Made by a program: the position numbers and the translations under genes. Shown here piece after piece: positions 1-64,000 of a stretch of DNA of 64,000 bases. The DNA is taken from contig JBBEBM010000047.1 in assembly GCA_040882355.1 (NCBI GenBank), positions 1 through 64,000 on the forward strand. The letters are read 5' to 3'. Each line of letters begins with the position of its first letter. Positions within the stretch are counted from its first letter, which is position 1. The DNA comes from Dehalococcoidia bacterium (GTDB lineage Bacteria > Chloroflexota > Dehalococcoidia > DSTF01 > RBG-16-68-14). The notes beneath the pieces were generated by a model. It saw only the letters and a program-made list of their open reading frames with translations. It made no database searches and had not been told where the DNA came from.

Positions 1-1455
1 CCAGACGTTGCCTTCCTCATCGATGTGCCCCAGGTCACCGGTGCGGAGCCAGCCGCCAACCATGGCGGCGCGGGTCTCCTCTTCGGCGTGCCAGTAGCCA
101 GGGAACACGTTGGGGCCGCGCGCGACCAGCTCGCCCTCGCCGTGGAGGTGGACATAGATCTCCTTCTCGGGTACGTCGATGAGGCCGACCTCGACGCCCT
201 CGAGCGCCGGCCCGACGGAGCCTGCGTGCTCTTCGTAGTAGTTGCTGAAGAAGAACTTGCGCGGGACCCAGCGCTGCACCGCGATCACCGGAGAGGCCTC
301 GGACATGCCCCAGCCCTGGATTAGCGGCAGGCCCAGGCGGAAGTACTGCAAGGCCACGTCCGGCTTGAGTGCCGCGCCGCCGCTGAGCAGGAAGCGAATG
401 TTGCCGCCCAGCCGCTGGTGCAGCTCGCGGAAGACGAGACGGCCCAGGTTGACGCCGGTGCGGCGCTTGGCGACGTCGACGACGCGCAGGCCGCGCTCGA
501 AGATTGGGAGGCGTCCTTCGGACTCGATTCGCTGAACGATGGCGCGGTACATCAGCTCGAAGAGCGCGGGCACGCCGAGGAAGATCGTGGGCTTCGCCTC
601 TTCCAGCCGGTCGCGCACGCGCAAGAGGTCGTTCTCGAACGTCACCTCTCCGCCGATCGAGAAGCCGACCAGGAAGACGACGAACGGGAACGCGTGATGC
701 AGCGGCAGGACCATCACGATGCGGTCGTGCTCGTCCACCTCGATCGTGCGCCGGATCGACTCCACGTTCGACATGAAGTTCTTGTGGGTGAGCGTGACGC
801 CCTTCATGCCGCCTGTGGTGCCCGAGGTGTAGACGATCGATGCGAGGTCATCGGGCGCGACGTGACGCGACTCGAGGGTGGCGCGACTCTCCGGCGTTAC
901 CTGCTCGATCAACTGGTCGAACGGGAAAACGCCCGCGCGACCGCGGCGCATGAACCCCGGTGGGGAGCCTGCGCGCTTCTCCGTGCCGCCGACGACGATC
1001 ATCGTCTCGGCGCCTGGCACGGAGCCACCCAGCCGTTCCAGTACCTTCGCTGAGACGACGGCGATGCGCGTACCGGACCCCTTGAGCGACTCCTCGATCT
1101 CGGCGCTCTTGAGCTCGACGTAGAGTGGTACAGCGACGCCGCCGGCAGCGACGATGCCGTAGTAGGCGATGGCCCAGGACGGACTGTTCTCGGCGATGAT
1201 TGCCACCCGGTCGCCGTGCTGGTGGCCGAGCCCGATCAGGCCTGCCGCGAACTCCTGCGCCTGTCGCCAGGTTTCATCGAAGGTGACGGTGTGCCAGCGG
1301 GCGCCCTGCTTCTCCTGGTAGGCGATCTTGGACCCGAACTTGGCCGAGACGTCGGCGACCATGGCCGGCACGGTGAGCGGCGTGACGCTGGTGAGCAGGA
1401 TATCTTCGGCGGGGTCCGCGGGCTGTTTGGGCTTGAAGGGGTTGTTGATCACCAT
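1..1455 (-). CDS. fadD: Long-chain-fatty-acid--CoA ligase (AMP-binding family), runs off the left edge of the window
   Basis: Manual translation from ATG at 1455 (MVINNPFKPK...); GDRVAIIAENSPSW, AMP-binding motif IVYTSGTTGGMKGVTLTHKN, IQGWGMSE. Confidence 0.88.
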   Translation of the reverse strand, partial: MVINNPFKPKQPADPAEDILLTSVTPLTVPAMVADVSAKFGSKIAYQEKQGARWHTVTFDETWRQAQEFAAGLIGLGHQHGDRVAIIAENSPSWAIAYYGIVAAGGVAVPLYVELKSAEIEESLKGSGTRIAVVSAKVLERLGGSVPGAETMIVVGGTEKRAGSPPGFMRRGRAGVFPFDQLIEQVTPESRATLESRHVAPDDLASIVYTSGTTGGMKGVTLTHKNFMSNVESIRRTIEVDEHDRIVMVLPLHHAFPFVVFLVGFSIGGEVTFENDLLRVRDRLEEAKPTIFLGVPALFELMYRAIVQRIESEGRLPIFERGLRVVDVAKRRTGVNLGRLVFRELHQRLGGNIRFLLSGGAALKPDVALQYFRLGLPLIQGWGMSEASPVIAVQRWVPRKFFFSNYYEEHAGSVGPALEGVEVGLIDVPEKEIYVHLHGEGELVARGPNVFPGYWHAEEETRAAMVGGWLRTGDLGHIDEEGNVW

Positions 1456-1479
1456 GGCGGGGAAGACTCCTCTCCTACA

Positions 1480-2871
1480 CTACCATCGACCAGACGTCCC
1501 GTCCGATGCGAGCAAGCGGCCATCGTCGCCGAGGCGGTAGCCACGGGCGAATGCCACGTATCCGCCAAGCGCGCAGACGCCAGCCACCGGCCCGATGAGG
1601 CGAATGCCCAGCGGCTCTTCAGCACTCTTGCCGAAGACGGCCAGAATCAGGGCGAAGAGCCCGGCCGCCAATCCTAATCCCGCCTTCTGCAAGGTCGCTT
1701 GCACTCCGTAGTATATCGCCTCCCGGCGTTCGCCGGTACGTTGCTCATCGAAATCGATGATATCAGCTAGCAGCGCATTGGGGAAGACGAATAGGCCGGT
1801 AAGCGGAATGCCGAGGAGGAGGAGCAGGAGCGCCTGGACCAGCTTGGGCAGGCCGGGGAGAAAGCCGGAGAAGAAGAGCAGCGGAAAGAGCAGCCCGCAG
1901 GCGAGCATCGACGCGCCGTAGGCCTGGCGCTTGCTCGTCCGCGCCGCGAACCACGAGACCAGCGGGACGGCGAACAGCAGCGGAACGAAGAAGAGCGCGG
2001 TAAGGAAGGCCACCTTTGCGCCGGTCTCGGTCAGTTCCGCGCCGAATGGTAGCCGAATCGTCGTGTCGCCCAGGACCACGTCGGCGTAGAAGGGCAGCCA
2101 CTGGGTGAGCATCACTTGCGCCGCTGTGAAGAGCACGAAGGCCGGGATGAACGCGAGGAACTGGCCGTTCGCGAACGTCTCCCGGACGGCCTGGCGGAAG
2201 TTGAACGATGACGCGTCGGTCTCGCGGCGGATGTGGCCGCGCACGCCGAGGGCGGGAAGCAGTCGCGTGACGAAGACGAGAGCTGCGAGCGTGAGCCCCA
2301 TGCCCGCAAAGCCCCAGACGTCGATCAGCGGCCCGGCCAGCAGGAAGACGACGCCGGCTCCCGCCGCGCCGAAGAGCACCTTCCACGCGGAGATGCTCAC
2401 CCGCTCCTGGGAGCTCGACGCGATCTCAGGCAGCAGCGCCTCGTACGGGCCGCCGACGAAGGTGTTTGCGAGGAAGAAGACCTCCAGCACGACGAAGAGA
2501 TAGAGCGCGTTCCATGCGCTCTGGCCGTCAATAGGGGGCATCCAGAGCAAGAAGAAGCTCAACGCCAGCACCGGCGTGCCGGCGATGATGAACGGGAGCC
2601 GCCGGCCCCAGCGGCTGCGGGAGATGTCGCTCCAGTAGCCGATGAGAGGGTCGTCGACGGCCTCGATGATGCGGCTGATGACGAGGATCGCTCCGACCAG
2701 GGCGATCGCCACCAGCGGCGAGTTATCGGCGTCCTCGGGTGGGGCGTAGAAGTAGATCAGCCAGGCAGCCAGCGCCTGAAAGGTGATGTTCGCGCCCAGG
2801 CTGCCGGACGCGTACAGTAGCTTGTCGCGCAGGGAGATCCCCTGTGGCTCCCGCTCCGGCTGAGACTGCAA
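1480..2871 (-). CDS. MFS transporter, glycoside-pentoside-hexuronide (MelB-like) family
   Basis: 463 aa, ~12 TM; DDPLIGYWSD..RSRWGRRLPF and LADIIDFDEQRTGERREAIYYG motifs. Confidence 0.88.
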   Translation of the reverse strand: MQSQPEREPQGISLRDKLLYASGSLGANITFQALAAWLIYFYAPPEDADNSPLVAIALVGAILVISRIIEAVDDPLIGYWSDISRSRWGRRLPFIIAGTPVLALSFFLLWMPPIDGQSAWNALYLFVVLEVFFLANTFVGGPYEALLPEIASSSQERVSISAWKVLFGAAGAGVVFLLAGPLIDVWGFAGMGLTLAALVFVTRLLPALGVRGHIRRETDASSFNFRQAVRETFANGQFLAFIPAFVLFTAAQVMLTQWLPFYADVVLGDTTIRLPFGAELTETGAKVAFLTALFFVPLLFAVPLVSWFAARTSKRQAYGASMLACGLLFPLLFFSGFLPGLPKLVQALLLLLLGIPLTGLFVFPNALLADIIDFDEQRTGERREAIYYGVQATLQKAGLGLAAGLFALILAVFGKSAEEPLGIRLIGPVAGVCALGGYVAFARGYRLGDDGRLLASDGTSGRW

Positions 2872-2898
2872 CGTGGGAGGCGAAGCGCTCGCCTTTGA

Positions 2899-4212
2899 CT
2901 ATTCTTCTTCGAACAGGCGCCGCTGGTGGGCCGCGCGCAGCTTGGAGAGAGCCTGCGCCTCGATCTGCCGCGCGCGCTCGCGCGTCACGCCTAGCGCGTT
3001 GCCGACGACATCGAGGGTTCGCGCGCGTCCGTCGGTGATGCCGAAGCGCAGCTCGATCACCTTGCGCTCGCGCGGCGTGAGCACGCCGAGCGCCTCGCGG
3101 ACGCGGGCACGGAGCAACTCGCGCGTCGCCTCCTCTTCCGGCGAGGGCGACAGGAGGTCCTCGAGCAGGCTGCCGAGGGTGCTCTCCTCCTCCTCGCCGA
3201 CCGGCGTCTCGAGCGAGATGACGGACTGGCGTAGCGCCCGGGCTGCCTCGCGCACCTTGTCCTGGCTCATCCCCATGAAGCGGGCGAGCTCGCTCACCTT
3301 GGGCTCGCGTCCGAAGTACTGGAAGAGCCGCTCGCGCGCCTGCGTGTACTTGGAGATGAGCTCGTTGATGTGGATCGGCAGCCGGATGGTGCGCGCCTTG
3401 TCGGCGATGGCGCGGCCGACGGCCTGGCGGATCCACCAGGTCGCGTACGTGCTGAAGCGGTAGCCCTTGCGGTACTCGAACTTCTCCACAGCCCGCATAA
3501 GGCCCGCATTGCCCTCCTGCACCAGGTCCATCAGTGGGAGACCGCGCGCGCCGTGCTTCTTCGCCACGCTGACGACGAGGCGGAGGTTGGCGTTCACCAT
3601 GTGCTCTTCGGACCGGGCGGCGTCTTCGCGGGCGCGCCGGACGTAGGGCGTGAGGGTCTTGAGCAGGGGCGCCAGCTTCTGGTTCTTGGGCGTGGCGCCT
3701 CGCTCGATGAGCTTGAGCGCCCGCTCGAGGTCCGGGGGCGCGTCGTCGCCGCCGAAGATGCGCAAGCCTGCTGAGAGCGCCACGATCGTATCGTGCGCCA
3801 CGATCAGGCCCTGGCGCGAGTAGTTGGCCAGCTTCTTCTCGATGCGCGGTTCGATGGCTGTGTCGATCTGTTTGTGCAGGGCCGGGCTGAACAGCTCACT
3901 GGAGCCGTCCTTGGGCGGATGGCCACGGATGGCGCCGCTCTCGCGAATCCAGCTCAGGCCGTTCGCCATCTCGCGGAGCGAGAGGTACGCAAGGTCCTCG
4001 TTTGTGGGTGGGATCTCCTCGTGCTCCTCCATGAACAGCTCGCTGAGCCGGTTGAGTACGCGGCCATTCTCGATCTTCTTGAAGAGATCGATCTCCTCCT
4101 GCGGCGTCAGCAGCTTGAATCGGGCAATCTCGTTGAGATAGAGCTCGACAGAGTCTGGGAGCTCTATTTCGTCCCGTTTATCGGGCGCTGGTGCTGTTGC
4201 TGCTCGTGCCAT
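2899..4212 (-). CDS. Sigma-70 family RNA polymerase sigma factor, RpoD-like paralogue
   Basis: Region 1.2 [20 protein letters not shown]; region 2 [39 protein letters not shown]; region 4 [19 protein letters not shown] before ATG 4212. Confidence 0.93.
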
Positions 4213-4238
4213 ACTCCCCCTACCCACGCTTCCCTGGG

Positions 4239-4436
4239 CTAGACGACGTCCGGGCGCGGCCACCTCAGGTCACAGCTCAGGCAGCGCGCCTGGACAAGCG
4301 CGTCGCCGCTCCAGTAGCTCATCGTGAAGAACTTCTGGCAGCGGGGGCACTTCTGATCGCCGAGCGACACGCGGTGCTGCGCCGGCTGGGCGTCGCCGGC
4401 GGCTTGCGTTCCCTCGCTGCCGCTTTGGGTCGTCAA
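4239..4436 (-). CDS. Small Zn-ribbon-like protein (65 aa, CPRC...CLSC)
   Basis: GGAGG RBS upstream of TTG start; two CxxC pairs; lies between a promoter and the sigma gene. Confidence 0.7.
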
Positions 4437-4513
4437 CCCATTCCTCCAAGATCGATTTTACACCTATGAGGGCTTTGTTTATAGGGGGTGCGGGAAATTG
4501 GGTCGCCTTAGAT

Positions 4514-4542
4514 ATGATACTGAACATAAGTGCGTCCGTCAA
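4514..4542 (-). promoter_or_regulatory. Sigma70-type promoter TTGACG-N17-TATCAT for the Zn-ribbon/sigma unit
   Basis: Near-consensus -35/-10 with 17-nt spacer in an AT-rich intergenic region. Confidence 0.7.
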
Positions 4543-4644
4543 GACGCCCATTAGGGGTTTCGATATGGAATGCGTCTCCAGGCCACCAGTTGCCCTCGCT
4601 TGGGCTTGAGGGTACAGTAAGGCCAGCCTGACGTTCAGGTGCGT

Positions 4645-5826
4645 ATGGCTATCGCTAAACAGTCGATTCCAGAGGAACGCCTCGCCGCGGGCGGGGAGCG
4701 GGACGAGCTTGAAGTCTCCATCGTCCTCCCTTGCCTGAACGAAGAAGAGACCGTCGCGGCCTGCGTCGAGAAGGCGCATGCCTGGTTCGAGGCCGCTGGC
4801 CTCAAGGGCGAAGTAATCGTTGTCGACAACGGGTCGACCGACCGCTCGCGTGAGGAGGCGCTCCGTGCCGGAGCGCGCGTCCTCGATGAGCCGGAGCGGG
4901 GCTACGGGGCCGCGCACCTGCGCGGCTTCGCCGAGTCGCGCGGGAAGGTGATCATCATGGCGGACTCTGACGACACCTACGATCTGCAGCACCTGGACCC
5001 GCTGATCGAACCGCTCCGCCACGGCTACGACATGACCGTCGGCAATCGCATGGCCGATATGGAGCCCGGCGCTATGACCTGGAGCCACCGCTTCATCGGC
5101 ACGCCCGCGATCACCTTCCTGCTCGGCGTGTTCGCCGGCGCCCGCATCGGCGACAGCCAGTGCGGGCTGCGCGCATTCACCCGCGACGCGTACGAGCGGA
5201 TGGAGCTGCGATCGTCGGGCATGGAGCTGGCGTCGGAGATGATCCTGAAGGCGTTCCGGCGCGGCATGAAGGTGGCGGAAGTGCCGATCCCTTACGCGGT
5301 GCGCAAGGGCGAGAGCAAGCTGAACACCTTTCGCGACGGCTGGCGCCACCTGCGCTTCCTGCTGCTCTACACGCCGCTCTACACGTTTCTTGTGCCCGGC
5401 GCGATTCTCGTTTTGCTGGGTGTCCTGTCGCTGGCCCTGACGTTCGGGCCGAGCGAGGGGGTGACGATCGGCGAGCTGAATTGGCAGCCGGTCTTCGCAG
5501 GAGGCATCCTGACGATCATCGGCACGAACGCGTTGATGATCGGCATCGCCACGCACATGTACGCCCAATCGAGAGGCATCGTCGCGGAGGACTGGCTCAC
5601 GCGCGGCTACCGCCGCTACTTCACGCTTGAGCGAGTGCTCGGTCTGGCGTTGGCGCTCGTCCTGATTGGCCTCGCATTCGATGGGGTGCTCTTTTACCAG
5701 TGGGTGAGCGGCGACCACCTGGGCCTCTCGACGGCCGGCGTCGCCGCGATCGCCCAGAGCGGCATCGTGGTCGGGGCGAACGTTGCCATGGGCGGCTTCC
5801 TCATCGCCCTCATCGATGTCCAGTAG
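4645..5826 (+). CDS. GT2 glycosyltransferase (DPM synthase-like) with C-terminal TM helices
   Basis: SIVLPCLNEE, VVDNGSTD, MADSDDTYD, DSQCGLRAF, RKGESKLNTFRDGWRHL. Confidence 0.92.
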   Translation: MAIAKQSIPEERLAAGGERDELEVSIVLPCLNEEETVAACVEKAHAWFEAAGLKGEVIVVDNGSTDRSREEALRAGARVLDEPERGYGAAHLRGFAESRGKVIIMADSDDTYDLQHLDPLIEPLRHGYDMTVGNRMADMEPGAMTWSHRFIGTPAITFLLGVFAGARIGDSQCGLRAFTRDAYERMELRSSGMELASEMILKAFRRGMKVAEVPIPYAVRKGESKLNTFRDGWRHLRFLLLYTPLYTFLVPGAILVLLGVLSLALTFGPSEGVTIGELNWQPVFAGGILTIIGTNALMIGIATHMYAQSRGIVAEDWLTRGYRRYFTLERVLGLALALVLIGLAFDGVLFYQWVSGDHLGLSTAGVAAIAQSGIVVGANVAMGGFLIALIDVQ

Positions 5827-5839
5827 CGCTGTCGCGAAT

Positions 5840-6460
5840 CTAAGGGGCGGGCTTGCGGGCAACGGCCAGCCAGGTGTGCGGCAGCGCGAGCGCGAGGGCG
5901 CGGCCCAGCAGACGTTCGGCGGCGTTGCGTCCCGCCGTGTAGCCGCGGATATCTTCGACATGAAAGCCGGCGTCCTGCAGCAGGCGGCGCAGCCCGAACT
6001 TGCTGTAGGGTCGGACGTGCGTGTAGTCGTCCCAGAAGTTGTTCACCGGGTAGATCGCCGAGAAGTGAGTCGGTGTGTGGCTCAAGAACAGGCCGCCTGG
6101 ACGCAGAGCGTGCCGGATCTCGCGCAGCATAGGCAGGGGGTCGGGCAGGTGCTCGATGATCTCTTTCGCCCTGGCCACGTCCAGCGAGTCGTGCGCGAAC
6201 GGCAAGTGCTCCGCGTCGCCCAGCACGAACGGAAGGCCGTGCGCGCGGCAGATGCGCCCTGCGGCCGGCTCGTTATCGAACCCGAGCGCGTCGCCAAGCT
6301 CGCGGCGGCACGCCGCGACGAAGCCGCCGCGGCCGCAGCCGATATCGACGACGCGCCGCGCGTCCGGCAGCATCCGGAGGATGATCGCCACATCGCCGGC
6401 GGAGATCTCCGGGTGCTCTCTGATGTGCGCGAAGTAGCCTTCGTCCACGATTGAGGCCAT
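5840..6460 (-). CDS. Class I SAM-dependent methyltransferase
   Basis: VVDIGCGRG, GDAEHLPF, IEHLPDP, LRPGG, FWDDYTHVRP. Confidence 0.9.
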   Translation of the reverse strand: MASIVDEGYFAHIREHPEISAGDVAIILRMLPDARRVVDIGCGRGGFVAACRRELGDALGFDNEPAAGRICRAHGLPFVLGDAEHLPFAHDSLDVARAKEIIEHLPDPLPMLREIRHALRPGGLFLSHTPTHFSAIYPVNNFWDDYTHVRPYSKFGLRRLLQDAGFHVEDIRGYTAGRNAAERLLGRALALALPHTWLAVARKPAP

Positions 6461-6474
6461 TGTAGGGGGAACCC

Positions 6475-7527
6475 GTGGCCGTCGAAAGCCCGCAAGCAGC
6501 CGCTCCTGCCGAGGCCGCCAGCTCTCGACCGATGGTCAGCGTAATCGTGCTCGGCTGGAACGGGCGTCAGGACCTGGAAGGTTGCCTTTCGTCGCTGCTC
6601 GATCAGACCCTCCCACGCGACCAGTACGACGTGCTCTACGTCGACAACGGGTCTCGCGACGGCTCGCTCGAGTTCGTCCGCGATCGGTTCCCGGATGTGC
6701 GCGTGCTCGCGCTCGACCGCAACTACGGCTACTGCGAGGGCAACAACATTGGCTTTGGAGAGACGCGCGGCCAGTTCGCTGTTTTCCTCAACCAGGACGC
6801 CGTGCTCCACCGGGCCTGTCTCCAGGAGCTCGTTAACGCCGTTCGCTCGTCGCCGGAGATCGTCGCCGCGCACGCGAACATCATCCAGCCCTGGTATCCG
6901 GAGTTCGCTGGCATCGACGAGCGCGCGGGTGTGGACGCGGGCTTTACAGCGGAAGTTACGCGGCTGGGCTACATGCGCTACCGGCGCCTGCGCTCGATGC
7001 AGCCGGTCGATACGATCTTCATCCACACGGTCTGCGCGATCGTGCGGCGCGACGCGGTCGACGAGCTGGAGTACGTCTTCGATCCGGACTTCTTCGCTTA
7101 CGCCGAAGACCTCGACCTCGGGCTGCGCATTCGCGCGCTGGGCTATCGTTCGGTGGTCGTGCCGAAAGCGATCGTCTACCACAAGCACACGTTGAAGACA
7201 GATATGAGCTGGTCGACCGTCGTGAAGACCGTGCGGATCATCCGCAACCGCTACCTGGCCTTCTACAAGGTGATGTCCGGCTGGGAGTTTGCGCTGATGG
7301 CTGTGTTGCTCACGGTCGGGGCGCCGTTCAACGCGCTCGAGTTCGGCCTCAAGCCCTCGCGAACGATCCTCTACGGTCTGGCGCTAGTGCCGGCGACGCT
7401 GATCGCGCTGGTCGTGACGCTTGGCCACCTGCCCCAGTACGCCGCGAAACGACGCCGCATCCGCGAGCGCGCCGCCCGCCGGGGCGCGTGGTGCCTGCGC
7501 GCCCTCTGGACGGGCGCGGGCGTCTGA
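6475..7527 (+). CDS. GT2 family glycosyltransferase
   Basis: VSVIVLGWNG, VDNGSRDGS, NYGYCEGNN, FLNQDA, FFAYAEDLDLGLR. Confidence 0.92.
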   Translation: MAVESPQAAAPAEAASSRPMVSVIVLGWNGRQDLEGCLSSLLDQTLPRDQYDVLYVDNGSRDGSLEFVRDRFPDVRVLALDRNYGYCEGNNIGFGETRGQFAVFLNQDAVLHRACLQELVNAVRSSPEIVAAHANIIQPWYPEFAGIDERAGVDAGFTAEVTRLGYMRYRRLRSMQPVDTIFIHTVCAIVRRDAVDELEYVFDPDFFAYAEDLDLGLRIRALGYRSVVVPKAIVYHKHTLKTDMSWSTVVKTVRIIRNRYLAFYKVMSGWEFALMAVLLTVGAPFNALEFGLKPSRTILYGLALVPATLIALVVTLGHLPQYAAKRRRIRERAARRGAWCLRALWTGAGV

Positions 7528-7535
7528 GCGTCGTT

Positions 7536-8579
7536 GTGAACGAGACGACCGGCAGCGGGCGCTTTCGCTGGCTGACGAGCTGGCCGGTCCACGCGGCCGT
7601 CGCGGTCGGACTGCTGGCGCTGGTCGCATGGCGCGCGCGCTTCTGGGAGCTGAACGATCAGTACGAGGACTTCGACCTCAAACCGGCGATCGGCGCTGTG
7701 CTGCTCACTGTTCCTGTCCTGTTGCTGGTGACGTTGCGCGGCATGCTGATCTTGCAACGACAGGGACACCGCGTGCCGTTCCTCCCGTTGATGCCGATCG
7801 CGATTCTTGGGAACGTCGTCGGTTCGCTCACGCCCGCAGCCGCCGGCGATCTCCTACGCACGCCGTTCTTCAAGGACCGCCACCACATCCCGTACCGGGA
7901 CGGGCTGGCGGCGGTGGTTTACGAGCGCGGCTTTTCGCTCTTCGTGCTCGGTGTCAGCACGGGCGCCGCCGCGGCGTGGATGGGCTTGCCCGTTCCAGCG
8001 GCGGTCGCCGTAACGCTGGTGTGCGCCGGGACGTTGCTCGTTGCGCCGCCGGTCGGAGCGATCGTGTTGGAGTGGCTGCGCCCCTGGTGGCCTGCGGGCG
8101 AGGAGGCGAGTCAGGGCACATCGTTCCTGCGGCGGGCGCTCGCTACCGTTGGCGACTCTCTCGAATCGCTCCAGGCGCTCCTGCGCGACGGCGCTGCCAC
8201 GGCAGCCGCGGCGCTCCTCACGCTGCTCATCTTTGCGCTGATGGCCGTGCAGACGTGGCTGGTGGTGCGCGCCCTCGGCCTGAGCCTCTCGCCCGCGGAG
8301 GCGTATACGGCGCTCGGGGCGTCGATGCTTGCGGGCATCCTCACCTTCCTGCCGCTGGGGCTCGGTACGTTCGATGCGACATTTGCCGCGGTCGTCGGGG
8401 CTGCAGAGGGAGGCTTCAGCGCGGGTGCCGCGGCCGCAGTGCTCCTGCGCGTTACCGTCACGCTCCCGATGGGTATCGCCGCGTTCTTGTCGTACATCTA
8501 CCTCGTGAGCATAGGTCGCAGGCACTCCCCCGCGCAGTTGGGCGCGGCGGAGCCTGCTGATAAGATCGTGCGAGATTAG
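7536..8579 (+). CDS. Lysylphosphatidylglycerol synthase TM-like / flippase-like membrane protein
   Basis: Multi-TM; LTPAAAGDLLR, VVYER, LPLGLGTFD motifs; start uncertain. Confidence 0.8.
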   Translation: MNETTGSGRFRWLTSWPVHAAVAVGLLALVAWRARFWELNDQYEDFDLKPAIGAVLLTVPVLLLVTLRGMLILQRQGHRVPFLPLMPIAILGNVVGSLTPAAAGDLLRTPFFKDRHHIPYRDGLAAVVYERGFSLFVLGVSTGAAAAWMGLPVPAAVAVTLVCAGTLLVAPPVGAIVLEWLRPWWPAGEEASQGTSFLRRALATVGDSLESLQALLRDGAATAAAALLTLLIFALMAVQTWLVVRALGLSLSPAEAYTALGASMLAGILTFLPLGLGTFDATFAAVVGAAEGGFSAGAAAAVLLRVTVTLPMGIAAFLSYIYLVSIGRRHSPAQLGAAEPADKIVRD

Positions 8580-8594
8580 GAGCGATCCCGCACG

Positions 8595-9596
8595 GTGATT
8601 CGAAAGGCATCCATAGTTGGCCTCGTATGCGCGCTGGCGCTGCTCTCTGCCTGCAAGCAAGACAGCGAATCGGCGCCGGCGAGCGACGGGAGCGCCCGGA
8701 CGACCGTTACGCTGGCGTTCCTCGACGACCCATCGCGCCGCGCGGCGCTCTACGCGATCGACAACGCGCTCGTGACCTCGGACAGCATTGACATCGTGGC
8801 GACGTACGTCAGCCAGAGTGCCCTGAATGAGGCGCTTGGCGCCAGACAGTACGATGTGGTCGAGACGGCCTCGCTGGCGGTGCCGGGGTCGGTCGAGGGC
8901 GGCGCCGACCTCGTGGTGCTCTCGGCGGGGCGGCTCGACAAGGATGGCACGCTGCTCTTCGTGCGCGCGGACGGCGCCATCGACAGTGTCGCCGATCTGC
9001 GAGGTGAGAAGCTTGGCGTAAGCTCGCTCGACGGCCCTCCTGCGCTCAAGACACGCCACCTGCTCCAGGAGCGCGACGGCATGGACGTGCAACGCGAGGG
9101 CGGCGATCTCACCTACATCGAGGCCCCGGCGCAATCGCTCTCCGGCATCTTGCGCAACGGCGACGCTACGGCCGCCGCCATGCAGGACCTGAGCGCCTAC
9201 CTCGCGTCGAACGACGGCGACTTTCGCGTGCTCGCCAACGTGAGCGAAGAGGCGAGCGCGCTCCCTAATCCGCCATTACTCGACACGGTGTTGGTGACGT
9301 ACCGCGACGTCGCCACGCAGAAAAACGACGCGCTCGTCGAGGTGGACCGGCTGCTCGCAGAATCGCTGGCGTACTTTCAGGCGAACCGAGAGCGCATCCT
9401 GGCCGACACTGCGGCTGCGGAAGGCGTCGATTCCGCATATCTCGAGTGGTGGTGGGACCATGCAGAGCTGCCTTTGGGCGACCTCTCGTCCACGACTCAG
9501 CAACAGCTCCTTGACACGTGGGAGGCGACGAAGGCGGTCGGCGACATTGAAACGTACCCGGAGCTGGCCGGTCTGCTGTTCCAAGCCGAGAAGTAG
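8595..9596 (+). CDS. Substrate-binding lipoprotein, type 2 PBP fold (NMT1/SsuA/MqnD-like)
   Basis: Lipobox LSAC; IDSVADLRGEKLGV motif. Confidence 0.8.
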   Translation: MIRKASIVGLVCALALLSACKQDSESAPASDGSARTTVTLAFLDDPSRRAALYAIDNALVTSDSIDIVATYVSQSALNEALGARQYDVVETASLAVPGSVEGGADLVVLSAGRLDKDGTLLFVRADGAIDSVADLRGEKLGVSSLDGPPALKTRHLLQERDGMDVQREGGDLTYIEAPAQSLSGILRNGDATAAAMQDLSAYLASNDGDFRVLANVSEEASALPNPPLLDTVLVTYRDVATQKNDALVEVDRLLAESLAYFQANRERILADTAAAEGVDSAYLEWWWDHAELPLGDLSSTTQQQLLDTWEATKAVGDIETYPELAGLLFQAEK

Positions 9597-9829
9597 CGGC
9601 TTCCAGGGCCCCTGACGCTAGGGCCCTGTGGGTGCGCGGGCGGTGCGATAGACGTGGGCCCCGCTGGTGTGATCGCGAAGCACTGGGGACGGCACTTCCC
9701 CGCGCGCTTGCTGAGTGCCGCTGCCCCTGTGTTCCTGGACAAGGTCGAATCCCGAGATCATACTAGAGCCGCGTCGACGGGAACGTGAGCCTGCCTTGGT
9801 GGCTAGACGTTCAGGAAGCGGTGGCTCCG

Positions 9830-12800
9830 ATGTTCACACTCTTTCGCAAGCTGCTCGTGCTAAGCGTGGTGGTCGGTCTCCTGGCCATGCGCGCCGGCTC
9901 AAGCGATGCGTCCGCGAATACGTACGTGGGCTTGAGCGAGGTAAGCGCCGGAGGCTTCCACACCTGCATCGTTACCGACCCGAACGAAGGCGTTCGGTGC
10001 TGGGGACGCAACGACTCAGGCCAGCTTGGCGATGGGAGCACGACCCAGCGAACCAGCCCCACCGACGTCCTCACGCTGGGCAGCGGTGTGGCGCAGGTAA
10101 GCGCCGGAGGGTTTCACACGTGCGCCATCGCGAACGGCGGCGGCGTCCTCTGTTGGGGCGAGAACAACTTCGGTCAGCTCGGCGATGGCACGACTACCGA
10201 TAGGACGTCACCTACCCCTGTGTTCGGGCTCCAAGGGGGGGTGGTCAACATCTCGGCGGGCGGCCACCACACCTGCGCAGTTCTGGTGGGTGGCAGCGTG
10301 CGGTGCTGGGGGCGCAACAACGGGGGCCAGCTTGGAAACGGCACGACAACGAACAGCTCGGTCCCCGTCACGGTGACAGGATCTCAGAATATCGTCGCTG
10401 TTTCCGCAGGGGGTGGTACCACATCCGGCTTCGTCGGGCATACGTGCGCCCTTACGTCCGCCGGAGGTGTGCAGTGTTGGGGACTGAACGATTTCGGAGC
10501 GCTGGGCGACGGCACAACCTCACAGCGGACGACTCCTGTCAACGTTTCGGGCCTCGCGTCGGGCGCCGCGGCAGTCGAAGCCGGGCGCTGGCACACCTGC
10601 GCGCGCATGGCTGCTGGGGGAGTGAAGTGCTGGGGCTGGAACATCGCCGGTCAGCTCGGCGACGGCACCAACGCCACCCGACTGACGCCAGTGGATGTGA
10701 TCAATCTGGGCGCAACGGCGGTGAAGCTAGGCGTGGGCGGCATGCACACGTGCGCGGTACTTGCCACGGAGCGGGTCAAGTGCTGGGGTTCCAACGACCA
10801 GGCTGAGCTGGGAAACGGGGTGATCGGCACGCTGAGCCAGGTACCCGTGGAGGTCTGCCAGGTCTACGACAACGTTAACGACGTCTGCGCTCAGCCGTTT
10901 ACGGGCGCGCTGTTCATCGCTTCCGGCGGGGGCGTCTCTCCCAATAGCCACAACTGCGTCGGGGTGCGAGCATTCGTCGTCGACTACAGCCTGGCTTGCT
11001 GGGGTTACAACGGCTTCGGCCAACTGGGCGACGGCACGAAAGCGACCCGTGCTACACCGGTCACACCTCAACAGCAACCAGCGGTCATCCTGCTCCACGG
11101 CTTTCGGTCGGGCTGCGGCGCGATGGACGACATTCGCAACGGGCTGATAGCCGATCTGGGCGTGCCTGCGAACCGCGTCCGCTGCGTGGAATACGACAGC
11201 AAAGACGGTGTCTACAAGGGGGCCATTGAGTTGGCCGCCGGGGTTATCGATTTTCGCGAGGAGCTTGGCCTGCAGCCGGCCGATGAAGTCGACATCGTCG
11301 CCCACAGCATGGGAGGCCTGGTCGCGCGGTACTACCGCGAACAATACATTCATGTCGGGCCCTTCGGCAGTCTGAGCATGCTCGGCACACCCAACGAGGG
11401 GTCGGCGCTTGCCACAGTGGGCAAGTGGATCAATCCCATCCTCGCCGCCATCCCCTTTGTTGACCTGGATCAAGGCGGCCAGGCAATCACCGATATGGCG
11501 CCCGGCTCCGACCTCCTGGACGAACTCAACACCGGCTTCACGGTACCGTCCGGGATGATCTACAAGGCCCATGCCGGCAATATCCCGATTATCGGACCCA
11601 TGTTCCCGGGCCATCCCGGCGAGCCGGGTGACTGTATTGTCAGCCTGGACAGCGCGACCGGGCCCAACGGGGCTCTGGCTGCGACCGCAGATGAACACCT
11701 GGCCTTCCACTTCGGCGGCTGTGGTGAGCCGACCCTCACGGACAGCCCGTTCGTGATCGCCAGCCTGCCTCCAGCGATCACGGGCGATGCGGGTGGCGGC
11801 GGGTCGTTGGCGTCGTTGTCAGGTCCGTCATCGCGGCCTGCTGCGGCGATGCCGTTCGCTGATGAGACGGTCGATCGTGTGCTGCCGGCCGAAGAAAAGA
11901 CGCATGAGTTTGAGGTTCCCGCCGGTCTCGCAAGCGCTACGTTTGCGCTGTACTGGCAGGATGCCGACAGCAACCCCCAGCTCGGCCTGACGCTGCGACG
12001 CCCAGACGGCAGCGTGGTTGACGCTGCCCAATCAGATGTCGACGAAGTCGCGATCACGGATGAAGGCTTTGCGTACGTGCTTGGCCGCGCGTTCCGGATT
12101 ACGTCGCCCCAGGATGGTACGTGGGAGCTGACGGTCGACGGCACGTCCGTGCCGGCGGAGGGTGCGCCCTATCTGGCGGCGTTCTTGCCGGAGACCCAGG
12201 TGCTGCTTGCGCTAGAGCCCCAGATCAACGGTCTGGAAGTGAACAACCCGCAGGTTCTCACTGCGACGCTCTTCGATGGCGAGACGCCGGTCGCGGCTGG
12301 GGCATCGATCTCAGCCGAGGTCCTCACCCCCTCGTCCGCCGCGAACCTGGAGTTGCGCGACGACGGCACCGGCGGCGACAAAGTCTCCGGTGACCTCATC
12401 TACACAGGCACGTTCACCGATACATCGGCCTGCGGTGGGTATCGGGCCCGCGCTACTGCTACCGGCATAAGCGCTACGGAAGGGACCGTCACCCGCAAAC
12501 AACTGGCGTTCTTTGTCGTGCATTTGCCCGGCGACCGCATCCGCGATCCGTGTGACACCGACGACGATGATGACGCGCTCGCCGATGACGCTGAGATCGA
12601 CACGCACCTGACGGATCCGCAAGACGCCGATACGGACGACGACGGCTGCAACGACGGCAGTGAAGTCGGCTCAAACCCGGGTCAGGGCGGCCTGCGGAAC
12701 CCTCTGGATGTGTGGGACTTCATGGATCAGTACACAGGGGCGCCCCCAGTCAGGGACAAGACCGTGGCTGTCGGTGATATTGGCGCCGTTGTAGCTCGCT

Positions 12801-12991
12801 TCGGCGCGAGCGGCGATCCTCTGGGCGACCCGCTGCAACCGCCATCCGGCGGCGCGGGCTATCACGTCAGCGCCGACCGGAGCGGCTCGATCCCCGGCCA
12901 AGATCCCTGGGACCTTCTGCCACCGGACGGCATCATCGCGGTGGGCGATATTGGAGCGGTCGTCGTCCAGTTCGGGCACAGTTGCGCTTGA
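9830..12991 (+). CDS. Secreted multidomain protein: RCC1 repeats + alpha/beta hydrolase (lipase-like) + beta-sandwich domains + C-terminal dockerin-like 'flexitail'-type module
   Basis: Signal peptide; repeated HTC..GGV.CWG.N..GQLGDG; VILLHGF, AHSMGG, LGTPNEGS; LRDDGTGGD..GD.IYTG; tail DDDGC..GGLRNP..WDF..QFGHSC. Confidence 0.85.
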   Translation: MFTLFRKLLVLSVVVGLLAMRAGSSDASANTYVGLSEVSAGGFHTCIVTDPNEGVRCWGRNDSGQLGDGSTTQRTSPTDVLTLGSGVAQVSAGGFHTCAIANGGGVLCWGENNFGQLGDGTTTDRTSPTPVFGLQGGVVNISAGGHHTCAVLVGGSVRCWGRNNGGQLGNGTTTNSSVPVTVTGSQNIVAVSAGGGTTSGFVGHTCALTSAGGVQCWGLNDFGALGDGTTSQRTTPVNVSGLASGAAAVEAGRWHTCARMAAGGVKCWGWNIAGQLGDGTNATRLTPVDVINLGATAVKLGVGGMHTCAVLATERVKCWGSNDQAELGNGVIGTLSQVPVEVCQVYDNVNDVCAQPFTGALFIASGGGVSPNSHNCVGVRAFVVDYSLACWGYNGFGQLGDGTKATRATPVTPQQQPAVILLHGFRSGCGAMDDIRNGLIADLGVPANRVRCVEYDSKDGVYKGAIELAAGVIDFREELGLQPADEVDIVAHSMGGLVARYYREQYIHVGPFGSLSMLGTPNEGSALATVGKWINPILAAIPFVDLDQGGQAITDMAPGSDLLDELNTGFTVPSGMIYKAHAGNIPIIGPMFPGHPGEPGDCIVSLDSATGPNGALAATADEHLAFHFGGCGEPTLTDSPFVIASLPPAITGDAGGGGSLASLSGPSSRPAAAMPFADETVDRVLPAEEKTHEFEVPAGLASATFALYWQDADSNPQLGLTLRRPDGSVVDAAQSDVDEVAITDEGFAYVLGRAFRITSPQDGTWELTVDGTSVPAEGAPYLAAFLPETQVLLALEPQINGLEVNNPQVLTATLFDGETPVAAGASISAEVLTPSSAANLELRDDGTGGDKVSGDLIYTGTFTDTSACGGYRARATATGISATEGTVTRKQLAFFVVHLPGDRIRDPCDTDDDDDALADDAEIDTHLTDPQDADTDDDGCNDGSEVGSNPGQGGLRNPLDVWDFMDQYTGAPPVRDKTVAVGDIGAVVARFGASGDPLGDPLQPPSGGAGYHVSADRSGSIPGQDPWDLLPPDGIIAVGDIGAVVVQFGHSCA

Positions 12992-13087
12992 GTGGCTCGG
13001 CAACCCAAGAGCCTGGCTCCTAGCTTCGGTTCGTCTGCTACAATGCGGACGAAAACCACACGCGCCCACTCGTGAAAGGAGCCAATC

Positions 13088-14251
13088 GTGAACGATCGAG
13101 ATGTAGTTATCGTCGAGGCGGTGCGTACCGCCGTCGGCCGGCGAAACGGCAGCCTGAGCGGCGTCCACCCCGTGGTGCTGCTCTCCCAGGTGCTGCAGGA
13201 GCTGATGCGGCGCTCGGGCCTCAAGCCGGATGTTGTCGAGGACGTGATCTCCGGCTGCGTCGACCAGGCGGGCGAACAGGCGCTCAACGTTGGCCGCAAC
13301 GCGCTGCTCACCGCGGGCTTCCCGTACACCGTGCCCGCCACCACCGTCGACCGGCAGTGCGGGTCCGCCCAGCAGGCGATCCACTTCGCGGCGAACCTGG
13401 TGCAGGCTGGCGTCTGCGACGTCACGATCGGCTGCGGCGTCGAGAACATGTCGCGCGTGCCGATGGGCGCCAACATGGCGAAGGGTCCCGGCTTCCCGTT
13501 CCCGCCGGAGCTGCTTGGCCAGTACGGGCTCACCTCGCAAGGCATCTCCGCGGACGCGATCGCCACCAAGTGGGGCATCTCGCGCGAGGACGTGGATGGC
13601 TTCGCGGTCGGGAGCCACATGAAGGCGGCGCGCGCCCGGGAGGAGGGTCGCTTCAAGAAGGAGATCCTGCCGATCAAAGTGACGCTGGAAGGCGTCGATA
13701 CCGTGTTCGAGCGGGACGAGGGCATTCGCCCGGACTCCACCGTCGAGAAGCTCGCGACGCTCCAGCCGTCGTTCCAGGAAAACGGCGTTCACCACGCCGG
13801 TAACTCGTCGCAGATCTCGGACGGCGCGGCGGCCGTGCTGCTGATGTCGGCGGCGAAGGCGAAGGAGCTGGGCGTGAAGGCGCGGGCGCGCATCGTCGCG
13901 CAGGCGGTCGTGGGCTCAGAGCCGGTGCTGATGCTCACCGGCCCGATGACGGCCACGCCGAAGGTGCTCGACAAGGCCGGCCTCAAGCTGGGCGACATCG
14001 ACCTGTTCGAGATCAACGAGGCGTTCGCGTCGGTGGTGCTCGCGTGGGAGAAGGAGCTCTCGCCGGACATGCGCAAGGTGAACGTGAACGGCGGGGCGAT
14101 CGCGCTGGGCCACCCGTTGGGCTGCACCGGGGCGAAGCTGATGACGACGCTCCTGCACGAGCTGGAGCGCACCGGCGGCCGCTACGGCCTGGAGACGATG
14201 TGCTGCGGCGGTGGGCTGGGCACGGCGACGATCATCGAACGGCTGGACTAG
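13088..14251 (+). CDS. Acetyl-CoA C-acyltransferase (thiolase)
   Basis: TTVDRQCGS, GNSSQISDGAAA, EINEAFA, GGAIALGHPLG, MCCGGGLG. Confidence 0.96.
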   Translation: MNDRDVVIVEAVRTAVGRRNGSLSGVHPVVLLSQVLQELMRRSGLKPDVVEDVISGCVDQAGEQALNVGRNALLTAGFPYTVPATTVDRQCGSAQQAIHFAANLVQAGVCDVTIGCGVENMSRVPMGANMAKGPGFPFPPELLGQYGLTSQGISADAIATKWGISREDVDGFAVGSHMKAARAREEGRFKKEILPIKVTLEGVDTVFERDEGIRPDSTVEKLATLQPSFQENGVHHAGNSSQISDGAAAVLLMSAAKAKELGVKARARIVAQAVVGSEPVLMLTGPMTATPKVLDKAGLKLGDIDLFEINEAFASVVLAWEKELSPDMRKVNVNGGAIALGHPLGCTGAKLMTTLLHELERTGGRYGLETMCCGGGLGTATIIERLD

Positions 14252-14279
14252 GCGCAAGCGACTAGGAATTGAACGGGAC

Positions 14280-14316
14280 CCGCCTGTGGCCCAACCGAGG
14301 CCGCAGGCGGTCGTTT
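14280..14316 (+). terminator. Hairpin after thiolase, probable terminator
   Basis: CCGCCTGTGGCC...GGCCGCAGGCGG followed by TCGTTT. Confidence 0.5.
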
Positions 14317-14333
14317 CGTACGTGGGTTGGGTG

Positions 14334-14732
14334 ATGAGTCAGGGACGGGTGCTTATCTCTGGCCGAGGCGCCAGGCGATTGGGCCTCGAGGATGGTGAGC
14401 TGGTGCTGCTCGCAGGGAGGGCCCAGGCAACGCCGGTCTTCTGGTGGCTCCCCTTGGGGCTGTACGCAAGTGGAATCCTGTACCTGACGGATAGGCGTTT
14501 GATCTGGAGGCGGTCATGGTGGAATGCGCCATTCCTCGGGACGAGGTCATTTCAGCTCCGTGTTGGCGACATCAATGACTGCCGCGTGTACAACTCGGGC
14601 TTCCGGGTCTGGACTAGGAACTGGGAGAGCTACTGGTTCACACCGGGGCTCATCTGGCTCAACCCTTTCTATCGGCGGGCGACCGAGGAATGGGTCGGTG
14701 CTATCCGGACCGCGATCGGGCGTACGCAGTAA
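14334..14732 (+). CDS. Hypothetical protein, possible GRAM/PH-like fold
   Basis: GILYLTDRRLIW motif and C-terminal EEWVGAI helix typical of PH-like domains. Confidence 0.55.
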   Translation: MSQGRVLISGRGARRLGLEDGELVLLAGRAQATPVFWWLPLGLYASGILYLTDRRLIWRRSWWNAPFLGTRSFQLRVGDINDCRVYNSGFRVWTRNWESYWFTPGLIWLNPFYRRATEEWVGAIRTAIGRTQ

Positions 14733-14839
14733 CAACCCTGCCGTTCGGCCCGTTTGTGTTTGTGACCACTAGCACTTGCGAACTCGAGCGCGAGGCTGGT
14801 ATGATAGCCGCGAAAGAGAACGAAGAGGAGGTGGCGAAG

Positions 14840-15055
14840 ATGGAACGGAACACATTCCAGGAAGCGGCAGACCGGTTGGGCCTGATGGCCTACATGTTCG
14901 TGATGAGCGGAGGCCGGCCGGATTGGCAGATGCTCACGCTGCAAGCGCCTCAGGAGGTTCTTGAGGCCCAGGGCACCGCGGGCGATCTGAGAGGGTTGCT
15001 CGAGACCACCGTCCCGCTGGAAGTTGGTCGCGAGCACGAGGACGCGGCCGCCTAA
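14840..15055 (+). CDS. Small hypothetical protein (71 aa)
   Basis: GAGGAGG RBS, upstream TGGTATGAT extended -10, downstream hairpin AGCCCGGCA-N4-TGCCGGGCT. Confidence 0.6.
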   Translation: MERNTFQEAADRLGLMAYMFVMSGGRPDWQMLTLQAPQEVLEAQGTAGDLRGLLETTVPLEVGREHEDAAA

Positions 15056-15128
15056 CCGGCAACCGCCGACACACACCGAGCCCGGCACGCTTGCCGGGCT
15101 TCGTCATGTCTGCGGTGACAGCTCCGAG

Positions 15129-15137
15129 TGGTATAAT
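15129..15137 (+). promoter_or_regulatory. Extended -10 promoter (TGGTATAAT) for the tRNA
   Basis: Consensus TGnTATAAT 15 nt upstream of the tRNA. Confidence 0.65.
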
Positions 15138-15152
15138 CGCCTCAGCAAGCGC

Positions 15153-15227
15153 GGGCCCGTAGCTCAGCGGCAGAGCGGCCGGCTCATAACCGGTTGGTCT
15201 CAGGTTCGAATCCTGGCGGGCCCACCA
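15153..15227 (+). tRNA. tRNA with CAT anticodon (probably tRNA-Ile2/lysidine type; elongator Met not excluded)
   Basis: Acceptor GGGCCCG/CGGGCCC-A-CCA, anticodon arm GCCGG-CTCATAA-CCGGT, T-loop GGTTCGAATCC, encoded CCA. Confidence 0.95.
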
Positions 15228-15276
15228 AGCGCTCATACTCAGGACCCATTGCGGGCATGCTGGGAGAAGCGAGCAG

Positions 15277-15537
15277 ATGGCGACGGCGCTACGCGAGGTG
15301 AATACGATCCGGCAGTTTCGCCGGGTGACGAGCCGCGATGCGGGCTTCATCGTGATCACGGACGGCGCGTATCCGGCGCACATCCACAAGGCGGACTGCC
15401 CCTGGCTCCGAGAGCGCTACTTCGAGATGAAGGTGATTCGCAACGACTGTCGCCATGGACACTACTACTGGGTCGCGAATAAGCGCGTCGCCCGCTCGCA
15501 GCTCGACGCCGAGCCGTGCGAGAAGTGCCATCCCTGA
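15277..15537 (+). CDS. Small hypothetical metal-binding protein (HxxxC...PCxxCxP)
   Basis: 86-aa ORF with IHKADC and PCEKCHP. Confidence 0.6.
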   Translation: MATALREVNTIRQFRRVTSRDAGFIVITDGAYPAHIHKADCPWLRERYFEMKVIRNDCRHGHYYWVANKRVARSQLDAEPCEKCHP

Positions 15538-15556
15538 ACGGACCGCCGCACTGCCC

Positions 15557-15979
15557 GTGACCGCCGCCCCCGTCATCGATGCCGACTTCTTGCGCAAGCT
15601 GGGGCTGAAGCCAGGCCATCGCCTCGGCCTGGTGGGAGCGCCGGGTGAGTGGGTGAAGGCGCTCGGCCACATCGCGGACGCTGCCGCGTGGCGCTCGATC
15701 GCAAAAGCTCGGGAGGCGGACGTCATCCTCGTCTGGCTGGAGCCGTCCGACGACCTGCGCGCGACCTTCGATGCGCTGGAGTCACGCATCCCGCCCGACG
15801 GCGCGGTCTGGGCCGTGATCCCGAAGAAGAGCGCCCTCGCGAAGGGCGAGGACGCTGTCGAGTGGGCGACGATGCAAGCGGCGGGGCTCGCGTCGGGGCG
15901 GCTCGTCGACAACAAAGAGCTGCGTTTCGACGATCGCTACTACGGCACGCGCTTCGTGGTGCGGAAGGAGCAGCGTTAG
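15557..15979 (+). CDS. DUF3052-like protein
   Basis: KLGLKPG, DGAVWAVIPKK, LVDNK, RFVVRKEQR; start uncertain. Confidence 0.75.
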   Translation: MTAAPVIDADFLRKLGLKPGHRLGLVGAPGEWVKALGHIADAAAWRSIAKAREADVILVWLEPSDDLRATFDALESRIPPDGAVWAVIPKKSALAKGEDAVEWATMQAAGLASGRLVDNKELRFDDRYYGTRFVVRKEQR

Positions 15980-15980
15980 C

Positions 15981-16979
15981 ATGCGCGCGGAGCAGGTCGC
16001 GGCATTCCTCCAGCACAAGATGCCGGACGCGAGCGAGATCGAGGTCTCGCAGCTCTCGCGCATCCCGGGCGGCGCCTCGCGCGAGACGTGGTCGTGCGAC
16101 GCGACTTGGCGCGAAGGCAAGGCGCGCGCCGGACGCGGGCTCATCTTCCGCCGCGATCCCGAAGCGAGCTTGCTCGAGACCGAGCGCGACGTGGAGTTTC
16201 GCGTCTACCAGGCGCTCCAGGGCACGGGCGTGCCCGTGCCCGAGATGTTCTGGCTGGAGACCGACCCGAAATGGCTGGAGCGGCCGTTCTTCGTCATGGC
16301 GCGTCTGCCCGGCGAAGCTTCGCCCCAGCAGCTCGTAGCGAGCGCCTTCAACGGCCACCTCGACACGATCGCGCAGCAAAAGGTCGACGTACTGGCGCGC
16401 ATCCACGGCCTCGACTGGCAGGCCTTGGGCCTCGACTTCCTCGGCGCGCCGGGGCCGGATGACTGCGCGCGGCGCGAGATCGACCGCTGGCAGGCGATCA
16501 TGCGCGAGCAGGCGCTGGAGCCGCAGCCGGCGCTGGAGCTCGCGCTCGCCTGGCTGCGCGCGCACCAGCCCGTCGCGCAGCGCGTTTCGATCGTCCACGC
16601 CGACTATCGCACGGGCAACTTCCTCGTCGAGGGCGACAGGATCACGGGCGTGCTCGACTGGGAGATGGTGCACCTTGGCGACCCGATGGAGGACGTCGCG
16701 TGGGTCTGCCTGCGTTCGTGGCGTTGGGCGGGCGACGCGCGGGTGGGCGGGCTGCTCACGCGCGAGGAGTTCTACCGCCGCTACGAGGCCGCCGGCGGGC
16801 CGCCGGTCGACGCCGAGGGGGTGCGCTTCTGGGAGGTGCTGGGCAACCTGAAGCTGGCGACGATCTTCCTCACCGGCGCGCGCTCGTTCTGCGAGGGGCG
16901 GAGCAAGGACGCGGTCTTCGCCTTCACGGCGCGCCTCAACCCCGACATCGAAGCCGAGATCCTGCGCCTCATCGCGTAA
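15981..16979 (+). CDS. APH-family phosphotransferase (ACAD10/11 kinase-like, LvaA-like)
   Basis: GGASRETW, PFFVM, VHADYRTGNFL, LDWEMVHLGDPMED. Confidence 0.9.
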   Translation: MRAEQVAAFLQHKMPDASEIEVSQLSRIPGGASRETWSCDATWREGKARAGRGLIFRRDPEASLLETERDVEFRVYQALQGTGVPVPEMFWLETDPKWLERPFFVMARLPGEASPQQLVASAFNGHLDTIAQQKVDVLARIHGLDWQALGLDFLGAPGPDDCARREIDRWQAIMREQALEPQPALELALAWLRAHQPVAQRVSIVHADYRTGNFLVEGDRITGVLDWEMVHLGDPMEDVAWVCLRSWRWAGDARVGGLLTREEFYRRYEAAGGPPVDAEGVRFWEVLGNLKLATIFLTGARSFCEGRSKDAVFAFTARLNPDIEAEILRLIA

Positions 16980-17025
16980 GGCCGTTACGCCTTCCGAACC
17001 CCTATAATCACGAGGGAGGAAGAGC

Positions 17026-17484
17026 GTGCGACCCAACGGCCAAGAGGTGCTGCGCGGCGTTCAGTCCGCGCTTGCGACTTACATCCTGCCCGAAGTCCAG
17101 ACGGCCTACGCTCGCACCGAGCTGATGGCGATGCTCGCGTTGCTGGGGATGACGGCCGAGGAGTGGGACGGCGCTGCGCAACGGCTTGTCGACGATAACA
17201 CGGCGCTACGCGCGCTGGCCCGACGCGCCGCTGACGTGGTCGACGACGAGGCCCTCGTGAGCGATCTGCGGGCGCTCGCCGGGCAGCACGAAACGTCCGT
17301 ACGCATATCGGAGCTGTCGTCCGCGAACGCGGCGCTGCGGGAGGCGCTCTCGCGACTCGCGCCGCTGCTTGAGGGTGCCGAGGCACCCGCGCTACGGGAC
17401 TTGCGCGCCGCCCTGATCGAGCACCTGCGCGCGGACGCGGAGGCCGCCTCGCGTCACCTGATGGGGCCGCGGGCGGACGGCTGA
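17026..17484 (+). CDS. Small helical partner protein (DUF6285/LvaB-like)
   Basis: MRPNGQEVLRGV..L..YILPE; directly downstream of the APH kinase. Confidence 0.65.
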   Translation: MRPNGQEVLRGVQSALATYILPEVQTAYARTELMAMLALLGMTAEEWDGAAQRLVDDNTALRALARRAADVVDDEALVSDLRALAGQHETSVRISELSSANAALREALSRLAPLLEGAEAPALRDLRAALIEHLRADAEAASRHLMGPRADG

Positions 17485-18746
17485 TGACCGTCGAGGCACA
17501 GGCCGCGCCCGCCACGCCGGCCACAGGCGGACGCTTCGCCGCAGCGACTGATGCGCTCCACGTGCGCGACTTCCGGTTGCTCTGGCTGAACTCGCTCACG
17601 TTCTTCCTGGGGCGGAGCATGCAGATGGTGGCGGTGAGCTGGCTCGTCCTCGACATCACGGACTCGGCGGCGCTGGTGGGCGCGGCGCTCTTCGCGCAGG
17701 GGCTACCGCTCGCGCTGTTCTCGTTGCCTGCCGGCGTCTGGGCCGACCGGCTCGACAGGCGGCGGCTGCTCGTGGTCAGCCAGACGGTGTCGGTGGTGAT
17801 GACGGCTGTCCTCACGTTCCTGCTGCTGATCGACGCAGTCATGGTCTGGCAGATCTTCGTCATCGCGTTCGTCATGGGCACGGCGATGGCGCTCGGCCAG
17901 CCGAGCCGGCAGGCGCTGGTGCCGTCGCTGGTTGGGCCGGAGCGGCTGATGAACGCGATCGTGCTCAACAACCTGGTGCAAAACCTGTCGTTTGTCATTG
18001 GGCCGGCGCTGGCAGGCTTGCTGCTCGCGCAGATCGGCTTCGGCGGCACGTTCGTAGTGCAGGTCGGCCTGCTGGTGGCCGGACTGCCGTGGCTGCTGGC
18101 GATGCGCGTCCCGCCGATCGCTCACCAAACCGAGCGCGCGCCGCTGATGACGGAGCTACGCGAGGGCGTGTCGCATGTACTGGCGAGCCCGCTGGTACGC
18201 TCGCTGTTCATCGTCACAGCCTTCACGGGTATCTTCTATGTCGGGACGTACCAGGCGCTGTCGCCTGTCTTCGCTCGCGATATCCTCGATGTCGGCGCGC
18301 TGGGCCTCGGCTTCATGAACGCGGCCTTCGGGACGGGCATGTTCCTCGGCTCGATATTCATCGCCTCGCGCCGCAATCTCAACCGGAAGGGCGAGGTGCT
18401 GCTCGTGTCGCTGCTGACGGGCGCGCTGGTCTTCGGCGTCTTCGCGGCGTCACGCTGGTTCGCGCTGTCCGAGCTGGCGCTGCTGGCCTGGGGATTCGGC
18501 GCGGCGTTCTTCATGAACCTGACGATCACGCTGATCCAGGCGAACACGCCCGACCGCGTGATGGGGCGCGTGATGAGCGTCCAGGCGCTCTGCTTCTACG
18601 GCGTGAGCCCGATCGGCAACCTGTTGGGGGGTGTGCTTGCGGAAGTCGTGAGCGCGCCGTTCGCTGTCGTCGTGAGCAGCGTGGCGGTTGGGGTGCTGGC
18701 GATCTGGTACCTGCTGCGGCAGCCTGAACTGCGTGCGGCGAGCTAA
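17484..18746 (+). CDS. MFS transporter (MFS_3/H+ antiporter-like)
   Basis: RDFRLLW, GVWADRLDRRRLL, PSRQALVPSLV, MGRVMSV; 12 TM. Confidence 0.92.
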   Translation: MTVEAQAAPATPATGGRFAAATDALHVRDFRLLWLNSLTFFLGRSMQMVAVSWLVLDITDSAALVGAALFAQGLPLALFSLPAGVWADRLDRRRLLVVSQTVSVVMTAVLTFLLLIDAVMVWQIFVIAFVMGTAMALGQPSRQALVPSLVGPERLMNAIVLNNLVQNLSFVIGPALAGLLLAQIGFGGTFVVQVGLLVAGLPWLLAMRVPPIAHQTERAPLMTELREGVSHVLASPLVRSLFIVTAFTGIFYVGTYQALSPVFARDILDVGALGLGFMNAAFGTGMFLGSIFIASRRNLNRKGEVLLVSLLTGALVFGVFAASRWFALSELALLAWGFGAAFFMNLTITLIQANTPDRVMGRVMSVQALCFYGVSPIGNLLGGVLAEVVSAPFAVVVSSVAVGVLAIWYLLRQPELRAAS

Positions 18747-21700
18747 CGAGGCTGCTCGGCGCCGACCGGCGGCGGTTCGCGGTACCACCAGGCAATCGCC
18801 GCCTGCTGCCACTCGGTCCAACGGTCGCGACCTAGCAGGATCGCCGTGCCCGCAGCCATCACGGCGATGCCCGCGATCGCGAGGATGGCCCAGGTGGGAA
18901 TCGGAGGCACGCCGGCCTCGATCAGGTAGTGCACGGAGTCGAGGACGACGAAGCCTACCGAGACGCCGAGCAACCAGACTCGCCGCTGGACGAGCGCCAG
19001 CGCAACCAAGGCCAGCCCCTCCGCGAGCACGATCACGCCGTAACGCCACGCTCCCTCGTCGAACGACTGCACAAGGCTCGGTCCTACGATCAGCGCGGCA
19101 CTCAGGGCCTCGATCGGGCCGAGCAGCTCGCGCAGGTCGCGCGGCAGATCGCGCACGCGGAGGCCGAGCAACGCGCCCGCGAGCAGGTAGACGCCGAGCG
19201 GCGCGGTGTACGCCTGGACGTTCTCTGGGCGGAAGTGGCCGACCTCCAGCAGCAGCGCGACCATCAGCAGGGCGGACGCCCCAACCGCGATCTCTGGCCG
19301 TCGCCTGAGCCAGGCCTCCGCCCCAACGAGCAGGCCGAGGAGCGCGACCCCCGCGGCGCTTGTCTGGTACAGCGCCGTCGCCTCGAACGACTGGGTGCCG
19401 ACGAAGCCCTCCGGGTCGGCGAGCTGGCTGAGGCGGACCCAGCCGACGATGGGCGCGAGCGCGGCGTAGCCGAACGCCAGCGCAAGCAGCACGTCCGCCC
19501 AGCGTCTCTCCTGCTCGCGCAGCGCGGCGTACGTCGCGTAGAGCGTCCATGCGATGAAAGCGATGATCAGCGGAAGATAGGCGTCGTCGGGCGTGTAGTA
19601 GCGCCACGCGGCGAGGAGCGCGAAGAAGCCGTAGGTGGCAGGTAGGACGAGCGCGAACGCCTCCAGCTCCCACAGCGCGATCGCGAAGGCGATGCCGCCG
19701 TAAATCGCGAGCAGAAGCGCAACTCGGCCCTCTGCCTCGGTTGATGAGAGGAGGACGAAGAGGCTGAGCCCGATCGCGACCGCGTAAGCGTGCAGGCGCA
19801 TCTCCGGCCACAACCAGCGCATCGCCACGGCGACGGCGATGACGCCGAGCGAGAGGTAGAAGAACGGCAGCCCGAGGTCGGACGCCTCCGCACCCTCCGC
19901 CGCGGGCAGGCTCGCCAGCACGTAGTAGTAGCCCAGGGCGAGCGTGAGCCCGGTGGCGTAGATGAAAGTCGCGGCCGCTGGCACGGTCAGCATCGTCGGC
20001 TGCGCATCTTCCGCGTCGTCAGCAGACGATGCTTCGAGCGGGAACAGCTCGATCTTGCCGGGCACGACGCGGGCTGCGGCCAGGTAGAAGAGCGCGGCGG
20101 AGAAATTGATGCCCGCACCGATGCGAGGGTAATCGGTGTAGAGGTCGGCAAGAACCAGCCAGGAAGCGGTAATCGTCACCAGCGCCAGCCAGCCGAGGTA
20201 GCGCTGGCCCGACCAACGAGGCCCGAAGCCGGGACTGCCCGCCGCGTAGAGCCAGCCGATGATCGCGATCGCTACGCCGTACCACGGCGTGCCGGCCTCG
20301 AGGCCGAAGAGGACGCTCACGCCCGCCGCGCCGCTCACGACCAGGGCCGCGATGGTGAAGACGAAGTCGGCCTCACGCGGGAGGACGGCCGGGCGCGGCG
20401 GCGCTGTGGCCGTTACCCAATAGAATGCGGCAGCCAGCCCGAGCGTTGGCGGCAGATACCAGCGGGTCCTCAGCTCGAGCACCTCCTCGCTGCTTTGTCC
20501 CGAGGCGACGGCAGCCACATACACGGCTACCATGGCGGCGACCGCAACGATGATGTGTGAGGCCAGGCCGCCCACTGGCGCGAAAACTTCGCTGGCGCGT
20601 CCGAGGCGCATCGTGGCCGGCGCGACAAGCAGGAAGCCGAGCACGATGTAGCTGGCCGGATGCACCTCGACCGGGGCGTTGCTCGCGTAGAGGATAGCTG
20701 CGACGACGCCGAGCAGCGAGACGGCTGCGGCGGGCGGGGACCAGCGGCCAATGCCGGTGAAGGACACGGTAGCGTAGAAGGTGGCAGCAAGGCCGAGCGT
20801 GGGCGGGAGGTACCATCGCGTCGTGAGCTCCAGTGCCTCCTCGGCGGACTCACCAGAGGCGACCGCGGCGATACAGATGGCGGCGAGGAAGCCGGCGGGG
20901 ACGATCGCCTGCGCGGCGACGGCCCCGGTCGGACCGAAAACTTCGCTGGCGCGTCGGAGGCGCATCGTGGCCGGCGCGAGGAGCACGAATGCCAGCCCGA
21001 TGTAGCTGGCGGGGTAGGCCTCGGGCGGTGCGTCCGTCAGATAGAGGACGGAGGCGAGCGCGCTGAGCAGCGCGACGACGGCCGGCACCGGGTACCAGCG
21101 GCTCAGGCCCGTGAACGAGACCGCCCCGTAGAAGATGGCGCTGGTCAGCGACCCGGCAAGCCAGAGGCCCGCGGGATCGATGTCGTTCTCGCTGAAGAAG
21201 AAGGCGTAAGCGCCGACGAAGTTGAGCGGCACCATGAGCGCGCCGACGGCGAAGAACACCACGCCCGCCTCCTGGACGCGCGGGATGCGGTGGCAGAAGA
21301 GCCCGCCCGCGAGGAATAGCAACGTGCCGATGACGAGCAGCGCCATCCTGATGCCGGGACCCACCGCGTCGCCGGAAGCGCTGACGAAAACGATCGTCGC
21401 GATGACGATGAGGAACGCGCCGAGGTAGAGGAGGAGGTTCGCCTGCTGCTCGGCCAGCCAGCCGGGGCCCTCGCTCACCGGCCGCGGCGGACCTGATGGC
21501 TGTGCGGGCGCTGGCGGCATGGCCGTCGTGGCAGTGGGAGCGGGCGCTGGCACCGGCGGCGTGGGCGTGAGGCGCGGCGCTGGAGCGGTGGCGGCTGGTT
21601 GGCGAAGTGGTTGTGCCGCCGGAGGCTCCTGCCCCATGATCACCGCCAGGTAGCGCTGACGGAGGTAGGCGTAGGTGGCTTCTCCGAGCGACCCTTCCGC

Positions 21701-21862
21701 GCGAAGGGTCTCGAGCTCGTTGAGGAAGAACGCGGCGCCCTCGCGGCGCTGGCGCTCGCTCAGCGCGAGGGGACTGGCGCAGGCGCGGCAGAGCGCGGCA
21801 TCGCGCTCGTTCGTCGCGCCGCAGGTCAGGCAGTAGTGGGTCGACCGTGGCGTCTCCGCCAT
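18743..21862 (-). CDS. Large polytopic membrane protein with N-terminal Zn ribbon and internal duplication (DUF2157-like)
   Basis: CLTC..CRAC, Pro/Ala linker, NLLLYLGAFL, >25 hydrophobic segments. Confidence 0.8.
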   Translation of the reverse strand: MAETPRSTHYCLTCGATNERDAALCRACASPLALSERQRREGAAFFLNELETLRAEGSLGEATYAYLRQRYLAVIMGQEPPAAQPLRQPAATAPAPRLTPTPPVPAPAPTATTAMPPAPAQPSGPPRPVSEGPGWLAEQQANLLLYLGAFLIVIATIVFVSASGDAVGPGIRMALLVIGTLLFLAGGLFCHRIPRVQEAGVVFFAVGALMVPLNFVGAYAFFFSENDIDPAGLWLAGSLTSAIFYGAVSFTGLSRWYPVPAVVALLSALASVLYLTDAPPEAYPASYIGLAFVLLAPATMRLRRASEVFGPTGAVAAQAIVPAGFLAAICIAAVASGESAEEALELTTRWYLPPTLGLAATFYATVSFTGIGRWSPPAAAVSLLGVVAAILYASNAPVEVHPASYIVLGFLLVAPATMRLGRASEVFAPVGGLASHIIVAVAAMVAVYVAAVASGQSSEEVLELRTRWYLPPTLGLAAAFYWVTATAPPRPAVLPREADFVFTIAALVVSGAAGVSVLFGLEAGTPWYGVAIAIIGWLYAAGSPGFGPRWSGQRYLGWLALVTITASWLVLADLYTDYPRIGAGINFSAALFYLAAARVVPGKIELFPLEASSADDAEDAQPTMLTVPAAATFIYATGLTLALGYYYVLASLPAAEGAEASDLGLPFFYLSLGVIAVAVAMRWLWPEMRLHAYAVAIGLSLFVLLSSTEAEGRVALLLAIYGGIAFAIALWELEAFALVLPATYGFFALLAAWRYYTPDDAYLPLIIAFIAWTLYATYAALREQERRWADVLLALAFGYAALAPIVGWVRLSQLADPEGFVGTQSFEATALYQTSAAGVALLGLLVGAEAWLRRRPEIAVGASALLMVALLLEVGHFRPENVQAYTAPLGVYLLAGALLGLRVRDLPRDLRELLGPIEALSAALIVGPSLVQSFDEGAWRYGVIVLAEGLALVALALVQRRVWLLGVSVGFVVLDSVHYLIEAGVPPIPTWAILAIAGIAVMAAGTAILLGRDRWTEWQQAAIAWWYREPPPVGAEQPR

Positions 21863-21922
21863 CGGCTCACCTCCGCGAGTAGGTTAGCACGACGCGCGGG
21901 AGATGCCTATCGGGGAAATGCC

Positions 21923-23092
21923 CTACTCCCAGCGCCAGCCCAGGAGGCGTTGGGCGCCCTCTTGCAGGCGCTCGTCGGGCACGGTGAGCGAGAGGCGCAC
22001 GTAGCCTTCGCCGTGAAGCCCGTAGCCGACGCCGGGCGTGACGACGACGCCCGTGTCGTCGAGGAGGCGCGCAGCGAAGTCGATCGAGCCCACGCCTGCG
22101 GGCAGGCCCGCCCAGACGTAGAGGCTCGCCTTGGGCGGTGTGACGCGCAGGCCCATGCTGCGCACGGCGTCCACGAGCAGGTCGCGGCGGCGCTGGAAGA
22201 TGCGATTGTGCTCCAGAATGCAGTCCTGCGGGCCCTCCAGCGCAGCGATCGCCATGCGCTGGATCGGGTTCGGGATGCCGGAGTCGAGATTCGACTTGAC
22301 GCGGGTGAGGGCATCGATCATCTCGGCGTTGCCGACCGCCATGCCGATCCGCCAGCCGGTCATGTTGTAGCTTTTCGAGAGCGAGTGCATCTCGATGCCG
22401 ATGTCGCGCGCGCCCGCGGCCTCGAGGAAGCTGGACGGCACGTACTCGTCGTAGGCGACCTCGCTGTACGCCATGTCGTGCACGATCGGCACGTCGTGTT
22501 TGCGCGCGAAGGAGACGGCGCGCTCGAAGAAGTCGAGGTTGACGACGGCGGAGGTGGGATTGTTCGGGTAGTTCAGCCAGAGCAGCTTCGCTCGGTCCGC
22601 CACGTCGTTCGGGATCGTGTCGAGGTCGGCCACGAACTCGCGCTCTTCGCTCAGCGCCAGCTCGTAGACCTCGCCGCCCGCGAGCTGCGTGGCCACGGAG
22701 TAGACCGGGTAGCCGGGGTCGGGCACTAACGAGACGTCGCCCGGGTCGATGAAGCAGAGCGGGATGTGGCCGATGCCCTCCTTCGAGCCGATCAGCGGCA
22801 CGATCTCCTTGTCCGGGTCGAGGCTGACCCCGAAGCGCCGCTCGTACCAGTCCGCCATCGCCTTGCGCAGCTCCGGCAGGCCGTCGGTCTCCGGGTAGTG
22901 GTGGTTGGCGGGGTCACGCGACGCCTCGACCAGCGCATCGATAATGTGGGGCGGCGTCGGCAGATCGGGGTCGCCCACGCCGAACGAGATGACGTCGACA
23001 CCTTCGGCGCGCTTCTGGGCGATGCGGCGCGAGATCTCGAAGAAGAGGTAGGGAGGCAGCTCCTGCACGCGGCGGGCGAAGTTCATCGCCAT
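21923..23092 (-). CDS. dapL: LL-diaminopimelate aminotransferase
   Basis: LPPYLF, GVGDPDLPTP, LIGSKEGI, NYPNNPT, HSLSKSYNMTGWRIG, KSNLDSG; co-located with dapF; alternative start 23086. Confidence 0.88.
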   Translation of the reverse strand: MAMNFARRVQELPPYLFFEISRRIAQKRAEGVDVISFGVGDPDLPTPPHIIDALVEASRDPANHHYPETDGLPELRKAMADWYERRFGVSLDPDKEIVPLIGSKEGIGHIPLCFIDPGDVSLVPDPGYPVYSVATQLAGGEVYELALSEEREFVADLDTIPNDVADRAKLLWLNYPNNPTSAVVNLDFFERAVSFARKHDVPIVHDMAYSEVAYDEYVPSSFLEAAGARDIGIEMHSLSKSYNMTGWRIGMAVGNAEMIDALTRVKSNLDSGIPNPIQRMAIAALEGPQDCILEHNRIFQRRRDLLVDAVRSMGLRVTPPKASLYVWAGLPAGVGSIDFAARLLDDTGVVVTPGVGYGLHGEGYVRLSLTVPDERLQEGAQRLLGWRWE

Positions 23093-24003
23093 TTCCCGAA
23101 CTTGATCACGGAGCCGCGATGCTTGTCGAGCACCTGCTGTACCTCCTCCTCTGCGATGGGCCGCCGGTAGTCGACGCCGATCTGGCCCGTGGTGAAGCCG
23201 AGTTTTCGGTAGAGCGCGATGGCCGCGCCGTTGTCAGTGTTCACGGTGAGCGTCGCGCGGCGCAGGCCCTGCTCGCGGAATCGAGCGAGCACCCAACGTA
23301 GCATCGCCTCGCCGAGGCCGCGCCGCTGGTAGTGCGGATGAACGGCGATCGCGCCAATGTGGCCCGTCGAGCGCGTCCGCGGCTCGGCGAGCAGCGACCC
23401 GGCGAGCGTGCCCGTCGCTAGCTCCTCGAGCACGCGATAGAGGGCCGGGGACCGGAGTGTGTCCTGGACCGCCTCGACAGTCATCGAGGGGTCGGGGAAG
23501 GCCAGCTCCTCCAACTGAACGATCTCCCCGGCGTCCTGCGCACGGACCTCACGGAGCACGAAGCCCGGGGCGATCTCGTCCGCGGAAGGCCTATTGTCCG
23601 GCAGCTCGATCAGCTCCATCTCGAGCCACTCTCGGCTCAGCTCGAAGGCCAGGGCGATGAGCACCGGCTCGATGTAGGGCAGGCTGGGCCGGTCCACGAG
23701 GCGGAGCCGGAAGCCGAGCGGCGCGTCGCTCTCGCCGGCGGCAGAGGCCAGGCGACCGAACAGCTCCGGGAACTGGCGGGCAAAGGCGTCCCTCTCGGGG
23801 AAGGCGTAGTGCACGTCGATGCGCTGCCAGCGAGGCTGCCCGATGAGCACCGCCTCGCCCTCTTCGACGATCAGCTCGGGGCGCTCGCGTTCCAGAATGC
23901 GGAAGGCCTCCTCCGACAGCGTCACGGAGCGGAGGGTGCCGCGCTGGGCCTTGACGAAAGGGTCCTGCGTTGCCTGCGGCGCCAGGCGCTTGAGTTCTTT
24001 CAT
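23083..24003 (-). CDS. GNAT acetyltransferase with N-terminal extra domain
   Basis: IAVHPHYQRRGLGEAML, NGAAIALYRKLGF. Confidence 0.85.
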   Translation of the reverse strand: MKELKRLAPQATQDPFVKAQRGTLRSVTLSEEAFRILERERPELIVEEGEAVLIGQPRWQRIDVHYAFPERDAFARQFPELFGRLASAAGESDAPLGFRLRLVDRPSLPYIEPVLIALAFELSREWLEMELIELPDNRPSADEIAPGFVLREVRAQDAGEIVQLEELAFPDPSMTVEAVQDTLRSPALYRVLEELATGTLAGSLLAEPRTRSTGHIGAIAVHPHYQRRGLGEAMLRWVLARFREQGLRRATLTVNTDNGAAIALYRKLGFTTGQIGVDYRRPIAEEEVQQVLDKHRGSVIKFGKWR

Positions 24004-24045
24004 GTCACCAGGGTCATGGTTCAGGCTTCGAAGGTCAAGCGAGGC

Positions 24046-24870
24046 TCACTCCGGCCAGTCGCCTTCGAAGACCTCAGCAGCGGGGCCGGTCAGGTAGACG
24101 TCGCCTGAGCCGTCCCACTCGAGCTTGAGCAGGCCGCCTGGCAGCAGCAGCTCGACCTTCTCGTCGACGAGGCCGTGGAGGCGGGCGGCGACCGCGACGG
24201 CGGACGCCCCGGTGCCGCAGGCAAGCGTGATGCCCGCGCCCCGCTCCCAGACGCGCGCCTCGATCCGGTGGCGGGCGAGCACGCGCGCGACCTCGAAGTT
24301 GGCGCGGTCAGGGAACAGCGCGTGATGCTCCACCTTCGGGCCGATGGCCTCCAGCGGGAAGTCCGCCACGGGCGTATCGATGAAGTGGACGGCGTGCGGA
24401 TTGCCCATCGAAACGCAGGTGACGGGGTACGTCGTGCCGTCAACGTCGAGGGGCAGCTCCTTCACCGGCCCTTCGGCCTGCGCCGCGACGAGGCGCGGGC
24501 GGCCCATCGCGACGCGCACAGACTCGACGCGCTCGCCGACGAGTGTCGCCTCGGTCTTGAGCACGCCGGCGAGCGTCTCGACGGAGAGGGCGCCGTCGCT
24601 CAGTGCTGCGATCTCGCGCTCGACGGCGTACTTGACGAAGCAGCGGATGCCGTTACCGCACATCTCTGCCTCGGAGCCGTCAGGGTTGAACATGCGCATG
24701 CGCAGGTCAGCACGCTCGGAGAGCAGGACTGTGAGCAGGCCGTCCGCGCCGATGCCGAAGTGGCGGTCGCACATGGCGACGGTGAGCTTCGCCCAGTCGC
24801 GTTCGGAGTCGCGCGCGTCGATGACGACGAAGTCGTTGCCGGTGCCGTGCATCTTGGTGAAACGCATCAT
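24046..24870 (-). CDS. dapF: Diaminopimelate epimerase
   Basis: FTKMHGTGNDF, AEMCGNGIRC, SMGNPH, ERGAGITLACGTG. Confidence 0.97.
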   Translation of the reverse strand: MMRFTKMHGTGNDFVVIDARDSERDWAKLTVAMCDRHFGIGADGLLTVLLSERADLRMRMFNPDGSEAEMCGNGIRCFVKYAVEREIAALSDGALSVETLAGVLKTEATLVGERVESVRVAMGRPRLVAAQAEGPVKELPLDVDGTTYPVTCVSMGNPHAVHFIDTPVADFPLEAIGPKVEHHALFPDRANFEVARVLARHRIEARVWERGAGITLACGTGASAVAVAARLHGLVDEKVELLLPGGLLKLEWDGSGDVYLTGPAAEVFEGDWPE

Positions 24871-25367
24871 GAACCCTGTGTGGCGCGCATCCAGTCACGC
24901 GTGATAGCGATGTGACCCAGGTGCCCGGAGCCGTGCCCGATTACCTGGAGGATCGCGTCGCGTGCGGTCACAGGCTGCGCCGACCTGCCACCCCAAAGCG
25001 ACGATAGCGATGCAGAGGCGGGCCTGCGAGTCAGATCGAGATCGCCCGAAGGGAGCGCCTCGAACGCCTGCTTGAAGCGGCGGGCCAGGTCATGGGCGTT
25101 CGCGACGATGGCGGACGGGTCTGGGCCGGTGGCAAGAAACTCGGCCGGCCGGTCCCGCTCCATCGGCTGCTCGCAAGCGATGCCAAGCACCCAGGCCTCC
25201 GCGTTGCCCAGGATGTGTGTTGCGAGGACGTAGATGCTGTTCGTATCTGGAGCGGGCGGCCGCCAATTGAGTTGCGCCTCGTCCAGACCCTCGACGGCGG
25301 CGCAGACGCGATCGAGGACATGCTCGATCTGGAAGGCAAGGGATGTCAGTTCGCTGCTTTCGGTCAT
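24867..25367 (-). CDS. DinB family (DUF664-like) protein, copy 2
   Basis: QLNWRP, NSIYVLATH, RDRPAEF, HGSGHLGH. Confidence 0.85.
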   Translation of the reverse strand: MTESSELTSLAFQIEHVLDRVCAAVEGLDEAQLNWRPPAPDTNSIYVLATHILGNAEAWVLGIACEQPMERDRPAEFLATGPDPSAIVANAHDLARRFKQAFEALPSGDLDLTRRPASASLSSLWGGRSAQPVTARDAILQVIGHGSGHLGHIAITRDWMRATQGS

Positions 25368-25371
25368 GGAT

Positions 25372-25857
25372 TCAGCCCTGTGTTGCTCGCATCCAGTCGC
25401 GCGTGACGCCAATGTGGCCGAGGTGCTCGTTCGCGTGCTCGATCACGTGGAAGAAGGCCTCGCGTACGGTGACGGGCTTGGGCGTGCCGGCGCCCCAAAG
25501 CGGAGCGGGCGGATCGCGCGTCTCCTCCAGCTCGGCCGGTCGCAGCTCACCGAGCGCATCCTCGAAGCGCCGGCCCAGCTCGCGAGCTTTCGCGACGATC
25601 GCCGACGCATCGGGCGCCGCTGAGCGGAACTCCGCGCCGCGGTCGCGCTCGACCGGCAGCTCGCAGGCGATGCCGAGCACCCAGGCCTCGGCGTTGCCCA
25701 GAATGTGCGTCGCGAGGACGTAGATGCTGTTCGTGCCGCCGGCGGGCGGGCGCCAGTTGAGCTGCGATTCGCTCAGCCCATCGACGGCGCGACAGACCTC
25801 ATCGAGGACGCGCTGCAGGCGGGCGAGGATGGTCGGGAGTTCAGCGGTCTCGGTCAT
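25372..25857 (-). CDS. DinB family (DUF664-like) protein, copy 1
   Basis: QLNWRP, NSIYVLATH, RDRGAEF, HANEHLGH. Confidence 0.85.
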   Translation of the reverse strand: MTETAELPTILARLQRVLDEVCRAVDGLSESQLNWRPPAGGTNSIYVLATHILGNAEAWVLGIACELPVERDRGAEFRSAAPDASAIVAKARELGRRFEDALGELRPAELEETRDPPAPLWGAGTPKPVTVREAFFHVIEHANEHLGHIGVTRDWMRATQG

Positions 25858-26791
25858 CGGAACGATCTGATTCTACAACACGGAGCGCCTCTCCCACCGG
25901 ATCGCCTGCGGTGACGTCGAGCCAGTGAATGCGCGGGTCGTCCGCGCGGAACCAGTTGGCCTGCATGCGGGCCAGTCGATGCGTCTCCGTCTTGATGCGG
26001 GCCGTCATCTCCTCTAGCGATAGCTCGCCGGCGAGGTGCTGGCAGGCCTGCCGGTAGCCGATGCTCGACATCGCCGGCAGATCGCAGCCGTAGCCCCGAT
26101 CGATCATACCGCGCACTTCGTCGACAAGGCCCGCCTCGATCATCGCGTCGACGCGGGTGTCGATGCGGCGATAGAGCTCGTCGCGTGGGCAGGCGAGGCC
26201 GATGACTGTGAAAGAGAAGTCGGGCGGCGTGCGCGTCTGGCACGACGAGAGCGGGCGGCCGGTGCGCCGGTAAACCTCGAGCGCGCGCATCACCCGACGC
26301 GTGTTCCGCAGGTCGATGCGTTCGGCATATGCGGGGTCGACGCGGCGCAGCTCATCGACGAGCGGCCCCGCCCCTTCGCGCGCGACGAGCGCCTCCAGTT
26401 CCGCGCGCAGCGACGGGTCGGGCGGCACACGTGGCACCTGCCAGCCTTCGAGCAGCGCCCAGGCGTACTGGCCGGTGCCGCCGACAAGGAACGGCAGAAC
26501 ACGACGCGACCAGCAGCCTTCGAACGCCTCGCGCGCCAGGTCGAGGTAGCGGCCGAGGCTGAACGGCTCGTCCGGCTCCGCGAGGTCGATGAGGTGGTGC
26601 GGGACGCGAGCGCGCTCTTCGGGCGACGGCTTCGCGGTGCCGATGTCCATGCCGCGATAGACGAGGCGCGAGTCGGCGTTGACGATCTCGCCCCTGAGCC
26701 GCTCGGCGAGCGCCAGGGCGAGCGCCGACTTGCCGGACGCGGTCGCCCCGACGATGGCGATGAGGCGGCGGGGCGAGGAGAGATCGGACAT
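25841..26791 (-). CDS. miaA: tRNA (adenosine(37)-N6)-dimethylallyltransferase
   Basis: GATASGKS, NADSRLVYRGMDIGTAKP, PHHLID, VGGTGQY, SIGYRQ. Confidence 0.96.
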   Translation of the reverse strand: MSDLSSPRRLIAIVGATASGKSALALALAERLRGEIVNADSRLVYRGMDIGTAKPSPEERARVPHHLIDLAEPDEPFSLGRYLDLAREAFEGCWSRRVLPFLVGGTGQYAWALLEGWQVPRVPPDPSLRAELEALVAREGAGPLVDELRRVDPAYAERIDLRNTRRVMRALEVYRRTGRPLSSCQTRTPPDFSFTVIGLACPRDELYRRIDTRVDAMIEAGLVDEVRGMIDRGYGCDLPAMSSIGYRQACQHLAGELSLEEMTARIKTETHRLARMQANWFRADDPRIHWLDVTAGDPVGEALRVVESDRSDDRDR

Positions 26792-26812
26792 GACATAACC
26801 CACTCTTTGCCG

Positions 26813-26885
26813 GACAGGCTTCAGCCTGTCGGAGGGCGGGGCTGCCTAAAGATACCGCAGCCCGAGGCTGGAAAGCCTCGGCTAC
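26813..26885. repeat. REP-like palindrome doublet (GTAG type)
   Basis: GACAGGCT-TC-AGCCTGTC and CCGAGGCT-GGAA-AGCCTCGG-CTAC (GTAG on minus strand). Confidence 0.6.
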
Positions 26886-26899
26886 GTGTTGCTCATATG

Positions 26900-26952
26900 G
26901 TCTGCGGGTTGTCGCCGGAGGCGACTCGCCTGGGCGAGAAACCCTCAGCTTC
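26900..26952 (+). repeat. Palindromic repeat interrupted by a 27-nt insert (26912-26938)
   Basis: Flanks rejoin to a 26-mer matching 44304-44329 at 23/26 positions. Confidence 0.75.
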
Positions 26953-26986
26953 AACCTAGAGGGGATTGAACGGAACGAGCCGACCG

Positions 26987-27793
26987 TTACTCGCCGATCA
27001 AGCCGATGTACCGTTCAGCGGAGCGTTCGACGGCTTCGCCGGCGCCCGAGTCGATCAACGTATGCCACCAGCCGCCGTAGAGGCGGTCGAACGGGTAGGG
27101 CTCGATCGCGGCAACGATGGTGTCGATCGTGGCAGCTGGCAGCGGCAGCATGTTGGGGTAGCTCCACATGAAGCTGACGAACCGCCGGTCCTGCACGACC
27201 TGGATGCTGTCGCCCGTAAGCAGGGCGCCGCGACCTTCCGCGCCGGCGGCCCAGTGGATGACGGTGCTGCCTTCGAAGTGGCCGCCCGTCTGGATCAGCG
27301 TCACGCCGGGCACCAACTCGACCACGCCCTCGAAGTGACGCACCGCCGGGTCGGGTCTCGTGATCCATTCCGCGTCAGCCTCCGGGATGTGGACCGGCGC
27401 ATCGAAGGCGCGCGCCCACTCAATCATCGCGCCGTAGAAGTGCGGGTGCGACACCGCGATCGCGGCGATGCCGCCGAGCGCGCGCACCTGAGCGATCGCC
27501 TCGTTGTCGATGTAGCCGATGCAGTCCCAGAGCACGTTGCCCTGCGGCGTCTGCACCAGCAGCCCGCGCTGCCCGATGCCGAGGAACGGCTCGATGCCGA
27601 TGCCGGTCAGGCCGGGCTCGTGGTCGCGCAGGGCGTTCTTGTAGCCCTGCGCCTTCAACTCGGCAAGCGTCGTCCACTGCTGGCCGGCCCAGTTGACGTA
27701 CTGGCGCTCGTCCTCGCAGATGATGCAGCGCTCCGGCGGCTGCTCGCTCGGGGCGTACTGGACGGCGCAGGTGCGGCAGATGTAGGCGTCCAC
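26987..27793 (-). CDS. MBL-fold metallo-hydrolase with N-terminal Cys cluster
   Basis: CRTC..CIICEDERQYV, IGQR, LWDC, SHPHFY, GGHFEG, FMWSYPN. Confidence 0.88.
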   Translation of the reverse strand: MDAYICRTCAVQYAPSEQPPERCIICEDERQYVNWAGQQWTTLAELKAQGYKNALRDHEPGLTGIGIEPFLGIGQRGLLVQTPQGNVLWDCIGYIDNEAIAQVRALGGIAAIAVSHPHFYGAMIEWARAFDAPVHIPEADAEWITRPDPAVRHFEGVVELVPGVTLIQTGGHFEGSTVIHWAAGAEGRGALLTGDSIQVVQDRRFVSFMWSYPNMLPLPAATIDTIVAAIEPYPFDRLYGGWWHTLIDSGAGEAVERSAERYIGLIGE

Positions 27794-27794
27794 G

Positions 27795-27899
27795 CTTTGT
27801 CACCCTGAGCGAAGCGAAGGGTCTTGCCTCGCCCCTAGCACCGACGGATGCTCCGCGGAGTCTATCCTGAGCGACAGTGAAGGGCTCAGCATGACAAAG
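27795..27899. repeat. Composite inverted-repeat element (TGTCA..CTGAGCGAAGCGAAGG ... GCTCAG..TGACA) with nested internal copy
   Basis: Arms CTTTGTCACCCTGAGC / GCTCAGCATGACAAAG; internal CCTGAGCGACAGTGAAGGG; related half copy at 45067-45102. Confidence 0.75.
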
Positions 27900-27904
27900 G
27901 CGAT

Positions 27905-28672
27905 CTACGCCTTCGCGTCCGCCGCGGCCTGGACGATGGCGGCGAAGGCATCGGCGTCCAGGCTGGCACCGCCGACGAGGGCGCCGTCGATCTCCGGCTG
28001 CGCGACGAACTCAGCGATGTTCTCGGCCTTCACCGAGCCGCCGTACTGGATGCGCGTCTCCTGCGCGATCTGTTCGCCGAACAGGCCACTGAGGAGCGCC
28101 CGGATGGAGCCGACCGTCTCGTTCGCCTGCGCGCCCGTCGCGGCAAGGCCGGTGCCGATCGCCCAGACGGGCTCGTACGCCACGATGCAGTCGGCGGTCC
28201 AGGGCACGCCGGCGAGGCCCCACTGCATCTGGGTCTTGAGCACCTCCTGCGTGCGACCAGCGGCGCGCTCCTCCTTCGTCTCGCCGACGCAGAAGATCGG
28301 CGTTAGGCCGTAGGCCAGCGCCGCCTTGAGGCGGCTGTTCACAGTGGCGTCGGTCTCGCAGAAGTACTGGCGCCGCTCGGAGTGCCCGACGATGACGCAG
28401 TCGACCAGGCCGCGCAGCATGAGCGGGCTCACCTCGCCGGTAAAGGCGCCCTGCGGCTCCCAATGGACGTTCTGCGCGCCCAGGGCGATGCTGGAGCCTT
28501 CGAGCGCTGCCTTTGCGTCCCGCAGGAACGGGAAGGGCGGGCAGATCGCCTTGTCGACGCCTGCGATCCCGTCGATGCGCTCGCGCACGGCGCGGCAGAG
28601 CGCGACGCACTCATCGGCGGTCGTGTACATCTTCCAGTTGCCCGCGATTACAGGGGTTCGAGTGTCTGTCAT
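27905..28672 (-). CDS. tpiA: Triose-phosphate isomerase
   Basis: AGNWKM, GHSERR, AYEPVWAIGTG, YGGSV, LVGGASL. Confidence 0.98.
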   Translation of the reverse strand: MTDTRTPVIAGNWKMYTTADECVALCRAVRERIDGIAGVDKAICPPFPFLRDAKAALEGSSIALGAQNVHWEPQGAFTGEVSPLMLRGLVDCVIVGHSERRQYFCETDATVNSRLKAALAYGLTPIFCVGETKEERAAGRTQEVLKTQMQWGLAGVPWTADCIVAYEPVWAIGTGLAATGAQANETVGSIRALLSGLFGEQIAQETRIQYGGSVKAENIAEFVAQPEIDGALVGGASLDADAFAAIVQAAADAKA

Positions 28673-28673
28673 G

Positions 28674-29885
28674 CTACGCTCCGTATTTCGTGAGGCGGCC
28701 CGCGTGCGCCATCGCTAGCGGCATCACCTCGCTCGCCGGGAAGATGCCGAAGGAGCCGCGCAGGCAGGCGGTCTCGCTGAAGCCGTCCGTCTCGTCTTTG
28801 CGTGTGTTCTTGCCGTGGAGGAGAAAGGGCACAGGGTGCCAGCTATGGCCCGCCATCACCGCTGGCGTCGAATGGTCGCCGGCAATCATCAGCACGTCGG
28901 GCTTGAGGTCATGCAGCCTGAGCACTGCTTGATCGAATGCCTCGATCGCATCGACCTTGCGTTCGAAGTCACCGTCTTCGCCGGCGGCGTCGGCGGGCTT
29001 GTAGTGGATGAAGAAGAAGTCGAAGTCGTCCCAGTGCTTCCGCAGCGTCTCGATCTCGTCGTCGTAGGTCGTGCCGGTCGCGAGCACGGTCATGCCGACG
29101 AGCTTGGCCAGGCCGCGGTACATCGGGTAGATGGCGATGGCCGCCGCCCGCAGGCCGAAGACCTCCGGGAAGCGAGGGAAGTCGGGAACGCTCGCGAAGC
29201 CGCGCAGCGTCAGCCCGTTCGCGGGCGATGCGCCGTTCAGGGCAGCGCGCGACCCTCCGACGAAGCGCCGTTCGAGGTCGACCGTCGGTTCGGCCTCCGG
29301 AGCGAGGGCGCGCGGTTCGAGTGGCGTTGCTCCGATGCGCTGCGGGTCGGTGTCGGCGAGCTTGTCGGAGAGAGCGCTCGATCCGTTCGGCCGGAGCACG
29401 ACGACGAAGCGGTGCTCCTTCACCGGCTCGACGAAGAGCGCCGCGCCCGGCAGCTCGATCTCGCGCAAGCGCTCGCACAGCGCCGCGGACGCCTCGCTGG
29501 CGATACGACCCGCGCGCCGGTCGATGATCCGGCCCTCGGTGTCGAGCGTGCAGAAGTTGCCACGTGCTGCGACGTCGGACGGACGCAGGTCGAAGTCGAT
29601 GCCGAGCGCCTCGAGCACGCCGCGGCCGACCGTGTAGCGGAGCGGGTCGTAGCCGAAGAGGGCGAGGTGGCCGGGCCCACTGCCCGGCGTCACCCCGTGT
29701 GCGACGGGAACGGTCAGGCCGCAGGCGCTGTCGGCGGCGAGCCGGTCGAGCTGCGGGGTGTTGGCCGACTCGAGCTCGCTGCGGTCGGTCTCAGGGTGCG
29801 GAAGGCCGCCCAGCCCGTCGACGACGGCGAGGACGATCTTGGTGTCGCCGGGTATCGCCAGCTCACGAACGAGGTCGAGGTCCAT
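28674..29885 (-). CDS. apgM: 2,3-bisphosphoglycerate-independent phosphoglycerate mutase (ApgM type)
   Basis: DGLGGLP, PGSGPGHLALFGYDP, GRGVLEA, DRRAGRI, GDHSTP..HSWHPVP. Confidence 0.93.
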   Translation of the reverse strand: MDLDLVRELAIPGDTKIVLAVVDGLGGLPHPETDRSELESANTPQLDRLAADSACGLTVPVAHGVTPGSGPGHLALFGYDPLRYTVGRGVLEALGIDFDLRPSDVAARGNFCTLDTEGRIIDRRAGRIASEASAALCERLREIELPGAALFVEPVKEHRFVVVLRPNGSSALSDKLADTDPQRIGATPLEPRALAPEAEPTVDLERRFVGGSRAALNGASPANGLTLRGFASVPDFPRFPEVFGLRAAAIAIYPMYRGLAKLVGMTVLATGTTYDDEIETLRKHWDDFDFFFIHYKPADAAGEDGDFERKVDAIEAFDQAVLRLHDLKPDVLMIAGDHSTPAVMAGHSWHPVPFLLHGKNTRKDETDGFSETACLRGSFGIFPASEVMPLAMAHAGRLTKYGA

Positions 29886-29893
29886 CGATTGCG

Positions 29894-30127
29894 CTACGCC
29901 ACGTCGGCCAGGTCGTAGACGGGGACCGCCGCCTTTCGTTTCGGCGCCGGTTGCTTCCACACGATCTGCTGGATCTTGTCGACGACCTCAGGCCGAAGCA
30001 CCTGCTCACTGCACTGCGTACAGACATGCGCAGGGACGTTTTCGATGATCACGACCATCCGTTTGTAATCCTGCACGTATCGAATAAGGCGCTCCTCGAA
30101 GTCGCCCTTGCACACATGGCATCTCAT
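29894..30127 (-). CDS. YgiT-type zinc finger protein (MqsA-like antitoxin)
   Basis: MRCHVC..IIENVPAHVCTQCSE; TGATG overlap with the upstream gene. Confidence 0.85.
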   Translation of the reverse strand: MRCHVCKGDFEERLIRYVQDYKRMVVIIENVPAHVCTQCSEQVLRPEVVDKIQQIVWKQPAPKRKAAVPVYDLADVA

Positions 30128-30444
30128 CAGGTTGCTCTCCTTCTCCAGTTTACCCATTTGCCCGCGTCGGGAACATAGACCGTCATGACTGCCACGTCAG
30201 GTGGAATGTGACACTACAACATGAAGTGCCCCGCCGCCTTTCCAGCCTACGGTGAGGCAGCTTGCTCCCCTGAGATCGTCTGGATAGTCCTCAATGATCT
30301 CAGGCTCTGGGCTAAGGATCGCATTGAGGATATCCACTCTCGCGACGTCATCTGCGGTCGCTTCGTGTGCCGCATGGACTGTGATGCGGTAACGGCCCTC
30401 TCTAAAGGCCGTCTGGACGCTTCGAGAAGACCCCGCTCAGCCAT
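30127..30444 (-). pseudogene. DUF4258-type toxin, interrupted by two 1-nt frameshifts (~30419 and ~30212)
   Basis: Reconstructed [24 protein letters not shown]...EIIEDYPDDLRGASCL..G..LHVVV/HIPPDVAVMTVYVPDAGKWVNWRRR. Confidence 0.8.
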
Positions 30445-31630
30445 CTGCCCTTTCCAGCAGGGCAGCGACACCGGGCAGCTCGCGGCCTTCGAGGAACTCG
30501 AGGAAGGCGCCGCCGCCGGTCGAGATGTGGTCGAACTTCCCGGCGAGGCCGCTCTCTTCGACCAGGGCGGCCGTCTCGCCGCCGCCGACGATCGTGACGG
30601 CGTCGAACCCGGCCAGTGCGCGGGCGAGCGCCTCCGAGCCCTTCGCGAAGGGCGCCATCTCGATCACGCCGAGCGGGCCGTTCCACACGATCGTTTTGCA
30701 GGGCGCGAGGGCCTTCTCGTAGGCGTCGACGGAGCGCGGGCCGACGTCGAGGATGCGCCAGCCATCGGGCACCTGATCGACCTCGACGACGCGCGTCTCG
30801 GCGTCGGCGGCAAAGCGGTCCGCGATGACGACGTCCGTTGGCAGGAGAAGGCGCAGGCCACGCTGTTCCGCCTCCCCCATGATCGCGCGGGCCGTGTCGA
30901 GCTGTTCGTCCTCAACGAGCGAGTCGCCGACGGCGAGGCCTTTCGCCTGGAGGAAGGTGTTCGCCATGCCGCCGCCGATCACGAGCACGTCCGTCTTGGA
31001 AAGCAGGTTGCGAAGCACGGCGATCTTGTCGCTCACCTTGGCGCCGCCGATGATCGCGCCGAGCGGGCGCTGCGGCTCCGCCACGATGCGCGCCAGGTAG
31101 TCGATCTCCTTCTCCATCAGCAGCCCTGCCACGGCCGGCAGGTGGTGCGCGACGCCCTCGGTCGAGGCGTGCGCGCGATGCGCGGTGCCGAACGCGTCGT
31201 TCACATAGATGTCGGCCAGCGACGCAAGCTGGCGAACGAACTCCGGGTCGTTCGCCTCCTCCTCCGGATGGAAGCGCAGGTTCTCCAGCAACAGCACGTC
31301 GCCGTCGTTCAGCTTCGCGACCGCTGCTTCGGCTTCGGGCCCGACGCAGTCGCGTGCATTTGCGACGGGCGCGCCCAGCAGCCCACCGAGGCGCTCAGCG
31401 ATCGGCGCAAGGCGCAACGAGTCGTTCACCTTGCCTTTCGGCCGCCCGAGGTGGGAGCAGAGGATGACGCGGGCGTTGTGCTCGCGCAGGTACCGGATGG
31501 TGGGAAGCGCTGAGCGGATGCGCAGGTCGTCGAGGATGCGGCCGGCGTCGTCGAACGGCACGTTGAAGTCCACGCGCACCAGGACGCGCTTGCCACGCGC
31601 GTCGATGTCACGGATCGTCTGCTTTCGCAT
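30437..31630 (-). CDS. pgk: Phosphoglycerate kinase
   Basis: [48 protein letters not shown]. Confidence 0.98.
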
Positions 31631-31646
31631 GTGGCTAGCAGCGACC

Positions 31647-32552
31647 TTATGCCTGCACGTCGCGTCGGTGGAACACCCAGAGGCTGAGCGCCAGCGCTCC
31701 GAATGCATAGACGGCGAGCACGACGGCAGCAGCCCACGGATCGCGCGTCGCGACGTCTTCGAAGGTTACCCCCACGAGCGCATCGACGTTGTGGCCAGGC
31801 AGATAGTCCGGCACATAGCGCAGCCAGGTCGTCGATCCCTGCATGACACCTGTTGCGATGCTGTCCCCGATCAGCAAGCCGAAGCCCGCGAAGGCTCCCG
31901 TGAGCGCCGAACGCCCGATGATCGCCGCGAGCGCCGTGACGACCAGGTAAGGAGTCACGCCGTACGCGGTGCGCCAGAAGTCGAAGAAGGCGTCCTCAAG
32001 GTAGGCGGCGTCGACGAAGCCGAGCTCCGCTCGGCCGTCACCGGCGGCGATGACGACGCTTGTTCCGACCCCCAGCGCCATCGCCAGCATCATGCCCGCA
32101 ACGATCATCATGCCGAGCGCCGCCAGCTTAGCGCCCAGGTACTTCGTCCGGCTCTCCACGCAGGTAAGGAAGGGCCGCAGCGTACCCCAGCTATACTCGC
32201 TGCCGAGCGCGGCCGCGGTCAGGACGATGCCGAAGAGCACCGCGATCCAGCGCACTATTGCCAGGTTGTCGTCGAAGGTCGTTTCCAGGAACTCGTCAAG
32301 GAGTGCGGCGTCTTCTCTTGGACTGCGCTGGGCCTCCTCCGGCTGGATCACGATGAAGGTGCGCGTTTCGCCGTCTGGGCCGACCTCCTCCACCGGTACG
32401 GCCCCGGACGAGCCCTCGTCCGACGGCCGGGTCTGGTCGTGCCAGCGCGGGACCTGCACGAAAATGAAGAAGGCGACAACGAGCAGCGCGAGGATCTGCG
32501 TCATCAGCCTCCTGCGCAGTTTGAACAGTTCGACGAAAACGAGCCTACTCAT
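31647..32552 (-). CDS. ABC-2 type transporter permease
   Basis: [24 protein letters not shown]; 6 TM. Confidence 0.88.
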
Positions 32553-33504
32553 CGCTCTCCTCGGTCAGGTCCAGGAAGTACTCCTCCAGCGTGCTCTCCT
32601 CAGGCCGCAGCTCGGAGAGGAAGATGCCCCGCTCGGCGAGGAGGGCGTTGACGCGGGCCGCCGAATCGACCGGCGCTCGCACTCGCAGGTAGCCGTTCGA
32701 CTGCTCGACGGCGCCGAGCCACTCGACCTGCTCCAGGGCGCGCTGCAGCGCCGCCAGGTCGTCGGCTCGAAGGAGGAGCGAGCCGTCGCCGCGTAGCATC
32801 TCCTCGACAGCGCCCTGCGCGAGCAGCTCGCCGCGCTTGAGGATAGCGACGTGTGAGCACACCTGTTGCACCTCGTGCAGCAGGTGGCTCGCGAGCAGCA
32901 CGGTGCGCCCCTCGCGAGCCAGCGCGATGATCAGCTCACGCACCTCGCGCGTCCCGGCCGGATCGAGGCCGTTCGTCGGCTCGTCGAGGATGACAAAGTC
33001 CGGCTGGCGCACCAGCGTGAAGGCAATGCCGAGGCGTTGCTTCATTCCGAGTGAGTACGTCTTGTAGGCGCTCTTCGCCCGCTCTGTGAGGCCGACGCGG
33101 TCGATCGCGTCGTCGACGGCGCTCTCGGGCACGTCGCCGACGGCCCGCGCCATCAGCCGCAGGTTGTCACGGCCGGAAAGGTAAGGGTAGAACGCCGGCG
33201 ACTCGATGATCGCGCCGATGCGTCGGAGGCAGGCCCAACGGTGCTGCGCTAGCGGCAGCCCGAAGAGCTGTACCGAGCCGGCCGTCGGGCGCACCAGGTC
33301 CAGGACCATGCTGATCGTCGTGGTCTTGCCGGAGCCGTTCGGCCCCAGCAGTCCGAAAACCTGGCCCGGATGGATCTCCAGGTCGAGGCTCTTCACCGCC
33401 ACGATGGAGCCGTAGCGCTTGCTGAGGGATGATGTCCGGAGGACTGGGGCAGTTGTAGTAGGAGGCTCGGCTGTATCGATGGACGTTGCGGGTCCTGGTG
33501 GCAC
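32545..33504 (-). CDS. ABC transporter ATP-binding protein
   Basis: GPNGSGKTT, YSLGMKQRLG, ILDEPTNGLD, SHLL. Confidence 0.95.
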   Translation of the reverse strand: MPPGPATSIDTAEPPTTTAPVLRTSSLSKRYGSIVAVKSLDLEIHPGQVFGLLGPNGSGKTTTISMVLDLVRPTAGSVQLFGLPLAQHRWACLRRIGAIIESPAFYPYLSGRDNLRLMARAVGDVPESAVDDAIDRVGLTERAKSAYKTYSLGMKQRLGIAFTLVRQPDFVILDEPTNGLDPAGTREVRELIIALAREGRTVLLASHLLHEVQQVCSHVAILKRGELLAQGAVEEMLRGDGSLLLRADDLAALQRALEQVEWLGAVEQSNGYLRVRAPVDSAARVNALLAERGIFLSELRPEESTLEEYFLDLTEESDE

Positions 33505-33518
33505 AGGCGGCTCGCCTG

Positions 33519-34586
33519 CTAGGCGCGCCGCTGAGCGGCGAAGCGGGCGAGCTGCTCCAGTTCGGTCCGCCGGGCCGGCTCCAGCGTGAGCGGTCCGAGG
33601 CCGGCGATCGCCGCGTCGGCATGCTCCAGCGCGGCGCGCTCGCTCTCTTCTCGCGCGCCCAGGCGCGCGAGAAGGGCGCGGGCGCGGTGCACGCTGTCGA
33701 GGTCAAGCCGCTCGTCACCGACGACGCTGAGGAGGACCTGTCGCTCGTTCTGCGACGCGCGCTCGAAGCCGACGACCACGGGATACGATTTCTTGCCACC
33801 GCGCAGATCATCGCCGGCGGGCTTGCCGGTCTCTTCAGTGTCGCCCCAGATACCCAGGACATCGTCGCGGATCTGGAAGGCGAGTCCCAATCGCCTGCCG
33901 AACTCCTGTAGCGCATCGACCGCCGCCGGACCGCCGCCACCTAGCAGCGCGCCGAGCCCGCCGGATGCGGCGAGAAGCGCGGCGGTCTTCCCTTCGATCA
34001 TCGACAGGTAGTCCTGGCGGGTAATGATGCGCTCCTCGGCGTACTCCAGGTCACGCTGTTGACCTTCGCACAGCCGGAGCGACGCGTCGTCGAGGATCCG
34101 CACGGCCTGGAGCAGCTCTTGCTGCGAGTAGCCGCGGTCGCTGAGCCGGAGCAGGGTCCGGTGAGCGAGCGCGAACATGCCGTCGCCGACGTTGATCGCC
34201 TGCGCCTCGCCCCAGAGACTCCAGAGGGTCTCGCGCCCGTGGCGCTGGAGGCTGGCGTCCTCGACATCGTCGTGGATCAGCGAGAAGTTGTGGAGCAGCT
34301 CGAGCGATGCTGCGGCGGGCAACGCCCGCCGTGCATCACCGCGGACGGCTTCGCAGCACTGCAGGCAGAGCGCTGGCCGGAGGAGCTTGCCGCTGCGCCC
34401 TTCGATGGGCCGGCCCTGCCGGTCCTCCCAGCCCAGGTGGTAGCGCATGAGGGTGTAGGGCGTGACGTTGCGTCCTGCCAGCGCGGCGCGTAGCTCGCCC
34501 ACGATCGCCGGTCGGTACCGATCGATGATAAGCGCCACGCTGGACTCTTCTGGGGAGGAGGCTGAGCGGTCGTCCTGCGAGATCAT
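33519..34586 (-). CDS. Polyprenyl synthetase (GGPP synthase type)
   Basis: GKLLRP, HNFSLIHDDVED, GQQRD, KTAALL, FQIRDD, TGKP.GDDL..GKK. Confidence 0.93.
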   Translation of the reverse strand: MISQDDRSASSPEESSVALIIDRYRPAIVGELRAALAGRNVTPYTLMRYHLGWEDRQGRPIEGRSGKLLRPALCLQCCEAVRGDARRALPAAASLELLHNFSLIHDDVEDASLQRHGRETLWSLWGEAQAINVGDGMFALAHRTLLRLSDRGYSQQELLQAVRILDDASLRLCEGQQRDLEYAEERIITRQDYLSMIEGKTAALLAASGGLGALLGGGGPAAVDALQEFGRRLGLAFQIRDDVLGIWGDTEETGKPAGDDLRGGKKSYPVVVGFERASQNERQVLLSVVGDERLDLDSVHRARALLARLGAREESERAALEHADAAIAGLGPLTLEPARRTELEQLARFAAQRRA

Positions 34587-34610
34587 GGTGGTTAGGAGGA
34601 CCCCCTCGGC

Positions 34611-35066
34611 TCAGCCGACCGGCTCGCGGCGCTCTTCCAGCGCCCGGATCTTGTCGACGCGGCGAGTGTGACGCCCACCGAGGAACTCGCCCGAGAGAAA
34701 CGCTTCCAGCACCTCACGCGCGACGCCTTCGCCGATGCACCAGCCGCCCATGCAAAGGACGTTTGCGTCGGTGTGCTCGCGGGCGCGGCGGGCAGAGAAC
34801 GTGTCGTGGCAGAGTGCGGCCCGGACATCAGGCACCTTGTTGGCCGTGACGCTGACCCCGACGCCGTTGCTGCAAACGAGGACGCCCAGATCGTGCCGGC
34901 CCGCGGCCACCGCTTCGGCGAGGGGACGGGCGATGTCCGGGTAGTCGACGGAGGTCTCGTTGGGGCAGCCGTAGTCGACGACATCGTGGCCGAGCGAGGC
35001 TCCGTGCTCCTTGAGGAGCTCCTTGAGCCGAAAACCGGCGTGATCGCTGCCAATCGCGATGCGCAT
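34611..35066 (-). CDS. rpiB: Ribose-5-phosphate isomerase B
   Basis: IGSDHAG, VDYPD, CSNGVG, ANKV, GGRH.RR. Confidence 0.95.
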   Translation of the reverse strand: MRIAIGSDHAGFRLKELLKEHGASLGHDVVDYGCPNETSVDYPDIARPLAEAVAAGRHDLGVLVCSNGVGVSVTANKVPDVRAALCHDTFSARRAREHTDANVLCMGGWCIGEGVAREVLEAFLSGEFLGGRHTRRVDKIRALEERREPVG

Positions 35067-35137
35067 CTCGCTTCTATTCTACACCCAGGCTCCCCTCTCG
35101 CCTAGCAGGGTAGGCCGGGATGCTAGAATGAACTCGC

Positions 35138-36538
35138 ATGAGCCCTTTGCGCCGGCGAGCATTGATCCGGATGGCCCTCCCGCTGCTTCTGCTGGGGGCC
35201 ACGGTGCTTATTGCTTCGGATAGCCTGGCCGTCACCGTGAACGACATCGACGGTGATGGCTGCAGTGACGGCGAGGAGATCGGCCCGTACAAGCACTTTG
35301 GCGGGCTGCGACACCCGGCGAACCCCTGGGACTTCTTCGACGTGCCGACGGGCGTCACCCTGGCGCGCGATGGCATCGTCGCCATCGACGACCTGGCCCA
35401 GGTCGTGGCGCGCTTCGGCAGCAACGACGCCGGCGCGGGGGACTTCACGCGGGCCAGCGATCCCCACTCGATGCCGAACCTGCCCGTGATGCCCACGGGC
35501 ACCCGGGCGAACTACCACCCGTCATACGATAGGAGCGCCGCGGCGGTGGGCGGTGAGGTCTGGCAGCTCCAGGGACCAAACGGCGCGGTCGACATCGGCG
35601 ACATCGCGCGGGCGGCGACGCAGTTTGGCGACCGCTGCACGGGGCCCCAGATCGAGGGCACGTGGAGCACCGGCGCGCCGATGCCGACCGCCCGGACCGA
35701 GGTCACGGGCGCCACGCTGGACGGCACCATCTACGTTGTCGGAGGGTTCATCTCCAACGGAACGCACGTCGCGCTCGTCGAGGCCTATGACACTGCGAAC
35801 AACACGTGGCTGAATCCGTCTCCGGCGCCGCTGCCCCAGGCTATCGACCACGCGGGCGCAGCGGTCGTAAACGGCAAGCTCTACGTCGTTGGAGGCTACA
35901 GCGTCTTCCCGAGCATGATCTCAGCCGACACGTATGAGTACGATCCCGTCGCGAACGACTGGACGCCGCGCGCCCTGATGCCTCTGGCCCGCGCGGGCGC
36001 CGCAACTGTCGAGCTGGGCGGCAAGATCTACGTGATGGGCGGCGTCGGGCCTCAGGCGACGGTGCCGCTCGTCTACGACCCGGCGACCAACATATGGTCG
36101 CAGCTCGCGCCGATGAGCGCCGCCCGCGAGCACCTGACCGCGGCCGCGGTCGGAGGCCGGATCTATGTGATCGGCGGGCGCCAGAACGTCGTCCAGAACG
36201 TGAACACGGCGGAGGTCTACGACCCGATGACCAACACCTGGGCGCCGGCGTTGACCGTACTGCCCACCGCCCGGGGCGGGCTGGCCTCGGCGGTGCTCAA
36301 CGGTCGAGTCCACGTCGTGGGCGGTGAGAACCTGGCGTCCGGCGGCGGCACGTATCCCCAGCACGAGGCGTACGACATCGGCGCGAACTGGTGGATACCG
36401 TCACTGCCTATGGTCACGCCGCGTCACGGGCTGCTCGCGCAGGCGGTCGGCGGGAAGCTGTACGTGATAGGCGGAGGCCCCGCGCCGAACCTCTCGGTGA
36501 GCAATCTGGTCGAAATCTTCGCGCTGAAGCCGGAGTAG
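35138..36538 (+). CDS. Secreted protein: N-terminal 'flexitail'-type module + Kelch beta-propeller
   Basis: Signal peptide; DIDGDGC..GGLRHPANPWDFFD..QFGDRC; six Kelch repeats (IYVVGG..YDP..W). Confidence 0.85.
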   Translation: MSPLRRRALIRMALPLLLLGATVLIASDSLAVTVNDIDGDGCSDGEEIGPYKHFGGLRHPANPWDFFDVPTGVTLARDGIVAIDDLAQVVARFGSNDAGAGDFTRASDPHSMPNLPVMPTGTRANYHPSYDRSAAAVGGEVWQLQGPNGAVDIGDIARAATQFGDRCTGPQIEGTWSTGAPMPTARTEVTGATLDGTIYVVGGFISNGTHVALVEAYDTANNTWLNPSPAPLPQAIDHAGAAVVNGKLYVVGGYSVFPSMISADTYEYDPVANDWTPRALMPLARAGAATVELGGKIYVMGGVGPQATVPLVYDPATNIWSQLAPMSAAREHLTAAAVGGRIYVIGGRQNVVQNVNTAEVYDPMTNTWAPALTVLPTARGGLASAVLNGRVHVVGGENLASGGGTYPQHEAYDIGANWWIPSLPMVTPRHGLLAQAVGGKLYVIGGGPAPNLSVSNLVEIFALKPE

Positions 36539-36672
36539 CCGATCGGGCCAGGTTCATCCCCAATTCGCGCCGCCCTTTAGGATTGGCCCGCTTCAGCCGA
36601 TGCTACAAGCGGAACCACTGATTGGGGATCGCCCCTCTGAGCAAGAACCTGATGCCAACTGCGGAGCCACAG

Positions 36673-36933
36673 ATGATGTCCAAGCACATGGTGATCTACG
36701 TCGGACGTTCCTCAGTCTTCACCGACCGTCACTTCACGGAGAAGCTGCACAACACGCTGCGCACGCACGAGGAGCACGGCTGGGAGCTGGTGAGCACGGC
36801 GGCGCGCTCCGGGCCGCTGGGTGACGTGAGCGGCCTCTGGCTCTTCTTCCGCCGTTCGGCGGAAATGGGCGCCGGCGAGGTCGAGCCGATCGTAGACGTC
36901 GAGGAGCCGGTCGTGACGGAGAAGGTCGCCTAA
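36673..36933 (+). CDS. Small hypothetical protein (DUF4177-like)
   Basis: GWELVS...LFFRR motif; GGAG RBS. Confidence 0.65.
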   Translation: MMSKHMVIYVGRSSVFTDRHFTEKLHNTLRTHEEHGWELVSTAARSGPLGDVSGLWLFFRRSAEMGAGEVEPIVDVEEPVVTEKVA

Positions 36934-36960
36934 CGCCCGGCTGTCTGTCGCAAGAACGCT

Positions 36961-36993
36961 ACACCGGCGTCTGCCAGGGCGCCGGTGTTTCTT
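36961..36993 (+). terminator. Rho-independent terminator
   Basis: ACACCGGCGTCT...GGGCGCCGGTGT followed by TTCTTT. Confidence 0.6.
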
Positions 36994-37011
36994 TGCCGGG
37001 GTTGCGCGGCC

Positions 37012-37383
37012 CTACGCTGGCTCGCTCATGAACTCGATGCGGTTGCCGAACGGGTCGCGGCAGAAGAAGCGCTCGCGCCCGGTGAGCGGCTGCGCCTCGA
37101 TGATCTCGATACCGTTCGCCAGCAGGTGCGCCCGCATGGCGGCGACGTCGTCGACGATGAGCGCCGGATGGCGGTCGGAGTTGTCGGGCGGGGCGCCGTC
37201 GCGGCACTGGATGTGCAGCTCCAGATCGCCCACCTGGTACCAGATGCCGGGCCGGCCGGGCTCGGCGGCGGGGCGCTCCCGCTCCGCCAGTCCGAGCAGC
37301 CCGCCGTAGAACGCGCGCGCCCCTTCGATGCGCTCGGTCGGCACGGTGAGGGCGACGTGCTGGATGGCGAGGACTTTGGGCAT
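37012..37383 (-). CDS. VOC/glyoxalase family protein
   Basis: IQHVAL, ARAFYGGLLGL, HPALIVDD, RDPFGNRIEF. Confidence 0.9.
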   Translation of the reverse strand: MPKVLAIQHVALTVPTERIEGARAFYGGLLGLAERERPAAEPGRPGIWYQVGDLELHIQCRDGAPPDNSDRHPALIVDDVAAMRAHLLANGIEIIEAQPLTGRERFFCRDPFGNRIEFMSEPA

Positions 37384-37391
37384 TGACGCTC

Positions 37392-38018
37392 CTACTCGAA
37401 CCGGACGCCCGCCGCGCGTACCAACTCCTCGCGGGAGATGGCGCCTTCGCGGATGAGGCGCGGCGGGTCTGTGGTGCAGTCTACCACCGTCGAGGGCGAG
37501 CCGCCGGGGCAGCGCCCGCCGTCGATGACGAGGTCGACGCTGTCGCCGAGCTGCGCGCGCACGTCGTCTGCGGTGAGGGGCTCCGGCCCGCCGGCGATGT
37601 TCGCGCTGGTGCCCGTGATCGGCTCGCCCAGGAGGCGCACGAGCTCTCGTGGTACCGGGTGGTCGGGCACGCGCAGGCCGACCGTGTCGCCGACGACGGC
37701 CCGCGAGTGGAACGACGGCGCCTTCCGCAGGACGATCGTGAGCCCGCCGGGCCAGAATGCGCCGATCAGCTTTCGCGCCACATCGGGCACGTCGTCGACG
37801 ATGCGGGCGAGGTCGGCCGGCGAGGCGATGAGCAGCGGGGTCGACTGGTCAGGGCGGCGCCGCTTTACAGCGAAGAGCCGCTCGACTGCGGTGTCGTCCG
37901 AGGGCAGCGCGGCGAGGCCGTACACGGTGTCGGTCGGGTAGGCGACGAGGGCGCCGGCGCTCAGGACTTCGACTGCGCGCTGGATGAGGGCGGGGTCCAC
38001 CGAGGGTCCGGACATCAT
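37392..38018 (-). CDS. tsaC: L-threonylcarbamoyladenylate synthase (Sua5/YrdC)
   Basis: VAYPTDTVYGL, KRR, FWPGGLT, VGLRVPDH, TSANI, PSTVVD; AGGAGG RBS. Confidence 0.95.
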   Translation of the reverse strand: MMSGPSVDPALIQRAVEVLSAGALVAYPTDTVYGLAALPSDDTAVERLFAVKRRRPDQSTPLLIASPADLARIVDDVPDVARKLIGAFWPGGLTIVLRKAPSFHSRAVVGDTVGLRVPDHPVPRELVRLLGEPITGTSANIAGGPEPLTADDVRAQLGDSVDLVIDGGRCPGGSPSTVVDCTTDPPRLIREGAISREELVRAAGVRFE

Positions 38019-38602
38019 GGGACACGATACCTCCTTTTGATTGACCAGTCCGTTTGGCAAAAGCGCGTTTCTGAGCGGTCGACCTCCGAAGCCAGAAGAC
38101 GGGCAGTACTGCGGTCGGTGAATCTGGAGGGGCGTTTGATTGATCGCAACGCTGTTCTGGCATGCCCTGTCCTCGTGGGTCTGCGGGTGGAAAACGCGCA
38201 GCATCCAGCGGGCGATGTCATTCCGCTCGGCAAAATCGTGGTTCCTTGCTGGCCCATGGCGGATCGCCTCCTCGATTCGAAGCAAACGCGGGGTGTCGCT
38301 AGCAGGGCACACCTATACAGACTTATCGAGCGGTAGGATAAGGCTGGAGCGAGAGAGCGCGGAGGGGGCGGTGGCACCCGGGTGCGAGGCTCGATGTAGG
38401 AGGCGGGAGGGGAAGAGCGAAAGGGTGGTGCCTGCGCCCTACCTGGGGCGGGGCGCGGGCTGTCACAGGATTAAGACGAGCATATCACGGCAAATGGATG
38501 GACAAGGCCTGGCGAGAGGAGGTATCATGGCGCCCACGGAACCAGGCTGACTGATACGGCGCAACGACGGCTTTGCTTGCTCAATTGGAGCAGGATGATA
38601 CC

Positions 38603-40279
38603 ATGGCGAGCCGACCCCTGGCGCTTGGACTCATTGCATTAGTCGCTCTGGTGGCGATGCTGGTGCTGGTCGCGCTGCCGCGGGCCGCTGCGAACCCCGT
38701 GGGCGGCGTGGCCGCCATCTCCGCCGAGAGTGTCCACACCTGCCTCCTGACCCCAGGCGGCGGGATGCAGTGCTGGGGCGAGAACGTGGTGGGCGAGGTG
38801 GGGACGGGAGCGTTCTCACTGCGGGAACGCTTCCCGACCGATGTGACGGGACTGGGCTCCGGCGTGGCGGAGATCGCGGCCGGCAGTTGCGCCCTGCTGG
38901 AGGACACGTCCGTCAAGTGCTGGGGTGGCAACACCTACGGACAGGTGGGGGACGGCACGACGACGCACCGGAACACGCCGGTCGACGTCTGCGTTGAGTA
39001 CGACGCCGCCCAGCAGCAGTGCCTCCAGCCGCTCACTGGCGTCGCGGCGCTCGGCGGGACGAGCCTCCACACCTGCGCCCTGATGTTGAACAGCACGGTG
39101 AAGTGCTGGGGCCGGAACGAGTGGGGCCAGCTCGGCGACGGGACGGTCGGAGATGGCGACCCGTTCACGCAGGACAACAACCGTACTACGGCGGTGGACG
39201 TCTGCGCGGTGTACGACGAGACAGCGCAGCAGTGCAACGAGCTCCTCACAGGGGTTGCGATGGTTTCCGTTGGCGCGAACTACACCTGCGCGGTCCTGAC
39301 CGCTGGCACGGCGAAGTGCTGGGGTTCGAACACCGCGGGACAGCTTGGCCACGGCGCGGGCGGCATCCTCGATCCGGAGGCCCAAGGGACGCCCGTGGAC
39401 GTTTGCCGGGTGTTCGATGTGGCCGCTGACGAATGCAGTGCAACTCAGACAGGTCTCCAGGCGATCGACGCAGCACTGTTGCACACGTGCGCCCTGACCA
39501 CCACAGGCGGCGTGAAATGCTGGGGCGCGGTTGACTTTGGTGCCCTAGGCGACAACCTGGGATGCGACACCGACGGTGACTTCGTGTGCCACGAGCCCGT
39601 GGACGTCGTCGGACTCCAGACAGGAGTGAACGCTGTCACCGTGGGCAGCTCTCACACATGCGCATTGACCGTCGCGGGCGGCGTGAAGTGCTGGGGGCAC
39701 AACTTCAATCCGGCTCGGATCGGCGATGGCGGCGCCTGCGGCTTCGAGTGCCCGGTGCCGGTCGATGTGCCAGCGCTGACCAACGATGTGGTGCAGGTCG
39801 AAGCCGGCAGCATTCATACCTGCGCCCTGACGGAAGACGGCGCGATCTGGTGCTGGGGTGGCAACTTCTACGGCCAGCTCGGCGGCGCCCAGTGCTGCAT
39901 GGACACGGATGTCTCGGTGCAGGTGGTGGCTGGCGTGAAGCCGACGCCTACGGCCACAGCCTCGCCGACGATTACCGCCACGCCCTCGACCTCAGCGACA
40001 CGCCCCGTCACCGCAACGGCGTCCGCGACCGCTACGGCCAAAGGGAGGGGGACGGTCGCGCCAACGACCGTCAGCCCGACCGCGACCGTGGCGCCCGGAA
40101 CAGCCACGCCTACGCAGGCCGCTGGGGCGATTGGGCTCCCGGAGGCGGGCGCCGGAACCGCGGCGCCGGACGAGGCGGATGCGGTTGCGGCGCTGGTCGG
40201 GGCGGCCGGTCTCGCGCTCGGCGCTGGGGCCCTGTGGCGGAGATGGTCCCGCGAAGCGCGAAAGGAGGCCCGGCGATGA
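38603..40279 (+). CDS. Surface protein: RCC1 repeats + Thr/Pro/Ala linker + LPEAG sorting signal, TM helix and basic tail
   Basis: Signal peptide; HTC..VKCWG.N..GQLG repeats; PTPTATASP linker; GLPEAG..AVAALVGAAGLALGAGALWRRWSR. Confidence 0.85.
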   Translation: MASRPLALGLIALVALVAMLVLVALPRAAANPVGGVAAISAESVHTCLLTPGGGMQCWGENVVGEVGTGAFSLRERFPTDVTGLGSGVAEIAAGSCALLEDTSVKCWGGNTYGQVGDGTTTHRNTPVDVCVEYDAAQQQCLQPLTGVAALGGTSLHTCALMLNSTVKCWGRNEWGQLGDGTVGDGDPFTQDNNRTTAVDVCAVYDETAQQCNELLTGVAMVSVGANYTCAVLTAGTAKCWGSNTAGQLGHGAGGILDPEAQGTPVDVCRVFDVAADECSATQTGLQAIDAALLHTCALTTTGGVKCWGAVDFGALGDNLGCDTDGDFVCHEPVDVVGLQTGVNAVTVGSSHTCALTVAGGVKCWGHNFNPARIGDGGACGFECPVPVDVPALTNDVVQVEAGSIHTCALTEDGAIWCWGGNFYGQLGGAQCCMDTDVSVQVVAGVKPTPTATASPTITATPSTSATRPVTATASATATAKGRGTVAPTTVSPTATVAPGTATPTQAAGAIGLPEAGAGTAAPDEADAVAALVGAAGLALGAGALWRRWSREARKEARR

Positions 40280-40334
40280 GATAGGCAGCGATACCGGCGG
40301 AACGAGGATCAAGAGCTAGATGGAGGGAACAACC

Positions 40335-42058
40335 ATGAAGGTTCGCGCCAAGTCACTGGCGGCAGCTCTCGTACTGGCCGCCCTCATCATCGGCATCCAG
40401 CTCGTCAACCCGAGAGAACGAGCGTTCCTCGGCGGGTGCGGGCTGGTGGACGCGGCGGTCTGGCAGGAGATCCAGACGAACGGGCAGACGGACGTGATCA
40501 TCTCCCTGCAGTGGCCGGACGAGCCACTCGGCGACCCCGAGCTGTACGACCTGCAGGCGTGGACGGCGCAGAAACAGGCGGCCGTGCTCAAAGACGTGCC
40601 GGAGCCTGACTTCACGGTCTCGTCGCAATACGAGACGGTCCCGGCGCTGGCGGGACCCCTGACCGCGGATGGAGCGAGCACGCTCGACTGCCATCCGGAC
40701 GTGCTGAGCGTCGACGCGGAGTTCCCGGTTGAGCTCTACCTGGGCGAAAGCGTGCCGCTGATCGGCGCCGCGGATGCACACGCAGCGGGGGTGCTGGGCC
40801 AGGGCGTGGACGTTGCGGTGCTCGACACCGGCATCGACAGCGATCACGCTGACCTCGCAGACGACATCATCGGCGGCAGGTGCTACCTGCCCGGTGATGC
40901 GCTTTATCCTTGCCCTGCGTTCCCCGCGTTCCCGGCCGAGGACGACCACTTCGTGGGGCACGGCACCCACGTCAGCGGCATTATCTCCTCGGGCGGCGTG
41001 CTCGCGGCGGAGGGCGTCGCCCCCGATGTCAACATCTTCGCCTACAAGGTGTTCAGCGCCTTGGGCGAGACATCGTGGGAGGTGATCCTCAAGGCGATCA
41101 ACGACATCCTGACCAACCAGCAGGGGCAGTTCGCGGCGATCAACATGAGCTTCGGCGGCGGCCACTTCACTCCCGAGCAACAGCCGGACTGTGACGGCGC
41201 CGTCGAGGGCTTGACCAGAGCACTTCGGCTCCTGCGGGTGCAAGGTACGCTGCCGTTCGCCGCCAGCGGCAACAACGGCAGCTCCACCGGGCTCGGCTAC
41301 CCGGCCTGCCTGGAGGAAGTCGTCGCGGTGGGCGCCACGTACGACTCGCCGCTCAGCGGGCCCACGAGCTGCAACCCTACCACGGATGCCGACCAGGTCG
41401 CCTGCTTCTCCAACTCGTCAGCCATGCTCGATCTGCTCGCGCCCGGTGTGGACACGCTGTCTGACTTCCCGTGCAATCCGGGCGAGCCTGCGGAGCTGTG
41501 CACCGAACCGCTCTCCGGCACGTCGATGGCCTCGCCCCATGCGGTCGGCGTCGCGGCGCTGTTGAAGAGCATCATGCCGGGTCTGACGCCGGACGAGGTC
41601 GAGGACGTCCTGAAGCGAACGGGCGTTGAAGTACAGGACACCAGGAACGGCCTGATCAAGTCGCGCATCGACGCGCGGGCAGCGGTGCTGGACGACGATT
41701 TCGACCTGGACGGCTGCATCAACGGCAAGGAGATCGGCGCCAACGCGGCGCTCGGCGGTCTGCGCAACCCGGACTGGTTCTGGGACTTCATGGACCAGTA
41801 CACGGGCGCGCCCCTCGCGAGAGATCGCACCATCGCGATTAGCGACATCGGCGCGGTAGTGTCGCGATTCGGCACGAGCGGGAACCCTCTGGGTGACCCG
41901 TTGAAGCGCCGGCAGCCGCCACGGGCTACCACACGATCGCTGACCGAAACGGCTCCTTCCCGGGCGGCGATCCCTGGGACCTGAGACCTCCCGATGGGAC
42001 GGTCGCGATTGCGGACATTGGAGCGGTGGTAGGACAGTTCGGGCATAGGTGCGCGTAG
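40335..42058 (+). CDS. Secreted S8 subtilase with C-terminal 'flexitail'-type module (frameshift near 41907)
   Basis: Catalytic [24 protein letters not shown]; the tail continues in the -1 frame to QFGHRCA* at 42058. Confidence 0.88.
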
Positions 42059-42083
42059 CAGCGTTGTTCTCCGTTTGCATTGG

Positions 42084-42119
42084 CAGGGGCCGGCGGAACA
42101 CATCCGGCGGCCCCTGTTT
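42084..42119 (+). terminator. Hairpin terminator after the protease
   Basis: CAGGGGCCG...CGGCCCCTG-TTT. Confidence 0.6.
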
Positions 42120-42261
42120 GCGTAGGAGACTCGCAGCCGGCGGCGGTTGCTGTGCCCGAGGCGTTTGGGTTGTACAGATGCCAACACGGCGCTCCGACAA
42201 GGGCCCACCTGCGCGCGACCGAGGTCTTGATCGGGGCGATTTGGCCGCGCTATCGTGGAGC

Positions 42262-43977
42262 ATGGACGATCCGCACAACGCCTCCGCCCCGCCCACGTCC
42301 ACTCCGCAAGACACTCCTTCAGGCCCGAGCCACCGTGTCGCCGCAAGCGGCGACCTCGAGGTTTCGACGTACCTGGAGATCGCGCGCGGGCGGGAAGGGG
42401 AGCGCCCCGGCGAGCAGCCCGTGCGTCCGGAGACCGTCGTCGTCCTCGACTTCGGCTCGCAGTACAGCATGCTGATCGCGCGGCGCGTGCGTGAGTGTCG
42501 CGTCTACTGCGAGATGCTGCCGCACGATGCGCCGCGCGAGGAGGTGGAGCGGCTGCGGCCGCGCGCCTTCATCCTCTCGGGCGGGCCGGCTAGTGTGTAC
42601 GACGAGGGCGCCCCGCAGGCGCCCTCGTACGTCTTCGAGATGGGGCTGCCGGTGCTCGGCATCTGCTACGGCATGCAGCTCCTGGCGCACCAGCTCGGCG
42701 GCAAGGTCGCGCCCGGCCCGGCGCGAGAGTACGGCCACGCCGTGATCCACCGCAGCGACAGGACGGACGGCCAATCGGCGATCTTCGAGGGCCTGCCGCC
42801 GAGCATCACCGTCTGGATGAGCCACGGCGACCGCATCGTTCAGCTCCCACCGGGCTTTCACTCGCTGGCGTATTCGGACAACTCGCCGGTGGCGGTGATG
42901 GACAACGGCGACGGGCTGATCGGCCTCCAGTTCCATCCTGAGGTTGTTCACACGCCGCAGGGCAAGCAGCTCCTGGAGAACTTCCTCTACCGCGTCTGCG
43001 GCTGTCGAGGCGACTGGACAGCGGGCAACGTCATCGCCGAGAGCGTGCAGCGCATCCGGAGCGAGGTCGGTCCGGACAACGTGATCTGCGCCCTCTCCGG
43101 CGGCGTCGATTCGGCGGTTGCGGCGGCGCTGGCGCATCGCGCCGTCGGCGATCAGCTCACCTGCATCTTCGTCGACAATGGTCTCCTCCGGCGCGAGGAG
43201 CCGGAGCGCGTCGTCGCCACGTTCCAGCGCCACATGCAGATGAAGCTCGTCCACGTCGACGCGGCGGACCGCTTCCTGGGCGCGCTCGCCGGCGTGATCG
43301 ACCCGGAGGAGAAGCGTCGACGCATAGGCGAGACGTTCATTCGCGTCTTCGAGCAGGAGGCGGACAAGCTCGGGACTTACGAGGCGATCGTCCAGGGCAC
43401 GACCTACCCGGACGTGATCGAGAGCGCCCCGAGGAGCGGCGAGAGTAAGGCAGCGTCCAAGATCAAGACGCACCACAACGTGGGCGGCCTGCCGTCCGAC
43501 ATGACGTTCCGCCTCGTCGAGCCGCTCCGCTACCTGTTCAAGGACGAGGTGCGTCAGGTGGGCGTCGCGCTGGGGCTGCCGGAGGAGATGGTCTACCGCC
43601 AGCCGTTCCCGGGGCCGGGCCTCGCCATCCGCATCATCGGCGAGGTGACGCGCGAGAAGCTGGAGTCGCTGCGCTCCGCCGACTGGGTGGTGATGGACGA
43701 GATCAAGGCCGCGCAGCTCTACCGGGAGCTGTGGCAGTCGTTTGCGGTGCTGACAGACAGCCAGTCGGTGGGGGTCCAGGGCGACTACCGCACGTACGGC
43801 CACGTCGTCGCGGTGCGCGCCGTCACGGCCGAGGACGCGATGACGGCGGACTGGGCGCGCCTCCCCTACGATGTGCTCTCACGCATCGCGAACCGCATCG
43901 TGAACGAGGTGCCCGGCGTGAACCGCGTCGTCTACGACATCACGTCGAAGCCGCCGGGCACGATCGAGTGGGAGTAG
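42262..43977 (+). CDS. guaA: GMP synthase (glutamine-hydrolysing)
   Basis: [50 protein letters not shown]; start uncertain. Confidence 0.97.
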
Positions 43978-44025
43978 AGAGCGAGTACGGAAACCCCTCG
44001 TGCTCCGTGCTAACATGGGAATGCT

Positions 44026-44316
44026 ATGAAGTTCACTGTTGTCCTGGCACCCGAAGCCGACGGCGGCTACTCCGTCATTTGTCCGGCGATCCAGGGCTGC
44101 GTGAGCCAGGGCGATTCGCTGGATGAGGCGCTCGCCAATATCAGGGAGGCGGTGCTGTTATGCATGGAGGTGCGCGGCGAGGACGGCCTGCCGGTGCCCG
44201 TTGAGACGCCGGAGATCATCGCGCGCGAGATCCAGGAGTGCCTCGAGTTCCGGGCGGAGGACGGCAGACCGATGACGATCGAGACGCGAGAGGTGGTTGT
44301 CCCGTCTGCGGGATGA
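44026..44316 (+). CDS. HicB family antitoxin
   Basis: DGGYSVICPAIQGCVSQGDSLDEALANIREA. Confidence 0.88.
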   Translation: MKFTVVLAPEADGGYSVICPAIQGCVSQGDSLDEALANIREAVLLCMEVRGEDGLPVPVETPEIIAREIQECLEFRAEDGRPMTIETREVVVPSAG

Positions 44317-44329
44317 ACCCCGCAGCTTC
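44304..44329 (+). repeat. Palindromic repeat GTCTGCGGG-ATGAAC-CCCGCAG-CTTC (uninterrupted form of 26900-26952)
   Basis: CTGCGGG/CCCGCAG stem; 23/26 identity to the rejoined 26900-26952 flanks. Confidence 0.7.
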
Positions 44330-44365
44330 TCACCTCGTCGGCCAGACGTCGTGATCTGACGCCCT

Positions 44366-44390
44366 GGGCGGCTCGCGAGCCGCCCCTACA
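44366..44390 (-). repeat. GTAG-type REP (TGTAGGGGCGGCTCGCGAGCCGCCC)
   Basis: Perfect palindrome preceded by GTAG on the minus strand. Confidence 0.7.
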
Positions 44391-44477
44391 GCTCCCGCGA
44401 TCCGCTTGTGGCTTGCCCAGCATGACGTACGGAGAGCTTTGCCCCGCCGCAGCGCGCTCTGCCATACTGAAGCTGAG

Positions 44478-45050
44478 ATGGTGGAGCAGATACGAGCGGC
44501 GCTGGCGTCGCATACGCCGAGACGCATCGAGCGGGACGGGCTGCCGCGCGCGGCGGTGCTGATCGCCCTGTACGAGCGCGACGCCACCCACCACGTGATC
44601 CTCCAGGTGCGGAGCGAGACGGTCGAGCACCACAAGGGCCAGATCTCGTTCCCGGGCGGCGCCGAGGACGCAGGCGACGTCGACCTGGTGATGACGGCGC
44701 TGCGCGAGAGCGAGGAGGAGATCGGGCTGCGGCGGGAGCACGTGGACGTGCTGGGTCAGCTCGATGACATCGTCACGATCAGCAATTTCGTCGTCTCACC
44801 CTACGTCGGGCGCGTGACGAAGCCAGGGCCGTACCCCTTCGCAGCGAGCGCCCACGAAGTCGCGGAGCTGCTCGAAGTGCCGCTGCCGTATCTGCACGAC
44901 CCCTCGACGCTGAACCGCGAGCCGGCGCCCTGGCGCGAGCGGCTGGTGCCGCCGCCGTCGTACAGCTTCGGCGGGCACGTGATCTGGGGCGCGACGGCGC
45001 GGGTGCTACAGCAGTTCCTGGAGCTGACGCGCTCGCCAGTTGCGCGATAG
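44478..45050 (+). CDS. Nudix hydrolase, CoA pyrophosphatase (NudL-like)
   Basis: AAVLI, HKGQISFPGG, TALRESEEEIG, IWGATA. Confidence 0.92.
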   Translation: MVEQIRAALASHTPRRIERDGLPRAAVLIALYERDATHHVILQVRSETVEHHKGQISFPGGAEDAGDVDLVMTALRESEEEIGLRREHVDVLGQLDDIVTISNFVVSPYVGRVTKPGPYPFAASAHEVAELLEVPLPYLHDPSTLNREPAPWRERLVPPPSYSFGGHVIWGATARVLQQFLELTRSPVAR

Positions 45051-45066
45051 GCCGCGCAGACGCAAC

Positions 45067-45102
45067 AGCACCGAAAGATTCTTCGCTGCGCTCAGAATGA
45101 CA
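45067..45102. repeat. Half copy of the CTGAGC/GAAG repeat family
   Basis: AGCACCGA-AAGATTCTTCGCTGCGCTCAGAATGACA resembles the right arm of 27795-27899. Confidence 0.65.
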
Positions 45103-45168
45103 AGGGGAATCGCTTACCCATGTCCAGGATGGCCAGCGACCAAGGTACGCGCAGGGGGCTGCCGCCAG

Positions 45169-45831
45169 ATGCGATTACTGCTTATTCGTCACGGCGAATC
45201 GACCGCCAACGCTGAGGGGCGCCTCCAGGGCCACCTCGACTTCGCCCTGAGCGAGCAGGGCCGCCGCGAGAGCGAGCTGCTCGGCGGGCGCTTGACGTCG
45301 CTGGGCGTCGACGCGCTCTACACGAGCACGCTCGCCCGGGCGCGAGAGACGGCGCAGATCGCGGGCGCGTCGCTCGACATAACGCCGGTCGGGCGCGAGG
45401 GGCTGATGGAGCGCGACGTGGGCGCCCTGAGCGGCCTCAACCACATCGAGATCCGCGAGCGCTTCCCGGACTACGTGCGCGCCCGCAGCGAGGGGCGCAT
45501 CGATGTCGAGATCGACGGCTGGGAGTCGTACGCGGACTTCCGCGTCAGGGTGGACGCGACGCTCGACGCGATCGTCGCCGACCACAAGGAGGGGACGGTG
45601 GCCTGCGTGACCCACGGCGGCGTGATCGGCATGTTCCTGCGGCGCGTGCTCGACTTGCCGGTGGTGCGCCCGGTGCCCTTCGCGATCGGCAACACGAGCG
45701 TCAGCACGTTCGAGGTGCCCGACTTCGAGATGGACCCGCGCTTCAACCCGCGCATCCTGCTGATCTCGCTGAACGACACCTGCCACCTGGACGGCCAGCG
45801 TCCCCACGAAGACGCTCCGGACGAAGGCTGA
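45169..45831 (+). CDS. Histidine phosphatase family protein
   Basis: LIRHGES..N..GRLQG, RARETA, VTHGG, LNDTCHL. Confidence 0.92.
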   Translation: MRLLLIRHGESTANAEGRLQGHLDFALSEQGRRESELLGGRLTSLGVDALYTSTLARARETAQIAGASLDITPVGREGLMERDVGALSGLNHIEIRERFPDYVRARSEGRIDVEIDGWESYADFRVRVDATLDAIVADHKEGTVACVTHGGVIGMFLRRVLDLPVVRPVPFAIGNTSVSTFEVPDFEMDPRFNPRILLISLNDTCHLDGQRPHEDAPDEG

Positions 45832-46657
45832 TGGCCGCGCTCGCGGGCGGGTCGCCGTCTGAGCGCGACCCGAAAGGCATCGCGCTCAAGAAATTCGCCT
45901 CGGCAGCGTGCCTGCTCACGGCAGGCGAGATCATCGAGCGCTATGCGACCGGCCTCGAAGTGGTTAGCGAGACGCTGGTCGAGGCCGCGCGGACCGAGCG
46001 CCCAGACTCCCGCATCTGCGAGCTGGGCTTCGGCAGCGGCTGGCTGCTCGAGGACTTGGTCGCGGCGTACCCAGAGGCGGAGCTGTGCGGACTCGACCTG
46101 TCGGCGGGCATGACGGCGCGCGCCCGGGAGCTGTTCGGCGCGGGGATGCCGATCGTGCGCACGACATCGAGCGGCTGCCGTTCGCGGATGGCTCGTTCGA
46201 TGTCGTGCTCACTTGCTGGACGCTCTACTTCATGCGCGACATCGACGCGGCACTGGAGGAGATCAAGCGCACCCTCAAGCCGGGCGGGCGTGTCGTCGCG
46301 GCCACGGTCGCGGCGGACCACTATCGGGAGCTGGGCGAGCTGGAGGCCGAGGCGTGCCGAGCTGTGGGCGTGACGCCGCGGGCCGGCGGCAGCGAGCGCT
46401 TCAACATGGCGACGGGCCTACCGTACATGAAGCGCCACTTCGATCACGTCTACGCGCGCGAGTGGCGCGGCGAGATGACGCTGCCCGACGTCGAGACGAC
46501 GATGCGCTTCTGGGAACTGCTGTGGGCACCCATCGAGGAAGAGGACGGTCGCGACCTCGCGCGGCCCGAGCTGCGACGGCTCGTCGAGCAGCGGACCGCG
46601 CGAGACGGCGCGTTCCGCATGAAGCGTCACGGTGGCGCCTTCGTCGCCAGCAAGTAG
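45831..46657 (+). pseudogene. Class I SAM methyltransferase split by a 1-nt frameshift near 46160
   Basis: ELGFGSG..GLDLSAGM in one frame; DIERLPFADGSFDVV..LKPGG in the next. Confidence 0.8.
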
Positions 46658-46666
46658 CTTTAGATG

Positions 46667-47353
46667 CTACGTCCGAAGCAGGCGCGAGCGCCAGGGCCAC
46701 GTGACGCGCAGGCCCGCCCACGACATGACGACGAAGCCGAGCATGAAGAGCGGCCACTGGAAGTCGGAGGGGCGGCCGTGCGCCACTGCCTCGCGACCAT
46801 CGGGCAGGGCGCCCAGGCCGTCTATGGTGAAGGTGTAGAGCACGACGGCGACTCCCGCCGCGGCGACAGCGGCGTTCGTCCAACTCAGGCGCCAGTTTAC
46901 GCCGCGATCGGCGCCAATGACGGCGGCCGCCCCGCCCACGCACATCACGGCCGCGATGAGCGCTGGCGCGAGCACGGGCCCCCACCACGGCACCGGGATC
47001 AGGAACAAGATGTCCCAGTCGAGCGGCGAGCGCGGCCAGCCTTCGAAGATGGAGAGCCAGCCATAGTAGGCGAGGTCCCAGAGCCCGAAGGCGAAGACGA
47101 AGAAGCCGAGCCGGTCCTGAAGCGTCCGGCCAGCGATCCAGCCCACCGAGAGCAGCATCATGACCGTCGCCGCCTCACGGCCGATCTCGATGGCGACGAA
47201 GCGGTCGAGGGTGGTGGGTAGGTCGCGCATCAGGTCGTCGATGCCGCGCATCTCGCGCAGGTAGGAGACGACCGCCGCCTCCACGTAGGCCATGGCGACG
47301 GCGTACATGGCGACGAACGGCAGGCGGCGACTGCTCTCCCGAGTGCTCTCCAT
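46667..47353 (-). CDS. Conserved hypothetical membrane protein
   Basis: AMAYVEAAVVSYLR, EIGREAAT, WDLAYY, WDILFLIPVPWWGPV. Confidence 0.8.
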   Translation of the reverse strand: MESTRESSRRLPFVAMYAVAMAYVEAAVVSYLREMRGIDDLMRDLPTTLDRFVAIEIGREAATVMMLLSVGWIAGRTLQDRLGFFVFAFGLWDLAYYGWLSIFEGWPRSPLDWDILFLIPVPWWGPVLAPALIAAVMCVGGAAAVIGADRGVNWRLSWTNAAVAAAGVAVVLYTFTIDGLGALPDGREAVAHGRPSDFQWPLFMLGFVVMSWAGLRVTWPWRSRLLRT

Positions 47354-47388
47354 GGTGTCCTGTACTATAACGCGCCGGCCCGGCGAAG

Positions 47389-47417
47389 TTGTCGCGTATC
47401 TGCGGCTCGACTACAAT
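47389..47417 (+). promoter_or_regulatory. Sigma70-type promoter TTGTCG-N17-TACAAT for the his genes
   Basis: Near-consensus spacing and sequence upstream of hisZ. Confidence 0.6.
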
Positions 47418-47464
47418 GGGATGGCCCCCAGCCTCGCGCGGGGGCGTTGTCTACAGGCGACACC

Positions 47465-48691
47465 ATGCCGGACACTGCCGAATCGCTGCGCTGCCGGGGC
47501 ATGCGCGACCTGCTGCCGCCGGAGATGGCCCGCTTTCGCCGGGTGGAGCGGGCGTTCCTCGCCGCCTGCCGCGCGTCGGGCTACGAGGAGGTGCGCACGC
47601 CGACCATCGAGTACCTGCACCTCTTCACGGCGGCCGGAACGCTCTCGCCCCAGATGTTGCACCGGGTCTACTCGTTCCTGGACTGGGATGGCTGGAGCGG
47701 CGAGCGCGTCGTCCTGCGCCCGGAAGCCACGATCCCGACGGCCCGCCTCTACAGCGAGCGCCTGAGCGGCCCGGCGCGCCTCTGCTACGTCCAGAACGTC
47801 TTTCGCTTCGCCGGCGACGACCAATCTCGCGAAGACTGGCAGTGCGGCGTCGAGCTGATCGGCGCGGGCGGCCCGCCCGCCGACCTGGAGCTGATCCTGC
47901 TCGGCCTGAGCGCTTTAGGGGCGCTCGGCCTCGGCGATGCGGAGGTCGTGCTCTCGCACGCCGGGCTCGTGCGCGCGGTGCTCGCGCGGGCGGGCCTGAC
48001 GCCGGAAGGGCAGTCGGCGTCGTACGACCGGCTTCTCGACGGCGATCTCAGCGTCATCGGCGAAGTGGAGGCGCGCCTGCCGGAGCTGGACGCGCCGCTG
48101 CACCTGCTGTTCGACGTTTCGGGGGCGGGCAGCGGCTACCTGGCGAACGTGCGCGAGGCGCTGCTTCCGGCGCTGCCGGAGCTGGAGCCGCCGCTGAGCG
48201 AGCTGGCAACGCTTGTCCAGGTCCTGGAGGGGCTCGGGCGGACGTGCCGCCTGCAGGCGGCGCTGGCCCGCAGCTTCGAGTACTACTCAGGGCCCGTATT
48301 CCGCTTCTTCATCGGAGACGAGGACGTCGGGGGCGGCGGCCGCTACGATGAGCTGCTCGGCCTCCTGGGCGGCTCACCGACGCCGGCCTCGGGTTTCGTC
48401 CTGTACGCGAACGTGTTAGCGCGCCTGCTGCCCGAAGCGGAGAGCGATGACGTCGCCGCAGTGCTCGTGCGGCCGTCGGACGACCGCGCGGACGGCCTGG
48501 CCGCCGCGCTCCGCCTGGCGCAGGGCCTGCGCGACCGTGGCATCGCCTGCGCGCTGGCGCTCGATGGCGAGGCTGCGGACCGGCAGGTTCAGATGCAGGC
48601 AGACGGCCGGCTGCTGGTGCGCTTGGGCGAGATCGAGCGACCGGTTGACGGCGTCGCGCAGGCCGCGTCGCTGCTCGGAGGGCGCTCGTGA
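47465..48691 (+). CDS. hisZ: ATP phosphoribosyltransferase regulatory subunit
   Basis: HisRS-like GMRDLLP, GYEEVRTPTIEY, VLRPEATIP, QCGVELIG, GGGRYD; directly upstream of hisG. Confidence 0.88.
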   Translation: MPDTAESLRCRGMRDLLPPEMARFRRVERAFLAACRASGYEEVRTPTIEYLHLFTAAGTLSPQMLHRVYSFLDWDGWSGERVVLRPEATIPTARLYSERLSGPARLCYVQNVFRFAGDDQSREDWQCGVELIGAGGPPADLELILLGLSALGALGLGDAEVVLSHAGLVRAVLARAGLTPEGQSASYDRLLDGDLSVIGEVEARLPELDAPLHLLFDVSGAGSGYLANVREALLPALPELEPPLSELATLVQVLEGLGRTCRLQAALARSFEYYSGPVFRFFIGDEDVGGGGRYDELLGLLGGSPTPASGFVLYANVLARLLPEAESDDVAAVLVRPSDDRADGLAAALRLAQGLRDRGIACALALDGEAADRQVQMQADGRLLVRLGEIERPVDGVAQAASLLGGRS

Positions 48692-50088
48692 TCAAGCTGG
48701 CGCTGCCCACGGGCGACCTGCGCAAGCCGCTCGCCGCGCTGCTGGACGGGTCGGGCCTGCACGTCGAGGGTTACGGTGAAGGATCGCGCAGCTATCGCTT
48801 CAGCGCCGGCTCGAACGAGGAAGTCAGCGTTCGCGTCTTTCGCGAGCGCGACATCCCGGTGCAGATCGCGCTTGGCAACTACGATCTGGGCATCTGCGGG
48901 CTCGCCTGGGTGGAAGAGCTGCTCTGCCGCTTTCCGCAGGAGGCCGTCGTGCGGCTGCGCGACATCGACATCGGTGAGGCGAGCGTGTACGTCGCCGCTG
49001 CCGCCTCGCCACGTCCCGCGCCCGGACACTTTCGCATCGTCAGCGAGTACCCGAACCTCGCGGAGGCGCTCGCGGGCTCGCTCCGCCTCTCGGCGTATCG
49101 AGTCGTGCCGCTCTGGGGCTCGGCGCAGGCGTATCCGCCGGAGGACGCCGACCTGGCGCTTGTTACCGCCCCGGACGATTCGATCGTGCGCTCCTGGGGC
49201 CTCCAGCCGCTCGCCGCGCTGCTGAAGGGCGGCGCCTGCCTCGTCGCGAACCGACGAAGCCTCGCGGCGAAGGACGTCGCCAGCGTGCTCGGCCCGCTCC
49301 TGTCGCTGGGGCAGCGGCCGGAAGGGCATCTTGACCTGCCGCGAACGCTGAGCGGCCTGCCTTCGCTGGGCGCTCCCCAAGCTGAACGCGACACTGTGCG
49401 GCTGGCGGTGCCGGACGGCCACCAACAGCCGGGCGCGCTCGCCGTGCTGCGCGAGGCCGGCCTCACGTTCGAGGGCTACGACGATTCGGGCGCCGTCGCG
49501 AGGCCGCGCTCGGACATCGCCGGTCTCGACGTGAAGGTGATCCGCCCGCAGGACATGCCCCAGCAGGTGGCATTGGGCAACTTCGACCTGGCGATCAGCG
49601 GCCGCGACTGGCTGCTCGATCACACGACGCGCTTTCCATCCAGCCCCGTGCGACCGGTGCTCGATCTGGGACGGGCGCGCTACACGCTGGTGGCGACAGC
49701 ATCCGAGGACGTGCCCGGCGACACCATCGGCGAGGCGATCAGCTACTGGCGCTCACGCGGGCGCAGCACGCTGCGCGTCGCTTCGGAGTACGCGAACCTT
49801 GCTGACCGCTATACGCAAGACCGGCGCCTCGGGCGCTGTCAGGTGATCCCGATCGCCGGCGCTTCGGAAGGCTTCGTGCCTGAGGACGCCGAGATCTTGA
49901 TCGAGGGCACGGAGACGGGCACGACGCTCGTCGCGAACCGCCTCAAGGTCATCGACAGCATCTTCGAATCGACGTCGCACCTGCTCGGTTACGAGCAGCC
50001 GCCGGAGGGGCGCCGGCGCGCGGTCTACGACGAGGTTGTGGGCCGGCTGCGCCAGGTCGCCGCTCCGGTGCCCGCGGGAGGCGCGTAG
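48688..50088 (+). CDS. hisG: ATP phosphoribosyltransferase with two tandem short-form HisG domains
   Basis: Two copies of LA.P.G / R..D.P.Q.ALGN.DL.I.G / R..SEY.NLA / PEDA; ETGTTLVANRL only in the second. Confidence 0.88.
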   Translation: MIKLALPTGDLRKPLAALLDGSGLHVEGYGEGSRSYRFSAGSNEEVSVRVFRERDIPVQIALGNYDLGICGLAWVEELLCRFPQEAVVRLRDIDIGEASVYVAAAASPRPAPGHFRIVSEYPNLAEALAGSLRLSAYRVVPLWGSAQAYPPEDADLALVTAPDDSIVRSWGLQPLAALLKGGACLVANRRSLAAKDVASVLGPLLSLGQRPEGHLDLPRTLSGLPSLGAPQAERDTVRLAVPDGHQQPGALAVLREAGLTFEGYDDSGAVARPRSDIAGLDVKVIRPQDMPQQVALGNFDLAISGRDWLLDHTTRFPSSPVRPVLDLGRARYTLVATASEDVPGDTIGEAISYWRSRGRSTLRVASEYANLADRYTQDRRLGRCQVIPIAGASEGFVPEDAEILIEGTETGTTLVANRLKVIDSIFESTSHLLGYEQPPEGRRRAVYDEVVGRLRQVAAPVPAGGA

Positions 50089-50091
50089 CGA

Positions 50092-50844
50092 ATGCCGCCG
50101 CTGGGCATGCACGTGGCGCTCGCGCGCGAGCTGACGGCCGACGTGGCGCATGCGGCCCTGGGCGCCGATACCGGGGCGTACTACCTGGGCGCCACGTCAC
50201 CCGACATCCGCGTGATCACGCGTTGGGACCGCGCTGAGACACACTTCTTCGACCTGGACAACTTCGACGACCAGAGTAGCGTCGCCAGCGTCTTCGCAGC
50301 GCACCCGGAGCTCGCAGCGCCCGAGCGGCTCGACGCGTCGACCGTGTCGTTCCTCTGCGGATACATCACCCATCTCGAGATGGACGAGGCGTGGATCCTC
50401 GACGTCTACCGTCCGTGCTTCGGGGAACGCTCGCCGCTGAAGGGCGACGTGCTCGCGAACCTCCTCGACCGCGTGCTCCAGTTCGAGCTGGACCGGCAGG
50501 AGCGCGAAGGAAGCGGCTGCTTCCAGGAGGTCCGGACCGAGCTGCTCTCGTCCGCCGTGCAGGTAGCGATCGGCTTCATCGACTGCGACACGCTGACGCA
50601 ATGGCGCGACGTGTCGGCGGACGTGCTCTCCCACCCACCGACCTGGGACCGTTTCGGCGTGATCGCGAGCCGGCATCTGCGCAACTATGGCGTGGAGTCG
50701 GAGGAGGACATGGCGCACTTCCTGGACAACATCCCCGACTTGCTCGATCAGTCGATCCGGGAGGTCACGCCGGAGCGGCTCGAGACCTTCCGCGAGCGCT
50801 CGCGGCAACGCGCCCTGGCCGCGGTCCGGGAGTACCTCTGGTGA
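50092..50844 (+). CDS. Zinc-dependent phospholipase C-like protein
   Basis: MP....H, LGATSPD, THFF, GYITHLEMD. Confidence 0.75.
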   Translation: MPPLGMHVALARELTADVAHAALGADTGAYYLGATSPDIRVITRWDRAETHFFDLDNFDDQSSVASVFAAHPELAAPERLDASTVSFLCGYITHLEMDEAWILDVYRPCFGERSPLKGDVLANLLDRVLQFELDRQEREGSGCFQEVRTELLSSAVQVAIGFIDCDTLTQWRDVSADVLSHPPTWDRFGVIASRHLRNYGVESEEDMAHFLDNIPDLLDQSIREVTPERLETFRERSRQRALAAVREYLW

Positions 50845-52166
50845 GGATCGTCGAGGGCGCGGACGAAGGGCGCCGCACACTCCTGCTCCGCCGGCCTGCC
50901 GAGGAGTCGCTGCCGGTGGAGATCTGGCAGCGGACCCAGGAGGCGACGGGCGGCGCAGCGACCGTCGAGGAGGCCGTCCGCCGAATCCTCGCCGATGTCC
51001 GCGAGCACGGCGACGAAGCCGTCCTCCGCTACTGCCGCGCCTTCGATGGGGCGGACTACCCCACGCTTCGCGTCGCCCCGGAGGAGCTCCGGACTGCGTA
51101 CGACCACGTCGAGCCGGAGATCGTCGACGCCCTGCGCTTCGCGGCGGAGCGCGTGCGCGCTTTCCACGAGGAGCAGCGCCGTCACGCGATGCAGAGCTTC
51201 CAGGTCGGCGGCGTGGGCGCTCAGGTGCGCGCGGTCGAGCGGGCGGGCGTCTACGTGCCCGGCACGGTCGCCGTGTATCCATCGTCGCTGCTGATGACGG
51301 CGCTGCCCGCGAAGGCGGCGGGCGTCGACCAGGTGATCGTCGCTTCGCCGGCTGACCCACAGGGCTGCGTCTCGCCGCTGAAGCTCGTCGCGGCCGATCT
51401 CGCTGGCGTCGACTCAATGTTCCGCATGAGCGGCGCCCAGGCGATAGCGGCGCTGGCATACGGAACGGAGAGCGTGCCGAGAGTGGACGTGGTCTGCGGT
51501 CCGGGAAACGTCTTCGTGACGGAGGCGAAGCGCCAGGTCTTCGGAGCCGTGGGCATCGACGCGCTGTACGGGCCGAGCGAGACGATCGTTGTCGCCGATG
51601 AGTCGGCCAGCCCGCTGCTCTGCGCCGCCGACCTGCTTGCGCAGGCGGAGCACGACGAGCTGGCGACTCCGATCCTGATTACGACCTCACGAACGCTGGC
51701 AGAACGGGTCGGCGACGAGGTCGAGCGCCAGCTCGCGCTGCTAGACCGCGAGCGCGTCGCGCGCACGTCGTTCGACGCGCGCGGAGGCGCCATCGTGGTT
51801 TCCTCGATTGACGAGGCGATCGCGCTCGCCGACGAGTTCGCGCCGGAGCACCTCTGTCTCCTCGTGCGCGAGGCGCCGCGGTGGGCGGAACGGGTGCGCA
51901 ACGCCGGGGGGATATTCGTCGGCGAGGGCTCGCCGGAGACGCTAGGCGACTACACCGCCGGGCCGAGCCACGTCATGCCGACGTCGGGCACGGCGCGCTT
52001 CGCCTCGCCGCTGGGCGTGCACGACTTCCTCAAGGTGACGAGTGTCGTCGCCGTCGATGACGCCGTTCTGCGCGATCTGGGCCCGCTCACTGCCCGCATC
52101 GCCCGCGCCGAAGGCCTCACGGCCCACGCCCGTAGCATCGAGCTGCGGCTGGACGAGCAAGCGTAG
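50841..52166 (+). CDS. hisD: Histidinol dehydrogenase
   Basis: GVYVPG, GAQAIAALAYGT, GPGN.FV, GPSE, QAEHD, APEHL, GDYTAGPSHVMPT, EGLTAH. Confidence 0.97.
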   Translation: MRIVEGADEGRRTLLLRRPAEESLPVEIWQRTQEATGGAATVEEAVRRILADVREHGDEAVLRYCRAFDGADYPTLRVAPEELRTAYDHVEPEIVDALRFAAERVRAFHEEQRRHAMQSFQVGGVGAQVRAVERAGVYVPGTVAVYPSSLLMTALPAKAAGVDQVIVASPADPQGCVSPLKLVAADLAGVDSMFRMSGAQAIAALAYGTESVPRVDVVCGPGNVFVTEAKRQVFGAVGIDALYGPSETIVVADESASPLLCAADLLAQAEHDELATPILITTSRTLAERVGDEVERQLALLDRERVARTSFDARGGAIVVSSIDEAIALADEFAPEHLCLLVREAPRWAERVRNAGGIFVGEGSPETLGDYTAGPSHVMPTSGTARFASPLGVHDFLKVTSVVAVDDAVLRDLGPLTARIARAEGLTAHARSIELRLDEQA

Positions 52167-52341
52167 CCACTGGTCCACGGCTATCTGGCTTGTCAGACGC
52201 GTCGAATGTGCGCCCGCTAACCGGCGCTAAAGTCGCCCATTGCCATCGCACAACTACCTTCTCTTCGGTTAGACGAGCCGCGATCACTGTGGTATGCTAC
52301 GCGCTGCATCTCGTGGGAGAATGAGAAGGGAGGTGCCCGGG

Positions 52342-52644
52342 ATGGCACTCAAGATCAACGTCCGCAGAGAATCGGAAGTTCCACGACCGACAGCGGCGGG
52401 GAAAGTCAACGAAGAGCTCGAGGCGCTGAAGTCGAAGATGGCCTCGCTGCCCGCGGGCATGGTGCTCGAGTTGGAAGTGGCGAGCGGTCGCTCGGTGCGC
52501 GGCGCGAAGGCGATGGTGACCCGCGCCGCGAGAGCGCTCGGCGCCGCCTGGCGTCACTGGCACGTCGGTAACCGGGTGTACGCCCAGCCCGCTCGCCGCC
52601 GCAGGCGCCGCCGCGCGGCTCGCGCGACGGCAAAGAAGAAGTAA
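52342..52644 (+). CDS. Small basic hypothetical protein (100 aa, Arg/Lys tail)
   Basis: GGGAGG RBS, upstream TGGTATGCT extended -10. Confidence 0.7.
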   Translation: MALKINVRRESEVPRPTAAGKVNEELEALKSKMASLPAGMVLELEVASGRSVRGAKAMVTRAARALGAAWRHWHVGNRVYAQPARRRRRRRAARATAKKK

Positions 52645-52788
52645 CCGCCGCACTGTCGTCTCGACGCTCGCGAGCGCCCGCGCTGATGTAGGGCGGGTCC
52701 TAACGTATCTCGCAGCCGCCCATCGGGCCGAGATGCGCTAAGCTCTACCTAGCCTTCGCGTGAGCGAAGGACGAAACGACGACGTATT

Positions 52789-53913
52789 GTGACTGCTATG
52801 ACCCGATCTCAGCCCCTTGCCGAAGTGCTCCAGCTCGTTCGGCCCGAGATCCTGGCGCTGATCGGCTACGAGCCGATCGAGCCAAGCGATCTGATCGCCG
52901 AACGGCTCGGTATATCACCAGACCAGGTGCTGAAGCTGGACGGCAACGAGAACCCCTACGGGCCGTCGCTGCACGCTGTCCAGGCGCTAGCCGAGTTCGA
53001 CGGCTACCATCGCTATCCAGACCCGCAGCAACGCCGTCTTCGCGCGGCGCTGGGCGAGTATGTCGGCGTGGGCCCGGAGCACGTCGTGGCGGGCGCCGGC
53101 AGCGACGAGCTGATCGATCTGCTGGTGCGCGCCGCCGTGTCGCCGGGCGATGGCGTGATCGATTGCCCGCCGGCGTTCGGCATGTACGGCTTCCTCACGC
53201 GCGTCGCCGGCGGACGGATCGTTGAGGCGCCGCGACTCCACGACTTTTCGCTCGATATCGATGCTGTCCGGAAGGCTCAGGATGGGTCGAAGATCGTCTT
53301 CGTCGCTTCGCCCAATAACCCGACGGGTAACCCCCTGCTTCGTGCGGAGATCGACTCGCTCTTGGCGACCGGCTTACTGGTGGTTGTCGACGAGGCCTAC
53401 GTGGAGTTTGGCGGCCAGAGCTATGCTTCGCTCGTGGGGGAGCGCGAAAACCTTGTCGTACTGCGCACGTTCAGCAAGTGGGCAGGACTGGCAGGCCTGC
53501 GCGCAGGCTATGGTATCATGCCCGCAGCGCTCGCCGACGTGCTCATGCAGATCAAGCAGCCGTACACGCCGAATATCGCCGCGGAGGTGGCGATGCTCGC
53601 CTCGCTGGATGACCGCGAGCGGCTGATGATGAACGTGCGGTCGATGCTCGAACAGCGTGACCGAATGAGCCGAGCGTTGGCGTCGCTGGAGTTCGTTGAA
53701 GTGTACCCGTCGCAAGCCAACTTCCTCCTCTGTAAGCTCGATGGCATGGGTGCGCGTCAGACGCGCGATCGCCTGGCCGAACGGGGCATCTTCGTGCGCT
53801 TTTTCGAGACGCCGCGACTGCGCGACTGCCTGCGCATCAGCGTCGGGTTGCCCGAGGACACCGACCGCGTCGTCGAGGCGCTGCGAGAGATCGGAGGCAA
53901 GCGTGCCGCCTAA
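52789..53913 (+). CDS. hisC: Histidinol-phosphate aminotransferase
   Basis: LDGNENPYG, RYPD, GSDELI, SPNNPTG, DEAY, RTFSKWAGLAGLR. Confidence 0.96.
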   Translation: MTAMTRSQPLAEVLQLVRPEILALIGYEPIEPSDLIAERLGISPDQVLKLDGNENPYGPSLHAVQALAEFDGYHRYPDPQQRRLRAALGEYVGVGPEHVVAGAGSDELIDLLVRAAVSPGDGVIDCPPAFGMYGFLTRVAGGRIVEAPRLHDFSLDIDAVRKAQDGSKIVFVASPNNPTGNPLLRAEIDSLLATGLLVVVDEAYVEFGGQSYASLVGERENLVVLRTFSKWAGLAGLRAGYGIMPAALADVLMQIKQPYTPNIAAEVAMLASLDDRERLMMNVRSMLEQRDRMSRALASLEFVEVYPSQANFLLCKLDGMGARQTRDRLAERGIFVRFFETPRLRDCLRISVGLPEDTDRVVEALREIGGKRAA

Positions 53914-54508
53914 GCGCCGCCGCGCGGTCGTCGACCGCAAGACCAAGGAGACGCAGGTGCACGTCGAGCTCGACCTGGACGGGCAGGGCGAAGCGAAGGT
54001 CTCGACCGGCGTCGGCATGCTCGACCACCTGCTGTCGCAGATCGGCAAGCACGGAATAATCGACATAACGATCAAGGCCTCCGGCGACCTCCAGACCGAC
54101 GAGCACCACACTGTCGAGGACGTTGGGCTGGCGCTCGGCCGGGCGCTGGACGAAGCGCTCGGCAAGCGTGAGGGCATCGTACGGATGGCGGACACGACGG
54201 TGCCGCTGGACGAGGCGCTCGCGACGGTGGCGGTCGACCTGAGCGGGCGCGGCTATTCGGTCGTCGACGTGGCCTGGACCGGGGAGCGCATCGGCGAGCT
54301 GCCGAGCGACATCATCTCGCACCTGCTCTGGTCGTTCGCGGCCGAAGCGAAGCTGACGTTGAACGCGCGCGTCCTCGCGGGCGTGAACGACCACCACAAG
54401 GCGGAGGCGCTCTTCAAGGCGCTGGGACGCGCCTTGGGCGCCGCCAGCCGCCTGGAGCCGCGCCTCACAGGCAAAGCGCCCAGCACCAAGGGGACCCTCA
54501 AGGCCTAG
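53903..54508 (+). CDS. hisB: Imidazoleglycerol-phosphate dehydratase (monofunctional)
   Basis: RKTKET, DEHHTVED, PLDEAL, NDHHKAEALFK, PSTKG. Confidence 0.97.
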   Translation: MPPKRRRAVVDRKTKETQVHVELDLDGQGEAKVSTGVGMLDHLLSQIGKHGIIDITIKASGDLQTDEHHTVEDVGLALGRALDEALGKREGIVRMADTTVPLDEALATVAVDLSGRGYSVVDVAWTGERIGELPSDIISHLLWSFAAEAKLTLNARVLAGVNDHHKAEALFKALGRALGAASRLEPRLTGKAPSTKGTLKA

Positions 54509-54532
54509 TTCGACCGATCACGCAGGCAAAGA

Positions 54533-54557
54533 GAATGGCCGCGCTAGGCGGCCATTC
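54533..54557. terminator. Hairpin between convergent genes
   Basis: GAATGGCCGC-GCTAG-GCGGCCATTC. Confidence 0.55.
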
Positions 54558-54594
54558 CGATGTCCTCGCCCTGGAGGGTTAGCATGGATGACGG

Positions 54595-54813
54595 CTAGGA
54601 CGCGCGCTGGCTCTCCCGCATCAGGCAGGCGAGGTGGCGCAGCTCCCGCGGGTCGAGCAGCTCGCGGTCGCAGTACTGGTCGGCGGTTTCGCCGAAGTCC
54701 GGCGTACGCAGGCCGAATTCGCCCAGGTCCGAGCCCGCCAGAGCTCCCTTGCACACGGCACAGACGAAGGCCACCTCTTGGTTCGGTGTCTGCGTGGGAA
54801 ACGTGTTGGGCAC
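54595..54813 (-). CDS. Small Cys/His protein (CAVC...HLAC)
   Basis: AGGAGG RBS before GTG 54813; 72 aa. Confidence 0.65.
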   Translation of the reverse strand: MPNTFPTQTPNQEVAFVCAVCKGALAGSDLGEFGLRTPDFGETADQYCDRELLDPRELRHLACLMRESQRAS

Positions 54814-54872
54814 TGCGTACCTCCTGCGTCTGGAGCGTTCGCAGATAGTAACGCGCTTCACCACGCGACGTA

Positions 54873-55589
54873 TCAGGATGCAGAGGTGTCGTCGAGCAGG
54901 CGCAGCAGGCCCTCCGCGCGCTGCCGCGCGGGTTGTGCGGTGTCCGCATCGCTGGCAGTCCGCTCAAGGAACGCCCGCAACTCTCGCGACGCCTCCTCAC
55001 GCCAGCGCTGGGCGTGCTCCTGCGAGAGCGGCTTGTAGGCCTGGAGCTTGCGCGGGCCCTCCGCGCCGCCCTCGGCGATCTGCCAGTCTTTGAACTTGGC
55101 GCCACAACCCACGCGAAACAGCAGCTCGCCCAGGGGGGTCGCCAGGGCGGGCACATTGTGCGCCAGGTCTCGGGCCGTCTCCGCGCGTTGCGTGCTGTCG
55201 TATTCCACCATGACGTGGCCCCCGGCCGGGAGCAGCCCGAGCAGCAGCCTGAGAAGCCGCTCGACTCCGTCCGAGCCGATCGCCAACTCGTCGCCGTCCA
55301 GGAAGGTAGCGCGCTCGCTCGTCTCGGCGATTTCGACCCAGTTGTAGCTCGGAAGCGGCCCGCTGCGATGCAGGCCCTGGAGGACGGGCCGGCTCAGCCT
55401 GCCATCGGACGCTTCGATCACGATGACGAAGTAGCGCGCGCCGAACCGGCTCGTCGGGCCCAGGAAGACGCGCGCCGGGACGCCGACAAGCTCCTGCCCG
55501 TCCAGCGCAGCGAGCGGATGGCTGGGCTCGCGATCGACGGGGATCCAGCGTCCCGGCAGACCCGGGACCGGTGATGGCTCTCGGTTCAT
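54873..55589 (-). CDS. DUF1122 family protein
   Basis: YNWVE, GGHVMVEY, TPLG.LL...G, FKDW.IAEGG.EGPRKLQ. Confidence 0.75.
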   Translation of the reverse strand: MNREPSPVPGLPGRWIPVDREPSHPLAALDGQELVGVPARVFLGPTSRFGARYFVIVIEASDGRLSRPVLQGLHRSGPLPSYNWVEIAETSERATFLDGDELAIGSDGVERLLRLLLGLLPAGGHVMVEYDSTQRAETARDLAHNVPALATPLGELLFRVGCGAKFKDWQIAEGGAEGPRKLQAYKPLSQEHAQRWREEASRELRAFLERTASDADTAQPARQRAEGLLRLLDDTSAS

Positions 55590-55673
55590 CAGGCGCGATC
55601 AGTCTAACAAGCAGCTCCCGCTGCGGGCACGGTTGACAGGGTGCGTGGGTGTGCCGGACACTGGAGTTGGACG

Positions 55674-55973
55674 ATGGAACAGAAGCCAGCGGTCTCGATC
55701 GAGTACTGTACCGTCTGCAACTTCCTGGGCCGCGCCGCCTGGCTAGGCCAGGAGGTGCTGGCCGCGTACGGCGCCGACCTGGCCGAAGTGACGCTGATCC
55801 CGGCCCGCGACGGCGTCTTCATCGTGCGCATCGATGGCGAAACCGTCTTCTCCTACAGGGAGGCGAATCGCTTCCCCGAGCCGAAAGAGGTCAAAGAGCT
55901 CCTGGCGGCGAGGCTGGGCAGGGAGCCGAAGCCGCGTCATCAGAATCGAAAAGCAGAGCAGGACTCGACATAA
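55674..55973 (+). CDS. SelT/SelW/SelH (Rdx) family protein
   Basis: IEYCTVCNFLGRAAWLGQE, G.F.V, RFPEPKE. Confidence 0.9.
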   Translation: MEQKPAVSIEYCTVCNFLGRAAWLGQEVLAAYGADLAEVTLIPARDGVFIVRIDGETVFSYREANRFPEPKEVKELLAARLGREPKPRHQNRKAEQDST

Positions 55974-56075
55974 CGCTGGAATTCGGGTAGGCGGTCTCGC
56001 AAACACGAAAGATTCGGTCAGGTTTGGTCGTTAATAGCAGTGGAAGCCCCGCCAAGTTCGCGGGGGTGAAGGCAT

Positions 56076-56870
56076 ATGGCCAAACAACCCGAAGCCGCGT
56101 CGCCGTTCCAGGACTACTATCAGGTGCTGCATCTGCAGCCTGAGGCGGACGCTGCCATGCTGGACCAGGCCTACTGGCACCTGGCCCGTCTCTACAATGC
56201 GGCGATCCCAACGGACTCCGACGCCAAAGAGAGGCTGGACGAGCTGAACGAGGCGTACAGCGTCCTCCGCTCGCCCTCACTCCGAAAAGAGTACGACCGC
56301 GTGCGTGACACGGTTATCGCGCGCGACCTGATGCCGCTGCTCGGCAAGCAGGAGCCTCAGGGAGACCCGCTGCCGCTGACGATCATGGGCCGCAAGAAGG
56401 CGCGGGCCCGCGCAGACAGTGACGACGGCGGCGAGCGACAGCGACCCACGATCTCTGTGCCCCGAGTCGACATGTCCGCGTTCCGGGCGCCGGTCTGGCA
56501 GAGCTTCATCGGTGCGGTCGTTATCGTGACTATCGCCGGCGCGGCGCTCGCCAGCGGCCTGCAGCCAGCGCTGGTGATCGGCCTGGCGAGCATCGGCCTG
56601 GGGCTAAGTATGCTGCCGCTGATCCGCAGCCTGCCGAGCTGGCCGGTGCTACCGCGTCCGGCGCTCAACCTGCCAACCATCAAGGCGCCCAAGCTGCCCG
56701 AACGCAGCACGCTGCCATCGATGGACGCCGACTCGCTCCGTCGCGAGACCGAGGCGATGCGCGCGCGCTGGCGTCAGGGCGACAACGTCAGCCCGCTCGA
56801 TGGCCCGCCGCCCGGCATGCCGTCCTCCTGGACCGGGCCGCAGTCCCAGCAAGACGTCGACCAGCAGTAG
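56076..56870 (+). CDS. J-domain-like membrane protein lacking HPD
   Basis: DYYQVL..AYWHLARLYNAA..LNEAYSVL..RKEYD; two TM helices. Confidence 0.8.
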   Translation: MAKQPEAASPFQDYYQVLHLQPEADAAMLDQAYWHLARLYNAAIPTDSDAKERLDELNEAYSVLRSPSLRKEYDRVRDTVIARDLMPLLGKQEPQGDPLPLTIMGRKKARARADSDDGGERQRPTISVPRVDMSAFRAPVWQSFIGAVVIVTIAGAALASGLQPALVIGLASIGLGLSMLPLIRSLPSWPVLPRPALNLPTIKAPKLPERSTLPSMDADSLRRETEAMRARWRQGDNVSPLDGPPPGMPSSWTGPQSQQDVDQQ

Positions 56871-56984
56871 AGCGCCTTCCGGCGGCCGGCCTGGGCGCTG
56901 AGTCGCGCACCGGCACGTGCTGCAAATGATCGCACTATATATGTTATGTGCGAACGAAAGCTGGGATCTGAGGTCCGGCCAGCT

Positions 56985-57218
56985 TCACTCCGGGAACGTG
57001 ACGAGCGAGGTCGTGCTTTCGACGCCGGCGACCGTGCGGATGCGGTCGCTCAAGATGGCGGGAACGTCTGAGAGGTTCTCGACCTCGATCTCGACCACGA
57101 TATCGTACGGGCCCATCACTTCGTGGCATTCGACGACGCCGGGCACGCTGTGCAACGCGGCGTAGACCTCCTTGGTGGCGCCGGGATTCGCGACGACGAG
57201 AACGTACGCCTTAATCAT
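56985..57218 (-). CDS. Lrp/AsnC ligand-binding domain protein
   Basis: AYVLV, V.GPYDIVV, IR...GV.ST.S. Confidence 0.9.
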   Translation of the reverse strand: MIKAYVLVVANPGATKEVYAALHSVPGVVECHEVMGPYDIVVEIEVENLSDVPAILSDRIRTVAGVESTTSLVTFPE

Positions 57219-57406
57219 GGTAGTACCTCCGTATCAGCGCTCCGGCGCGGAGCCGCGGCGCATAACCTACGTCTCACTAGTACACCTGAGAGCCGCCGTT
57301 GGTCAATACAAGCTGGTGAGCGTTGGTCGTCGAGGTGATTGCCTCGCTCGCGATTATGTCGACTAGTCCCTCGCATCGAGCGGCCATCCGCTAGAATGGC
57401 CAGGCG

Positions 57407-57814
57407 ATGCCAGCAAACCAACAGCCATTGACTGGCAACGAGCCGCTCGTTCGGGTCGCGCCCGAATTCTTCGTGCGCGACATCGGAGCGTCCGTCGCGT
57501 TCTACCTGCGGCTCGGTTTCGCCGCGTTGCGCCAGGAGCCCGATTTCGCGGTCATGGCCCTGGGCGACGCACACGTGCTACTCGCCGACGAACGGCTGGC
57601 CGGCGGACAGCTCCGCGACGCTTCAGCTGTGCGTGGCGCCGGCGTGAACATTCGGATCATGGTCGAAGACGTCGATGCGATGCACAGGCTCGCGACAGCG
57701 GCCGGCGCGTCGATCGTCCATGACATCGCCGACCGATCCTATGGCCTGCGCGACTTCATCATGGCCGACCCCGACGGCTTCCTGCTGCGCTTCGCCTCGC
57801 CTCTTCATAGCTAA
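57407..57814 (+). CDS. VOC / bleomycin-resistance-like protein
   Basis: VRDIGASVAFY..LGF, YGLRDF..ADPDGFLLRF. Confidence 0.88.
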   Translation: MPANQQPLTGNEPLVRVAPEFFVRDIGASVAFYLRLGFAALRQEPDFAVMALGDAHVLLADERLAGGQLRDASAVRGAGVNIRIMVEDVDAMHRLATAAGASIVHDIADRSYGLRDFIMADPDGFLLRFASPLHS

Positions 57815-57895
57815 CGTCTCGGGCGAGGCGCGTCCTGTACAATAGCAACGACATGAGAGCACCGCCGTCCGCCGGGCCAGTCCGGAGCTAGCCGC

Positions 57896-59368
57896 GTGGC
57901 GACCGCCGCCGCCCGCACGCTCGATAAGCGGCTCATACACCGCCTGGAGGGCGTCGTGGGCCGGGACGGGCTCCTCTGGCGGCCTGAGGAGGTGCTGGCG
58001 TACGAGTACGACGGCACGATCGAGAAGGCACAGCCCCAGGCAGTCGTCTTCCCGACCAGCGCCGAGCAGGTCTCGCAGGTCGTTCGCATCGCCCTCAACG
58101 CCGGGCTGCCGGTGACACCGCGCGGCGCGGGCACCGGCCTCAGCGGCGGCGCGGTCGCCGCGCTGGGCGGCGTGGTGGTTGCGCTGACCCGCATGACGCG
58201 AATCGTGGAGGTAGACGCCGCGAACCGCCTCGCCGTTGTCGAGCCCGGCGTCGTCAACCTGGAGCTCTCAAAGGCCGTCGACGGCCTCGGCCTATATTAC
58301 GCGCCCGACCCCTCGAGCCAGCGCGCCTGCACGCTTGGCGGCAACGTCGCCGAGAACGCCGGCGGGCCCCACTGCCTCGCTTACGGCGTGACGACAAACC
58401 ACATTCTCGGCCTGGAGGTCGTGCTGCCGGACGGCGAGATCGCCTGGTTGGGCGGCCGCGCGCGAGAGACGCCGGGCTACGACCTTCGCGGCGTTTTCGT
58501 CGGCTCCGAGGGTACGCTGGGCATCGCGACGAAGATCGTCGTGCGGCTGCTGCGCAAGTCCGAGGCGACCCGCACGCTGCTCGCGATCTTCGACGAGGTC
58601 GATCAGGCGAGCGAGGCCGTCTCGGCGATCATCGGCGGCGGCACTGTTCCGTCCGCGCTCGAGATGATGGACCGCGAGATCATCCGCGCCGTCGAACCGG
58701 CGCTGCACGTCGGGTATCCGCTCGATGCTGGCGCCGTTCTGCTGATCGAGGTCGACGGCCTGCGCGAGGCGGTCATCGAGCAGGCCGCGGCTGTGCGGGA
58801 GGTCTGCCTCGCCCAGGGCGCACGCGAGGTGCGCGAGGCCGAGGACGCCGCCGAGCGCGAGCGGCTCTGGGCAGGCCGCAAGGGTTCGATCAGCGCGCTC
58901 GGCCGGCTCGCGCCGAACTACTACGTGCTGGACGGCGTCGTGCCGCGTACGAAGCTGCCGCAAGTGCTGCGCCGCGTCTACGAGACCTGCGAGCGCTACG
59001 GTTTCCCCGTCGCCAACGTCTTTCACGCGGGCGATGGCAACCTTCACCCCAACATCCTCTTCGACGAGCGCCGCCCGGGTGAGACGGCGCGCGTGTTGGA
59101 GGTCGGCGCCGAGATCATGCGTCTCTGCGTTGACGCCGGCGGGAGCATCACGGGCGAGCATGGCGTCGGGCTGGAGAAGCGCAGCTTCATGGAGTGGATC
59201 TTCTCGGAGGCGGACCTGGCGGCGATGGCGAAGGTGAAGGCCGCCTTCGGTTCGAACGATCTCTACAACCCGTGCAAGCTCTTCCCGACGGGCAAGGGCT
59301 GCGGCGAGGTGACGCAGGCGCGGATCGAGCGCGTGATGGCGCAGGTGGGGCCGGATGCGTACATCTAG
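57896..59368 (+). CDS. glcD: Glycolate oxidase FAD-linked subunit
   Basis: RGAGTGLSGG, PDPSSQ..CTLGGNVAENAGGPHC, HAGDGNLHP, GEHGVG.EK. Confidence 0.92.
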   Translation: MATAAARTLDKRLIHRLEGVVGRDGLLWRPEEVLAYEYDGTIEKAQPQAVVFPTSAEQVSQVVRIALNAGLPVTPRGAGTGLSGGAVAALGGVVVALTRMTRIVEVDAANRLAVVEPGVVNLELSKAVDGLGLYYAPDPSSQRACTLGGNVAENAGGPHCLAYGVTTNHILGLEVVLPDGEIAWLGGRARETPGYDLRGVFVGSEGTLGIATKIVVRLLRKSEATRTLLAIFDEVDQASEAVSAIIGGGTVPSALEMMDREIIRAVEPALHVGYPLDAGAVLLIEVDGLREAVIEQAAAVREVCLAQGAREVREAEDAAERERLWAGRKGSISALGRLAPNYYVLDGVVPRTKLPQVLRRVYETCERYGFPVANVFHAGDGNLHPNILFDERRPGETARVLEVGAEIMRLCVDAGGSITGEHGVGLEKRSFMEWIFSEADLAAMAKVKAAFGSNDLYNPCKLFPTGKGCGEVTQARIERVMAQVGPDAYI

Positions 59369-59420
59369 GGGCCGCTCGGTCTCCTACGACGGAGTTCGCG
59401 GTCTGGGGTGGCTGCTGCAG

Positions 59421-59660
59421 ATGGTGCTCGGCGCTGTGGCGGGTGGGCTCGTGGTCCTGCTACTGGCAGTGTTCCGGGTGGATGTCTGCGGCGAGCGCTG
59501 GCAAGTTGCGCCGTTGGTGCTCCTCGCGGCGGCCGCACTCATGATGATCCCGATCATTCGACACGGCGCGACGCGGCTGATGTTCGGCACCTGCGCGCTA
59601 ATAGTCGCTGGCGTCGCGGCATGGATCCTCTATCTTGGCAGCGCGCTGGGGTGCGAGTAG
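59421..59660 (+). CDS. Small membrane protein (~3 TM)
   Basis: Hydrophobic ORF filling the gap within the operon; start uncertain. Confidence 0.55.
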   Translation: MVLGAVAGGLVVLLLAVFRVDVCGERWQVAPLVLLAAAALMMIPIIRHGATRLMFGTCALIVAGVAAWILYLGSALGCE

Positions 59661-59688
59661 TTGTGTACACGTCTCGGAGACTTTCGAT

Positions 59689-60795
59689 ATGAGCGAGTCG
59701 CCTTTGCCGCTGACCTCGGATGAGATCACCGTCGAGTGGCTGAACGCGGCGCTAAGCGAGAGCAATGCGTTCAAAGGAGCGACGATTCGCTCGTTCGAAC
59801 GCGAGGTGATCGGCGAAGGCGTGGGCTTCGTCGGCGAGCTGTCGCGGATCACGCTTCGGTACGACGAGCCATCTGGCGCCGCGCCTCGTTCGCTGATCGC
59901 CAAGCTGCCGACACGCGACGATACGGTGCGAAACATCGCGCAGGTCTTCGGCTTCTACGAGCGCGAAGTCCACTTCTACGAAGAGATGGCGGAGCATGTC
60001 AGCGTGCGCACGCCGAAGCGCTACTACAGCGCGATGGAGCCCGGATCGGCGCGATTCGTCCTGCTGATCGAGGACCTGGCGCCCGGGCGCTGCGGCGACC
60101 AGATCGCCTCGTGCTCGCTGGACGAGGCGAAGCTCGCGCTGACGGAGTTGGCGAAGCTCCAGGCGTCATGGTGGAACAGCCCGAGGTTTGCCGAGTTCAC
60201 GTGGCTGCCCGCGGTCGACGATCCGATACTGCGCCAGGTCCTGGCGGTGCTCTATCAGCAGTCGTGGCCGTTCTTCGTCGAGAAGTTCAGCGGCCAACTG
60301 CCCGACGGGATCTTCGATGTCGGCGAGCGGTTCGGCGCGACCTTCGTGACGTTGGCGGACGGTCTGGGCGCGCGCCCCACCACGATCGTTCACACCGACT
60401 TCCGGCTGGACAACATGTTCTTCGAGCTGGCGGACGGCAACCCGTTCGCGCTGGTCGACTGGCAGATAGTGCAGCGAGGCCTCGGCGCGGGCGACGTGAC
60501 GTACTTCCTGGCAGGCAACTTCCCGATAGAAGTGCGGCGGGCGCACGAGGCTGAGCTTGTGCGCGTCTACCACGACGCGCTGCTCAGTCACGGCGTCTCG
60601 GACTACGACTTCGACCAGTGCTGGGAGGACTACCGGCTGGCGGCGCTGTTCATGCTGATCTTCCTCGTCACCGGTCGCGAGCAGGTGGACCTGGGCGCAT
60701 ACAACGAGCGCGCGCAGACACTGATCGACACGATGATGGTGCGCTACACGACGGCGATTCTCGATCTGAACGCAGCCGAGTTCCTGCCGGGCTAG
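59689..60795 (+). CDS. Phosphotransferase (EcKinase/DUF1679-like, APH superfamily)
   Basis: IGEGVGFVG, LIAK, YEREVHFY, LLIEDL, HTDFRLDNMFF, VDWQ. Confidence 0.88.
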   Translation: MSESPLPLTSDEITVEWLNAALSESNAFKGATIRSFEREVIGEGVGFVGELSRITLRYDEPSGAAPRSLIAKLPTRDDTVRNIAQVFGFYEREVHFYEEMAEHVSVRTPKRYYSAMEPGSARFVLLIEDLAPGRCGDQIASCSLDEAKLALTELAKLQASWWNSPRFAEFTWLPAVDDPILRQVLAVLYQQSWPFFVEKFSGQLPDGIFDVGERFGATFVTLADGLGARPTTIVHTDFRLDNMFFELADGNPFALVDWQIVQRGLGAGDVTYFLAGNFPIEVRRAHEAELVRVYHDALLSHGVSDYDFDQCWEDYRLAALFMLIFLVTGREQVDLGAYNERAQTLIDTMMVRYTTAILDLNAAEFLPG

Positions 60796-60802
60796 CTGTC
60801 TT

Positions 60803-62152
60803 ATGTCGAGTATCCTCTCCCCTGCGGCCAGCCTAGAGCCCGCGCTGAGCGATATCCTCGGCGGCGCCCTGACGTCGGGCGACGCGTCTTACGCAGTGGA
60901 CGGCCTCGTTGCGACCTTCGTTGCGGCGCCCGGGTCGGCCGAGCAGATCGCGGCGGCGCTCGCGGCGGCCGATGAGCACGGCGCAGCGGTCGTTCCCTGG
61001 GGCGCCGGGCGCCACATGGCGCTGGGCAACGTACCGCGGCGGTACGACCTTGCCCTCAGCACGACGAAGCTCGACCGCGTCGTCGAGTACGAGCCTGCCG
61101 ACCTTGTGTTGACGGTCGAGGCGGGCATGACGATGGGCCAGCTCCAGGCGCTGCTCGCGGAGCATCGCCAGTTCCTGCCGATAGATGCGCCGCCGGAGGC
61201 GACGGTCGGCGGACTGCTCGCGGCAGGCGTAAGCGGGCCATCGCGCCACGCGTACGGTCTGCCGCGCGACTGGCTGATCGGCTGTCGCGTCGCGCACGTC
61301 GACGGCACGATCTCGAAGGGTGGCGGTCGCGTCGTGAAGAACGTCGCGGGCTACGACCTCCCGAAGCTCGCGATCGGTTCGCTGGGCACCCTGGGCGTGA
61401 TCGTGGAGGCGACGGTCAAGGTGGCGCCGCTTCCGCCAAGGCACGAGACGGCCTTCGTCACGTGTGCGTCGCTGGAGGCGGCCGGCGCGCTCGTCTCCGC
61501 CGCCGACGATCGCGGCCTGGCGCTGCGCGCCGTCGCGATCGCCGACGTCGCGGCAGCGAGCGCGCTGCTCAACGTGCCGTTCGCCGGGGCTGCGCTTGCC
61601 GGGTTCTGGCTCGCCGGGCCTGCGTCGGCGGTCGAACGCACGCGCCGGGAGCTGGGCCAGCTCGGTGGCGAGACGCAGCGGCTCGACGACGCGGCGTCCG
61701 AGCAGTGGTGGGCGCAACTGAGCGAGCCGAATGTTGTCGAAAGCGCGATGACGCTTCGAGCGTCGCTCACGCCTACCAGCGTCGTGGAGTTCATGCGCCA
61801 CCTCGCCGAGATCGGGCGCGAGCTGGGCGTGAGCATCGCCACCGTCGCCTACCCGACGACCGGCCTCGTCCTCGCGAGCGTGGCCGAGGCGCCGCCGGGC
61901 GAGCTCGTGAGGATCGTCGAGCGCGCGCGCAAGTTCGCAGTCGAGGCAGGCGGCACGCTCGTGATCACATCAGCGCCCGTCGATGTGAGGAAGCGTATCA
62001 ATGTATGGGGCGACCCTTCGGCGGGCTCCCGCCCAGGCGAGTCTGCGACAGGGCAGGCTCCTGGCAGCGCCCTATCGCTGATGCGACGCGTCAAGGAGCA
62101 GTTCGATCCACGCGGCACGATCAATCCGGGCCGCTTCATGGGAGGGCTGTAG
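60803..62152 (+). CDS. glcE: Glycolate oxidase FAD-binding subunit with 15-aa repeat-derived insert
   Basis: EYEPADL, ATVGG, GGRVVKNVAGYDLPKL.IGSLGTLG, KEQFDP...NPGR. Confidence 0.9.
   Translation: MSSILSPAASLEPALSDILGGALTSGDASYAVDGLVATFVAAPGSAEQIAAALAAADEHGAAVVPWGAGRHMALGNVPRRYDLALSTTKLDRVVEYEPADLVLTVEAGMTMGQLQALLAEHRQFLPIDAPPEATVGGLLAAGVSGPSRHAYGLPRDWLIGCRVAHVDGTISKGGGRVVKNVAGYDLPKLAIGSLGTLGVIVEATVKVAPLPPRHETAFVTCASLEAAGALVSAADDRGLALRAVAIADVAAASALLNVPFAGAALAGFWLAGPASAVERTRRELGQLGGETQRLDDAASEQWWAQLSEPNVVESAMTLRASLTPTSVVEFMRHLAEIGRELGVSIATVAYPTTGLVLASVAEAPPGELVRIVERARKFAVEAGGTLVITSAPVDVRKRINVWGDPSAGSRPGESATGQAPGSALSLMRRVKEQFDPRGTINPGRFMGGL
62015..62059 (+). repeat. In-frame composite repeat insertion in glcE (PSAGS-RPGESAT-GQA)
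   Basis: CCTTCGGCGGGCTC[CCGCCCAGGCGAGTCTGCGAC]AGGGCAGGCT; 14-nt core identical to the reverse complement of 26923-26936. Confidence 0.75.
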
Positions 62153-62153
62153 C

Positions 62154-63440
62154 GTGGTCGAGCCGCATACCGAGATCGTCGACCGGCCGTCGCCGGAGGA
62201 CCTGAGCCAGTGCGTGCACTGCGGCTTCTGCCTCCAGCAGTGCCCGACCTACCTGCAGCTCGGCCTCGAGACCGATTCGCCGCGCGGCCGCATCCACCTG
62301 ATCCGCGCCGTCGCCGAGGGCCAGGTCGAGCCGACGCCGTCGCTGGTCGGCCATCTCGACCTCTGCTTGCAGTGTCGCGCCTGCGAGACTGCGTGCCCCT
62401 CGAGTGTGCCGTTCGGCCGGATCATGGAGTCGGGCCGGGCGATGCTGGTGCAGCAGGGCAACGTGCCGTTCGCCTGGCGGCTGCGCGTCTGGCTGCTCAA
62501 GCAGACGCTCCCCTACCCGGCGCGACTGCGGGCGCTCTTCGGCTTGCTGCGACTGTACCAGCGCAGCGGCCTCCAGCGTTTGCTGCGAGCGACGCGCCTG
62601 CTGCGGGCGCTGCCAGGCGGCCTCGCTGATGCGGAGTCGATGCTGCCGGACGTGCCCGCGCGGGCCTACAGGGCTCCGGCCGCCACCGACGACGCCGGAA
62701 CTCGACGCGTCGCGCTGCTCACGGGCTGCGTGATGCCGATCCTGTACCCGCGCACACACGAGGCAACGGTGCGCGTGCTGGCGCGCAACGGCATCGACAC
62801 GGTCGCCCCGGCGGAGCAGCGCTGCTGCGGCGCACTCAGCCTCCACGCCGGCGATCGCCGCACCGCGCGCGACCTGGCCCGGCGCAACATCGATGCGTTC
62901 CTCTCAGCGAACGTCGAGGCCGTCGTCGTCAACTCGGCCGGCTGCGGGTCGACGCTGAAGGAGTACGGCGAGCTGCTGGAGCGCGACGAAGCGTACGCCG
63001 TGAAGGCGCGCCGCTTCTCGTCGCTGGTGCGCGACGTGAGCGAGTACCTCACTGAGCTGCCCTTCCAGGCGCCAAAGGACTCCCTGCCGAAACGGGTGAC
63101 CTACCAGGACTCCTGCCACCTGGTGCACGCGCAGCAGGTGCGCTCCGCTCCCCGCGAGCTGCTGCGCTCGATCCCGGGCCTGGAGCTGATCGAGCTGGAG
63201 ACGCCGGACCGCTGCTGTGGCAGCGCGGGCGTCTACAGCTTCGCCCAGCGCGAGATGTCGCTCCGGCTGCTCGACGACAAGATGCGGGACGTGGCGGCGA
63301 CCGGCGCGCCCGTGATCGCGACCGCGAACCCCGGCTGCATGATGCAGCTCGAGGCGGGCCTGCGGCGGCACGGGCTGGCGGGACGCGTTGTTCATGTGGT
63401 CGAGCTGCTGGACGAGGCGTACCGGGCGGAGGAGGTATGA
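62154..63440 (+). CDS. glcF: Glycolate oxidase iron-sulfur subunit
   Basis: CVHCGFCLQQCPTY, SPRGR, CLQCRACETACPS, two CCG domains, ANPGC. Confidence 0.92.
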   Translation: MVEPHTEIVDRPSPEDLSQCVHCGFCLQQCPTYLQLGLETDSPRGRIHLIRAVAEGQVEPTPSLVGHLDLCLQCRACETACPSSVPFGRIMESGRAMLVQQGNVPFAWRLRVWLLKQTLPYPARLRALFGLLRLYQRSGLQRLLRATRLLRALPGGLADAESMLPDVPARAYRAPAATDDAGTRRVALLTGCVMPILYPRTHEATVRVLARNGIDTVAPAEQRCCGALSLHAGDRRTARDLARRNIDAFLSANVEAVVVNSAGCGSTLKEYGELLERDEAYAVKARRFSSLVRDVSEYLTELPFQAPKDSLPKRVTYQDSCHLVHAQQVRSAPRELLRSIPGLELIELETPDRCCGSAGVYSFAQREMSLRLLDDKMRDVAATGAPVIATANPGCMMQLEAGLRRHGLAGRVVHVVELLDEAYRAEEV

Positions 63441-63967
63441 CACTGATGCGTGAGTTGCTCCTAGACTTCGCGACAGTTGGCCGTACCGCGGCGCGCATCA
63501 TCGCGGTCGTCGTCGTACTAGCGTGTACTTACCTGACGCTGGTCGTTATCGCAACGCTCATCTGCGACTCCAGATCGGAAGAGGCGCGGCCGCTGGAGAC
63601 CTTCTTCTGGATCATTCTGCCTGTTCCCGTACCGCTCCTGCTTGGAGTTCTGTTCGGCAGGCGGATTCCGGGATCAGAGCTTCTGCTGATCAGCATCGGT
63701 TCAATAGTCGCGGCTTCTGGGGCGCTGCTCTGGTGGGTCGGCGGGGTCGTCTGGATGCCTCTAGGTTGGATTGTCCTCATGCTTGGTTGCGGCAAGATGG
63801 CACGGGTCCGAATCTGGCCAGGCGTAAGGCGGGCGTGGCTGGATCAGCCTGACGATGGTTCCCTGCGGGCCGCGCTCATCAGCGCGCCGAGTACCAGTCC
63901 TCGCGGCTTGACCGAAGAGTTCTGGCGTTGGCTCAACAGGCCTCAGCCGCCGCGGAGCTTGTCGTGA
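63437..63967 (+). CDS. Hypothetical membrane protein
   Basis: GGAGG RBS, ATGA overlap with glcF, ~4 TM. Confidence 0.6.
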   Translation: MTLMRELLLDFATVGRTAARIIAVVVVLACTYLTLVVIATLICDSRSEEARPLETFFWIILPVPVPLLLGVLFGRRIPGSELLLISIGSIVAASGALLWWVGGVVWMPLGWIVLMLGCGKMARVRIWPGVRRAWLDQPDDGSLRAALISAPSTSPRGLTEEFWRWLNRPQPPRSLS

Positions 63968-64000
63968 CCGCGCCCATCCACATCCGAGGGCAAGCCGGCG

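Follow-up and report, generated by a model that had tools for sequence, protein, structure and literature searches.

The locus at 26900-26952 raises the question whether a piece of only 27 nt can be a genetic unit in its own right, and how such a piece came to stand within the loop of a hairpin repeat. The window, by which we mean the whole 64,000-nt stretch of DNA analysed here (G000:C47:1-64000), belongs to a draft genome of 3.33 Mb in 82 contigs with a G+C content of 67% (G000). An initial annotation of the window had described the locus as a palindromic repeat interrupted by a 27-nt insert, had pointed to 44304-44329 as the corresponding empty form, and had recognised the insert as a double hairpin. 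All three descriptions are borne out, including the coordinates, the match at 23 of 26 positions and the pairing of both hairpins (Table 1).

The site, its empty counterpart and the host repeat

The 27-nt double hairpin (hereafter the module) is placed between the T and the GAA of the TGAA loop of a hairpin repeat that we call class E. Removal of the 27 nt leaves a 26-mer that is identical at 23/26 positions to 44304-44329; this is the sole match of the 26-mer in the window at three or fewer mismatches, and 0 of 100 shuffles gave any. Because a G is present at both edges of the module, the insertion point can be written as T^GAA or as TG^AA, which amounts to an ambiguity of one base. Repeats that hold the module in their loop are referred to as filled, and uninterrupted ones as empty.

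Table 1. Features of the window, outer-stem classes of the filled repeats in G000, and the two loop states of the host repeats in three Planctomycetota genomes.
Feature	Position or genome	Strand	Short loop	Long loop	Remarks
Class-E hairpin, 5' arm GTCTGCGGGTT	26900-26910	+			Arm common to uninterrupted copies
27-nt module: hairpin 1 GTCGCC-GGA-GGCGAC, hairpin 2 TCGCC-TG-GGCGA	26911-26937	+			From genome-wide copies, other genomes and folding
Loop remainder GAA, class-E 3' arm and tail (ACCCTCAGCTTC)	26938-26952	+			
Uninterrupted class-E hairpin GTCTGCGGGA-TGAA-CCCCGCAGCTTC	44304-44329	+			
Neighbouring hairpin repeat of another class, GACAGGC-TGAA-GCCTGTC	26813-26830	-			Minus-strand reading
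Neighbouring REP, CCGAGGCT-GGAA-AGCCTCGG-CTAC	26862-26885	+			GGAA loop, CTAC tail
Family B repeat: hairpin 2 and shortened hairpin 1 of the module	62014-62059	-			In frame in GlcE-like ORF 60803-62152
Outer stem GTCTGCGGGAT or GGGTT	G000				Filled repeats, class E
Outer stem GTCGGGC...GCCCGAC-CCGC	G000				Filled repeats
Outer stem GTCAGGC...GCCTGAC	G000				Filled repeats
Outer stem GCCGGGC...GCCTGGC-CTTCGG	G000				Filled repeats
Outer stem of one class with end GGCCCGGCCTAC	G000				Filled repeats
Host GACCGGCT-GGAA-AGCCGGTC-CCAC	G094		61	31 (30 with +27 nt, 1 degenerate)	8 spans of two neighbouring repeats
Host CCGGGCCA-GGA-TGGCCCGG	G095		29	6 (+27 nt)	1 unrelated loop
Host GACGGGCA-AGA-TGCCCGTC	G096		4	7 (+27 nt)	No other loops

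The filled repeat lies inside a spacer of 183 nt between two genes on the minus strand, a miaA-like ORF (25841-26803) and an ORF with a metallo-beta-lactamase fold (26987-27793). In this spacer (26804-26986), three hairpin-repeat classes adjoin one another in a BIME-like mosaic. Many other genomes of the order, G012, G017, G021, G028 and G030 among them, contain the REP class at 26862-26885 (GGAA loop, CTAC tail) as stretches of 24-29 nt with 100% identity, a degree of conservation that is unusual for a REP. The uninterrupted hairpin at 44304-44329 overlaps the 3' end of a HicB-like antitoxin ORF (44026-44316), and since the TGA of its TGAA loop is the stop codon of this ORF, the repeat provides the final codons and the stop. 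In four DNA sequencing runs of one study, covered as contigs, no skip or indel of 27 nt across 26911-26937 is seen among the joints listed; the only long piece listed over the site possibly derives from the source run itself, and these data are uninformative on polymorphism. No RNA run containing the region was listed. A metagenome scan for the unique sequence to the left of the site yielded 0 matches.

Class E follows the consensus GTCTGCGGGA-TGAA-TCCCGCAGCTTC. The uninterrupted 26-mer has 21 copies in G000 at no more than 5/26 mismatches (14 at no more than three), besides which there are about seven filled copies. Stem variants compensate each other across the arms (GGGAT/ATCCC, GGGTT/AACCC, GCGTT/AACGC and GGCAT/ATGCC), and a 3' tail, CTTCCAGGAGA, is common to several copies. 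G000 has 106 perfect 7-bp hairpins whose loop is TGAA; TAAA accounts for 40, and eight other tetraloops for 4-21 each. TAAA/TTTA is the second over-represented loop type of this genome. The TGAA-loop hairpins comprise more than 15 stem classes, many of them with a CTAC tail, which on the other strand reads GTAG, the mark of classical REPs. Class E itself has no GTAG at the foot of the hairpin and ends in GCTTC (GAAGC on the other strand), whereas other classes of G000 end in CTAC.

A family search found three Y1 (HUH) transposase genes in G000. One of these (C50:1602-1949) has class-E hairpins on both sides, in both orientations and in the empty form; its protein scores 85.9 bits against the NCBI IS200 model (cut-off 55) and 35.8 bits against the RAYT model (cut-off 80). 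Another, on C32, encodes a protein that passes the RAYT model with 105 bits, and adjoins three copies of CCGAGGCT-GGAA-AGCCTCGG-CTAC, the class that is also present in the spacer. In relatives, further Y1 genes are flanked by TGAA-loop classes of their own, some of which are classes of G000. Class E is a short imperfect palindrome with many, mostly intergenic copies, as REPs are, and of the 15 filled repeats of the genome 14 are intergenic by crude gene calls. The host of the 27-nt module is a Y1-associated, REP-like hairpin repeat.

Elsewhere in G000, a tandem repeat of ~193 bp (C61:9319-9722) has as its unit a class-E hairpin together with a GGCGACC-TGAA-GGTCGCC-GCTAC hairpin. The class ACAGAGC...GCTCTGT has 34 nt between its arms in 12 cases and 4 nt in 21, according to a noisy loop-length histogram (7-mer arms, at most one mismatch) that is dominated by background and from which only this spacing was taken; the 34-nt spacing may represent another nested or dimer form.

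The module as a discrete unit, in G000 and beyond

With its loops masked, the module can be written as GTCGCC-N3-GGCGAC-TCGCC-N2-GGCGAGA, a pattern of 24 fixed positions that has 12 copies in G000 at no more than 3/24 mismatches, against 0-1 for six controls with shuffled arms. Degenerate ones included, about 15 repeats of this genome are filled, and in 11 of the 15 at least five contiguous outer base pairs abut the module. The outer stems fall into at least five classes (Table 1), all of which carry the module between T and GAA and in one orientation; in the filled copy at C78:18075, the class-E consensus and its tail are matched at every base outside the insert. The core that the initial annotation had described as common to both sites is a 14-mer present exactly at 26923 (+) and 62030 (-). 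At two or fewer mismatches its frequency in the window is at chance level (4 matches against 3.1 expected, a count reached by 40 of 100 shuffles), whereas a genome-wide search yielded seven exact copies, more than the two of the window, where a first-order Markov model predicts 0.25. The 27 nt form a unit of their own, separate from the host repeat.

The occurrence at 62030 is of another nature. It had been taken for a 21-nt sibling that interrupts a different repeat at 62028-62049, but its bases are integral to Family B, a repeat of roughly 45 nt with seven copies in G000 (CCTGYCCTGTCGCAGACTCGCCTGGGCGAGAGCYTGYCGAAGGG). In other genomes the Family B carrier holds a complete module, and therefore the copies of G000 share a shortened hairpin 1. 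The supposed common target TG^A does not stand either, CTG^AGC at ~62030 not being a shared target, and the observation that both lengths are multiples of three applies to the 27-nt unit and not to a 21-nt one. The ORF that contains this repeat encodes a GlcE-like protein with an FAD-binding domain, in which 15-16 extra residues (SAGSRPGESATGQAP) are found that nine of nine aligned orthologues of the same family do not have. This gene comparison is a true case of filled versus empty, for the ~45-nt carrier and not for the 21-nt piece.

The module consists of two small and nearly identical tandem hairpins, GTCGCC-N3-GGCGAC and TCGCC-N2-GGCGA. It is a near-palindrome, the orientation of which is shown by the loop lengths (three, then two), by the central base and by the T of the GTCTCC form. 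This form, GTCTCC/GGCGAC, is the most common across phyla and gives hairpin 1 a conserved T-C mismatch. The first loop reads G-N-A in 76 of 140 copies and A-N-A in 37, and its third letter is A in 126; G-N-A triloops are stable in DNA. The stems diverge from their consensus by ~6% and the loop letters vary, a contrast that is partly built in by searches that fixed the stems. Folding of the element as single-stranded DNA is predicted to yield -16.6 kcal/mol on either strand, with z of -3.6 and -4.0. The predicted structure is one long hairpin in which the four module arms pair crosswise, the alternative being a three-way junction with two small hairpins. The long hairpin would need the variable loops to pair, for which one position pair is enriched (70% versus 55%, 0 of 500 shuffles), an enrichment that related copies can also produce. 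An Rfam search of 26000-28000 on both strands (E of 10 or less) gave over the element only a 16-bit match to PrrB/RsmZ, which is at chance level (gathering score 44). The orientation of filled repeats to their flanking genes is mixed, with two sense and six antisense among eight co-directional gene pairs (crude gene calls).

Across the order to which the genome of the window belongs, the module pattern occurs in 7 of the 93 genomes, a tally that includes the unpublished G051 (0 modules), and its reversed-pattern control in none. At two or fewer mismatches, there are 10 copies in G000 and 20 in G040. In a scan of one genome per species, exact copies were present in more than 122 loci, which is a lower bound; the record titles among the loci listed belong to Planctomycetota (Phycisphaerae, Lacipirellula, Bythopirellula), Chloroflexota/Dehalococcoidia and Nitrospirota/Thermodesulfovibrionales. 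At one mismatch or fewer, 58 copies were counted in G094, 30 in G095, 11 in G096, 37 in G097 and 9 in G093, with controls of 0. At several loci (L083, L096, L105, L142, L162, L164, L173, L176 and L177), a filled hairpin centres a longer conserved repeat in which ~20 nt or more are common on each side. Among 2.9 million viral contigs there were only three matches to the module, so that phage are not an evident carrier.

G094, G095 and G096 are Planctomycetota genomes, each of which has a hairpin repeat of its own that exists both with and without the 27 nt (Table 1). The G094 pattern permitted any loop of 1-31 nt, and intermediate lengths could therefore have been found; reversed-pattern controls gave 0 for G094 and G095 and one per strand for G096. 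In the filled copies of these three genomes, the 27 nt stand directly 5' of the loop GA and in a single orientation. The insertion contexts across host families are T^GAA, G^GAA, G^GA and A^GA, which on the opposite strand places the module 3' of TTC or ATC. About nine unrelated host families, found in G000, in G094-G096 and in one copy of G040 (L032), have the same site and orientation; the copies of any one genome are related to each other, so that events cannot be read from copy numbers, and about nine is the number of independent host families. Of the earlier proposal of a micro-element residing in REP-like hairpins, what endures is the REP-like, Y1-flanking host and the discrete unit in at least five classes and in three Planctomycetota genomes, while the sibling is lost.

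Hairpin loops are one setting of the module among several. Among 114 distinct cross-phylum flank pairs, 29% form a stem of at least 6 bp at the module edges, compared with a mean of 8.7% and a maximum of 15% in shuffles, and it follows that most copies lie outside such hairpin loops. The other contexts are short tandem repeats, the inside of another module and coding sequence, the last exemplified in G097 by a position after the DEDD domain of an IS110-type gene and by one at the end of nuoA. The preference for flanking bases is weak, with G or T before the module and A or G after its last G. At locus L220 (G097:C169), the module at 17897-17924 directly follows the DEDD domain of the IS110-type transposase ORF, the frame of which is open for 423 codons; the alignment of the L220 protein with the IS621 structure is too distant to define a clean insertion. 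At L159, L117, L125, L172, L175 and L091, the module lies within tandem-repeat arrays of ~6-8 nt, the sequence of which is genome-specific and in some cases GGA-rich, and at L120 and L167 it is seemingly inserted in hairpin 2 of another module.

Direction of change and the search for a moving enzyme

We consider it probable, with moderate confidence, that 26900-26952 is a class-E repeat with a separate 27-nt unit at its loop tip, and that this unit entered by an insertion specific for site and strand. The host repeat would probably have been a folded single strand when the module inserted, and apart from the one ambiguous base no target sequence would have been duplicated; the filled hairpin would then have been copied together with its host repeat. 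A cut-and-join reaction on single-stranded DNA, in the style of HUH enzymes, would fit this anatomy best. Insertion is favoured because the host classes are found widely among relatives that lack the module, because the module occurs in many contexts other than hairpins, and because one sequence is common to otherwise unrelated hosts. The host repeat classes or close variants of them adjoin Y1 genes in relatives with 0-2 modules, and Family B, itself a module carrier, is an insertion when compared with nine of nine orthologues. We further put forward, as a tentative proposal that is possible and yet open to considerable doubt, that the 27-nt double hairpin may be the smallest site-specific mobile DNA yet seen: a parasite that would integrate at folded hairpin tips 5' of GA, would have spread among Chloroflexota, Planctomycetota and Nitrospirota, and would depend for its movement on an enzyme of single-stranded DNA that has yet to be classed as a transposase.

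The initial annotation had proposed a comparison of relatives for filled and empty alleles of the 27 nt at one orthologous site. None was found among the relatives compared, and because no orthologous site is at hand with and without the 27 nt, we infer the direction of change (insertion or precise excision). The genus of the window genome contains no other genome, and its nearest relatives, ~77% identical in the flanking genes, are without the entire repeat cluster. In G003 the two flanking genes are ~39 nt apart with no repeats, and in most other relatives they are not adjacent. In the orthologous comparison of two related Planctomycetota genomes, G094 and G098, similarity stops exactly at the start of the repeat cluster, and this gene-order break makes the comparison uninformative.

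The reverse direction would have the long form as the ancestral one: the hairpin repeats would have borne the double hairpin from the beginning, and exact removal of 27 nt would have produced the short forms. The restriction of each family to only two states is equally expected from precise excision, and in G096 filled copies exceed empty ones (7 versus 4). We nevertheless regard this course of events as unlikely, since the same host classes occur in relatives with no or almost no module, the module is also found outside hairpin loops, the module is nearly identical between phyla whose outer stems are unrelated, and the hairpins beside the C50 Y1 gene are of the empty form. Moreover, one base of flanking repeat would be a poor substrate for loss by slippage.

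Insertion, the direction that we prefer, calls for an enzyme, and the earlier suggestion was mobilisation in trans by a RAYT or IS200-type Y1 transposase, for which the two like hairpins of a mini-element would serve as left and right ends. The tandem arrangement of the two hairpins, the lack of target duplication, the fixed orientation relative to a short asymmetric target, the conserved T-C mismatch in hairpin 1 of the commonest form and a first loop that is most often G-N-A all agree with such an enzyme, and Y1 genes are present in G000 and in G093-G096. The distribution of genes and modules, however, is against it. Only 1 of 34 Y1 loci (103 kb) has a module within ~1.5 kb, namely one complete module 1.4 kb from the gene, beyond which no single module-type hairpin occurs in the 34 loci. 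Of the 93 genomes of the order, 71 have Y1 genes and 7 have the module. Two module-rich genomes have no PF01797 match: G040, with 20 copies (84% complete, so that absence is unproven), and G097, with 37 (completeness not given); in the genus of G040, none of three genomes has such a match, one of them being 94% complete. In addition, a single base between the hairpins seems too short for a transposase dimer, judging by the IS608 structures. We therefore hold mobilisation by RAYT or Y1 proteins to be improbable, and this part of the initial annotation is not upheld.

No gene was found to be tied to the module, as neither Y1 nor IS110-type genes co-occur with it; IS110-type genes are absent from G000, G040, G094 and G095, and one is present in G097. 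Paired modules in G097 were considered as the ends of an autonomous element and rejected as such, since the pairs enclose ordinary genes (e.g. nuoA and nuoB) and no transposase. With PATEs the module shares orientation-specific insertion at a short fixed target without duplication, seen in about nine host families save for one ambiguous G, but not end hairpins like those of a Y1-encoding element, according to the 34 Y1 loci. It does not qualify as a MITE, which combines terminal inverted repeats with a target-site duplication of at least 2 bp; filled and empty forms, when compared, show no duplication. All elements known to us to be moved by HUH transposases are far larger than 27 nt.

A selected function could account for the module with no insertion reaction of its own, if it were a binding site or a structured DNA or RNA element under host selection that spread by repeat recombination and gene transfer. 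Its stems are near-identical across phyla and more conserved than the loops, and it folds well on both strands. Against this stand the tens of copies per genome in unrelated places, coding sequence included, the patchy distribution over the order, the lack of a preferred orientation to genes and the lack of a matching Rfam family; the few shared loop bases, in turn, would offer no homology for recombination to the same base in unrelated hairpins. We give this explanation little credence and deem it very unlikely. Chance resemblance of G+C-rich palindromes, to which the count of inexact 14-mers in the window and the many possible pairings searched for the initial annotation might have pointed, is refuted by the seven exact 14-mers against 0.25 expected, by the module-pattern controls of 0-1 and by the same 27 nt at the same loop base in four genomes.

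Known systems compared

Few repeats of bacterial genomes are as abundant as REPs, or as little understood, and a second, much smaller unit that keeps to one fixed base of their loops in several phyla hints at a reaction in which the tips of folded hairpins are recognised. Should the module be mobile, mobile DNA would extend to a smaller size than previously known; a hairpin with or without 27 nt would then be a simple readout for finding the enzyme, which would also be attractive for inserting DNA at hairpin loops. Should it be a selected binding site, it marks a factor common to distant phyla. In both cases the module accounts for length variants among REP-like repeats, which annotation pipelines would otherwise assign to unrelated families.

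A close parallel to the host repeats is the REP/BIME system with its Y1 proteins (RAYT, REPtrons, REPINs), with which they share short and mostly intergenic palindromes, many copies, several classes and mosaics such as the one formed by three classes at 26804-26986. The repeats of G000 often have a GTAG head (the CTAC tail as read here), copies lie beside Y1 genes, and the C32 protein passes the RAYT model. Class E differs in that it has no GTAG head and that its neighbouring Y1 protein scores as IS200-type and not as RAYT.

Elements of the IS200/IS605 family and the gene-less PATEs resemble the module in their subterminal hairpins, in the absence of target duplication and in their orientation-specific position next to a short one-strand target. 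They differ from it in that the module is 27 nt long and that no Y1 gene is flanked by module-type hairpins. In IS608, cleavage and guide sequences lie outside the hairpins, and the module has no room for them. IS1397, ISKpn1, ISPpu9/10 and IS621 are insertion sequences that target REPs, some of them at the loop. Such insertion sequences are kilobase elements with their own transposase, in contrast to the module, which has no gene.

Family B recalls the Rickettsia palindromic elements and REPs that are in frame, as it adds 15-16 codons to the GlcE-like protein and keeps the frame; this likeness concerns the carrier at 62030 and not the 27-nt unit at 26911. In-frame insertion of REPs into genes has been described (Di Nocera et al., 2013; PMC3733652).

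The nesting of palindromes within palindromes has itself been documented. Three species, Anabaena variabilis, Thermomicrobium roseum and Halothiobacillus neapolitanus, regularly have REPs or REP dimers nested in other palindromes, and hundreds of unoccupied target palindromes have been reported in T. roseum (Di Nocera et al., 2013; PMC3733652). In those cases the REP is the guest and a lineage-specific palindrome the host. In the present case it is a REP-like hairpin that receives the guest, a single 27-nt sequence that occurs in several phyla and at a fixed loop base. Loop bases are known to matter for some REP transposases and not for that of E. coli (Corneloup et al., 2021; PMC8266576). A 27-nt loop module common to several classes and phyla is not described in the available text of these two papers (PMC3733652, PMC8266576), and its 11-base core string did not occur in a search of literature text. 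Nested REP/BIME mosaics are thus known, and what is new is a 27-nt guest at a fixed loop base of REP-like hosts.
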